This document shows positions 1-64,000 of a stretch of 64,000 nucleotides of DNA, piece after piece (the first letter of the stretch is position 1; the number at the start of each line of letters is the position of its first letter). This DNA is from Octopus sinensis. Its lineage: Eukaryota. Below the pieces are notes generated by a model. That model searched no databases and was not told the origin of the DNA. It worked only from the letters and a program-made list of their open reading frames with translations. The stretch is taken from contig NC_043008.1 of NCBI RefSeq assembly GCF_006345805.1, positions 6,634,001 through 6,698,000 of the forward strand, written 5' to 3'. Position numbers and translations under genes: made by a program.

Positions 1-230
1 AATTGTTAGAAAGGATGACAAAAGTACAGCTCCCAAAATTACTGCAGAGCTTAATGAACATCTCGAGAACCCAGTTTCCACAAAAAAATGTTTGCTGGGA
101 GCTGCACAAAGCCATATTTCACAGGTGGGCTGCAATCAGCAAAATACTACTTTCAAGACAAATGTTGCAGAGCATTTAGAGTGGAGTAAAAAGCCTACAG
201 AATTGGTCCCTAGAGCAGTGGAAGAAATAC
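1..230 (+). pseudogene. Tc1-family transposase fragment (frameshifted)
   Basis: Frame 2 reads IVRKDDKSTAPKITAELNEHLENPVSTKK; after shifts ELHK... and NWSLEQWKK. This matches the Tc1 HTH region up to just before the WSDE motif. Truncated by a SINE. Confidence 0.8.
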
Positions 231-378
231 AGGTACTACTCACTTTTGCCAGCTGAGTGGACTGGAGTAATGTGAAATAAAGTGTCTTGCTCAAGGACAC
301 AATGTGTCACTGGGAATTGAACACACGACCTTACAATCATGAGACGACTACCTTATCCCCTACGCCACACACCTTCAC
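231..378 (-). mobile_element. tRNA-derived SINE family E, 5' part
   Basis: Minus strand shows A/B-box-like head then GTGTCCTTGAGCAAGACACTTTATTTCAC...CACTCAGCTG, as in copies at 12485 and 15251. Confidence 0.7.
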
Positions 379-811
379 TATGTATACTTACATATACATA
401 CACACACATATTCTAGTTAGGCATTTCTGCACAACAGTTTGGCTACGAAGTTTGCTTCAAGATCACATGGTTCTTTCTTTAATGCCAAAGTGTGGTGCTG
501 TGGGCAAATATCCTCTGATGTAGTCTTAAATTAAGCAATGAACTTTTGAGTGGAATTTGGAAGAGAAAATTTGTAGAAGTCTGTTGCATGTGTGTGTGTA
601 TCAATGTTTGAATTTATGTTATGTCTCATTAGCAGTTCATCAAACAGAGATCTATGAAATATGTATGAGACTGAAATGAATAATTGAAGTTGGTAAGATC
701 AGTTAAACTCTCTCTCTCTCTTTCTCTTTTGGAAATGGCAAATCTTCATAGCTTCAATGATTGGAAAGAATAAAAGAATTATCAGGGGAAGAATAAAAGA
801 ATTATGGTTCT

Positions 812-1280
812 TTTATTCTTTCATTCTTTTACTTGTTTCAATTACTAGACAGTGACCATGCTGGGGCACCACCTTGAAGTTTTAGTTGAATGAGTTGACC
901 CCAGGACTATCTTTTTCTTTTCTAAGCCAGGTACTTACTCGATCAATCTCTTTTGCCACAGTGCTAGCTTACAGAGATATAAACACACCAAGACCAAAGT
1001 TACAGGGATGCGAACAAACCAATACAGGTTGTCAAGTGGTGGTGGTGGTGGTGGGGTGACAAACAAAGACACAAAGACACATACGCAGATATATATACAT
1101 ATATCTATATCTATCTATCTGGGCTGCTTTCAGTTTCCATTAACCAGATCCACTCACAAGGCTTTGGTTGACCCGGGGCTATAGTGTAGGACACTTGTCC
1201 AAGGTTCCACATAGCGGGACTGAACCCGGAACCAAGTGGTTGGGAAGCAAACTTCTTACCTCACAGCCACACCTGCACCT
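812..1280 (-). mobile_element. tRNA-derived SINE family B (CORE-like, internal microsatellite)
   Basis: Minus-strand head GGTTCCGGGTTCAGTCCC...CCTTGGACAAGTGTC; collinear with copies at 9550, 33435, 44718 and 52455. Confidence 0.8.
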
Positions 1281-1296
1281 ATCATGTCTGCAATTT

Positions 1297-1460
1297 CATC
1301 ATCATCATCATCATCATCATCATTTAACGTCCGTTTTCCATGCTAGCATGTGTTGGACGGTTTGATCAGGGTCTGGGAAGCTAGGAGGCTGCACCAGGCT
1401 CCAATCTGATCTGGCAGTGTTTCTACAGCTGGAATGCCTTCCTAACACCAACCACTCCTC
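1297..1460 (-). mobile_element. Repeat family C 3' end with (GAT)n tail
   Basis: GTTAGGAAGG(G)CATCCAGCTGTAGAAA...CCATGCTAGCATGGAAAACGGACGTTAAA(TGA)n motif shared by many copies in the window. Confidence 0.75.
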
Positions 1461-1762
1461 TATTTCCCCATCGTTCCAGGGATTGGATCAACAACGCGAA
1501 ACAAGACAAGGGTAGACATTTGAATTTAAAATTTTTAGAATGCCCAAATATAGGTTTCAAGTTTTGACACAAGACCTGCAATTTTTGGCGAGGGGCTAAG
1601 TCACCTACATCAACCGCCAATGTTCAGCGACCCTGAAAGAACGCAAGGCAAATTTGAACTCAGAGCATAAAGACAGACTAACTCAGAAATATTAAATGGC
1701 TTTCTCTACTTCTATTATTTGGAATGTTGGTAATTCTTATTAGTCTTCTATAACAGACATTA

Positions 1763-1870
1763 CAATACATGTTAGTCTTCTCTTTTTCTTATAATACATG
1801 TTAGTCTTCTCTTTTTCTTATAATACATGTTAGTCTTCTCTTTTTCTTATAATACATGTTAGTCTTATTA
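1763..1870. repeat. 29-bp tandem repeat, about 3.5 copies
   Basis: Unit AATACATGTTAGTCTTCTCTTTTTCTTAT read directly. Confidence 0.9.
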
Positions 1871-2006
1871 TAATGCACATTATCACACATGTTAATCCTC
1901 GAAATAAATATTATTACATTAAGTGTTAAAAACCGAAAGACGCATACTGCTTGCAAGCTGAGGATTGGCTTATCTTTAATATTTAATTTGGAGAATAAGG
2001 CAATTA

Positions 2007-2650
2007 GCTGCCAGAGACATTAGTATGCCGGGCAAAATGCTTAGTGGTATTTCGTCTGTCTTTATGTTCTGAGTTCAAATTCTGCTGAGGTCGACTTTAC
2101 CTTTCATTCTTTTGGGGGGTATAAATAAATTAAGTACCAGTTGTGTATTGGGGCCGATCTAATTGACTGGCCCCTTTCTCCCAAAATTTCGGGCATTGTG
2201 CCTAGAGTAGAAAAGATCAATTTAGGGCAGCAAGCTGGCAGAATCGTCAGCACACTGGGCAAAATGATTAGCAGTATTTCGTCTTTCTTTACATTCTGAG
2301 TTCAAATTCCACCAAGGTCGACTTTGCTTTTCATCCTTTTGGGGTCGATAAAATAAGTACCAGTTATGCGCTGGGGTTGATGTGACATGTTCTGAGTTTA
2401 AATTTCACCAAGGTCAACTTTGCCTTTCATCCTTTTGGGGGTCGATAAAATAAGTACCAGTTATGCACTGGGGTCGAAGTGATATGTTCTGAGTTCAAAA
2501 TCCCACCAAGGTCGACTTTGCCTTTCATCCTTTTGCCGTCGATAAAATAAGTACCAGTTACACACTGGGGTCGATGTGATCAACTTAATACTTTTGTCTG
2601 TCTTTGTTTGTCCCCTCTATGTTTAGCCCCCTGTGGGCAATAAAGAAATA
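2007..2650 (+). mobile_element. SINE family A cluster (two copies, second with triplicated central domain)
   Basis: GAGCTGGCAGAA head, GAGTTCAAATTCC B box, central GGTCGACTTTGCCTTTCATCCTTT(C/T)GGGGTCGATAAA...AAGTACCAG repeated. Confidence 0.85.
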
Positions 2651-4094
2651 AATATTTTATTTGGAGATTCATAATAAGCAAGAAGAGAAAATGGTAAATT
2701 GTCTGGAAGATTTTCAATTAACAATAAACACAGAAACTAGAGTGTGACATGAACGCTACATGGTAATGTTAGACTGGATCCATTACATTGTATTTTCATT
2801 GAATACAGTTTTACTTTGAACTTGGCTTTTATTATTATGGCAGTTAATTTGTTTTTCTAAGAAATTGTTATTTTCTCCAAGTTGTTCTTTGAAAATATTG
2901 CAGAGAGCCTCTAGAAATTAACCAAATATTAATACGATCTTCCAGATAAATATGCATTTCAATTGTATTTAAAAGGTAGTCTAAAAGTTCTAGTAGAGCA
3001 GAATATGCATTTATAACCAGCTTGAGGGCATTCTATACAATTTTGTTATCAAGGAATATGGTTAGGAATAATAAGTTGAATCAATTCTAAGACAGATGAA
3101 AGCTGGATTCAGCTAGTCAGAGTCACATGATTTGAATTATCTTGAAGCAAATACCACTCTCTCAGAAGTTAATCAATAACTAATAGTGGTAATAGTGATT
3201 GGTCGGTATTATTGTGTAATGTGGGAAGTAATTTCACTGGCAGTTTGCATATCAATGCTAAGAAATGCATTGGTTGTAAAGGATAATAATTAAACTGTAA
3301 GGATGGTAGTCAGTTGTGTAGTAGTAGTATCGCTGAGAGAAGACGAGCTTGGGTTTCATAGCTTCACATGAGGAAAGAAGAGATAGCATGTGCTATTAGG
3401 AATTTATGGTTTAATGGTCATATATAAGGAACGATTTCTTCTCTTTGTCTCACAGACGTAGAATGTGTTTAAAACTGGATTCAAACAAACTGGATTTTAA
3501 TGGAAGCTAAACTAATAAGGAAGTGTAGAGTGAGGAGGAGATCTGGAAAGTTAAGGAAAATGAAATTATTTGAACGTGTATAAGACAAGATAAGTTGCTA
3601 GTTTAGGAAAATATCATTGAATTTATCATGGCCAACATGTATATAATTATATAAGTGTGTGTGTGTGTATGGATGAAATATTAATATCTGAAGAACATAG
3701 TAATCAAAGGCATACAAATTGTATTAAAATCTTAGAGTATCAACAAATGCCATGTACAGTAGTAGAACTAAGAATATAATGGAGCGAAGATCAAAAACTA
3801 TCTGAATAGTTTGGTAAAAGTTCCCTTCAAACAGTTATTTAATTATGGTTTGAAAGTTATTTCAAATTCAGATTAATAATTTCAGTGTTCTGTCAAAATC
3901 GAGGGTTTTGGTAGTTCTTTTAGAACAGAAAACATACATAGTTAGATATAAAATGGTTAAGTTAAAGTTTTATCTGGTTGTCATGGTAATAAAAAGTATA
4001 CATTAACTAAACACAGCATAAAATACTTTGTAATTCTTGGACTCATGTGTGAAGGCAGCCAACCATTTACTACCGTTCTTATTTGTATTAAGTA

Positions 4095-4250
4095 CTCTTG
4101 GAGTGGTTGGCATTAGGAATAGCATCCAGCTGTAAAAACCAAGCCAAATCAAATTGGAATCTGCTACAATTCTCCAGCTTGGCAATTCCAGTCAAACTGT
4201 CTAACCCATACCAACATGGAAAATGGATAATGATGATGATGAGGATGATG
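4095..4250 (+). mobile_element. Repeat family C 3' end
   Basis: GGAGTGGTTGGCATTAGGAA...CATCCAGCTGTA followed by a (GAT)n tail. Confidence 0.7.
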
Positions 4251-5111
4251 TCTCTCTGTCTCTCTCCCCCTCTCTCTCTCTCCAGTTCCAGATGAAAGGA
4301 CGATGGGTGAGCAGGCAGAAATGACAGAATGCTGGATGAGGTACTTTAACTTATTAATTTAAACTTTAACTTCTGAGTTCAAATCTCAACCAATTAAAAA
4401 AATTTTTTTTTTCCATCTGATAAACTAAGAACCACGATTCTGTTAAGGTTGACCCAAACGAGTGCCACCATTCCATTAAGGCTGAACCAAATGATTGCAC
4501 TTTGCTATTAAAAACGATGATCAAGTGTAAAAGTAATCAATGTTCGCAACTAAAAGAGTTTCATTCAAATAATGAAAATAGTTATTAAAACAATCTCTGA
4601 AACTATATAAACTGCTTAATTACAAAATATCTGCCAATTATCGTTAGAAAACTAAATCTTTTTCATAAATTGCTTTGAAAATTTAACAACAACAAAAATA
4701 CACTGTCGTCATTAATTTATAATAAGAGAACATGCAAAATAGTATTCTGTCACACTATAGATATAGATAACGACTAGTTAATGGATAAATTAACTGATTT
4801 AAATTGAAATATAAAGCTCATGTTTTTATAGTCGGATACATTAGATAATGCAGAAAGACAAAATAGAAGTGAACCAGGTAATGTATGGTTAGAATAAACC
4901 ATTAATTGATTGTATATAACTATGCAGTAATAATGGATAATGTTATTAATATAATGGTATGAGAATGAGTAGAGAAATGTGTTATGTAAAGCTCGTACAA
5001 GTCCACCTTCCTTCCTATCAGTTTTGTGTTCAATGTTCAATGTTCAGATGAGTAGGGGTTCAAGAGAGCTATGATACAAAACCTTTGAAGGGCATCTTGA
5101 TACTGCACATG

Positions 5112-5268
5112 CATTAGCATAGCTGGGTAGGGTCAGTCGGCTCCAGGCAGCACTTTTAAAGGGGTGGCACTTTTGGGTCTGTTCTAGGCATTATGCGTTT
5201 TTTGTGGGGCCTAGGGGTGGCAAATGGAAGGGCCACCCTGGGGTAAACACACTCTAGCTTTGCTAGTG
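5112..5268. mobile_element. hAT-type MITE
   Basis: Imperfect TIRs CATTAGCATAGCTGG / CTAGCTTTGCTAGTG; perfect 8-bp TSD TGCACATG at 5104-5111 and 5269-5276. Confidence 0.8.
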
Positions 5269-5536
5269 TGCACATGTAGTTTTGGCTTGAAGTTTTAGAA
5301 ATAATTCTATCAGGAACATCATTATTTCATTCCACCCATGCCAGCATGGAAGACAGGCGTTAAATGACGACAATGATGATGTTTAAAGCTGTCAGTTGCA
5401 TACTGGCTTGATCCAGTAAGCAACTGGTTTGATCCAAGAAGATAATGACATCTTAAGTGGATGTAAAAGTAAATTTTTTAATTCATATACTTGAAATAGA
5501 GTTTTGTTGTTTATACACAAATACATATGTATATAT

Positions 5537-5581
<45 letters not shown>

Positions 5582-5611
5582 TATTTATGAGTGAGGTGTG
5601 TTTTGTAAATA

Positions 5612-5762
5612 TTCTTTGCTTTCATTCTTTTATTTGTTTCAGTCATTTGACTGTGGCCATGCTGGAGCACCAACTTTGGTCAAACAAATCAACCCCAGGA
5701 ATTATTCTTTGTAAGCCTAGGACTTACTCTTTTGCCAAACTGCTAAGCGATGGTGGGGGAAC
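5612..5762 (-). mobile_element. SINE family B, 3' fragment
   Basis: TTGTTTCAGTCATTTGACTGTGGCCATGCTGGAGCACC motif. Confidence 0.7.
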
Positions 5763-6379
5763 AAGTATCTCAGCAGTACAATATTATAAAAACTAAAGCT
5801 AAATATTGTCTTCAATGAATATCTAAGCTTTGTGAAAATATTATTTTAAAACTTGTTTACCTAATATTGCTTGTCAATGATATTTATAGAATCAATTTTC
5901 CGCAACTAAGTTTGTCTTTTTAACTGAATGTTCATCTGACAAAAGCATCAACGAACCTCTGCCTCTGATTAGACACGGAATGAAGTGAACGTTGTTATTA
6001 ATATTGAAACAACTACGAAACAAATAAATAAATATTGGTGCTTGAAAAGAAATATCAATGTTTAGTAATTAATAATTGTCAAAAAAAAGGTGAAACAAAT
6101 TCATGTTGACTGTCATTGGAATTAGAGTCAGTTTATAGCTGAGACAAGACTGAGTAAAATCGAATAATCTTTCCCTCACTCACAACACAATACAGAATTT
6201 ATATCGTTTGGTTGTATTTAGTCTTACTTTCAGCTGTAAAGCCAGAACATTCACTAATTTTACGGTAACATGTGTATATATATATATGGGGAGAATTCAC
6301 AAAAAAAGAAAAAAGACGAAGACAGGTAGTGTAGACAACAAACAGATGTATTAGTTTAATGCTCTGGAAGTGAAAAAGT

Positions 6380-6415
6380 CTTTTATGTTTCGAGCTTATG
6401 CTCTTCAACAGAAAG
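6380..6415 (-). ncRNA. Variant minimal hammerhead-like motif (CUGUUGA core) in a repeat at ~6288-6470
   Basis: Minus strand: CTTT-CTGTTGA-A-GAGC ATAA GCTC-GAAA-C-ATA-AAAG. Stems I and II pair, but the core has A6->U. Confidence 0.45.
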
Positions 6416-6755
6416 GAACACAGAAAGAAACAAGGAGAGAAAATAAAGAATGTATAGTGACTAGCAGTGTGTATGTATGTATATATATGCATGTATATAT
6501 ATATATATAAAATTAATTAAGGGTAGAAATTGATATTTATCAATTAAGACCAGTGGTCTAGCATATTAAAAAAGAATCCGAAGATTAAAATGTTTATATA
6601 TACCAATTAAGGACTGAACACGAAAAGTGGACAGTCAACATGCTAGATATAGACGTCAAATCGCCATTCACCACAAAAGATTATGTTCTCAGATCAAACT
6701 CAACACAAAACCATAACAATAAACAAGTGAAAAATATACGAAATAAAATAATTAC

Positions 6756-6820
6756 CCATGTACTAAATTAGTTTCAGCTGTTATTTTCCGCAAGGAAAAC
6801 TGCAGCCATCATCAGCATGG
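6756..6820 (-). ncRNA. Type I hammerhead ribozyme (left arm)
   Basis: Exact reverse complement of 6989-7053. Confidence 0.75.
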
Positions 6821-6988
6821 TCCGTTAACTGCTGCTAATTATTAGCTGCAGTCTAGTATTCTCGGGTTCCAACGCGCCAAAGTAAAGGCATTTGAAAGAT
6901 ATATTCAAATGTAATAGGCTGAACTCCATGCACGCGATATTTCGGTATCGTGTTTGCATCTAGTCCAGCAAATTACATTTATAACGGA

Positions 6989-7053
6989 CCATGCTGATGA
7001 TGGCTGCAGTTTTCCTTGCGGAAAATAACAGCTGAAACTAATTTAGTACATGG
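6989..7053 (+). ncRNA. Type I hammerhead ribozyme (right arm)
   Basis: Stem I CCATG/CATGG; core CTGATGA (6994-7000); stem II GGCTG..TTTTCC-TTGC-GGAAAA..CAGCT; GAAA (7034-7037); stem III ACTA-ATT-TAGT; GUA cleavage triplet ending at 7048. Confidence 0.8.
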
Positions 7054-7204
7054 GTAATTATTTTATTTCGTATATTTTTCACTTGTTTATTGCTATGGTT
7101 TTGTGTTGAGTTTGATCTGAGAACATAATCTTTTGTGGTGAATGGCGATTTGACGTCTATATCTAGCATGTTGACTGTCCACTTTTCGTGTTCAGTCCTT
7201 AATT

Positions 7205-7249
<45 letters not shown>

Positions 7250-7262
7250 GTGCATATATACA

Positions 7263-7496
7263 TAGGGTCATCCCATAAATAATGTAGTTTATTTTTATTT
7301 TTCAAAATTAAGATAAACAAATTCTTTTTTAATCTAAAATATACTCTACTTTTAATGCTCCTTAATCTATCTGGTAGACTTGCAAATCCCCTCTTCCAAA
7401 ATCCACTTGCCCATGTCGAGGAATACTCCTCTAGTACTGTTCTGCCTTTGTCTAGAGAATTCATATTTTTTTCTTTCCAAATGATTTGGAAGACTT
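7263..7496 (-). pseudogene. mariner transposase C-terminus and right end
   Basis: Minus strand ...KNMNSLDKGRTVLEEYSSTWASGFWKRGFASLPDR resembles the mariner C-terminal F..RGI..LP.RW motif; TIR-like end at 7263. Confidence 0.65.
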
Positions 7497-8119
7497 CAGA
7501 ATACCCTCCAGCCTTCATCAGGAGTCTTGGGGAAATTTCAAACCTGGGTTCTCATTCTTAAGGCATTTTTCGATGTTATTATTATTATTATTGAGTGAGA
7601 GAGCAGTTCATGCCATCAAAGTGACACTGGGGTAAAATATACGAAGCCCAATATACCCATCATGACTACCCGTCTGATAAAGGTACACCAGGCACATGCA
7701 TCACAACCATATGTGCGCGACATGGTGATCTCATATCAAGATAAACAGCACATGACCTTGCAGGTGGGGCCCAGTTACAATTTTCTTCAGGTCGAGTAGC
7801 CCATCCCGCTCAAACGGTCCCTGAATAAGGGTTGTTTAAGGATGTTGAAAGAACCACCCATGTTTCCAGAGGTGAACTATTCAAACCCCAAAGAATCCCT
7901 CTCAACACATGGCTATGATGCTCCCCCACTACTTCTGCTTGTGATCAGAGATGCACATATCGTCAGCCACTAAGGGACATGCTCAACTGGTTAAGGTCAA
8001 ACAACTGACAAGCAAATCTGTGGTATTGAGCAGAATATTTGCTGTAGCCCATCTTTTATACCAAGACAAAACAATGTACATGATAACACTTCCAATCAGT
8101 TAAGATCAGAAGCCATGAG

Positions 8120-8177
<58 letters not shown>

Positions 8178-8435
8178 TCAATGCCTAGAATCAAACTTGG
8201 AATCTTGGGGTTAGTAGCCCATGCTCTTAACCACTACACCATATGCCCGCAGGCATATGAATAATAATAATCATAATAATAATAATAATAATAATATCAA
8301 AAAATAGCTTTCGAATGAGAACCCAGGTTCGAAACTTCACCAAGACACCTGATGAAGGCTGGAGGATATATAAGCCAAAATGTCTTAACAATAAACAAGA
8401 TGAGAACAAATATCCGTCAAATGTAAATAAATAAT
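7497..8435. mobile_element. Family G fold-back element (tRNA head + hammerhead), both arms, left arm interrupted by family F
   Basis: Left arm on minus strand, centre CATATGCCCGCAGGCATATG (8240-8259), right arm on plus with GACAC-CTGATGA-AGGCTG (8344-8361). HHRs here are truncated or decayed. Confidence 0.75.
7593..8120 (-). mobile_element. Family F non-coding element inserted in (TTA)n
   Basis: Reverse complement of 38704-39257 and 48552-49101; TTA repeats on both sides. Confidence 0.85.
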
Positions 8436-9266
8436 ATCTAAAAAACTGTGTTGGGCAGCTTTAAATCGGTGGCTTTCATTTCGTTTGGTTGATGGAATCT
8501 TGATATTGTTAAAGATGTTGTCAAAAAGACAAAATAAAATCCATGATAAGAAAATTCCCCATGAATAGTAAGAGGATATGTTGGGAAGATACCAAAATAA
8601 AGAAATATCAAAAAAGAAGTTGATGTAAAAATTTAAAGAAATATAAATTGTGGAAGACAGGAATTCTATTGTTTTATAAGAACTTCTACTTGAAGACCTC
8701 ATTATAAAAACATTAAACATTATATAAAGGGTAAGAAAAATAAAGATATAAATACGAACATATTTTGAGAGGTGAAATAAAATGGAGATGAAATTTGTAA
8801 AATATTTTATAGAAATTGAGAAATCTAGACAGAAGTGCATTTAACCTTTGCAAAATAGAATTAATTCTTTATATTCCAACATGTCTAAATACACACTTAG
8901 TCATGTTCTTGGGTAGCATGAGAATTTTTCTTGGCTCTATTACCAAAATGTCTAAACTGCCTGTCTATGAAATGTGTTCAACCTGTTCAAGATTATTCTT
9001 CATTCAATGTTACCAACATGTTCAACATAGAATGATAATGGTAATGGCATAAATTATTTGGTTAGCGTCATGATCCTTATTTTTATTTCCACTGAGCAAC
9101 TTAAACAAACATCTGGAAAAGCAATGATTGATTTAATGTTAACAGGAATTCTCATTTAATGTATTAAATATATTGTTTTAGTTCACATATATTTAAAGCT
9201 TCACTATTTTTGTTGATTGTTCTGGAAAATTCTGGCAAAGTAGTCAATTTGTAGTTTCCATGTTAA

Positions 9267-9488
9267 CCCTTTTGATACCAACCTGACTGAAATCGGCTCT
9301 GGCTCTGTATTACAAATGTCTTGCTTTCACAAGTTTTGAATTAAAATATTCCACCAAACCTTAGTCACAATTTATGTTCCTAACACTAGCTGAATGATAA
9401 CTAAGTTATTTTACTAAATTCTTTGTTATATTTAAAATTAATTGAAAGAAACACAGAGCATCTCAACAGAAATTCAGTAACAAAAGGG
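9267..9488 (+). mobile_element. piggyBac-type MITE
   Basis: TTAA|CCCTTTTG ... CAAAAGGG|TTAA; other copies at 26014 and 47107. Confidence 0.85.
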
Positions 9489-9549
9489 TTAAGAGAATAC
9501 ATTGTTTGTTACATACAATTAAGGTATTGATTTGTGATATCATATTATA

Positions 9550-9930
9550 TTCTTTTGTTCTTTTACTTGTTTCAGTCATTTGACTGTGGCTATGCTGGAG
9601 CACTGCCTTTAAGTGAACAAATCGATCCCTGGGCTTATTCTTTGTAAGCTTAGTACTTATTCTATCTGTCTCTTTTGCTGATCTGCTAAGTTACAGGGAC
9701 GTAAACACACCAACATCGGTTGTCACGCAATGATGGGGGAACAAACACATGCACAAATACACACACACACACACTCATAGGTTTCTTTCAATTTCCATCT
9801 ACCAAATCTACTCACATGGCTTTGGTTGGCCTGAGGCTATAGTAAAAGGCACTTGCCCAAGGTGCCATACAATGGGACTGAACCTGGAACCATGTGGTTG
9901 GTAAGCAAGCTTCTTACCACACAGCCACCT
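9550..9930 (-). mobile_element. SINE family B, full length
   Basis: Collinear with 52455-52871. Confidence 0.8.
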
Positions 9931-10164
9931 CTGTTGTTGGTGATGTCATTGAAAATGACAATTGTGATAACTGACAATAATAATAATGATGAAGTTAATA
10001 TATAAAAAAATCAATGTTAAAAGTTAGAGGGACAAAAATCACAATAAATATCAACTTTTATATAATATTGTTTTGTAATTGGAGTTGTTAAAAGAAAATA
10101 TTCATTATCAAAAGAACTTTGGTAAATTACAAAGCTAGAAGCCTAGCAGTATTCTTTCTTCTAA

Positions 10165-10695
10165 AGGCGGTGAGCTGACAGAAATGTTAGCATGCCAGGC
10201 AAAATGTTTAGTGGTATTTCATCTGTCTTTACATTCTGAGTTCAAATTCCACTGATGTCGACTTTGCCTTACGTCCTTTTGGGGGTCAATAAATTAAGTA
10301 CCAGTTGTGTACTGGAGGTCGATCTAATCAACTGGCCCCCTCCCCCAAAATTTCAGGCTTTGTGCCTAGAGTAGGAAAGAATATTTGAAAAACCAAAAAA
10401 GGGAGTGAGCTGGCAGAAACACTAGCATGTTGGGCAAAATGATTAGTGGTATTTTATCTGTCTACCAGCGAGCTGGTAGAAACGTTAGCACGCCGGGCGA
10501 GATTCGTAGCCGTATTTCGTCTGTCGTTACGTTCCGAGTTCTAATTCCGCCGAGGTCGACTTTGCCTTTCATCCTTTCGGGGTCGATAAATTAAGTACCA
10601 GTTACGCACTGGGGTCGATGTAGTCGACTTAATTAATCCCTTTGTCTGTCCTTGTTTGTCCCCTCTGTGTTTAGCCCCTTGTGGGTAGTAAAGAA

Positions 10696-10726
<31 letters not shown>

Positions 10727-11115
10727 AAAGGCGGCGAGCTGGCAGAAACGTTAGCACGCCGGGCGAAATGCTTAGCGGTATTTCGTCTGCGTTACGTTGT
10801 GAGTTCAAAATCCGCCGAGGTCGACTTTGCCTTTCATCCTTTCGGGGTCGATAAATTAAGTACCAGTTACGCACTGGGGTCGATGTAATCGACTTAATAC
10901 CTATGTCTGTCCTTGTTTGTCCCCTCTGTGTTTAGCCCCTTGTGGGTAATAAAGAAATAGGTATTTTATCTGTCTTTACATTCTGAGTTCAAATTTCACC
11001 AAGGTCGACTTTGCCTTTAATCGATAAATTAAGTACCAGTTGTGTACTGGAGTCGATCTAATCGACTGACCCCGCTCCCCCAAAATTTCAGGCCTTGTGG
11101 TTAGAGTAGAAAAGA
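10165..11115 (+). mobile_element. SINE family A cluster with nested self-insertion
   Basis: Copies at ~10165-10382, 10402-10463 plus 10960-11115 (interrupted), 10468-10697 and 10729-10959; duplicated GGTATTTTATCTGTCT at 10448-10463 and 10960-10975. Confidence 0.85.
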
Positions 11116-12121
11116 AAAGAATATTCACTCTGCTAACCCCTGGATGTTACATTATGAAAACAATAAGTAAATAAAGGTAAATAACAAGAATATTGCGCTT
11201 CAAAACAAAAAAAAAAGAAAGTCTTTAGCATTTCAAAACAACATTTAGAATGGAAGAAAGTGCTTGGAACCTAAACAATAATAATTTCTCTCTTAAATAA
11301 TAGCCACACTAATCAGCACCAACACACACGAACATTGCCACGTCACATCCATAATTTAATCAAAAAAGTATTTAATTTCAAGTAGGTTGTATGATACATA
11401 GTGCTAAATAATTGCAGGCCTAATGAAATTTACCAGTCAAACGAGGAATCCAATTTGCTGTGTCATACTGCAGCAAGATTACAGAGATGTTGTTATTTAA
11501 CTGAGTTTGGTGATGTGGAAGCTGTTTGAGACTGACACCGCTAAAGTAGGGGAAACTAATGGAGTGAATTATAAGGTGGTTATATTCAAGAATTTCAAGC
11601 ACACAAACGTCATACTCTTACAAATTAAGACAGTTTCAAAGACATGAAGATAAAAACTAAATATACTGAAGCAAACATCTCATATTTTGGAGTATCTCCT
11701 ATATTTTTACATGAAAAAAAAAAGTAACTGAGATGAGCAACTGGGCCATTTCCACAAAGAAATATAATATAAACAGTTATTTGTATTGCGGAATGGTACA
11801 AATTTTATACAATTTAAATATCAATCAGAACTGGCTGCTAATAAAATGCAAATAATAGAAATCTGATATTATAAATATATATATTGATTTAGCATTGTCA
11901 AAATATATCAAACTGAGGTCCCTCTAAGCTATGAGAAACAAACATTTATTTGAATATCTTAATTCTACTTTTCTGCCTGTCTTCTCTCCCACCCTACTCT
12001 CTCTCTCTCTCGCTCTCTTCCCTATGAGTGTATGTGCGTGTGATATATATATATATATATGTATAAACACACACACACATACACACACACACACACACAG
12101 ATATATATATAAGCATATGGA

Positions 12122-12352
12122 AGGTGGCAAGCTGGCAGAAACGTTAGCACGCTGGGCGAAATGTTTAGTGGTATTTCGTCTGTCATTATGTTCTGAGTTC
12201 AAATTCCGTGGAGGTCGACTTTGCCTTTCATCCTTTCAGTGTCGATAAATTAAGTACCAGTTATGCTCTGGGGTCGATGTAATCGACTTAATCTCTTTGT
12301 CTGTCCTTGTTTGTCCCCTCTATGTTTAGCCCCTTGTGGGCAATAAAGAAAT
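12122..12352 (+). mobile_element. SINE family A
   Basis: Full head, body and tail ending AATAAAGAAATA. Confidence 0.85.
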
Positions 12353-12484
12353 AATATATATGTATAAGCATATGGATATGTGTGTGTGTATGTGTACATG
12401 CACATACTTAGAGAGAGATACTAACAAGTACAGTGAGACAGAAAGATAGAGAGACAACACGACAGGCAGCTGGACAGTAAGACA

Positions 12485-12773
12485 GGTTGTGAGTTCAATT
12501 CCAGGACCATGCTGTGTGTTATGTTCTTGAGCAAGATACTTTATTTCATGTTGCTCCAGTTCACTCAGCTGTAGAAGTGAGTTGTGACATCTCTGGTGCC
12601 AATCTATAGTGGTCCCTTTGCCTTTCCCTTGGATAACATTGGTGGCATGGAGTGGGGAGGCTGATATGCATAGGCAACTGCTGGTCTTCCATAAACAACC
12701 TTGCCTGGACTTGTGCCTTAAAGGGGAACTTTCTATATGCAGTCTCACAGTCATTCATGACCGAAGGGGGTCG
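12485..12773 (+). mobile_element. SINE family E
   Basis: Collinear with 15251-15592. Confidence 0.8.
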
Positions 12774-13479
12774 TTACCTTTTATAACAGAAATACTATGA
12801 ATTGTACAGAAGGTGGAATCTGTTGGCGTATGCAGTGGAATGCACCAAACACAATATGATTTATGCTGGTTGTCCTTCAGAAAAAAAAAACTAAATAAAA
12901 GATTCAAAGAGTAATGGTTTGGCATCATGTACAATAAGAGTAGTTTGACAGAACTTGCTGAACATTTTACATGAAATGGTAGTAAATTTGAGAAACACGT
13001 GAACGTAAACATTTTAAGAAAATATTCTGAATCTACAGCACTTTCAGTCCTCAAATCACATGAGGATAAATATATTCGTGAATTGCTAAGTCACGCCCTG
13101 GAGGAATGAATAAAATGACAGGAGAATTCCATCATATTTACTCAAAACTTTTTGATTAAGTGTTCTCTTTCCTGCTTTCTTTTTCTTCTTCTTTCTTTTT
13201 CTTCTTCTTTCTTTTTTTTTTTTCTTTGCTGTCAGTTATGAGGAAGCAAAAGATGACGATGATGTTTTGACTAAAAAGGAACACAGGATATTCTAGTTCA
13301 AATTTTGAATTTATTTCTTCATATTCATTTTGAACCTGAGAAAGACAGACATACAGTCGACAGTCATACAGTTGAAATATTGTTCAATTCAGTAGAGTCA
13401 ATCTTTATTCACTAAAAATCATATTACACTCTTCTTTATTATCATTACCTCTGCCTTAAGGAAGGCAGAGGTAATAATG

Positions 13480-13640
13480 TACACTCTGTGGAGTGGTTGG
13501 CATTAGGAAGGGCATCCAGCTGTAGAAACTAAGCCAAAACAGACTAGAGTCAGGTGCAGCTCTCTAGCTTATCAGTTTCGATGACACCTCTAACCTATGC
13601 CAGCATGGAAAGTGGACACTTGATGACGATAATGATGATA
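13480..13640 (+). mobile_element. Repeat family C 3' end
   Basis: CATTAGGAAGGGCATCCAGCTGTAGAAAC motif plus GAT tail. Confidence 0.7.
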
Positions 13641-13648
13641 TGTGTGTA

Positions 13649-13708
<60 letters not shown>

Positions 13709-13829
13709 AATAAATAATATATATATATCTATGCATACAAGCATATATGTACATACTTACCTCTATACGTATGTATGTATGTCATCATCATCATCATCGT
13801 TTAACGTCTGTTTTCCGCGCTAGCACGGG

Positions 13830-13864
<35 letters not shown>

Positions 13865-14907
13865 CAAATGAATATATATGACTAAGGAAAATAGTCTAAT
13901 AATGGGGCATATAAGCACTCGACAGAAAAAAGTAGGCTTTCCCAAATGCACGAGACTTGAACCCACATCCCTTTGTTAATGCAACTGTATTACCCTTATA
14001 CCAGTGAACTAGCCTCCCTGTTTCTGTCAAATTTAGGAACTATATTGGTTTGTAGTTGTTTTGTGTAAACAAACTTCTATGTACTTTCGGTGCGAATGGT
14101 TTTGTTATACACTGTCGAGTTTTGCAATCCTGTAAATAATAATATTTTTTACATTTATATATATATATATATGTATGTATGTATGTATCCATATATCTTT
14201 AAGTATTGAAAATTTGACAAAATTTCAAAATCAGTCGCTTTTACTTTCAAGCTGTGTACCATTTTATTCATCAATTTTATGCGTAATTTGATTTAGTTAT
14301 GCAGAATATCCTGCATATTTATAGAATATATTCCACCATATATTCTGTAAGAACCAAAGTTCAGCAAATTTAACTTGAGATAAGTAGATACACACTGGAA
14401 AAGAACTGAATGAATAAAAATGGAAAGCAAAATTTCTATGATCATGGTAAAAAGAAAGAAGGGAAAGAATATTTGCGGTTTGGGTCTGATCAGAAATATG
14501 TTAAACATAGCTTAAAAAAAAAAAAAAAAAGTGACTATGGATTTATTTCAGAAAGAACAACAGATATATTTTAAAAAATTGATATTGTTTGAATGTGTTG
14601 AAATCTTGATACAAAAATAAGGAATATAATAAAAAAAAAAAAAAATGGGAGCCTATTTTTTTTGTTTGTGTCAATCAATAATTGGATAGAAATCTATTGG
14701 CAGGAGATTGTGATGGAATGGAGGGGAAAAACACAACCTTTATTCTAATGGTTTTAACATGTATCTATTGACTTCATGTGCATAGTTCATCTATTTTGGT
14801 ACAAACACCAGTTAATGGGGTTCTTTAGAGGTGTATGTACATGTGCAAGCTCTATTTAGGATTCACAAAGAGACAAAATATATATGAGTATGTATATGGA
14901 TGTATGT

Positions 14908-15224
14908 GTGGAGGCGCATTGGCCTAGTGGTTAGGGCAGTGGACTCGCGGTCGTAGGATCGCGGTTTCGATTCCCAGACCGGGCGTTGTGAGTGTTTATT
15001 GAGCGAAAACACCTAAAGCCAAAAGCTCCACAAGGCTCCGGCAGGGGTGGTGGCGATCCCTGCTGTACTCTTTCGCCACAACTTTCTCTCACTCTTTCTT
15101 CTGTTGGCCTGCTTGCTTAGCCAGCGGGGTGGCGTCATTTGAAGGCTAAAACAATGCGAAGCGCATTGTGACCAGCGATGTGTAGCAACATCTGATGGCC
15201 TGGTCAGTCACGGTGATCACGGTG
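14908..15224 (+). mobile_element. tRNA-derived SINE family D
   Basis: A box TGGCCTAGTGG, B box GGTTTCGATTCC; 14-bp TSD ATATGGATGTATGT; second copy at 31237. Confidence 0.85.
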
Positions 15225-15250
15225 ATATGGATGTATGTATATATGGAAGG

Positions 15251-15592
15251 GTGAAGGCACATGCTCAATGGTTAGAGTGTCGAGCTTACGATCGTGAGGT
15301 TGTGAGCTCAAATCCAGGAGCAGGCTGCGTGTTGTGTTCTTGACCAAGACACTTTATTTCACGCTGCTCCAGTTCACTCAGCTGTAGAAATGAGTTGCAA
15401 CGTCACTGGTGCCAAGCTGTATCGGCCCCTTTGCCTTTCCCTTGGATAACACTGGTGGCGTGGAGAGGGGAGGCTGGTATGCATGGGCAACTGTTGGTCT
15501 TCCATAAAATAACCTAGCCTGAACCTGTGCCTGGGAGGGTAACTTCCTAGGTGCAATCCCATGGTCTGTGTCGTGACCGCAGGAGGTCTCAG
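15251..15592 (+). mobile_element. SINE family E, full length
   Basis: tRNA-like head; TSD ATATATGGAAGG on both sides. Confidence 0.85.
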
Positions 15593-16696
15593 ATATATGG
15601 AAGGATAGATGGAAGAATGGAGAGAGGGATAGGTACCAAGGAAATGTATTGCATTCTCCCAATGTCTGTGCTCAATTTTCAACCCTTTCTGTCACCAAAC
15701 CCTTATAAGAATCTGACCTAAAATTTACAGTCAGTAACCGTACGATGTATATGGAAGTTACTAGTATAAATCTGTATAGCTGTGTGTGTGAAGACAGAGA
15801 GAGAGAGAGAGAGAGAAAGGAAGTGGTAGTAGTTGTGGTGGTAGTGGTTGTGATGGTGTTGGTAGTGGTCCAAATAGACACTAGACTTGGCTGGAACACT
15901 TAGCAAGACAAGAGAAGAACCTGAATAAGACAATTGCTCCGATAATTTTGCTTTCCCAAGAGAGTCGTGATTTAAAGACAAAGAGATGTTCCATGACTAA
16001 AACTCTTCTACTAAATCTGAAGGAAACGGTGATTGGTAACGTCTACAAACACAGCACTTTAAGACAAATGATAAGACAGAGAAAACAAATTTGGAAGAAA
16101 TGTAAAGAAAAATGGTTTGAAAGTTGGGGGGAAAAAAAACAAAAATAAAACCAACATTATCTAAGAATAGAAATAAAAAAATAAAGAAAAATATTAAACA
16201 GATAACTGGTTTCCAATATCCCAGCTGGGAAATCTCCTGCCCCTTTTCTCTATCCAACATATTGCAAGTAACGAACGACATTGTTGTAGCCTAGAATTGC
16301 TGACTAAAGGGATTAATGGACATTGTTCAGTGTTTTAGAAGTCATAGAAAATGAAACAATATTATTGTTTTCCTTTGTTGTAAGTCTCCTATAAAAGATA
16401 TCACAAGAAGTCTCTGTTCCATTCACAGTGAGAAGAATAGTTATACAATACAGCAACAGACCAGTATACTAGTTAACCAGTTACCAGTGAGCTGGTAGAT
16501 CAGTACACTAGCACGCTAGTGGACAAATGCGTTTTTTTTTGTTTTTGTTTTTTTATATATCTCCTACACTTTAATAGAGCAGCAAAATTATGTATAACAA
16601 AATGAGGCCCAGGTGGTTGTAAATCTCAACAGCTAACACTAGGTTACAGTTTCAAACTCTGATATTACTACTACTTCAATATATTATATGACCTCA

Positions 16697-16967
16697 AGGT
16701 GGTGAGCTGGCAGAAATGTTAGCACATCGGGTGAAATGCCTAGCGGTATTTCGTCTGCCGCTACGTTCTGAGTTCAAATTCTGCTGAGGTCGACTTTGCC
16801 TTTCATCCTTTCGGGGTCGATAAATTAAGTACCAGTTACGCACTGGGGTTGATATAATCGACATCTGTGGTATGGAGAGAGAGGAGACTGGTATGCATTG
16901 GCAACCGCTGGTCTTCCATAAACAATCTTACCTGGACTTCTGCTTTGGAGGGTAACTTTCTAGGTGC
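16697..16967 (+). mobile_element. SINE A 5' part fused to SINE E 3' part
   Basis: A sequence to ~16862, then E body (GGTCTTCCATAAACAA...GGGTAACTTTCTAGGTGC). Confidence 0.7.
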
Positions 16968-17367
16968 TATATGGCTCAGAAACCTGGACGTTATCAAAGA
17001 AGCTTGAGAGGTGGTTGGATGGAACTTACACTCGCCTCCTTATGAGAGCTCAAAATCTCTTGTGGAAGTGTCATCCAACCAAGGTACAAATATATGGGAA
17101 ATTACACCTGTATCATCTCTTGTGAAAGGTAGAAGAGTCCAGTTTGCTGGACATTATTATAGAGCTGAAAACGGGGTAATTTCTCCTCTTCTCCTCTGGA
17201 AGCCATCTGCTCGCGATACCAGAGGGCGCACACTCTCCTACCCTGATGTAATCTCCAGGGATACAGGCATCCAGCAACAGGACCTCCGTAATGCTATGAT
17301 GGACCGTGAAATCTGGCGTAACATAGTAAATTCCATTGTCTCGACCACGGTTGAACAATGATGATGA
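16968..17367 (+). mobile_element. RTE-clade LINE, 5'-truncated 3' end
   Basis: LYGSETWTLSKKLERWLDGTYTRLLMRAQN... RRVQFAGHYYR...AMMDREIWR; (TGA)n tail; 9-bp TSD TCTAGGTGC at 16959-16967 and 17368-17376. Confidence 0.85.
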
Positions 17368-17689
17368 TCTAGGTGCGATTTCATTGTCATTATATATATA
17401 CATGCACATCTGTATATGCATAATGATAATTATATAAGTGTGTATCAGCAAAGGTCTATTTCTTGTGATGGGTTCCAAGTTCTGCAGCATACATTAAAAC
17501 AAATATCCAATGCATGTTTTCCTCTTTGTTGTTGCTTGTTGACCAGAACTGATCCTGTCAATCTTGATTAAGCAAACCAATACTTAAAGATATTTTGGCA
17601 GTCTGCCTCACTGGGGGAGTTTGGGCAAATCTGTATCTAATATGCGCTCAGCCCAGACATACATAAAGTCAATGTTTAAAAGTATTCTT

Positions 17690-18272
17690 GTATTCTTGTA
17701 TTCTTGTATTCTTATATTCTTTCACTTGTTTCAGTCATTTGCCTGTAGCCATGCTGGAGCACTGCCTTGAAGGGTTTTAGGCTGAGAAATCAACCCCAGG
17801 ACTTATTCTTTGTAAGCCTAATACATATTCTATCGATCTCTTTTGTTGAACCACCAAGTCATGGGAACATAAACACATCAATACCAGTTGTCAAGTGATG
17901 GTGGGGGGGGGCAGACACAATGACATACACTCATAGATATATACATTCATACATACATACATTTATATATGCATATATATATATATATATTGACTGGCCT
18001 CCTCCCCAAAAATTGTGGGTCTTGTGCCTAGAGTAGAAAAGTTTATGAATGTTGTAAAGGTGGTGAGCTGGCAGAAACGTTAGCATGCTGGACGAAATGC
18101 ATAGTGGTATTTCGTCTGTCTTTACATTCTGAGTTCAAATTCCACCAAAGTTGACTTTGACTTTCATCCTTTTGGGGTCAATAAATTAAATACCAGTTGC
18201 GTACTGGGGTCAATCAAATCGACTGGCTCCTTCCCCCAAAATATCAAGCCTTGTGCCTAGATTAGAAAAGAT
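17690..18272. mobile_element. SINE B fragment (minus, ~17690-17930) and SINE A (plus, ~18057-18272)
   Basis: Family motifs as above. Confidence 0.7.
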
Positions 18273-19259
18273 TATATATCAGCAAGCTATGAGCTGTTTA
18301 TCTTAATACCCAATCGACACAGTTATTCTTTCCACCCCAACAATTCCACTTCTATGTTTGAGCAGGTAGAAATATTTAATTTGTCATATTTTATTTAGAT
18401 ACACTTCACGAAACATAACTTCCAGTTAATTAACATCTTAATAGCAGAAAAATATGGGTTATGCATGACTGAATATGTTAAAAATAAAAAAATCATCTTG
18501 TTTATTTTTTTTTTTTAGATTTTAAGTTTCTTTATTTATTTGTTCGTGTATGATACAAATAAAGAAGGCATTTGTAGTCGAATTATGGGGGAATTGGTAA
18601 TAATGGTTGTGGTGGTGATGATATTATTAATATTGGTAAAAGGTGCTGGGATGGTGGCGCTAATAATGATAGAGGTAAAAGTAATGTTGTTGCTGTGAGT
18701 CATCAAAATAATGATTATGATAATGATGATAGTAGTAGTAGTGTTAGTAATAATGATATTAAACATAGTTCAGCTGATGGTAATAATAGAAGACAGCATT
18801 GGTAATAATACTAATAATGATTATAATGATAATAATGATGATGATGATGATGATGCTGATGGTGATGCTGACGCTGATGTTGATGATGATGATATTGGTA
18901 TCGTTATTGATTGGCAGCAACAGTGGTAGTGAAATTATGAAATTATTAAGCAGAATAATAATCAAAATTAAATAGCAAGAAAGAAAGGATAGTCGCAAAC
19001 AAAGGTGAATGTGTATTGAAATATATCGATCAGAGTGTACAAAAGAGGAGAATAGGTTGTTTTACATTTAGAAAGACTAAGATGTATACTAAGGTACTAA
19101 GGTACTGAGGTACTATGGTTTTGGGGGTAGATGCAGCTAAATTTTACCTCTAAATATTTGGAATAAGTATATAAATGTGTGTGTGTGTGGTGGTGGGTGG
19201 GTACAGAAGGTGGCCAAATGATGGGATCATTAGAACATCAGAAAGATCCTCCTCCTCTT

Positions 19260-19363
19260 TCTCATCATCATCGTCATCATCCTCCTCATCATCATCATTG
19301 TCATCATTATCATTGTCATCATCATGATTATCATGATCATCATTGTCATCACCATCATCTTTG

Positions 19364-19397
<34 letters not shown>

Positions 19398-19462
19398 TGT
19401 CATCACCATCGTCGTCATCATCATCATCATCATCATCATCTTCATCATCATCATCTTCATCA
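19260..19462. repeat. (CAT)n imperfect microsatellite, tail of a minus-strand family C relic
   Basis: Read directly; followed by TTTAACATCTGTCTTCCATGC. Confidence 0.85.
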
Positions 19463-19992
19463 CCCTTTAACATCTGTCTTCCATGCTTGAATGTGTTGAA
19501 TTGTTTGACAGGAACTGGCTTGTCAGACGACTGCCCCCCCCCCAGCTCCCCTTCCTAACATCATATATATATATATTCATATATATTCATATATACATAT
19601 AGGTGCAGGTGTGGTAGTGTGGTAAGCAGCTTGCTTACCAACCACATGGTTCTGAGTTCAATTCCGTATATATGATGGACTCTCCTCTTGAGGACAACAC
19701 ATGAGTGCTCAGCTTTTGCCGAATGATCTGCCCAAAGGATTTGTTTTTAATGACCAAATGCTTCTTCCCCTCATTAGCTCTCTCTCCATCATATCAACGT
19801 TGTCTGAAGAGATTCATAAGTGTACAACCATACATGAATGAGCGTCCAATAATACTATACTTGTTCCACATCCTCGCGTTGTTGTGTTTTCTCTTTGTGT
19901 TTTCATGTTTAAAAATACATGCAGGAAGGATAGGAAAATATTAGATTTTTAAGCCTTAAAAATTCACTCCATAATTGTCCATGGGAATATAT

Positions 19993-20224
19993 ATTTCTTT
20001 ATTGCCCACAAGGGGCTAGACATAGAGGGGACAAACAACAACAGACAAAGGGATTAAGTCAATAACATCGACCCCACTGCGTAACTGGTACTTTATTTAT
20101 CGACCCCGAAAGGATGAAAGGCAAAGTCAACCTCGGTGGAATTTGAACTCACAACGTAACGACAGACGAAATACAGCAACGCATTTCGCCCGGCGTGCTA
20201 ACGTTTCTCCCAGCTCACTGCCTT
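19993..20224 (-). mobile_element. SINE family A
   Basis: Reverse complement of 10729-10959. Confidence 0.85.
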
Positions 20225-20295
20225 AGTGGTTAAGTGCACGGGCTACTAACCCCAAGATTCCAAGTTTGATTCTAGGCAGTGACCTGAATAATGAT

Positions 20296-20344
<49 letters not shown>

Positions 20345-20466
20345 TCAAAAAATACCTTAGGAATGAGAACCCAGGTTTGAAATTTCCCCAAGACACCTGA
20401 TGAAGGCTGGAAGATATATCAGCCGAAACATTGTGTTAACAGTGAAGATGAGGACAAATATCCGTT
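20225..20466 (+). mobile_element. Family G arm (tRNA head, (AAT)n, hammerhead)
   Basis: AGTGGTTAAG...GGGCTACTAACCCC...GTTTGATTC head; HHR at 20392-20437. Confidence 0.8.
20392..20437 (+). ncRNA. Minimal type I hammerhead motif
   Basis: GACAC-CTGATGA-A-GGCTG..CAGCC-GAAA-C-ATT-GTGTT. Confidence 0.65.
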
Positions 20467-21659
20467 ACTCAAGAGTCTAAAGCTATTTTCCATGTATCAA
20501 ATTCTAATTTAGTCAAACAAAGAAATTTTGTAATGTCTTTTTTAAACCCTCCACATGTTGTTGCTGTTGTTATTGTTATTTAACCTCAAACTACCTATAA
20601 TTGAGTGGTTTATGAAAGACATTCTAAGTGGGACCAGCTTATACATTTGTGCATTAAGGACAACTCTATCAAATGTATATGTTCATAAGAGGACAGAGTA
20701 TGAATTAAAGGAAATTTGGCTGCTATTTTAAGCTGGTTGAGTAATGATGTAGAAGCTGTCTCATTATGCAGAGGGAGATTAGATAACAGTGAGATCAAAA
20801 GGACCACAAATAGGGAGAATTGGCATAGTACTTCTTTCTTTTTTTTTTTGAAGGATATTTATAACCAGACAAGTTATAATGAAAGTTTTCAGAAGAGTCA
20901 AGTTAAAATCACAATCATAAAGAACATTGCAATTTTTCTAACAAGAAGAACCGATGTTAAATTACATCTCTTGCTAAATCTAATGAGATGTTCATAGAGA
21001 ACAAAATAGAAATAACTCGATGGCTTGTAGTTGCTGACTATGAAAAGGCATCGACAATAGCAATTACAATAATATTAATGGTTGTTATGTTGGTCCATAT
21101 TTTTGCTTGTAGTTGGAGAGGAAATATGACATAAAATAAGGAAATAACAGAAGAAAAAAATAATATGGGAGAAATTACTCAAAATATGAGATTAAAGATA
21201 TTTTGTTATTATAGAATGCTTTCTTTAAAATTGCGGTTTTGTTTTTCATAATTTTGTTCTATTTTTTTGTATTTATTAAGTTTACAAATAAATTTACAAA
21301 TAACTTCAGAATGGGAGGAAGAGTAAAGAATACAAATCTCTCTTGGACTGTGGAGCAAAAAAGAAAAGTCCATTGTTTGACAACAATCTCTGTACAACAG
21401 CACAAAAACCAATGTCTAGTCTATATGGCTCCATTTTTACAGTTATTCTAAAGCAGACTGCATTATAACAAAGTTGGAAGGGAGATTTATGGCGAATTTG
21501 ATGGAACTTTTTTTTTTATTCTTTTACGTCTGTGATGCAATTGAATACAAGGGTCTTTTGTGATGATGAAGCACTAGCTGGGTGTTATATGATATATATT
21601 ACACTTTGGGCTGATATAAATGGATGTACGATAGTCTCTCTCTCTCTCTCTCTCCCTCT

Positions 21660-21674
21660 CAATATATATACAAG

Positions 21675-21707
<33 letters not shown>

Positions 21708-21855
21708 TACATACATATATACATACATATATATATATATATGTACATATATATGTATATATATATGTGTATATATATATATATATGTATACATGTATAT
21801 AATATATATATATATATATATATACATATATATTACATATATATATATACATATA

Positions 21856-21896
<41 letters not shown>

Positions 21897-22115
21897 ACAT
21901 ATATATATATATGTATATATATACATATATATGTGTATATATATGTGTGTATATATGTATATATATGTATATATGTGCGTATATATATATATATGTATAT
22001 ATATGTGTGTATATATATACACACATATATATATACACATATATATATATATATGTATATATATACATATATATATATATATTATATATACATACATATA
22101 TGTATGTATGTATAT
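21660..22115. repeat. Compound (AT)n/(AC)n/(GT)n microsatellite
   Basis: Read directly. Confidence 0.95.
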
Positions 22116-22662
22116 ATTATCCCATGGTGAATACACACGGCAATATATTACTGTACTGTCAATGAGTGTTATGCTCTGCAAAAGTTAGTGTTAGATGTTG
22201 ATGGTTTACCTGAGATAAATTTTTATAACAAATTTCAGCTTTAACTGACAACTTCTGCACAGCATAAAATTCAATTTAGCTAACAATTTCTGTATTGTAA
22301 TAAAATGAAGTGTTACCAGTATGTAGTATGTATGCTGCAAAAAAAGAAAAAAACACTGTGTATTGTGTCATTTTGTATTGTTACCTGTAAAAGTGAAGAT
22401 GGTTCAGTCAGTTCTATTACATAAGATGATTCAATTCCAGTGTTACAGCTAAGACTTATTTAAATGTCTTCTCTCGTCTTTCTTGTCTGCTTAAGTATTA
22501 TTAGCGATGGTAGATGGAAAGTGATCTTTCCAAATGTGAGATTAATATTTTATCCATACACTCATTATACTTTAGAGGTGGAGAAATGTGGTAATAGTCA
22601 ATTAGTAAATAATTATGTTTAAAAAAAATCAGAAAGAAAGAAAATGAAAACTAGAGATTAAT

Positions 22663-22912
22663 ATACAGTTCTATATTTAAGAGATGAGGAATTATGGACA
22701 TTATTTACATTTGATGGATATTTGTCCTCAACTTGTTTGTTGTTAACACAACATTTCGGCTGATATACCCTCCAGCCTTCATCAGGTGTCTTTGGGAAAT
22801 TTCGAACCTGGTTTCTCATTCTTAAATTATTTTTGATGTTATTATTATTATTATTGCTTGAAATCAAACTTGGAATCTCGGGGTTAGTAGCCTGCGCTCT
22901 TAACCACTATGC
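22663..22912 (-). mobile_element. Family G arm with defined terminus TACAGTTCTA
   Basis: Reverse complement of the 20225 and 35870 arms; HHR at 22745-22790 (GAAA-T-GTT-GTGTT). Confidence 0.8.
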
Positions 22913-24869
22913 TATCTTATGTCCAGCAAATATAACATTATATTGATTGGAGTGTTATTTAATGTGGCCAACCTATTGCAGTGTTTGTACAAGTGACACA
23001 CATGCCCTTATCAAGAACTGCCGCTTTCAGTATTACATAAGAGATCAGATGTATAAGAAATTATTTAATATTAGTTTGTGTTTGTTTTAATGTTCATATA
23101 TTGGAATGGAAATTGACTTATTACCTGAATCAACATTGATTTATGTTGCACATAAATTCATATATGTGTATATATTTATGTTTGTTATAGAAACCTTAGA
23201 ATTAACACACAAATCATTATATGTCTGTATGTTGATGCATATTATAGAAATCTCATTTCAACATTCAGTAATCTTTGTTTGTTGGGTCCTCGACATCTAC
23301 TGAGTTATGACACAACTGCATGCCTAAGGTATTTTAAACCAGGTGAAAATCATCTGAATACTTCCAGAGAGGAGATATGACCTAAAGCTAGCACACCTAA
23401 ATAAACACTACTGATTACAAAGATTTACATATCTAATTAAACGCTGAACAATAGCTTCCAATTTCCCAAAACAAATAGGTAAAATCTTCTATTGGTGTTA
23501 AAATACCTACTAGTAAAAAAAATTTCGACATCTGTTGACCAACTAACCCTCTCATATATTTTCTTTTGTGAATCCAAGAAAACAAACCCAATGACCTGAA
23601 ACTGACACACACGGTTAGACAAGCTAAATTCAGACTGAATTTTTTGAAATAAATTTTCTATGACAGGATGCCCTTCCTGTCACCAACCTTCACCTGTTTT
23701 CAAGCGATGTGATATTTCATTGCAGTTAGACAGGATGTAATATTTGCAACGAAGGACATTCATTTACAACTACCACATGCCAAAATGAGCAGACACCTAT
23801 AGGACACATGCACACACACACAGGCGCACACACTCACACACACACAAACATAAATACAGAAACACAGCGACACACAGAGACACATATATAAATATATCTA
23901 TCTATGTATATATATATATATAGACACACACATACACACACACACAAACATAGAAATACAGATAAATAGACACACACACACACACAAACACATAAATACA
24001 GATACATAGAGACACACAGACACATATGTAAATATATCTATCTATGTATGTATTTAGATACACACACACACGTCTATACATTTATATACAAATACATATA
24101 CACATGCAAATTTATATGTATTATATACATATACATATATGGACTTATATATATACCTATATATTTATGTATGTGTATATATATATATATGTACTTATAT
24201 ATGCACGTGCATATGTGTGTGTAAATGTACATCATCTGTTTGTTAGGTGCTGAAAATTTCCTTTAGAATTCTTTCCTGCTGGCATCAAGAGAGATCAGCC
24301 GAAATAGCTTGCTACTTGGTTTCCAAGTTTATTATCGTTTGTTGTTCAGCTCTGACAGACCCATCTTCAAACCAAAAATTAAGTGACTTCAAATAGTATT
24401 TAAAAATTGAAAAATTGTATAACACTGAAATCAATAAACCTTGTCGATATACACAGTGCTATAAAATACAGAATGTAGAAAGGTTGTGATATTCAGAAGC
24501 TAAATATATTTATGTGTATATAATGTACAACGCAGACAATAGTCAAACGTCAATAATATTTTTGTGCGTAGAAAAGCAAATTATAAAATATTGTCGATAT
24601 GATATTATATTAGAGGGAAAAACAAACTTGTTATCAAAGAACAAAGAATTCTGTATGTATTATAACATTAAGAAATAGAAATGATATACAACTGTTGAGA
24701 GTTGGATAAAAATAAACCGTGTGGAGTTATTTTTGCACATTAAGTATAGTTGATACGTAATGTCTTGGTGAGGAAAAATGTCAAACAAATAGTGAATTTC
24801 CATGTTAATGACGGCGGAGAACAATGGACAAAAATATTCTGTGCAAATTAGCTCCTACATAGAATATTG

Positions 24870-25033
24870 TACATATATACATACATATATATATATATAT
24901 ATAATATACATATATATACATATACACATATATATACACACATATATATATACATACATGTATATATATATATACACATACATATATATATATACATATA
25001 CACACATATATACACACATATAGACACATATAT

Positions 25034-25068
<35 letters not shown>

Positions 25069-25210
25069 CACATACATATAGATATACATATACACATATA
25101 TATATACACACACATATATATACACACATATATGCACATATATACACATATACACACACATTTATACATATACACACATACATATGCACACATACATATA
25201 CACATATACA

Positions 25211-25265
<55 letters not shown>
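24870..25265. repeat. Compound (AT)/(AC) microsatellite
   Basis: Read directly. Confidence 0.95.
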
Positions 25266-25270
<5 letters not shown>

Positions 25271-26013
25271 TCTTAGGGAATAATAATTATTCCAGGTTAT
25301 CAGGATATTTATTCTTTTACACTTTACTAATGCAAAGCAAACAGTATCAATTATAATATTACAAATTTGGACCTCTCATGATATCCTTAAAGTTAGGAAC
25401 TTCCAACACTCCCACGTATATGCATATGTACACACACACACACACACTCACTCACAAACATAGTGGGGCACAATGAGTAATTTCTGATTTCTTGCTATTT
25501 CTCCTTTGCAATGTTGCATCATCTATGGGTGTAAAAATTGGTCGGTATAGTTGTTTGTCGAAGAGTTCAAAACATTGTCAAGTGATAGGTACTTTGTTTT
25601 CAAAAGATGATTCTTCTATTTTGACTCAATTTACGGTTGCTGAAATATTCTTTTCTCTCCTGGATTCCAAGTCAATTTTTTCCCCAGACTAATAATTCTA
25701 ATTTGAACAGTTTCAGATTGCAAAAGCATGATGTCAATACTGGGGCAAAATGAGTAAAGACCAAATTCAATAATTTCTTTAAATGCATGGTACATAAATA
25801 TATTCATGAAGGGAGCCACTCCAGCAGATTGAGAAGAAGTTGTAGAGAATATTTCAGGTTGAGATTTAGATTTAGTGGAGCTTCATTGATTTCATATCAT
25901 GTGCCATTTTCCCATGATCCTCCTTCAATTTGACCTTGAGATTAAAAATTTTTTTTGCATTTCTGACCTTTCAGTTGTCTAAGGATGGCTACTGATGTGT
26001 ATGAGTCTTTTCA

Positions 26014-26226
26014 CCCTTTCATTACCAACCCAGCTGAAACCAGCCCTGGCTCTGAGTACAAATGTCTTGTTTTTATAAGTTTTGAATTAAAATCTTCCAC
26101 CAAACCTTAGTTTATGTTCCTAACACTAGCTGAATGATGATTAAGTTATTTTACTAAAGTCTTTGTTTATTTAAAGTAATTGTAAGAAACACAGAGCATC
26201 ACAAAATAAATACGGTAATGAAAGGG
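26014..26226 (+). mobile_element. piggyBac-type MITE
   Basis: CCCTTTC...GAAAGGG|TTAA; collinear with 9267-9488. Confidence 0.8.
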
Positions 26227-26589
26227 TTAAATGTAATTCTGAAGAATTCAAGAGGCAAATTAACCTTTTCTTGTCTTACACTTTCTGCCCCAGCTAAATT
26301 TGTCTTTTATATGTGCTCAAAGAGAACAGAACTAATTTCCTGAAATAGTGTCAAATTATGTTATAATGTTTTTAATGCATTCAGAGAAGGCCATCTGCGT
26401 AGTTGATATAGTTTTTGTAATGTTGGGAATATTTGTGAAAAATAGTTTTTCTCAGTCTCTCTCTCTCTCTCTCTCTCACGTTGTGCACCATCTCTCTCTC
26501 TCTCTCTTTCTCTCTATAAATTTGGTAATATAAAACAGGAAAATAGAAATCAAAACATAAGTATATTTTTTCTTGCAGATCATTAATAA

Positions 26590-27090
26590 TGTGTGTGTGT
26601 GTGTATGTATGTATGTATATATGTATGAGTGTATGAGTGTATGTATGTATATATGTACGTATGTATGTATGTATACATATATGTATGTACATATGTATGT
26701 ATGTATGCATGTATGTATGAGTGTATGTATGAGTGTATGTACGTACGTATGTACATATGTATGTATGTACGTATGTATGTATGTATGTATGTATGTATGC
26801 ATGTATGTATGTACGTATGTATGTATGTACGTATGTACGTATGTATGTATATGTATGTATGTACGTATGAGTGTATGTATGTATGTGTGTATGTATGTAT
26901 GTATACTTGTATGTATGTATATATGCATGTATGTAAGTATGTATGTATGTACGTACGTATGTATGCATGTATGTATGTATGCGTGTATGTATGTATGTAT
27001 GTATGTATGTATGTATGTATGTACGTATGTATGTATGCATGCATGTATGTATGAGTGTATGTATACATGTGTGTGTGTGTATATATTTGT
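26590..27090. repeat. (GTAT)n imperfect microsatellite
   Basis: Read directly. Confidence 0.95.
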
Positions 27091-27627
27091 GTGGAAATAC
27101 ATCTTAAACACAGCAGACACCGGTGTCCTTCGTTTTCCCAATCATCTGACATGTTGTACCATGAAGTAAACAACAACAGACGACATCGGCAGACGATACC
27201 GAATTGTTTTGGTAAAACCACGAAATTCTAATGAAGTCAACAACAGTTTGGAGAAGAAATGTTTTCTTTCTTACGATGCTAACGTAAATAACTGTAAAAA
27301 ATTTGGCTGTTCAGAAATATATAGAGAAACCTGTAATAATAACATTTAATAAGTGGCTTCCATTACATATTCTTTTCGTTTGTTCATAACACCTAAGTCT
27401 ATTTTCACTCTTTCCTGCATTGTTTTATTTTCATTGTCAATCAGAACCCGGTAATAATGTAGGCTTTGAACTAAAGGCTGCTCTGGTAGATCGTATGACA
27501 AGATAAGTTGGTGGTCAGGGGTACCATTTTGTATTACAAACTCGTAGACCACTGATGCTTTTGGAACTGTGTAAAGAAAACATGATGACAGCCTGCCTCA
27601 GTAACCTTATGAAACTATATATGTGTA

Positions 27628-28406
27628 TTCTCTAGGCATAAGGCCCGAAATTTTTGGGGTGGAGTCCAGTCGATTAGATCGACTTCAGTACGCTACTGGT
27701 ACTTAATTTATCGACCCCCGAAAGGATGAAAGGCAAAGTCGACCTCGGCGGAATTTGAACTCAGAACTTAAAGACATACGAAATACCGCTTAGCATTTTG
27801 CCCGACGTGCTAACGTTTCTGCCAGCTTGCCGCCTTAAAATAATCTTTTCTACTTTTTGAGAAGGGGACCAGTCGATTAGATCGACTCCAGTACGCTATT
27901 GGTACACTATTGATCAACTCTGAAAGGATGAAAGGCAAAATCGACCTCAGCGGAATTTGAACTCAGAACGTAACACCAGAGGAAATACCTATTTCTTTAC
28001 TACCCACAAGGGGCTCAACACAGAGGGGACAAACAAGGACAGACAAATGGACCAAGTCGATTATATCGATCCCAGTGCGTAACTGGTACTTATTTAATCG
28101 GCCCGGAAAGGATGAAAGGCAAAGTTGACCTCGACGGAATTTGAACTCAGAACATAAAGACAGACGAAATACCTATTTCTTTACTACCCACAAGGGGCTA
28201 AACACAGAGGGGACAAACAAGGACAGACAAACGGATTGAGTCGATTACATTGACCCCAGTGCGTAACTGGCACTTATTTAATCGACCCCGAAAGGTTGAA
28301 AGGCAAATTCGACCTCAGCGGAATTTGAACTCAGAACGTGACGGCAGACGAAATACAGCTAAGCATTCTACCCGGCACATTAACGTTTCTGCCAGCTTGC
28401 TGCCTT
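27628..28406 (-). mobile_element. Array of four SINE A copies
   Basis: Four repeats of AAGGATGAAAGGCAAAGTCGACCTC; identical junction GAAATACC|TATTTCTT at 27989/27990 and 28173/28174. Confidence 0.85.
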
Positions 28407-29354
28407 ACTAGATACAGGTATTGATACACGTGTATGTACGTGTGCGTATGTATGGAACGTGCATTTGCCTTCATGTGAATGTAGTTTCATATACTTAGAC
28501 ACACATGCAAATACAGAATAAACAATTTGACTATGCAAAAAGCCATTCTTTATGAAATTGTATGATAGGAATTGGATAACATTATTAGCTGGAAAATAGA
28601 GAAAATAGATACACGACCTAATTTATGGTAGACTTAATTAGAAAAGAAAATTGGAATAAGATAATGAAAAATGCTGTCTCTCCTTAAACATATGCAAAAT
28701 GCTTTAATATAATAATGATGGTAGTGATGGTGGTGATGATGGTGATGGTGGTAGTGACAATGATGTGTATGATATTGAAGGTGATGTTGATATTGTTGGT
28801 GATGGTGGTGATTGAAATGATGAAGAAAACTACACACACACACACACACATACACACACATATATATATATATGGACACTTATATATACTGTTGTATTCT
28901 TAGGTATGTGTCTTATGATGCCGAAGGTAAAAATAGAAATTAATCTGTGTTTGTTTTCCTAAAGGCGTCCAGAAAATCCTCACCAAGTCGCTAAAATCAT
29001 TCAAGCAGTCTTTATCTTGTTGAGTTTCTGGATCCTGTGTTATTGCAATACCATAAACATAATTTCCAAAAATAACCATTTAAAATTTCTCAGTCAAGCT
29101 GTATTTTCTTCCCATCAGAAAACATGTATGTATATTCACGTATACACATGCACACACGTATGTATGTTCTCGTTCTCTCTTTAATTTAAAAGGAACTTTG
29201 ACCGACCACCTGCTTGCTTGGTTGCAAAGTTGTTCTCTGTTATAACTGGAAAACTCTGATGTTATAAACATATACATATGCATACATAAACACATACTTA
29301 TATTCGTATACACATCCATCCATCTGTCCACCCGTCCATACATGCATACATACA

Positions 29355-29925
29355 TGATTTGAGATAGAATAGAGAAGCTGTGTATAGCTGTGGGAATAAG
29401 CTGCCCAGCGGATGTTTATATAAAGCTGAAGATCAGTGAAAAAGAGAACACCTATGCTGAACTATTGAGAAATCTACAGTTACTCTGACCAGATTACAAC
29501 TTCAGGTTTATACCTGTAATTATTGGGGCCCTGGGATGTGTAACACACTACCTAAATACCAATCTTGAGAAATAAGGCTTCTCAAAACCAGAATGGAGGA
29601 AGCTAATTCGAAGGCTTACAGATCCAATCCATCACTGGAACTGTAAAAATCTGTAAAACTTTCCAAAAGTTTATCATTTAAATATATATGAGCATGTCTA
29701 GATATGTAACTCTATGCATGAGAATACATACATAAAACATACAAATCTGCACATACATATATACATACATACATACATACATACATACATACATACATAC
29801 ATACACATACACATACATACATACATACATACATATATACATACATACATACATACATACAAAAATACCATGTTGTTGTTATTGAAATTCCAATGAAGGA
29901 ATCTTGGATCTAGGTTAGAAATTGG
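29355..29925 (+). mobile_element. RLE-type (R4/Dong-like or related) LINE 3' fragment, decayed
   Basis: EKLCIAVGISCPAD...KISEKENTYAELLRNLQLL*PDYNFRFIPVIIGALG...LQIQSITGTVKICK resembles the end of a restriction-like endonuclease domain; (ATAC)n follows. Right boundary approximate. Confidence 0.7.
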
Positions 29926-31096
29926 AAGTTCAATGATGATGATGACATGTTATGTACTGGTGTCATGTAAAAAGCACCCAGTCCACACTATTGTTGTTGG
30001 CTTTAGGAAGGGCATCTCCAGTTTTGAAGATCATGCTGAGATGGATAGGGGAGCTGTGTGTGTGGGGGGGGGGGGCAATAATCTGCTCATAAATGGTTGA
30101 GTATTCCATAGACATTCACTCTTTTAATTCTGCTGTAGAAACAGTGTAGTATAAAATAATACACAGCCTGATTCTTTCAATTACAGGTAAAGTCTATTTG
30201 ATGGGCTTCCACACAGGTTCCATTTGCCAGATTGCTTTTTTTTTTTTTTTCACAAGGCTGGAACTGATCCAATGCTTTTGTAAAAGAAAATCCCCAAAAT
30301 TCTTACCCCAAATCCCAGATTCCATAATCTTGTAGACTCCAGATTAAACCCCTCAATATAAATATCAGTATTTATTATTTGAGATTCTCTAGTGAACCAT
30401 TTGGAAGAGGAACCCAGAAACAGACAACCTATTTTCTCTTGGGAAATCTTAAGTATTCTAAGAATACAACGAAGAGGTATTCTGTTTAGTAGATATCTTT
30501 CACATACTGTGACCCTGACTTCAGACAGAGGGCAGCACGTATGTCCTTTTGGTATTGCAAATAAAAGGGTGACTTGATAAATCCCAATAATTCTAACGAG
30601 CTACAGACAGATGTTTAATTGGCTGATGTTATATGTCACCTGACCAATCACCTGTCTTTTGTGTTTATTCTGGTTTTGACTTAATAATTTCTTACACATA
30701 AATTTCAGTCATATCTCTTCGGTTTCCTCCCTGGAAAGCTGTGTTATGAATATAATTAGAAATGAGAGTTTTCATCAACGCCATCAGAACAAAGATATTT
30801 GAAGTGACAAGAGAAGTGGCCTCTGTGTCATGGCTGTGACAATGAATAAAAATTTAGCAATCATTGGTAGTGGTACTTTGTGGCGCAATGTACTGCTGGA
30901 ATATTAATGAACCCCACCAACTTCTTTTTTTATGGAAATCAAAAAAATCAAAAATCAAAAAATCAAAAATCAAAACCAAAAATCCAAAAAAAACCCACAA
31001 AAAACTCTTGTTCTGTTCTATAAACATTATATAAAATATACATGCTTATGTATGCTTTATATAAAGTGTGTATCTGTGTAAAGATATGTATATATG

Positions 31097-31181
<85 letters not shown>

Positions 31182-31184
31182 GTA

Positions 31185-31236
<52 letters not shown>

Positions 31237-31238
<2 letters not shown>

Positions 31239-31547
31239 GAGGTGCAATGGCCCAGTGGTTAAGGCAGCGGACTCGCGGCCGTAGGATCGCGGTTTTGATT
31301 CCTGGACTGGGCGTTGTGAGTGTTTATTGAGCAAAAACACCTAAAGTTCCACGGGGCTCTGGCAATGGGTGGTGGAGATCCCTGCTCTACTCTTTTACCA
31401 CAACTTTCTCTCACTCTTTCTTCTATTGGCCTGCTCGCTTTGCCAGCGGGGTGGCGTCATTTGAAGGCTAAAACAGTACGAAGCACATTGTGACCAGCTA
31501 TGTGTAGCAACATCTGATAGCCTGGTCAGTTACAGTGATCATGGTGA
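31237..31547 (+). mobile_element. SINE family D
   Basis: Collinear with 14908-15224. Confidence 0.85.
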
Positions 31548-31555
31548 TATATATA

Positions 31556-31618
<63 letters not shown>

Positions 31619-31622
31619 GTAT

Positions 31623-31687
<65 letters not shown>

Positions 31688-33004
31688 ATGTATGTATATA
31701 TATATGCACACATATATGTACAGATGCAGACACTGAGATATACATGAATACGTACCAAGAAGAAGCTATTATTTCAATTGCTACTCATTACATTATTTCG
31801 CTTTTTCCTCATTCCTAGATGTGCACATTCTTATTTAATGTATACTGATACAGTCTTTGATCACTCTCAGCTCATTAATGAATTAATTTTATAATTGTCT
31901 TTTGATTAAATCCTTCTAAGAGATCATCAATGAATAAATGTATAGAAATAAGTCTTATTGAAATTTAATGTTGAAATATTCTTAACATAGATGCCACCAA
32001 TCAATAATGCCATTGTTTCATTTTTTGGTTTTCTTCTAATAATGATCTTTGGAAATGTCAACCATAAATGTCATTTGTAATCTTAACTGGTTTCTAGAAA
32101 GAAATATTTTTCTGCATTCCTTACATCAATGAACCTTAGACAATAATATCCTTCTCTTTATTGTTTTGCTTTTTATCAATAGCATCTATTATCTCATGGG
32201 TTGGTTTTCAATGTTTCAAATGAGTTGATTATTTTATACGTAGAAATAATGACGATTCTGGACTTCTTTAACAATTAATCTGATTACTCAATCTATAAAA
32301 AGAAAAACCAATATTCAAGGTATAATCTTAGAAATATAATTTAATTGAGTCATATAGATATTATTATGAAACAGATATATAAAACATAATGAAGCCCCTG
32401 CTTAAGTCTGGCGATTAATTGAAAGCCAAAAGAAATAAAAAATTAAAAAAAACACCTAGAATATTCAAATCTGATGTTTATCATAAAATTTGTATGCAAA
32501 CCATCTATCAACAATTTCAATAACAGCTTCAGAAATGTGCTGCATTAGAAAGTCTTTTATATATTTATCTGTTAGGAATGTTAGATTTAACAATGCTGGA
32601 AATATGCGAGAATAATTTAGATTATATTCATATCAACATTGATATTATAGAATCTTCCAGCAATGTTTTCTTAATGATACCGAAATAAGATTCCATACAT
32701 TTTCATTCATACAACAAAATAATGTACAAGTTCTCAGTTTTCATTCTGGTTGTAGTTGTTTTATTTCTATTACTACTAATGCCTGAAAACATACAAACAC
32801 TTTGAAACACATCTAGGACAAATCACAAGATAGTTCCATGTGTGTGCAGAACATTTGGTTAGAGTTGCCGTGTCTAAAGATTATCTCTTCATTTCGTTTG
32901 CCCATTCAAGCTTCTATTAAACATTCAACTGTTTCATGTTGAATCATTGCCAAAGTTTTAAAAGAAGCTGTGAAAATAATGGAAAAAAAATCCACTAATA
33001 CTGC

Positions 33005-33788
33005 ATCATCATCATCATCATCATCGTTTAATGTCCGCTTTCCATGCTAGCATGGGTTGGACGATTTTGACTGAGAGCTGGCGAACCAGATGGCTGCACC
33101 AGGCTCCAATCTTGATTTGGCAGAGTTTCTACAGCTGGATACCCTTCCTAACGCCAACCACTCCGAGAGTGTAGTGGGTGCTTTTTACGTGCCACTAGGA
33201 CGAGGGTGAGTCAGGCAGTACTGGCAATGACCTTGCTCGAATCTTTTTACACATGCCACCAGCACAGGTGCCAGTAAGGTGACATTGGTAATGATCACGC
33301 TCGAATGGTGCCCTTTTATGTGCCACTGGTATGGAAGCCAATTGGCTGCTCTGGCAACGATCATGCTTGGATGGTGTTCTTGGCATCCTTCTAGCACGGG
33401 CACAAGTGCCTTTAAGGCGACGCTGGTAAGGATCATGTGACTGTGGCCATGCTGGAGCACCACCTTTAGTCGAGCAAATCAAGCCCAGGACTTATTCTTT
33501 GTAAGCCTAGTTACTTATTCTATTGGTCTCTTTTGCCGAACCGCTAAGTTACGGGGACGTAAACACACCAGTATCGGTTGTCAAGCGATGTTGGGGGGGG
33601 GGGCAAACACAGACACACAAACATACATATATACATATACATATATACGACGGGCTTCTTTCAGTTTCCGTCTGCCAAATCCACTCACAATGCTTTGGTC
33701 AGCCCGAGGCTATAGTAGAAGACACAGTGGGACTGAACCCGGAACCGTGTGATTGGTAAACAAGCTACTTACCACACAGCCACTCCTG
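33005..33788 (-). mobile_element. Family C (33005-33433) joined to SINE B (33435-33788)
   Basis: Family motifs; C body contains internal GGTGCTTTTTA..GTGCCAC subrepeats. Confidence 0.75.
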
Positions 33789-34409
33789 AGACTGCATACA
33801 TTCTTCCGTGGAATCTAAAATATTCACTTCTAATCACAATATTTTCTGGTCATTTTGAAAGCTTTTGTTCTTCAACTTCTACTCAACCAGATTCCTTATC
33901 TAATATATCCCACATGGTTTTAACTGATTAAACACCAACAAATATTATCAAATTTAAACTGAGTCATGTTATACATTATTGTACATGTGATGTCAAATAA
34001 TGGCAGCCCACATTAATAAAATAATAATTAACCAATTATGACTTCAACTCATTTCAGGATTTAAATATTCTTTTTTTTTTATATGGTTGCTATTATATCA
34101 TGACAGATGCTTTCCTTCATGGTTACCATATCTGAGGTTTGCATCACCATAGATACACACCACGTTAATCCTTCTAACTGAAGCCTTTATCACCATGGAT
34201 ACACATTGCATAGTTTCTCTAAGTGAAGTCTGTATCACCATGGAAACATGGCATTTAAGTCCCTCTAAGAGATGTTTATATCACCATAGGCATATATCAC
34301 TTTAGTCTTGCTAAGTGAGAATCTGTATCACTATGGATACACATCATTTGAGTTCTGCTAAGTGAGGTTCTTATCACCATGGATGCACATTGCTTTTATC
34401 CCTCAAAGT

Positions 34410-34684
34410 CAGTGATTCCCAGAGTGGGTGATAGTTCCCCTCGGGCGATGGGGGAGTTCCAAGGAGGCATTGATGAAAAATGGGATAGTGATTCATGTAA
34501 AAATTTGGGCAATAATGGGGTAAGGATTTATGTGAAAACAACAAAATAATGGACTCATTCGGTTAAGTTTCATTTGTGAAATACAGTTGCTTCGAATTTA
34601 CTTCAGAAAGAGTTGGGGTGGGGGCATTAGGATGTGGTCTGGGTATCAAGGGGACAGCAACTTGGAAAAGTTTGGGAACCTCGG
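34410..34684. mobile_element. hAT (Charlie-like) MITE
   Basis: CAGTGATTCCCA ... TTTGGGAACCTCGG ends; 8-bp TSD CTCAAAGT / CTCTAAGT (7/8). Confidence 0.7.
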
Positions 34685-34949
34685 CTCTAAGTGAAGCCTA
34701 TATCACCATGGATACACATCACATCTCTAAGTGATGTCTGCATCACCATAGACACATGGCATTTAAGTCCCTCTAAAAGATGCTTGTACCACCATAGGCA
34801 CCCATCACCTAAGTCCTGCCAATTGATATCTGTATCACCATGGACAAGCATAATTTGAGTTCTGCTAAGTGAGGTCTGCATCACCATGGATACATAGAAT
34901 TTTAGTCCCTATAAGAGATGCTTATATCACTATGGGTATATCACTTTAT

Positions 34950-35170
34950 TGCCCACAAGGGGCTAAACATAGAGGGGACAAACAAGGACAGACAAACGGG
35001 TTAAGTCTATTACATCGACCCCAGTGCTTAACTGGTACTTAATTTATCGACCCCGAAAGGATGAAAGGCAAAGTCGACCTCGGCGGAAGTTGAACTCAGA
35101 ACGTAATGGTAGACGAAATACGGCTACGCATGTCGCCCGGCGCGCTAACGCTTCTGCCAGCTCGCCGCCT
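34950..35170 (-). mobile_element. SINE family A inserted in the minisatellite
   Basis: CpG-rich young copy; flanks TATGGG(CA)TATATCACTTTA duplicated. Confidence 0.85.
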
Positions 35171-35813
35171 TATGGGCATATATCACTTTAGTCTTGCTAA
35201 GTAAGATCTGTATCACTATAGATACACATTATTTGAGTTCTGCTAAGTGAGGAATGTATCACCATGGAAACACATCATTTAAGTCCTGCTAATTGAAATC
35301 TGTATCACCATAGATACATAGCATTTTAGTTCCTCTAAGAGATGCTTATATCCCCACGGTTACTCCTCACTTTAGTCACCTTCTGCTAAGTGAGGTCTCG
35401 ATCACTACATCATTGCAACCAACCATTGGCAGTCTAGTTCAGCCGTATGCTGAATAATGTAAAATTCTGTACCTAATGCAATTTCCAAAAGTTCTTGTAT
35501 TTAGAAAACTTCATTAAATCAAGAAATAAATTAATAATGCATAACTCTGCAATGACCACGTAGTTGAAATATATTCAGAGACTATAACTGTAAGTGTTCT
35601 TTCCATACATTTAATTACGTATATAAATAAACTTATTTTAACTTGTATGAAAATACAAGTCGACTGACTAAATATGAGTTGATACACAAATGTTCTATAC
35701 ACGTATGCTGTTCAGTTTTGACATCAATAGAATAAAACTCAAAAGTGGGATGAAGATGACAGTATAGAAAATAGGTGTATTCCAGGGAAAATTGTGAAGT
35801 TATGTGAGCATAA

Positions 35814-35939
35814 TACAGTTCTGTATTCAAGAGATGAGGAATTATGTACATTATTTACATTATTTACGTATGGCGTAGTGGTTAAGAGTGAGGGCTACTA
35901 ACCCCAAGATTCCGAGTTTGATTCCAGATAATGACCTGA

Positions 35940-35972
<33 letters not shown>

Positions 35973-36117
35973 ACAACATCAAAAATACCTTAGGAATGAG
36001 AACCCAGGTTTGAAATTTCCCCAAGACACCTGATGAAGGCTGAAGGGTATATCAGCCGAAACATTGTGTTAACAACAAACAAGATGAGGACAAATATCTG
36101 TTGAATGTAAATAATAT
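35814..36117 (+). mobile_element. Family G element: residual inverted terminus (35814-35867) plus full arm
   Basis: A box TGGCGTAGTGG (35871), B-box-like GAGTTTGATTCC (35914-35925), HHR at 36025-36070. Confidence 0.8.
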
Positions 36118-36558
36118 GAATAATGAACATTTCATCTGTCTTTGTGTTCTGAGTTCAAATTTTGCTGAGGTTGGCTTTGCCCTTCATCCTTCAGAGTCAA
36201 TGAAATATTCACCTGTTCAGTAGCCAGGATGATGTAATCGATTCACCCTCCTCTGCTGAAATTGCAGGCATTTTGCCAAAATTTGAAGTGTATACTACAC
36301 TTTCTTCAATCAGCTTGCTATGATCATTGATTTCACTTCCCTGTGATGGTTGAGTTTTTAGTATTTTAAGAAGAGACCAAACATAAAACAATTTCTCTAA
36401 TCATTTATGCCTTTGTGAAATATTTTCATAGCGTTTTTTCTCAATGGTTTGCATGGTTCGTAGATATTTTGGCATATCTGAACATAGCATGTGACTTTTT
36501 TGTAGTAGATATTTTATGAAAACCTATGAATATCTGAACGCCAAACACTTTATGTAAA

Positions 36559-37010
36559 TCATCATCATCATCATCATCGTTTAATGTCCGTTTTTCCATG
36601 CTGGCATGAGTTGGATGGTTCGTCTGGGGTCTGGGAAGTCAGGAGGCTGCACCAGGCTCCAGTCTGAGCTGGCAGTGTTTCTACAGCTGGATGCCCTTCC
36701 TAACGCCAACCACTCTGTGAGTGTAGTGGGTGCTTTTTACATGCCACCAGCACAGGGGCCAGAGAGGGCTACCATTGACCATGATCAGATGGTGCTTTTT
36801 ATGTGCCACTAGCACTGAAGCCAGTCAAAGCAGTGCTGGCATTAGCCATGTTCAGATGGTGCTTTTTAAGTGCCACTGGCACAGGGATCACAACTGCAAT
36901 TTTTATTTGATTTTGTTGTACTTGACTCAATAGGTCTCCTCAAGTATAGCATGTCACCCTACAATCCAAGTCACTTTTGAGTGGGCTGGTTATGTAACAC
37001 TGGTGTAGGT
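36559..37010 (-). mobile_element. Repeat family C, long copy
   Basis: (CAT)n tail then family C body with internal subrepeats. Confidence 0.7.
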
Positions 37011-38268
37011 TATTGTTTCCAAAACCCTCAATTTTGGGGAAACCAGTTACAAGTAACTGGGGTCGCTGGAATATATCTAAACATATCATTAAGTCAGAAT
37101 TCACTGGAAAGATTTGTCCTTTCCTTAAAAGTAGTCCATTGGAGAATTTTAATTTTTTTTGTAAAATCTGCCAAGTTAGCAAAACAGTTTGTTTCTGTCT
37201 CTCAACACATACATCATAGATTCTGTATAAGATTAGGGACTTGATATGGGAACAATAACTAGATAGTATAAGTAACTGAAACTAGGTCACTACCCTGGCT
37301 ATGGACAGGCAAAGACGCTAAACAATATTATTAGTAATCACTTACAGATTAAATCAATGAAAAGTTGTGAGAGTGGACTAATTCTAAAACATATCTTGTT
37401 GTATTAAATATGTATATTACCACCACCCCACCCCCACTCCCATCTTCACCATTACCATGATGATGTTAGTTGTGGTGATGTTGTCTTTTTTTGCTGACTT
37501 GGTAATATGCAAGATTTTCCAAACTAGAAACTTAATTAACCAAAAGAAAATGCATGTGTGTGAAAAAAAAAAGAATTTCATATCTATTATTGATTTTATT
37601 TATCATTAATATAATTTTGATGGATAAACAAGAAACAATATCTCCATTATTTAACCAGTCTTCTTTCAAATTTTTTTTCTCTCTATTTACCTCACAATCA
37701 GACTACACCCCCCCCTTTCTCTCTCTCTCTCTCTCTCTTTCTTTCTATCTTTCTTCTCTCTTACCATCAAACCATTACTCCAAGCTCAAACCCGTACAAA
37801 CAATAAGTGTGTAATGTAAAGGATAAATAGATTATTGTCTTAATGTTGGGACAGCAGTAGTCTGCTAGTTTCTCTTATTAACTACATTCCTTTACCAACA
37901 ACTCCAACAATAAATGGGACTATTATTTTGGAAACACATAGTCTTCTCCTTTATGCTTTTGGCACCGAAGCAAATGTATGCATCTATTGTTCTTGCGTTG
38001 GTCTGTTTTGTTTTATGTATACACTGTATACATATGTGTATGCGTATGTATATTTACATAGATCTATACTTGTACATATCTGTATATCTCTCTCTTTACA
38101 CATACACACATATATATAATATATATATATGTACATACACACACATAAATATATTATACACACAAAATTATATATATACACACTCACACAGACACATATG
38201 TGTGTATGTGCACATGTGTTAATATATACTCACACATACACATATATATAATATTTATATGTACATAC

Positions 38269-38305
<37 letters not shown>

Positions 38306-38655
38306 TATATATATACACACTCATACCGACATGTGTGTATGTGCACATGTGTTAATATATACTTACACACACACACACACACACACATATATATGCATGT
38401 ATGTTTGTATTCATACTCACACGCATATACTGATAAAAATATATGTATGCATGTATATGTATGAGTGAGTAAGTGTATGCATGGAGATTTTTATATATGT
38501 ATTTGTGTGTTTAAATGTGTATGATGCTGTAGTCACTGGTTGACCAACTTCAGCCTGGAGTTACAAGACCATTGTTAAAAATTCTTAAAGGTACTGTCTA
38601 GCATGCCAAACATCTGTGTCAGAATACCATGAGATAACGAGTGTACAAGGAGATG

Positions 38656-38703
<48 letters not shown>

Positions 38704-38705
<2 letters not shown>

Positions 38706-39257
38706 GCCCTGATGCAGCACCAGGCAGTGGTTCTCATGGCTTTTGATCTTAACTGATTGGAAGTGTTATCATGTACATTGCTTTGTCTTGGTATAAAAGA
38801 TGGGCTACAGCAAATATTCTGCTCAACACCACAGATTTGCTTGTCAGTTGTTTGACCTTAAACAGTTGAGCATGTCCCTTAGTGGCTGACGATATGTGCA
38901 TCTCTGATCTCGAGCAGAAGTAGTGGGGGAGCATCATAGCCGTGTGTTGAGAGGGATTCTTTGGGCTTTGAGAACAATCTCTGGAAACATGGGTGTTCCC
39001 TTCAACATTCTTAAACAACCCTTCTTCAGGAACCTTTTGAGCAGGATGGGTTATTTGACCTGAAGAAAATTCTAACTGGGCCCCACCTGCAGGGTCATGT
39101 GCTGTTTATCCTGATATGAAATCACCATGTCATGCAGATATGATTGTGATGCATGTGCCTGGTGTACCCTTATCAGACGAGTAGTCATGATGGTCATACT
39201 GGGCTTCATATATTTTACCCCAGTGTCACTTTGATGGCATGCACTGCTCTCTCACAC
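38704..39257 (+). mobile_element. Family F non-coding element in (AAT)n
   Basis: Flanked on both sides by long (AAT)n; three copies in the window. Confidence 0.85.
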
Positions 39258-39310
<53 letters not shown>

Positions 39311-40133
39311 TATGAGCAAAAGAAATAGACAAAGCAAAATCCCAGCAGTGGCTGAGAAGCTCAAGACTCAAAGCAGAGACTGAAGGATTTTTAATTGCAG
39401 CACAAGACTGAAGCGTCCCCACCAGAAATTACCAAAAACATATAATGAAAAGAAACATAACAAGTAACTGCAGAATATGTGGAGATGGACAAGAAACAAT
39501 AAATCATATTGTCTCTGGCTACCCAGTCCTGACTGAGAAGGAATATATTCACAGGCACGTCAGAGTTGGGACCTACATACACTGGAAGCTATGCCAGCAC
39601 TATGGAATAACATTAGAAATACGATGGTTTAAGCACACACTAGAAAAGGTCACAGAAAAAGAGAAAGCAACCATACTCTGGGATATGCCAATACACACAG
39701 ATAGAGATATTAAGGCCAATAGGCCAGATATAATTGTCAGAGATCATGAAGAAAAAAATGCTTTCTAATTGATGTATCAATACCAGCAGATGACAACGTG
39801 TCTCTAAAAGAAATGGAGAAACTTTCAAAATACAAAGACCTGAAAATAGAGGTAACTTGAATGTGGAATCTAAAAATAGAAACAATTCCTATCATAATAG
39901 GCGCATTAGATATGATAAAAAAATATTCAGACAAATACATAACAAAAACACCAGGACTTACAAATATATATGACTTACAGAAAATAGCACTACTGGGCAC
40001 TGCACACATCCTACGCAAAAAATTTTCAATACAGTAACCATAAGAGCATCACAGCAAACCACAGCTCATACCTAAGGCACACAGAGCTGTGCTCAGTAGT
40101 GAAGTGAAAGCACGTTATAAAAATAAGACTACT
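39311..40133 (+). mobile_element. R4/Dong-clade LINE, 5'-truncated (CCHC finger + RLE endonuclease, disrupted)
   Basis: QWLRSSRLKAETEGFLIAAQD*...CRICGDGQETINHIVSG...RH...ILWDMPIHTDRDIKANRPDIIV.../LIDVSIPAD...EKLSKYKDL...PIIIGAL...LQKIALLGTAHILRK; (AAT)n on both flanks. Confidence 0.9.
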
Positions 40134-41272
40134 AAATAATAATAATAACAATATAGAAGATACACACAGTATGGCTATAACTCATTATATGAAGTCATAT
40201 TCCTACTGTAAATCAATGACACATTTTAAAATGAAAACAGAAACAAAATGTATTTGTGTTGTGTGCCACTCAGAACCACCTGTTATGGGAATGATTTAAC
40301 ACAGAAAGAGAGAAAGGAGAGAAACGCTAAAAGAATAAGACCAATTTTGAGTTTTTCATATTTTGTTGCTTGTCTTTAATTATTGCTGACAAGAGAGAAT
40401 CTTTGAAAGTGTTATCCAGTTTTAAATGACAATTTAATGATATTGTCAAGTAAAAGTCAATGAAACAGATCAGAGTCAGCTTCACACCATCTGTAAAACT
40501 GACTTTTTCTTTATTGTCAAGCTAACATTAAAATCCAGCAGCAGTGGCAGCAGTGGCAGCAGCAATGTTACAAAATAGCTTTCTCATATGAGGTTTATAG
40601 CAATTCATTTTTTGTCTCATTAACAGCGTTTCTCCAGTTTTTTTTTTTGGTTTTTTTCTTTGGTGCTGTTGTGTGTTTTTTGTTATCGAAGAACAGCCCT
40701 TGTTAACTCTGCTTTAGTAAGCTGACAGGATGCAAGTAGTAGCTAATTAAGGAATCATTCGATCACTATTCTAGCTGTAGCTCTGCTTCTATTATTGAAA
40801 GACATTTTGTGTAAAGAATTAGGGCATTGAACATGAGGGTTCCTTTTGCCGATAATTCATTTGAGGAGATATTGCTAATTTATCATATTGTCATATGTTT
40901 AAGCATTACTGGTATTACCGGTATGCAGTGGCCTGGGAACAAAATTTTCTTAGGGGTCGCAAACTCAGTTCCAAAATTAGGCACTACTGTAGAAGTGTGG
41001 ATCCGAGTTCTGGGAGTGTGCATGTCATAAATTTGCGCATGCGAGCCCGTTAGTCGTAAGTACTCGACTTTAGCACACAGGTAAACGAGATGCACGTTAC
41101 TTGCTGTAAATGGAGGGTGGGTTATCCATCTAATACAAGAAGAAAATTGCAGATAAATTGAATAAAAACATGAAAAATAACAAAATGATATTTCATTGAA
41201 AAGTAAACCATTCTGAAAAATAGTTCAGAATGTTTTCAAAACATTCATCTCCAGCTTTTCCCATATTTTATT

Positions 41273-41375
41273 AAGGGTTAGGGTTTAGGGTTAGGTTGAA
41301 GATTAGGGTTTAGGGTTTGTTTTTTTTTTGTTTTTATGACCGGGTCAAACGCTTTAGTTTGATCGTTTAGGGTTA
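41273..41375 (+). repeat. Degenerate TTAGGG/TTTAGGG telomere-like repeats
   Basis: AGGGTTAGGGTTTAGGGTTAGG...ATTAGGGTTTAGGGTTT...TTTAGGGTTAGG. Confidence 0.6.
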
Positions 41376-41506
41376 GGAGAGATGAATGTTTTTTTCAGTA
41401 TTCAATGATTATTTTTCACTTTTATATTCATTTTATCTACAATTTTCTTTTTGTATTACATGGTTAACCCCGCTCCATTTACAGCAAGTAGCGCGCATCC
41501 ACGTAT

Positions 41507-42157
41507 CATATGTACCTACCTATCTCTGTCTCTCTCTTATCGGTCGTATTATTCTTTGCTCCGCAGTGAAAGATTGTTTTTGTGCTGAAAATTGCGAAAA
41601 TTTGCTGTTCTTTCGCCCTTGTTTCAAGGGGGAAGCGGCGAAAAACATGAATTTGCGACCAATTTCTTCGGAGTCGGAGGAAAACGTCGAAAATTTGTTT
41701 GAAGGCGAAAATGTGGGAGGAGGAAGGTGAAAGTAGAGAGGCGTCGCACGCGCGCCTTACAAAAGCAGACGACAAGATGTCGAGCGAGGCTAAACAAGAG
41801 GAAAAGGCAAAAATATATTTTGCGAGTGCAGCAACTCGCCGCCCCTGCTAAAATATAGTTATTAACAAGGAAGATTTGAAGAAATACCAAGGTTTACTCA
41901 AAAAAGAAGGTGATAATGTGAAGTTGCTCCCTCCCAGTGAATTAATTTACGCTTCGGAGAGAAACATATTTATTATTATTTTTTAAATTATTTTATCTAG
42001 TTTCAGCTCGCGAGCTGTGGCCATGCTGGGACACCACCATATAATGTAAAAAATTTAAAAAATCGACTTTGTATCGAGGGAAGCGATAGAAAATGCTTGA
42101 GGCCGATATGGCAACAAACAAGCTACATAACGAGGGGTAGTCGCTTCGGCACTGTAA
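41507..42157 (+). repeat. First copy of duplicated LINE 5' end/ORF1 start
   Basis: Collinear with 42801-43488 (MNLRPISSESEENVENLFE vs MNLPPISPESEENVENLFE). Confidence 0.8.
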
Positions 42158-42344
42158 AGGCAGTGGCCCGGCAACAAAATTTTCTTGTGGGGTGCAAACT
42201 CAGTTCCAAAATTTGGCACTACTGTAGAAGTGTGGATCCGAGTTTTGGGAGTGTGCATGTCACAAATTTGCGCATGCGAGCGCGTTAGTCGTAAGTAGAG
42301 AAAATTGGTGAAGAAAGAACAATTAGGAAGAAAGAAGAGAATAT

Positions 42345-42645
42345 ATTTCTTTACTACCCACAAGGGGCTAAACACAGAGGGGACAAACAAAGACAGACAA
42401 AGGGATTAAGTCGATTACATCGACCCCAGTGCGTAATTGGTACTTATTTAATCGACCCCGAAAGGATGAAAGGCAAAGTCAACCTCTGAGTTCAAATTCC
42501 GCCGAGGTCGTCTTTGTTTTTCATCCTTTCGGGGTCAATTAAATAAGTACCAGTTATGCACTGGAATCGATATAATCGACTTAATACCTATGTCTGTCCT
42601 TGTTTGTCCTCTCTGTGTTTAGCCCCTTTTGGGTAGTAAAGAAAT
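42345..42645. mobile_element. Two 5'-truncated SINE A copies in inverted orientation
   Basis: Minus copy to ~42487, plus copy from ~42485. Confidence 0.75.
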
Positions 42646-42971
42646 ATATTCTTAGGAAGCTTTGTATTTATTCTATCGCCTCTTCTTCCGAACCGCCAAG
42701 TTACAGAGGCATAATCGCATCAACATTAGTTATCAAGCGATGGTGGGGTGTGACATACAGACACACAAATACATACATTCGTATGTATTTGTGTTCTTGC
42801 ATATGTACCTACCTCTCTCTCTGTCTCTCTGATCGGTCGTGTTATTCTTTGTTACGCAATGAAAGATTGTTTTTGTGCTGAAAATTGTGAAATGTTGCTG
42901 TTTTGGTCGTCGAGACCACATCTCTTCTGCTGTTGTTTCCCCCTTATTTCAAGGGGGAAGCGGCGAAAAAC

Positions 42972-43955
42972 ATGAATTTGCCACCAATTTCTCCAGAGTC
43001 GGAGGAAAACGTTGAAAATTTGTTTGAAGGCATGAAGGCGAAAATGTGGGAGGAGGAAGGTGAAAGTAGAGAGGCGTCTCACGCGCGTGTTACAAAAGCA
43101 GACGACAAGATGTCTACTTACACAACAAGAAAAATCAAAAATAAATTTTGCGAGTGCAGCAACTCGCCGCCCCTGCGAAAATATAATTATTAACAAGGAA
43201 GATTTGAAGAAATACCAAGGTTTACTAGAAAAAGGTGATAATGTGAAGTTGCTCCCTCCTAGTTTGCGCGACGGAGAGAAAGACTTTAATATACAAAACA
43301 TACTTATTATTTTATTATTATTTTATCTAGTTTCAGCTCGCGAGCTGTGGCCATGCTGGGGCACCGCCATATAATGTAAAAAAAAAAAAAAATCGACTTT
43401 GTACCGAGGGAAGCGATGGAAAAATGCTTGAGGCCGATATGGCAACAAACAAGCTACACAACGAGGGGGTAGTTGCTTCGGCACTGTAGAGGTGCGTTTC
43501 CCTAGCGAAGAAAAAGCTAGGGAACATTCAACAAGGACATTGAAGTCGGAAGAAGTAGTTCTCCTGCCGACTTAGGAAAGAGAACTTCAAAAATCACAGT
43601 CACGGATATACGACCCGAAATAGATGTGGCCTTTGTCATAGCTGCTATTCTCATAGGCAAAGAAGAAGAAATTTCAATTCATCAATCTAAGAGATACCAC
43701 CACATGAACTGGTTTGGACAAGATTTAGTGCTTGTCATCCAAGCAAACCCGTCAGACTTAGAAAAATTGCCCAGTTCCCTTACAATTGGAGAAAATACCA
43801 GCATGAAGGTGGTAGTCGAGGGGAGAAAGCCCAGATGTTACAAATGTGGCGAGAAAGGCCACATAAGGTCGAGCTGTAAGAAGAAAACAGCCAAAGAAAA
43901 CGCAGCAGAAGAGGCAAGCACGATGCCGAAGACAACGACCACACCGCTAGAAATT
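42972..43955 (+). pseudogene. L1/Tx1-like LINE ORF1 (gag-like, CCHC knuckle), disrupted
   Basis: ...FGTVEVRFPSEEKAREH.../KRTSKITVTDIRPEIDVAFVIAAIL...LPSSLTIGENTSMKVVVEGRKPRCYKCGEKGHIRSSC; CX2CX4HX4C preceded by the typical LP..L.I....V...G..P segment. Confidence 0.7.
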
Positions 43956-43959
43956 ACTT

Positions 43960-44716
43960 TGTGTAAAAAAATTATCTATTTTGTGTTTTATTTACTTTGC
44001 TAGGCAGTCGTTGTGGGATCGACTAGTCACGACTAGCTAGCGCGGATGCGTGAGCACGCGAGTGCGCGCACCGGGACCACTCTTCTTAAGTAGCACCAAT
44101 TTAGCCATTTCTCCGTAGATTGAAAAGAAGACGAACAACCTTAATCGATTTTCGAACCTTGTTGGGTTCTCATCAGAGGCGTAGTGGTTCAAACATGAAA
44201 AATAGAACTCATGTTGAGTCAGACTCAAATAATAAGTATAGATTTATTGATCGGCGAAAGTTACATAGTGACTGAAGGTTCGAGAGTTTCGTGCAGAGGC
44301 ACTTATCAAACTAATTAAATCAGTGTTTTCTATATAAAACGAAAAAGCCGGACAGTATCGGGAACAAATATGACGCATAGAAATAGAAATAGAAAGGGAA
44401 TGTTTTACAAAGAAAAGGATTGGAAAGGTTAGAAAACGGAGACAAAGTCCACCAAATGTTGAAAGCTGTGTGGGGTACCACTGAGGAAGAATAGAAGCGG
44501 GTGTCTGGCTTTACAAATTTATTTAGTAATTTCTGTTTGCAATTATTTATAGTTAAACGTTTCCTTTCAAGGTTTTTACTTTCAAACAACTTTTTCATGC
44601 CCCTTTTGGACCTAACAACCTATATGAGAAAATCGTTTTGACTGAAAGAATTTTGAAAGGGTTTTATTTTTAAACTGGGGTCAAAACGGTCGAATCCATT
44701 CAACCAATTACAACTG
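43960..44716 (-). mobile_element. Putative Penelope-like element 3' end truncating the ORF1
   Basis: Contains a canonical HHR, followed on the minus strand by AATAAA near 43990; weak GIY-YIG C-terminal resemblance upstream (KIKPF...FE...KLLN). Confidence 0.5.
44138..44180 (-). ncRNA. Canonical minimal type I hammerhead ribozyme
   Basis: GCCT-CTGATGA-GAACC CAACAA GGTTC-GAAA-ATCGAT-TA-AGGT; palindromic stem III AATCGATT. Confidence 0.8.
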
Positions 44717-44717
44717 T

Positions 44718-44915
44718 ATGGTAAGAAGCATGCTTCCCAACCACATGGTTCCGGGTTCAATCCCACTGTGTGACACCTTGGACAAGTGTCTTCTACTATA
44801 GCCTTGGGCCGACCAAAGCCTTGTGAGTGGATCTGGCAGACAGAAATTGGAAGAAGTCCATCATGCATGTGTGTGTGTGTGTATATATATGTGTGTGTAT
44901 ATATATGTGTGTGTA

Positions 44916-44968
<53 letters not shown>

Positions 44969-45200
44969 CTGTATGTATGTATATATCTATATGTGTGTGT
45001 CTGTGTGTCCCCTCCCCATCACCGCTTGACAACTGATGTTGGTGTGTTTACATCTCTGTAACTTAGCGGTTCAGCAAAAGAGACCACCAGAATAGGCACC
45101 AGGTTTAAATAATAAGTCCTGGGGTTAATCTTTTAAACCAAAATCCTCCAGATTGGTGTTCCAGCATGGTCGCAGTCAAAGACTGAAACAAAAAGAAATA
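44718..45200 (+). mobile_element. SINE family B with expanded internal (AT/GT)n
   Basis: Head GGTTCCGGGTTCAATCCC, body interrupted by microsatellite, tail GACTGAAACAAAAAGAAATAAAA. Confidence 0.8.
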
Positions 45201-46396
45201 AAATAAATAAAATTTCTCATGGCCCAAACAGACAAAATGGAACAGGCGTTGCCCCAGAGTGTGGGAGTGAGATGTATCGGGTGTAGGTAATATCTTTAAC
45301 CTTAGTAATTTAGCAATTTTTGAACGATGGAAGTGGGCAGAAGAGGAAGTGAAGTCCACTCAGACACATGTAAATGGGAGATGCTGAATTCTACAGTTTT
45401 ATTTTATATGACAATAAATGAAGAATTGCCAGGTTGATTATGCGATTCCAGTGAAGTGAAGAAAACTTCACTGCACATCTGATGACATCAAGGACAAAAG
45501 AAAGATTTGCCAGGGCAAAAATATCTTCTGTTGAAGTGTAATGATTTATTGCCAATTATTACATTCTCTCCTTACACACACACACACACATATACACGCA
45601 CATGTGTGTGTGTGTGTATTGGCAAAAGACAGACACATACCGACATGCACGCATGCACATATGTAGATACATGCTTGGCTTCTAAACAGTTTCCATGTAC
45701 CAAATACCAATCACAAGGAATGGGAAAAATCATTTGCTTATATTTAAATATCATGAAAGCTAACTTTCAACTATTTGAACCAATTCCAAGAATTAGGTAA
45801 TGATGTGAAGAATATATGAATATTCAAATGATGCAAGTTCATTGACTCTTTTCTCGGTAATTCAATACGAATGAATGGAAATATAAAAACAGTTTTATGT
45901 GATGCCCCATTAAATCTTTATTATAAACAACAACAGCAGCAACAACAACAACAGCAGAAGCAGCAGCAGCATATATGATAAACAACAGCCAGTAATTCGT
46001 TACACTTAATGTTTTGGACTTATTCTCATAATCAACAATTCCATTTCATATAATTCTTTATATTTTTGCACGAGGTTCTACTTAGTGGCACCACTCAGAA
46101 ACATACCTCAATTATGACTAAGTGTACATGAATATTAGATTTTTGTGTCTGTGTATTCATAAATTCTTTCTCCGGCGCAGTTATTTCATTGGGTCTTTGA
46201 AGATGAAAATACTGTTAATAATTATTTGCAACTAGTGACAAACATTACTCGCTAATGTTGTCACCAAAGTAAAAGTACCAGAACTTTAAGTAAAGCTACC
46301 AACAATTATAATATTTTTCAGGTAGAATAAATGTCTGCAGAGTTAGTATGTTTGGTTTCATAGCAAGAAATAGATTGGCGGTAAATCTTACAATGT

Positions 46397-46705
46397 TTAT
46401 TCTTTTTGTTCCTTCTTGAGCAATGCCTGGCTCATAAGGGCCGGTTTCCCAGCTTCCTTGGCGAATAGGTTCCCCACCTGGACAGGACGCCGGTCCATCG
46501 CAGGTGAGCTGGAAGATGCAGGAGGAAAGAGTGAGAAAAAGTTGTGGCGAAAGAGTCAGCAGAAGTTTGCTGTTACCTTCTGCCGGAGCTGCGGGAAGCT
46601 TAGGTGTTTCGCTCATAAACAGACACATTGACTGGTCTGAGATTCAAACCTGCGATCCCTCGACTGTGAGTCCGCTGCTCTAACCATTAGACTATGTGCC
46701 TCCAC
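46397..46705 (-). mobile_element. SINE with D head and alternative (V-domain-like) tail
   Basis: 13-bp TSD AATCTTACAATGT; body CTGCGATGGACCGGCGTCCTGTCCAGG. Confidence 0.75.
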
Positions 46706-46759
46706 AATCTTACAATGTGTAGATAGTCAATCTATTGTGACATATCCAGATTATGCAAC

Positions 46760-47090
46760 TGGCATTTGTGCTGGTGGCATGTGTAAAAAACATTTGAGCG
46801 AGGTTGTTGCCAGTGCCGCTGGACTGGCTCTTGTGCAGGTGACACATAAAAAGCACCATTTGAGCGTGGCCGTTGCCAGTACCGGCTGACTGACCCTCGT
46901 GCCAGTGGCACGTAAAAGCACCCCCTACACTCTCAGAGTGGTTGGCGTTAGGAAGGGCATCCAGTTGTAGAAACTCTGCCAGATCAGATTGGAGCCTAGT
47001 GTAGCCATCTGGTTTGCCAGGCCTCAGTCAAATCGTCCAACCCATGCTAGCATGGAAACCGGACGTTAAACGATGATGATGATGTTGATG
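46760..47090 (+). mobile_element. Repeat family C
   Basis: Internal subrepeats, GGAAGGGCATCCAG motif, (GAT)n tail. Confidence 0.75.
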
Positions 47091-47106
47091 AGGTGAACTG
47101 AGTTAA

Positions 47107-47329
47107 CCCTTTTGTTACCATATTTCTGTTGAGATGCTCTGTGTTACTTTCAATTAATTTAAAATAAAACAAAGAATTTAGTAAAATAACTTTGTTATCA
47201 TTCAGCTAGTGTTAGGAACATAAATTGTGACTAAGGTTTACTGGAAAATTTCAATTCAAAACTTTTGAAACACAAGACATTTGGAGTACAGAGCCAGAGG
47301 CAGTTTCAGCTGGGTTGGTATCAAAAAGG
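47107..47329 (-). mobile_element. piggyBac-type MITE
   Basis: TTAA on both sides; reverse complement of 9267-9488. Confidence 0.85.
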
Positions 47330-48431
47330 TTAAAGTGGAATTAAAGGTTCTCCTCCACTTCACAACAAAAGACATTTGAACTTTTGTTCACCAATTAGTC
47401 CAATATTCTACCAGCTTTTCTGTTTTTTTAATTCTTTTCTTTTTCCCTATTTTGTTTATTTTCCTTGTTCCTTTCTGCTTTTCCTATTTTTTATTATTTT
47501 TTCCTATTTCTACTGATTTTACTATTCTTTTCTGTTTTCCAATTCTTTACAGTTTTACCAATTTTTTCTGTATTTTGTATTCCCCACCCCATTCTTTGCT
47601 GTTTTCCTATTCTGTACTGATTATCTTATTCTTTGCTGTTTCCCATTTGTTTCTGTCTTTCTTATTTGTTTTACTGTTTTTGCTATTCTTTTCTGGTTTT
47701 TTTTTAAATTTCTTTCCTTCAACTTTACTGTTTTTCCCATTTCTTCCTCAGCTTTATGCAACAACAAAAACAACATTATCTGAACACTAGCTTAACCAAT
47801 TCCATGCATTCGGTGAAAGAACCAACATCATTTACCTATTTCTTTGTATGTCTGGATCAACCTCTTATTTTGTGTATGAAATTCTTCATCGCACTAAAAT
47901 ATCGTTCACTTCCGATTAATGAATAATTAAATGATTGAACCGATTATTGTCATATGACTTCTAAGATATGAAGAGATAATATCCCCGCCCCCATCATCCT
48001 CATCATTGCTGTTTCTCTTATTTCCTCTCTTTCCTTTGGTCTTTTCCTTCATTCCTCTTGAATTTTAAGGACATTCATAATATATATGGCGATTGTACCA
48101 TTTAGGTAAGGCTTTCACCTGCCACTGTCATTGCCAACTAAGTCATGTTTACCATTATTTATGTTATTCTTGTCTTTGATTCTTGGAGCCAATCACAACT
48201 TAGATTTATTTTGTTCTTTATGCTGAATGCTCACAGTAAAGAAGTTTCCTGTTTTATTCTTCATATTTTCTCCAAAAATTGGTTTCATGAAACTCAAGAG
48301 TTATGAATTTTGAAATTTCATTGTCAGTAAATAAATGTATATATATACATCATCAGCATTGTCACCAGTACAGCTGCCAACATTGTCGTCAAAATAATAT
48401 TGATAATAATAATAATAATAATAATAATATA

Positions 48432-48537
<106 letters not shown>

Positions 48538-48551
48538 TAATAATGATAATA

Positions 48552-49101
48552 ATGTCCTGATGCAGTACCAGGCAGTTCTCATGGTTTCTGATCTTAACTG
48601 ATTGGAAGTGTTATCCTGTACATTGTTTTGTCTTGGTATTAAAGATGGGCTACAGCAAATATTCTGCTCAATACCACAGATTTGCTTGTCAGTTGTTTGA
48701 CCTTAACCAGTTGAGCATGTCCCTTTGTGGCTGACAATATGTGCATCTCTGATCACGAGCAGAAGTAGTGGGGGAGCATCATAGCCATGTGTTGAGAGGG
48801 ATTCTTTAGAGTTTGGATAATTTATTTCAGGAAACATGGGTGTTTCATTCAACATCCTTAAACAATCCCTATTCAGGGACCTTTTGAGTGGGATGGGCTA
48901 CTCAACCAGAAGAAAATTCTAGCTGGGCCCCATCTGCAAGGTCATATGCTGTTTTTTTTTTATATGCGATTAACACGTCGTGCACATGTTGTGATGCATG
49001 TGCCTGGTGTACCCTTATCAGGCGGGTAGTCACGATGGGTATATTGGGCTTTGTATATTTTACTGCAGTGTCACTTTGATGGATGCACTGCTCTCTCACT
49101 C
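48552..49101 (+). mobile_element. Family F non-coding element in (AAT)n
   Basis: Same start (ATG(C/T)CCTGATGCAG) and end (CTCTCTCAC) as 38704-39257. Confidence 0.85.
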
Positions 49102-49124
49102 AATAATAATAATGATAAGATGGG

Positions 49125-49325
49125 CAGCAAGCCTGAAATTTGTGGGGAAAAGGCTAATCCCTTACATCGACCACTGTGCTTAACTCATTCTTATTTTTAT
49201 TAACCCCAAAAGGATGAAAGGCAAAGTTGACCTTGGTGGAATTTGAACTCAGAACAAGAAGACAGACGAAATGCTGTCGAGCATTTCACCCACTGTGCTA
49301 ATAATTCTGCCACCTCACTACCTTA
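49125..49325 (-). mobile_element. SINE family A, decayed
   Basis: AGGATGAAAGGCAAAGTTGACCTTGGTGGAATTTGAACTCAG. Confidence 0.7.
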
Positions 49326-49383
49326 GCCAGCTCACATCATTATACTACTACTACTACTACTACTAGGAATAATAATGATGATG

Positions 49384-49422
<39 letters not shown>

Positions 49423-49460
49423 TAATAATAATAATGATAATAATAATAATAATAATAATA

Positions 49461-49515
<55 letters not shown>

Positions 49516-49826
49516 TGTAAGTAGGTTTTGAATACATATATGTAGTAAGAAAAATTAAAAAATGATTTTGAAAACAATCAATGTTTATTAATTAAAATAT
49601 GTCAAAAGCAGTATGAAGTGTATTATAAGCATATTAATGAAATATGTTCTGCTACTTAAAGAAACAATCTAAATATTGACCTAATAATACTTTGGGTTCA
49701 TGAAGAGATTAATATCTTGGTTTTTAATTAATGAATGTACTTAAAAATATATAGAATTAGTCAGGTAGTTATTTTTAGTTATTATTACTTATAAGTAGAA
49801 CGTATAAAAATAGTTGAACATATATA

Positions 49827-49863
<37 letters not shown>

Positions 49864-49981
49864 CATAAGTCATATGTGTGTCTATTGTTAGTTAGATATA
49901 CTCAAATACATAAATGAAAATAACTCGCAGCTTTGCAAAAATGAACCACAAATTGAAAAGAATTAGGCTAGCTTTTAAAAT

Positions 49982-50018
<37 letters not shown>

Positions 50019-50239
50019 TTATGAATATACACAACATTGTTGTTGTTGTGGCTATACCTCAAGATTGAGGATGATGGATTTTGTTTTTGTTTTTCATTTT
50101 TTTTTGGGGTCTCTTTTTTAGTTATTGATAGATTCTCAGGTGAATAATGAATCCAATTCCTGTCCAGAAGTTCCTTTCACAAGTGGAACAAATAGTTCCA
50201 AATGGATGCACCCTTCTTGGTTGTTTTTGTCTATCTTTT

Positions 50240-50276
50240 CAGTAGATGGAAACTGAAAGAAGCCTGTCGTATATAT

Positions 50277-50312
<36 letters not shown>

Positions 50313-50535
50313 ATGAGTTTGTGTGTCTGTGTTTGTCTCCCCTCCCCACCATTGCTTGACAACCGATGCTGGTGTGTTTATGTCCCTGTAACTTAGTGGT
50401 TCAGCAAAAGAAACTGATAGAATAATTACTAGGCTTACAAAGAATAAGTCTTGGGGTCGATTTGCTCGACTAAAAAGGTGGTGCTCCAGCATGGCCACAG
50501 TCAAAATGACTGAAACAAGTAAAAGAATAAAAGAA
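50240..50535 (+). mobile_element. SINE family B, 5'-truncated
   Basis: GGAAACTGAAAGAAGCC...GACTGAAACAAGTAAAAGAATAAAAGAAT. Confidence 0.75.
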
Positions 50536-50953
50536 TAACTAAGGAAATTCTGGCCCCAATAATATGGGGTTGATATCAAAAAGGGTTTGTTTTATAAACT
50601 TTGAAAATTTATTTATTTCAACACATTACATTCCTACATCTAAAATGGCAGCTAAATATAGATATGTCACATGCCTGAACTCTACAAAGGCAAACAGAAG
50701 GGAAACAATACAAAATGAAAATATTCAAGTGAATGAACAAAAAGAAGGAGAAAATCAACTGTTTACCGAATGATTGATTGAAAAAGATATAAATATCAGA
50801 AACACATAGATTCTAAGATAGTAACAACAATGAAATATTCAGCATAAAAATTTGTTTTTCAAAGCTTAAAGAAAAACATTAAACAAAAGTTACACTTGAT
50901 GAAACCTTCAACAGGCTCAGAATATTATTCTCTTACTAAATATATCTCTTAGT

Positions 50954-51211
50954 GGAGGCATGTGGCTTAGTGGTTAGGGTATCAGCATCATGATCGTAAG
51001 ATTGTGGTTTCGATTCATGGACCGGACGACGCATTGTGTTCTTGAGCAAAACACTTCATTTCACGTTGCTCCAGTCCACTCAGCTGGCAAAAATGAGCAA
51101 CGCTGCGATGGACTGGCGTCCCGTCCAGCTGGGGAACACATATGCCATAGAAACCGGGAAACCGGGCCCATGAGCCTGGCTAGGCTTTAAAATGTTGCAT
51201 TTATTATTTAT
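50954..51211 (+). mobile_element. SINE with E-type head and V-domain-like tail
   Basis: 17-bp TSD TAAATATATCTCTTAGT; CTGCGATGGACTGGCGTCCCGTCCAG body. Confidence 0.8.
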
Positions 51212-51917
51212 TAAATATATCTCTTAGTCATATACTGTAATTTTGTCAGAGAGAATATTTCTTCACTGTAAATGATAAATGGGCGTAAACATACCAAGTC
51301 AGTTTGTAGTGTCCCTTAACCAGACTGTTGGATGCATGCATTTTGGAGTGGTTATTTCCACTTCAGCAACAGAAACTAGAAAGACAGATGTTGTGAACTG
51401 ACACTGATTACATTCCCATTACTGTACAATGACAGGTTCTCCCATTTGACAGCTCACTGTAAACAAAATACAGAGTGACAACACTAAGCAGTGAGCACTG
51501 TTACTCTGTATCTGTTAGCCATTGCATTCTCCCTCTCAAGTGAATTCGTATCAGATAAATTCCCCGATAAAATCCCCAAATTCATTGCTCAGAGATGTTG
51601 ATGGCTTCAACAGTCAATATTTTACTTGCTCTGCCAAACACCAAGACACCGAATGTGGAAGCTAGTGTTCAATGGTTTTATTTTATTCTAACCAATTTAA
51701 GGATTCTTATCTTATGGAAACTGGCCTGAAAGATGGAATGTGTTGATTAAGAAATGTATTTGGCAATGAAGTAATATCTTGAAGGCATCAAAGGTTTCTC
51801 AGGAAAAAATTTATTTGCTATTTGTTTTCCTGACTTTCAGAAAAGCATTCCCATGCTGAAATATCAGTTAATACACATTGTAGAAAAATATATTTTACTG
51901 TTTGGTAATTAGATTTC

Positions 51918-52210
51918 ATTTTATTATCGTCAGCATTTAATGTCCCTATTGTCAACATGGCAAAAGGGACATTAATCCTTTAGCATTTAAACCAGACATA
52001 TCCAGCCATTTTATTATCGTCAGCATTTACTGTCCCTTTTGTCAACATGGCAAAAGGGACATTAATCCTTTAGCATTTCAACCAGACATATCCAGCCAAA
52101 ATATCCATCTGTTTTATGCTCCAACTGGCCACAATCAACCTCTAGTACCAACCCTACAATATCATTGTAAAAATTAAGAGTTACCTCATCAAAGTTTTAA
52201 AAGCTACAAA
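51918..52210 (+). repeat. ~90-bp tandem duplication spanning the left end of a second TTAA-type MITE relic
   Basis: ATTTTATTATCGTCAGC...TTAATCCTTTAGCATTT..ACCAGACATATCCAGCC occurs twice in tandem. Confidence 0.7.
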
Positions 52211-52214
52211 ATGA

Positions 52215-52871
52215 TCTTTTCTACTCTAGGCACAAGGACCGAAATTTTGGGGGAGAGGACCAGTTGATTAGATTGCCCCAGTACGCAACTGGTACTTAAT
52301 TTATCGACTCTGAAAGGTTGAAAGGCAAAGTCAACCTCAGCGGGATTTGAACTCAGAATGTAAAAACTCGGCATATTCACATTATAATGTCTCCGTGCCG
52401 ACATGGAACCCAGATCTTTTGTAGCACCTCAAACATACTGATATTGGCAGAGATTTACTCTTTTACTTGTTTCAGTCATTTGACTGTGGCCATGGTGGAG
52501 CACTGCCTTTAGTCGAGCAATTCGATCCCAGGACTTATTCATTGTAAGCCTTGTACTTATTCTATCGGTCTCTTTTGCCGAACCGCTAAGTTACGGCGAC
52601 GTAAACACACCAGCATTGGTTATCAAGCGATGTTGGGGGGACACACACAGACACACAAACATATACACACACCCATACATACATACATAAATATATATAT
52701 ATATACGTATATAAGACGGGTTTCTTTCAGTTTCCGTCTACCAAATCCACTCACAAGGCTTTGGTCAGCCTGAGGCTATAGTAGAAGACACTAACCCAAG
52801 GTGCCACACAGTGGGACTGAACCCGGAACCATGTGGTTCATAAGAAAGCTACTTACCACACAGCCACTCCT
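52215..52871 (-). mobile_element. SINE A fragment (52215-52365) and full SINE B (52455-52871)
   Basis: Family motifs. Confidence 0.8.
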
Positions 52872-53338
52872 ATGAATTTTGATTTATGATTTATAAATTT
52901 TGATTTATGATTTAATGAATTTTGATTTATGGTTTATGATTTGTGAATTTTGAGTCCAGGAAAGCTTGTTATTACATCAGGACATTAAACCATACTTGTT
53001 TTAAAAAGTATTAAGCCATACATGCCACTCGTCTGTATTCTTTCCTAATATGGTTTGTATATTCAATACAATATCATGTATCGAAATTGTTTGTACCAAA
53101 ACCCTGTTCCTTTCTATGGTCTTTAGATGTAGGATGGTTGCCTACAATGCGTTGGGAGAAATTCCTCTTGTCTTAACTATAGAAAATATTTGTTTTAATG
53201 TCTCTAATGCTTATGACAAACTGAGATCAAAACCAGAATTGTACTGTTTTTCCTTTGTTTCTACTCTTACAGTTTATATACTTATGTCATTTATTTATTT
53301 ATCTATATATGTGTGTGTTTATTACATATACATATAAG

Positions 53339-53399
<61 letters not shown>

Positions 53400-53840
53400 G
53401 AATATATAGATACATACCATACACACACACAAATATATTTATGTATGTATGTATGTAAATATATGTATGCATGTATATGTGAGTGTGTGTAACAATACTC
53501 ACACACCCCGCCACCCGAGAGCAGAGAATGAACAACAAAGCCAGCTTAAATCAATATGATCTGTAAATCAAATTGAGAGCAACAGTTCATATTTTGATCA
53601 CATCTGTTCAAAAGCCAGCAAAAGTCAACCAAAGACACTGTCTCTCTCTTCCTCTCCTGCACACAGACAGACACACACACACACACAAAAACATACACAT
53701 ATGTACTCAAATAAACGTTCACATTAAATCGCCACCACCACCACCTCTTACTCAAACACACACATATATCTATACATACACTAGCAATTTCATATTATTA
53801 TACCCCCTGCCTTGTATGTAAATATATGTAAATCTGTATG

Positions 53841-53909
<69 letters not shown>

Positions 53910-53928
53910 GTATCTCTCTCTCTAACTG

Positions 53929-53975
<47 letters not shown>

Positions 53976-54087
53976 GTATCTCTCTCTATCTGTGCATATA
54001 TATATACAGATTTCCATATATATATATATATATAATTCTGTATTTCTCACTCTATCTGTGCATATATATATATATATGTAAACAGAT

Positions 54088-54129
<42 letters not shown>

Positions 54130-54534
54130 ATATATATCTGTATCTCTCTCTCTATTTGTGCATATATATGTATGTATATAATGTGCAAGTGTGTGTGACT
54201 GTGTGCATATGCATGTACAGACAGACACAGAAATGTGCAGTTTTACGTAATACTTTACCTCCTCCACCCCTAATCACCACCACCACCACCCGTCAGTTCC
54301 CCCCGCCATCTTACACATAGAAATAATCAGAGAAATAAATCTGTTCTGTGGCTCCAAAAATAATCCCTTGTTGTATTTGTGTGTATTTGTAGAAAGAATT
54401 CCTGGGAAAATCTGTCTGCATCACCATGTGGACCGGTTCAATAACAAAACTTGGTTTCCAACTGATGTCTCATTCGTGATTTGCTATTATATATGTATCG
54501 GAAACGATCAACAACGTTGAAGATGATAATAATA

Positions 54535-54608
<74 letters not shown>

Positions 54609-54654
54609 GATAATAATAATAAAAATTTTAATAATAATAATAATAATAATAATA

Positions 54655-54689
<35 letters not shown>

Positions 54690-54718
54690 TAATAATAATA
54701 ATAATAATAATAAAAATT

Positions 54719-54754
<36 letters not shown>

Positions 54755-55196
54755 TAATAATAATACTAAAAATATTAATAATAATAATAAAAATATTAAT
54801 AATAATAATAATAAAAATATTAATAATAATTATAATAATAATAATAACAACAACAGCAACAACAGTAATAGTTTCTATTACGCAGTCAACACTTGTTTTG
54901 TGAACTGTTGAACTTGTATCGGTAGCGTTTTTATTATTCAACTACCATCATTTAACGAACAACAAACATAGAAATAGTAACGACTCACTGAAATCCCACC
55001 CCTCCCTCCTCTACGTGTACGCACATACAGCCACAGTCACACGCACCGTGTACGCAGAAATATTGTTCAGACACTATGCGTACATGAATGTGTGTGCGTG
55101 TGTATATTTGTATATTCTTACACATACATACGCACAGACATACAAATGTGTATATATACATGTGTGTGCACGCATGTATATATATATATATATATA

Positions 55197-55392
55197 TGTG
55201 CGGGTGGCACGTAAAAAGCACCCACTACACTCTCGGAGTGGTTGGCGTTAGGAAGGGCATCCAACCATAGAAACGCTGCCAGATTTGACTGGGCCTGATG
55301 AAGCCTTCTGGCTTCACAGACCCCAGTAGAACCGTCCAACCCATGCTAGCATGGAAAACAGACGCTAAACGATGATGATGATGATGATGATG

Positions 55393-55425
<33 letters not shown>

Positions 55426-55615
55426 TATATAGATAGATAGATATTTGTAGTACTCACTACACTCATGGAGTGGTTGGCATTAGGAAGGGCATCCAGCTGT
55501 AGAAACATTGCCAGATCAGATTGGAGCCTGGTGCAGCTGCTGGTTTTCCAGACCTCAGTTAAACCGTCCAACCCATGCCGGCATGGAAAACGGACGTTAA
55601 TCGATGATGATGATG
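55197..55615 (+). mobile_element. Two tandem family C 3' ends
   Basis: Two GGAGTGGTTGGC(G/A)TTAGGAAGGGCATCCA motifs, each with a (GAT)n tail. Confidence 0.75.
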
Positions 55616-56739
55616 AGGAGGAGGAGGATGATATATATCATTATCATCAATTTATGCCTGTCTTCCACATTGGCACTGGTTGGACAGTTTGAGAAGATCT
55701 GATGTCAGAAGGTTGTTCTATCTGCCAATATCTATTTTGCCTAAAGGCAGCGGGCTGGCAGAAACGTAGCAAGGAGAAAAGCATGATGGGGTGAATTCAG
55801 TTAGGGGGCCCCTGTTGTGTGTAGTGACATTATGCTTCTAGAACCTCAAATTTACAGTGATAAACTTGTCTTCTTGAGCACCACAAATTGCCAGTGGATT
55901 TAGCAAAATTCTAAATATCAGATCTGCATTACTTGTTTGGTGCGAGAGTTGTTTGGAATGGTGTGTATGGTCACCTCGGTCTCATTTTACTGTTAGATGG
56001 ACAGAAGATGGACAAGATGAATATATTACGCACAAATACAACATCAATGGTTTGGTAGACATGATACCCTGGAAAAATTATAAACTGACACAACCTCTTA
56101 AAACATTGTCAAAAGGTCCTGTGTTTACCCCCTTCCAGAAACAGATCAAGTATCAATATATTGTTGTTATATAGCCCTGAGTATTTCCTGATCAAGTAAC
56201 ATCAAGATAAAAGGAGGTTTCAGGTCAGACTATAATTGATTTTCTCAGACACAGTATATCATTGAACACATTATCAATATTGCCGTCTTTTTTTTTTCAG
56301 ACAGTAATATATGATTTGAAACAAAGTTGGCTGTTATTTCTAGCTGATTACTCAGGGCTGTAGAGGCTCCTTCGTTAACACAAGCATGAAAAAGATGGAA
56401 ATACTTGGTAGGTGTATAAATAGGTTAACTGCCGTATTTAAGTCAGAGAACAGGGGAAGCGGGGAAATAGGGCTGCATCTAAATTCTAAATGAACATATC
56501 AAAGGGACGTGTGTATAAGGGGTTTGTATTGATTGTAGATTGGGTGAGCAAGTATGTATACAGATATATAGTCTTTATGTTGAATTATGTATGTATTTAT
56601 GTTGGTTTATAATGATCGTGTGTGTGTGTAAAAGATTGCAGTGGGTGTGGGTGTGTGCACATACATGCATATATATGTTAAAGTGTGTGTTTGTTTTTGT
56701 AATGATCAAATATATAAAAGGTTGCAGTGAATGTGTAAT

Positions 56740-57240
56740 ATATATATGTGTGTGTATGTGTGTATATGTATGTAAGTGTATATGCATGTATGTGTGTGTA
56801 TATGTGTATGTATGATGTATGTATGTATGCTGTATGTGTATGTATGTATGATGTGTGTGTGTATGTATGTGTATGTAGGTATGTATAATGTATGTATGTT
56901 GCATGTGTGTGTATATATGATGTATGTATGTTGTATGTGTGTGTATGATGTATGTATATGTGTATGTATGTTGTATGTGTGTATGTATGTGTATGTAGGT
57001 ATGTATGTATGATGTATGTATGTTGTATGTGTATGTATGATGTGTGTATGTATGTGTATATGTATGTGTATGTAGGTATGCATGTATGACGTATGTATGT
57101 GCGTATGTGTGTATGTATGATGTATGTGCGTATGTGTGTATGTATGATGTATGTGCGTATGTATGTATGTATGATGTATGTGTAAGTATTTATATATGTA
57201 TGTATAAATGTATGATGTATGTATGTGTATGTATGTATCC
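56740..57240. repeat. (GTAT)/(GT) compound microsatellite
   Basis: Read directly. Confidence 0.9.
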
Positions 57241-58309
57241 ATGCAAGTTTACAAGCATGCATCTGAGTATAGATTTACGTCAGAACATTTGCACACATGC
57301 AGAGACATACACACACACATACACCTACATATTTCTCCACACACACACACACCTACACACACACACACAAACGTAATCATGTAATCATGTATGCAAGTAT
57401 ATCTGTTGATGCATGCATGCATGTGCTTGATAAAAAGGAAGAGGAAAATAAAGGACTGAGAGAGATGAAAAATGGGGGGGGGGCGGCGAGTGGGTAGTGA
57501 GGAGAAAGAGGTTGCAAATTGTAAGCGGGGGCGGGGGGAAGGGGTAGGGGAGGGGGAGAGAAAAATAAATAAAAACCAATTCATTTTCTGGATTGCTTTC
57601 TATTAATTTCGCAACAGCCCCATTTCTCTTTGTGATTTTTCATTTCCCCTTTTTTTTATCTCAACCTTTTTCTTCCTTTTCTTAAAAGCCTGAAAAACAA
57701 CTTCCTTTATCATTTTTTCTTTTATTAATATTTTATTTAAGTTTCTGTTTCATCTGACAACCTACAGAGGGCGATACGATGTTAGCTTTATCTTCATTTT
57801 ATTTATTTTTTTTCATATTTTTCTTGTTTTGTTTGCATATATTTATTTTCTCTCCTTGCAATTTATAATTAATATAGAACAGGTAATCATTATTATAGAA
57901 CAGGTAATCTGATGATTCTTAGAGTTCAAACTTCTTCCTACCTATCTTTCACTAAACATCAATATGGTGAATTGAATTCATCAACTGTGTCAATTTCGCC
58001 TCCTCAATCTTTCCGAAATTGTTAAAAGTATCAGTAATGGAGTTACGATAGATTCCATTGATTATAACACCTACCTGAAGAAAACGGTGCTAGGAGAAAT
58101 CACTTCCATCATTAATCCTGATTTTCACTTTTATCTCTTCAGATAAAGCATCATAGACATAATTTCAAAAAATCCTCTGCCCAGCCACCCGCAACCCCAC
58201 ATCACCACCGTATCCTTAGAAATCTAATGCTTCATGCTTATATATATATATAGGATGAAAAAAAAACCGGAAAAAAAACTATTTAAAAAAGGCTTTAAAT
58301 CATGTGGGG

Positions 58310-58824
58310 AGAATTTGATGATGATGATGGTGGTGATGAGGACACTGATAATGATGGTGATGGTGATGGTGGAGGTGACGACGACGATGATGATGAAGAT
58401 GGTGATGGTGACGATGATGATGATGATGATGGTGATGGTGGTGGTGGTGGTGACGATGATGATGATGATGACGAAGATGATGGTGATGGTGAGGGTGGTG
58501 ACGTTGAAGATGATGGTGGTGGTGACGTTGAAGATGATGGTGGTGGTGATGGTGATGGTGGTAGTGATGGTGGTGGTGGTGGTGATGGTGATGGTGATGG
58601 TGGTGGTGGTGGTGATGACGATGATGATGGTGATGGTGATGATGGAGGTGGAGGTGGTGGTGACGACGATGATGATGGTGATGGTGGTGATGGCAGTGGT
58701 GTTGGTGGTGACAACGATGATGATGATGAAGATGATATACGTTATTTGGCAGGTCATGTTGGATCTTGATACCATACTTATTTCGATATACATGTCTGTA
58801 GTGATGTTGATGCTGACGACGACA

Positions 58825-58856
<32 letters not shown>

Positions 58857-59646
58857 AAGAAAGAACATGAGGAGGCAGAGGAGGAACAAGGTGGGGAATA
58901 CGACCAATTTTATGTTGGCAAATGATAACGATAATAATGATCAAACCATTCTTTACACCAAGCATATGGTAACAGCAATGACGATGATAACGACGATGAT
59001 GACGATGATGACGATGATGACGATGATGATGATGATGATGATGGTATCACAGCTATCTGTGGCAGATATTGTTGCTGCTGCTGCTGCTGCTGTTGCTGTT
59101 GCTGCTGTTGGTGTTAATGATGCAACCAGTACTGTTGTTCTTACAGTGCTTCTTGCTGGATGCTACTAAAACAATTGGAATGTTCTTCATCGTTTCATAA
59201 TAATAATAATAATAATAACAATAATAATAATAATAATAATGATGATGATGGTGATCATGATGATGATGATGATAGTAATAATAATAATAATAACAACAGT
59301 GTTAGAGAAGAAAATGAAAAAGGCAGGGAGAGGACACAAGGTGGACTTGTAGAGGAGAGAGAGAGAGAGAGAGCAGATCTTGTTCTGCTGCAAAGAGTTG
59401 GGGAAGGAATTCTTGGCTCAGAGACAAACTGGCTTTCCTCAATGTTTCTTCTGTTCCTTATACTACTGTCTCTCAAACTGCAGTTGCCGCTGCCACCACC
59501 ACCACCACCACCACAACCACAACCCAACCACCACAACCACCACTACTACTACTACTACAACTACAACTACTACTACTACTACAACTTCTACTACTGCCAC
59601 AAAAACTACAACAACTACTACTACCACCACCACCACCACTACTACC

Positions 59647-59679
<33 letters not shown>

Positions 59680-60290
59680 GCTACCACCACAACTACTACT
59701 GCTACCACCACAACTACTACTGCAGCCACCTCCACTACCACCACCACTATTACTACTACGACTGCCACCACTAGAACTGCTGCTGCATCTACCACTACTA
59801 CTACTGCCGCCATCACTACTACTACTACTACAACTGCTACTACTGCTAACACTAGTACTACTGCCACGACTGCCGTCAACGCCACCACCACCACAGCTGC
59901 CACTGCTACTAGTACTACTACTGCCACTACTACTACTACTACTATTACTACTACTACTACTTTAGTTGCTGCTGCTGCTACCACTGCTGCCGCCACCACA
60001 ACTACTACAACAACCACCACCACCAACACCACTACTACTACTAACGCTGTCACCACCACCACCACCACCATCACCACTACTACTACTGCAGTTGCCACTA
60101 CTACTACTACTACAACTACCGCTACTGCTGCTACTGCTGCTACTGCTGCTACTACAACAACTACTGCTACTACTACTACAACTACTGCTGCTGCTGTTGT
60201 TTGCTACTACTACTACAGTTGCTGCTGCTGCTACCACTGCTGCCACCACCACCACCATTACTACTACAACCATTGCTGTTGCTGATGGTG
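58310..60290. repeat. ~2-kb trinucleotide low-complexity domain: (GAT/GGT)n then (ACT/ACC/GCT)n
   Basis: Read directly; open in several frames on both strands only because the triplets lack stops. Confidence 0.9.
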
Positions 60291-61034
60291 TTGCTGGTGC
60301 TGTGTACCTATTTCTCAGTGTCTTTCTGAAGACTGAGCAAGAATTGGTCTCGATAAATAAATAAATAAATAAATAAATTTAATACATCAACAACAACCCC
60401 CCACCCCAAAAAAATCAATAAGTGCAGGCTGCCATCAAAAGCTCATTTAGAACCTAGTAGAAGATTGATAATGTGGTTCTGAGTTATGGGTTAATAAATG
60501 ACTTTAATGAACGCAAATAAACATGCAATTTTCACCATAGAACCAAGAGAAAGTGAATTCTTCTCAATGCTGCAAAAATCTGCAGTTAGTGCAGCCATGA
60601 GAGCAGCTTTTATGGTTTATGGCCCATTTTACATGACTTTGGTGTACACAGATGATTTTTCCAGTCGTTTCTGTTGTTGTTTTTTCTTCGCTTCTTTTTG
60701 TCTTTTAGTAGATTGTTCTTTCCTTTTTTGTCTTTCGTTGAATCTTTTTCATTCATCCAATCAATTATTTTCTTCTTTTCAACTCCGTTCCCTCACCTCC
60801 GCACGACCACCATCTTGCCTTTAAGAATCGAACACCATCTCATTTATGAATGCATTATTATTCTCTCTGTTTTTATTTATTTTTGTTTTTTTTTGGTTTT
60901 CAATGATATTAGGACCACCATCATTCTTATCTTCATCATTGATATTATAGTTTGTCAAGTTGGACATTTGCTTGAAAAAAAAAACATAATACTTTTCCAT
61001 GGAAACAGTGAAAAACACCTCTCCTCTCTCTCTC

Positions 61035-61108
<74 letters not shown>

Positions 61109-61242
61109 GTATCTATAAATGTGTGTGTGTATAAAGACAGACAGACAGATAGATAGTTAGGTAGATTGATGGATGGATGGATGGATTGATGGATGGGTGG
61201 ATAGAAACAGATAAGCTACTGTGTGTAAAATTTAAATGTACA

Positions 61243-61678
61243 AAGGTGGTGAGCTGGCAGAAACATTAGCACACCGGGTGAAATGCTTAGCGGTATTTCA
61301 TCTGCCGCTACGTTCTGAGTTCAAATTCCGCCGAGGTTGACTTTGCCTTTCATCCTTTCGAGGTCGATAATTTAAGTACCACTTGCATACTGGGGTCGAT
61401 CTAATTGACTGGCCCCCTCCCCTTGCGCCAAAAGGAGAAAAGAATATTTCTTTAATTATAAGGCTGTGAGCTGGCAGAAACGTTAGCACACCAGGTGAAA
61501 TGCTTTGCGGTATTATGTCTGTCTTTACGATCTAAGTTCAAATTCTACCGAGGTTGACTTTGCCTCTCATCCTTTCGGGATTGATAAATTAAGTACCAGT
61601 TGTGTACTGGGGTCGATCTAACCAACTGGCCCCTTCCCCCAAAATTTCAGGCCTTGTGTCCTAGAGTAGAAAAGAATA
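61243..61678 (+). mobile_element. Two tandem SINE A copies (alternative tail)
   Basis: Heads at ~61243 and ~61461; tail CTGGCCCC...CCTAGAGTAGAAAAGAAT. Confidence 0.85.
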
Positions 61679-62619
61679 TTTAAAAGTACAGTCCTCACTA
61701 CCTTACTAGTATATATACAAGTTTTTGTGTATGTTGAGCATAGAATTTTACCGATACCTATGCATGTTTGTGCATAAATGCATGAGTATTAAAATACATG
61801 CATACACACACACACATACATACATACATATAAACACACACACACACATATATATGTATATATACCACCACCCCACATGCATATACGAGCATTTAAATAC
61901 GATACAGTCACAAAAAGATGTTAACAACCAATATTCCTGTTCACATTAATCATAACTTATTCCATTATGAATAGGCAAATGCAAAAAGACAGAGTTTTTG
62001 TAATGTTAATCATTATAATTTTATTTTTCCTTCGTTTCCCCAACAGTTCATTTCCTCTTTTAGGAACAAGAAAATAGCAGTGACAGTGAAAATTTCAGCA
62101 ACATAAAACATCAGATTTTAACGTGGTACCAAAGATTAATGACCCAGTTCCTTAGTCTTGTCATTCTAGATTATTTCTTCTTTTTTCTTTTTTGGTTTTT
62201 GTCGTATTTTCTCTTTCTTTTTTCCCCCATGTTCCTTCTCAGTTCACTTTCTGCACATTTAACTAAAGAGCCTCCCCACCGCCACCACCGCCACCACCAC
62301 CATCACCACCTATCTTCTATCTACATTAACATTTGCAGTACATTAATAAAATATGTTTTAAGTTTGTTGTTGTGCTTGATGTTGTTTCTGCATCTGTACA
62401 CAGGTATACAGATATCAGCAGAATTATTTTCCATCTAACATTTCTTAAATTTCACAGGCAACAGTTGAACTATTGGCTAAACCAAAGCTTACAACCAGGT
62501 TTCAATTCCTAGAAAGAGCACATTTTTTTATTACATAAAATTTCCTGTATCATCAGAACTGAAGTATTTTTGTTAATTTGGGATTTTAGTAACAAAACCA
62601 AATTACTTTTACAGATATA

Positions 62620-63420
62620 TTTCCTCATAAATTCTACATACTCCCTCCACAAAAATTATATCAAGAAGTCTTCTTGCAAACGTGACCTGGTCATTACTGT
62701 CAGCACTGGACAAAGCACATCTCTAAAATTGTCAAGAAGGCTGGGGGTGTCTTGGCATCACTCAGCAAGACCTTTGTCAGCCACTCTCCAGCTATCTATT
62801 TAAGGCTGTATATGGCTATGGTGTGGCCACACTTGGAAATTGAATCACCATTCTGGAACCCCTATTTTGCTCAGAAGATTGACCTCATGGGAACTGTTTA
62901 GAGACATGCAACCAAGTAAATATCTTCCATTAGGCATTTACCACATTTTGAACAACTTGTTTCCCTGGGCATGGATACACTGAAGCTCCGACATCTGGCA
63001 ACTGACTTGGTAAACACCCACAAAATTATTAACCATTGTGCCAACAACCAACTTGAGCACCTCTTTGAACTCCATGTGTCTAACACATGTGGGCATTCTT
63101 ACAAAGTCAGAAGAAAAGCACAGTTCCCATGACTTTCAGAAACATTTTTTCACATTCAGAGTTGCTGAAGCATGGAACAAACTACCTGCATCAGTTGTTA
63201 GCTGCAGAGACATTGCATCCTTTAAAATTGCCATGCTTCCTGAAATTTGCCAACACTACACCTGATATCCCCTGCTCCATACGCATGCACACATGTATAT
63301 CATGACTCTTACTCTGTTCACTTTCCTGACTTTTGTACATAATTCTATGCACCGTACACGCACCTTTGATGAGTTGTAGTGCACCTGAGCACTAAACACA
63401 ATAATTTCATTATTATATTA
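62620..63420 (+). mobile_element. CR1-clade LINE 3' fragment, decayed
   Basis: LYMAMVWPHLEIESPFWNPY...V*RHATK...TCGHSYKV.../KHFFTFRVAEAWNKLPASVVSC..IASFK; typical CR1 ORF2 C-terminus; ATT tail. Confidence 0.85.
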
Positions 63421-64000
63421 ATGCTTATTATAAAGTTATTCTTATAAAACCAGGATAGATTGCTATCTCATCGTTCTATAGTTTTATGTTGTAGTACTGT
63501 GTTGAAAGTACGAATTTCATAAGATTTAACTTGACTACATATTCCTGTAAGGTATATTTTCCATATATACAACATGGCTCACCTGTCATAATTGATAGAT
63601 GAGAATCCTGCTATTTCTTGCTGGACAACCTGCTCAGATGTTTTATTTGTAGCATTGGTTTCCAACCATATTCTACCTATGGACCTTTTTCATTATTATT
63701 TTATTCCGGTGAACCTCCCATAGCCATTTGATGTCTTAAAACTAGTTTTATAGATGCTGCTTTTAAAATTCCTATTTTGTTTCCACACATTGACTTGTGT
63801 GGTTTCAACTTTGTAAAACCTTAGAGAAAGAAACCCAGCTGCTTCTTGCAATAAATATTTCTAAAGCAAAACTTTTTCATGTGCATATCGAATTTACTAT
63901 TTCAATTGCATTGGGCCCCACCAAAATCTTACACGGACTCTCAGGGGTCATGTGGACCACAGTTATTTCACTTACTTACTTAAAGTAATTGTGAGTTGAA

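What the first reader, a model, noticed from the sequence alone, without database searches (positions are those of the whole stretch)
6595..7214. Very young 233-bp inverted repeat with a complete type I hammerhead in each arm
Seen: arms 6595-6827 and 6982-7214 differ at about one base. Each holds a full HHR: 5-bp stem I CCATG/CATGG, CTGATGA, an extended stem II capped by TTTTCC-TTGC-GGAAAA, GAAA, a 4-bp stem III with a 3-nt loop, and a GUA site (cut after 7048). The 154-bp spacer has its own hairpins (CATTTGAA/TTCAAATG; CGCGATA/TATCGTG) and no ORF. The sequence is unrelated to family G. Established: PLE insertions often carry an inverted, 5'-truncated pLTR copy. Inference: a recent non-autonomous PLE/retrozyme insertion. 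Transcription from either strand would give a self-cleaving RNA and a long dsRNA hairpin, a potential ADAR or siRNA substrate. The first stem II pair is G-U rather than G-C, which may lower activity.
Basis: partly seen in the sequence, partly recalled or inferred. Interest (0 to 1): 0.75.

Follow-up and report, generated by a model that had tools for sequence, protein, structure and literature searches.

The report
Head-to-head insertion of a hammerhead retrozyme
The inverted repeat is one young, back-to-back insertion of a 507-base protein-free jumping repeat that carries a predicted self-cutting RNA, and its two arms stop at two different fixed points, which likely records a Penelope-type enzyme copying the RNA from both strands of a cut TA repeat.

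Summary
The inverted repeat and both hammerhead motifs are real, but the element is 6504-7214, not 6595-7214. It is one insertion of a 507-nt, ORF-less, tandemly repeated unit (non-LTR retrozyme type; 287 exact core matches genome-wide; 0.6% mean divergence). The 'spacer' is the upstream part of the right arm, and the left arm carries a 91-nt extra tail. Copies end in (TA)n at one of two fixed sites, E1 or E2. In head-to-head insertions one arm ends at E1 and the other at E2 in 73 of 74 pairs with both ends at such sites (7 more have an end elsewhere). Junctions vary, and both arms often share rare alleles (39 of 56 sites, 7% by permutation). An autonomous Hydra-type Penelope element in the genome follows the same rule (8 of 8) but shares no DNA similarity. 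Best reading: Penelope-type double priming on one RNA, then joining of the two cDNAs. Cleavage, circles, expression and the mobilising family are not shown. This copy has one hammerhead per strand, so is likely a dead end. Retrozymes, inverted copies and a one-sided tail are published, and this scan already noted the same rule for other families in this genome.

The parts
6504..7214 (.). Whole head-to-head insertion of the 507-nt retrozyme-type unit (unit position 1 = base after the predicted cut, window 7049)
   Evidence: L001 = window
6504..6827 (-). Left arm, 324 nt, unit positions 441 through the cut site to 257; 3' end at site E2 (exact end ambiguous within TATATA 6504-6509)
6504..6594 (-).
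6756..6820 (-). Type I hammerhead motif, predicted cut between 6761 and 6760
   Evidence: mirror of 6989-7053
6825..6827 (.). Junction of the two arms, 3-nt overlap (TTA) that fits both arms
6825..7214 (+). Right arm, 390 nt, unit positions 284 through the cut site to 166; 3' end at site E1 (ambiguous within TATATATA 7207-7214)
6828..6981 (+). The 'spacer': unit positions 287-440, the upstream part of the right arm, with its own hairpins
6989..7053 (+). Type I hammerhead motif with bulged U at 7001, G-U first stem II pair, predicted cut after 7048
6494..6503 (.). Left (TA)n target flank
7215..7248 (.). Right (TA)n target flank

Best explanation
This is one young head-to-head insertion of a 507-nt non-coding tandem repeat with a predicted hammerhead ribozyme (a non-LTR retrozyme), likely made when a Penelope-type RT/endonuclease cut both strands of a (TA)n tract and likely primed two cDNAs on the same multi-unit or circular RNA, one at site E1 and one 91 nt downstream at site E2. 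Shown: the unit, its tandem arrays, the (TA)n target, the two fixed 3' ends, variable 5' ends, the one-of-each pairing, short junction overlaps and allele sharing between arms. Inferred: arrays are transcribed; the hammerheads cut the multimer into units that can circularise; a PLE protein, probably as a dimer and most plausibly of the Hydra or Neptune type, starts one cDNA at each site; both cDNAs stop at random points and are joined through 0-3 nt overlaps or short fillers, giving two arms whose 3' ends point outward with the tail on one side only. This copy has one hammerhead per strand, so it could not release a unit-length RNA and is likely a dead end. About 0.9 for retrozyme moved by PLE machinery; about 0.6 for two primings on one RNA molecule.
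For: Family: 287 exact matches of a 25-nt core, 0 for the control; about 506-nt spacing, up to 17 units in a row; 527 differences from the majority in 86,747 aligned bases, 0.6%; the window copy differs from the majority at 4 sites. Ends: young subfamily 42 pairs E1/E2, none with equal ends, 1 with an end elsewhere (one search gives 40; two more are completed by L222 and L060); sister subfamily, about 92% identical, 31 E1/E2, 1 E2/E2, 6 with an end elsewhere. 73 of 74 against at most 50% under independent choice: P about 4e-21. Second check from end patterns alone: among the first 100 listed E1 ends and first 100 E2 ends (of 683 and 290), 0 E1/E1, 0 E2/E2, and 18 E1/E2 pairs in the range both lists cover (partly the same loci). 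One template: arms share the minor allele at 39 of 56 sites, permutation mean 7%, 0 of 5000 as high. Junction overlap of 1-3 nt in 20 of 39 pairs. Ribozyme under selection: core invariant in 11 hand-picked copies from three subfamilies, stem I keeps pairing with two doubly changed pairs. Circular unit folds at z -6.9, 67% paired, 33% GC. A young autonomous PLE with Hydra motifs (DKT, CxCX5C, CxxC/E, N/CxH) has a hammerhead in its pLTR, inserts in (TA)n and shows one-of-each ends in 8 of 8 resolved inverted copies among 20 loci. PMC11167929 (parts 1-2 of 4 read): a PLE protein cuts and extends both strands, starts at two sites that define the tail, and is predicted to be a dimer.
Against: No autonomous element with DNA similarity to the unit was found in 91 PLE-bearing loci, so the partner is not identified. 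Of 22 informative insertions, 12 were fully concordant between arms, 4 partly and 6 fully discordant: two templates, mixed templates or assembly errors occur. Allele sharing could also come from one source locus active in a cell, or from gene conversion. PMC11167929 saw no difference in start site between strands (a bulk result) and start sites not homologous to the target, whereas here both sites sit at the only two TATATA runs of the unit; the older subfamily lacks a clean TATATA at E1, so pairing-based priming is weakly supported. 5' ends are not enriched at the cut site (16 of 185, P 0.18), so nothing here shows cleavage in vivo. No contig bridging this locus's own junction appeared in the rows shown for four runs (103 rows hidden).
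Confidence: 0.7

Rival explanations
1. Same retrozyme and same PLE enzyme, but the two arms come from two separate RNA molecules, one held by each subunit, with the E1/E2 asymmetry set by the protein complex or by the staggered cut.
For: 6 of 22 informative insertions have fully discordant arms; arm lengths are not clearly correlated (Spearman 0.28, P 0.08) and have equal medians, 515 and 523 nt.
Against: Minor alleles are shared at 39 of 56 sites against 7% by permutation; this needs one dominant source RNA per cell.
Confidence: 0.18
2. The inverted arm is a fold-back (self-primed) copy of the first cDNA, as proposed for rotifer Penelope elements.
For: PMC3846280 (passages) infers self-priming from palindromes at inverted junctions; it would explain shared alleles; L129 (E2/E2, 53-nt arm) looks like this.
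Against: In this locus each arm holds sequence the other lacks (unit 284-440 and 167-257). In 12 of 39 pairs neither arm can lie inside the other, and 5' ends lie within 40 nt of each other in only 3 of 39 (6.2 expected by chance).
Confidence: 0.06
3. A MITE-like DNA transposon with 233-bp terminal inverted repeats and TA target duplication.
For: Near-perfect inverted arms flanked by TA.
Against: Arm lengths run from 64 to 3055 nt, junctions differ at every locus, the two ends are unequal, and many copies are tandem arrays or single arms.
Confidence: 0.02
4. An assembly fold-back artefact.
For: The locus's own junction was not seen bridged in the listed contigs; two fetched loci (L058, L063) contain the same insertion twice.
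Against: The inversion stops exactly at the element's two known ends, flanks are not mirrored, the tail is on one arm, and contigs of four runs from four studies each hold head-to-head joints of this family at other positions (table 5).
Confidence: 0.04

Closest known systems
Metazoan non-LTR retrozymes (Cervera and de la Pena 2020, PMC7229834; Li, Clavereau and Pollet 2026, bioRxiv 10.64898/2026.07.22.740005)
   Same: Short, ORF-less, low-GC tandem unit with one type I hammerhead per unit, dimers to long multimers, dispersed copies, highly self-paired predicted circle.
   Different: 507 nt is above the 170-400 nt circles of the 2020 paper but inside the 51-972 bp range of the 2026 preprint. 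'Inverted' occurs 0 times in the main text of the 2020 paper. Stem III is 4 bp and the first stem II pair is G-U. Cleavage and circles are not shown here.
Inverted pLTR plus one-sided tail of Penelope-like elements (PMC8557442, PMC3846280)
   Same: [quoted passage not shown]
   Different: Tail is 91 nt rather than 30-40; no ORF; the one-sidedness is near absolute (73 of 74), and either end is used alone in single-arm copies (young subfamily 11 E1, 5 E2).
Two-site internal initiation by the anole Poseidon protein PAc (PMC11167929)
   Same: Two fixed start sites whose interval is the tail; both target strands cut and extended; AT-rich target.
   Different: There the start sites are in an AC-rich loop unlike the target and no strand bias was seen; here the sites are 91 nt apart, TA-rich, and strictly paired one per arm.
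Hydra-clade PLE of the same genome (P0001; L224-L238)
   Same: Hammerhead in the repeat, (TA)n target, two fixed ends, one-of-each in 8 of 8 inverted copies.
   Different: 960-aa ORF, tail about 180 nt, no DNA similarity to the unit.
LINE-1 twin priming (recalled, no paper read on it)
   Same: Two primings at the two target strands give an inversion joined by microhomology.
   Different: In L1 the second primer site varies and the two parts do not overlap; here both sites are fixed and the arms overlap over hundreds of bases.

Membership tests
Non-LTR retrozyme | Head-to-tail tandem unit of a few hundred bp with a type I hammerhead in each unit | tested here: met
   507-nt unit, arrays up to 17 units; met by the family, this copy is under one unit per strand
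Non-LTR retrozyme | No protein-coding capacity | tested here: met
   longest ATG ORF 44 aa, longest stop-free stretch 60 aa
Non-LTR retrozyme | Dispersed multi-copy family, GC under 45%, self-paired circle predicted | tested here: met
   287 exact core matches on many contigs; GC 33%; z -6.9 against 60 shuffles
Non-LTR retrozyme | Self-cleavage and circular RNA in vivo | not testable with these tools
   only contigs were served; one run guessed to be RNA holds a 203-nt contig through spacer and hammerhead, not proof
Type I hammerhead ribozyme | Core CUGANGA, GAAA, UH with three stems | tested here: met
   core invariant in 11 of 11 aligned copies; stem I covaries
Type I hammerhead ribozyme | G10.1-C11.1 pair | tested here: not met
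   G-U in this subfamily; G-C in part of the sister subfamily. PMC4209133 calls the pair highly conserved
Type I hammerhead ribozyme | Match to an Rfam hammerhead model at gathering score | tested here: not met
   0 matches in the window; the evalue mode was not run
PLE-type insertion | Fixed 3' ends with optional tail, variable 5' truncation, inverted 5' copy, microsatellite target | tested here: met
PLE-type insertion | Shared pLTR sequence with an autonomous RT + GIY-YIG element | tested here: inconclusive
   none in 91 PLE-bearing loci, a small sample of 5029 and 8773 candidates
PLE-type insertion | Target-site duplication | not testable with these tools
   both ends lie in (TA)n and no empty site was recovered
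MITE | Copies of uniform length with equal terminal inverted repeats | tested here: not met

The most novel reading that the evidence does not exclude
Penelope-type insertion is an obligatorily asymmetric double priming: one RT dimer on one RNA (possibly a rolling circle) starts one cDNA at E1 and the other at E2, so the long-unexplained inverted-copy-plus-one-sided-tail structure is the direct footprint of the reaction. This ORF-less 507-nt unit would be a minimal natural substrate with hundreds of recorded products to test that against.
Probability: 0.55. Interest if true: 0.65.

Novelty: new member of a known kind. Interest (0 to 1): 0.4.

Why it matters
How PLEs make tandem and inverted insertions with a tail is stated as open in PMC8557442 and PMC11167929 (passages read). 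A young family gives a strict, countable rule (73 of 74) and evidence that both arms usually come from one template, which narrows the models and suggests a direct in vitro test with a short RNA. As a single locus it is ordinary: one of hundreds of copies, likely unable to make a unit-length RNA. The long hairpins such insertions create could feed editing or small-RNA pathways, but nothing here shows that.

Tried and rejected
Rfam at gathering score: no match. Autonomous partner: GIY-YIG family search and a search with a neighbouring PLE fragment gave Neptune-like and Hydra-like elements; blastn and an nhmmer profile of the unit's 3' half over 91 such loci found only retrozyme insertions lying beside them. 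The L131 ORF is a neighbour, not part of the element. A more diverged query found an older sister family, 65-75% identical, with no PLE ORF attached in 30 loci apart from the one used as query source. Enrichment of 5' ends at the cut site: none. No RNA holder on record was listed; runs guessed to be RNA gave one contig in X9 and none in X17, no evidence either way. Presence/absence: no empty-site joint was listed and rows at repeats are dropped; unresolved. Literature: five searches found no paper on this family or a count of end pairing; the 2005-2006 reviews cited for the tail and all supplements were not seen and may hold it. The terms 'octopus' and 'cephalopod' in those searches were my guess from the repeat style and were not tested. 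Look-up of earlier notes by sequence found nothing. Structure and complex prediction were not used.

Full report
Observation. The arms 6595-6827 and 6982-7214 are reverse complements with one mismatch and have no other copy in the window. Each holds a type I hammerhead motif as described, with one unpaired U after CUGAUGA and a G-U first pair of stem II. Rfam gave no match at gathering score. The local minimum-energy fold keeps stems I and II but mispairs the core; the hammerhead fold is 2.6 kcal/mol less stable.

What it belongs to. A search of the window's genome (G000, 2.7 Gb) with spacer plus right arm returned near-identical copies on many contigs, many 506 nt apart (40 of 1447 candidates scored). 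A 25-nt core pattern has 287 exact matches and its control none. The repeat unit is 507 nt, 33% GC, without an ORF, and folds as a circle at z -6.9. With position 1 set after the predicted cut, the window's left arm is unit 441 to 257 on the minus strand (6827 to 6504) and the right arm is unit 284 to 166 on the plus strand (6825 to 7214), overlapping by 3 nt. So the spacer is part of the right arm and the left arm has a 91-nt tail. Sampled copies differ from the majority at 0.6% of bases, assembly errors included, and this copy at four sites. A sister subfamily about 92% identical (528 motif matches) and an older one 65-75% identical share the layout. Across the three, in 11 copies I picked, the core is invariant and stem I has two pairs changed on both sides (related sequences inflate that test, and stems II and III were not aligned well enough to count).

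The end rule. Nearly all arms end in (TA)n at unit 166 (E1) or 257 (E2), the only two TATATA runs in the unit. I counted each insertion once, dropped overlapping fetches of the same place, and counted the doubled insertions in L058 and L063 once. Young subfamily: 42 head-to-head pairs E1/E2, none with equal ends, one with an end elsewhere; single-arm copies 11 E1 and 5 E2. Sister subfamily: 31 E1/E2, one E2/E2 (L129), six with an end elsewhere. That is 73 of 74 classifiable pairs, P about 4e-21 against a 50% ceiling. Loci were chosen by best match or list order, not by their ends. Patterns for the two ends alone (683 and 290 matches; first 100 of each listed) gave 0 E1/E1, 0 E2/E2 and 18 E1/E2 pairs. 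In 39 simple young pairs the arms have equal median length, overlap by 1-3 nt in 20, and in 12 neither arm can lie inside the other, which excludes a MITE and argues against a fold-back copy. Where both arms cover a variable site, they share the minor allele at 39 of 56 sites against 7% by permutation, but 6 of 22 informative insertions are fully discordant. 5' ends are not enriched at the cut site.

Likely enzyme. The genome holds many GIY-YIG PLEs. A young family with a 960-aa ORF has the DKT, CxCX5C, CxxC and CxH motifs given for the Hydra clade, with RWR in place of RWK. It carries a hammerhead in its repeat, ends in (TA)n at two sites about 180 nt apart, and shows one of each in 8 of 8 resolved inverted copies among 20 loci. 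A two-ORF Neptune-like family (RVT_1 and GIY-YIG) also ends in TA; its second end was not examined. Neither shares DNA with the unit, so the partner is not named.

Reads. Only contigs were served. Four runs from four studies each contain head-to-head joints of this family at other positions, so the architecture is not an assembly product. This locus's own junction was not bridged in the rows shown. At 6858 the window's rare allele appears at low depth only in X2 of four runs, a weak hint that the insertion or the allele is not fixed; X2 may be the assembly's source and two runs were read in part. Expression is untested.

Mechanism. Shown: unit, arrays, target, two ends, pairing, junctions, allele sharing. 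Inferred: transcription of arrays, self-cleavage and circularisation, cutting of both target strands by a PLE protein, one cDNA started at each site on one RNA, random stops, and joining. For this copy, a read-through transcript would fold at -471 kcal/mol and likely trap the ribozyme, and one hammerhead per strand cannot release a unit.

Comparison with print. Read: PMC11167929 parts 1-2 of 4; bioRxiv 10.64898/2026.07.22.740005 parts 1-2 of 5; passages of PMC3846280, PMC7229834 and PMC4209133; passages and section 11 of PMC8557442; no supplements. These establish retrozymes as non-autonomous PLE derivatives, the inverted copy, a tail often on one end, two start sites and cutting of both strands. 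Five searches found no count of end pairing and no description of this family. L1 twin priming is recalled, not read.

Earlier notes of this scan. I recorded the end rule before the look-up. One search shows eight unchecked notes on hammerhead repeats of 352-500 nt elsewhere in this genome, most with the same two-site reading, so the idea is not new to the scan and those notes are not independent support. One pointed to Hydra elements and several to PMC7229834, and I followed both leads. No note matched this sequence.

Verdict. Interest 0.4; the pairing rule would merit 0.65 if the one-RNA double-priming model holds (probability 0.55).

Noticed in passing
   Followed up: no
L224-L238 (G000 C4, C26, C15 and others), protein P0001: Young Hydra-type PLE of about 5.6 kb with a 960-aa ORF, a long 3' region, a hammerhead with a very long stem II and an about 180-nt tail; Pfam finds neither RT nor GIY-YIG in it.
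   Followed up: partly
L213-L221: Young two-ORF PLE (479 aa and 781 aa, RVT_1 and GIY-YIG, CX4CxxC linker) ending in TA, with internal repeats in its 3' region.
   Followed up: partly
L059-L060 (G000:C5 about 61.583-61.593 Mb): A 17-unit array plus inverted arm, all units sharing five minor alleles, with sub-variants recurring in non-adjacent units.
   Followed up: partly
L058 and L063: The same head-to-head insertion appears twice in a row, separated by TA; either a local duplication or an assembly duplication.
   Followed up: no
L129:695-888: The one E2/E2 exception: a 53-nt inverted arm overlapping a 155-nt arm, resembling a fold-back.
   Followed up: partly
L245-L273: Older sister retrozyme family with a minimal stem III and a different stem I and II sequence but the same tail region and ends.
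   Followed up: partly
window 1977-2650, 10144-11022, 12101-12353, 16676-16928, 18037-18289, 19990-20225, 27927-28407, 34937-35172, 42342-42646, 61223-61658: A dispersed SINE-like repeat family of about 230 nt in both orientations.
   Followed up: no
L139, minus strand: A 297-aa open frame that looks like a mariner-type transposase (recalled motif likeness, not scanned).
   Followed up: no
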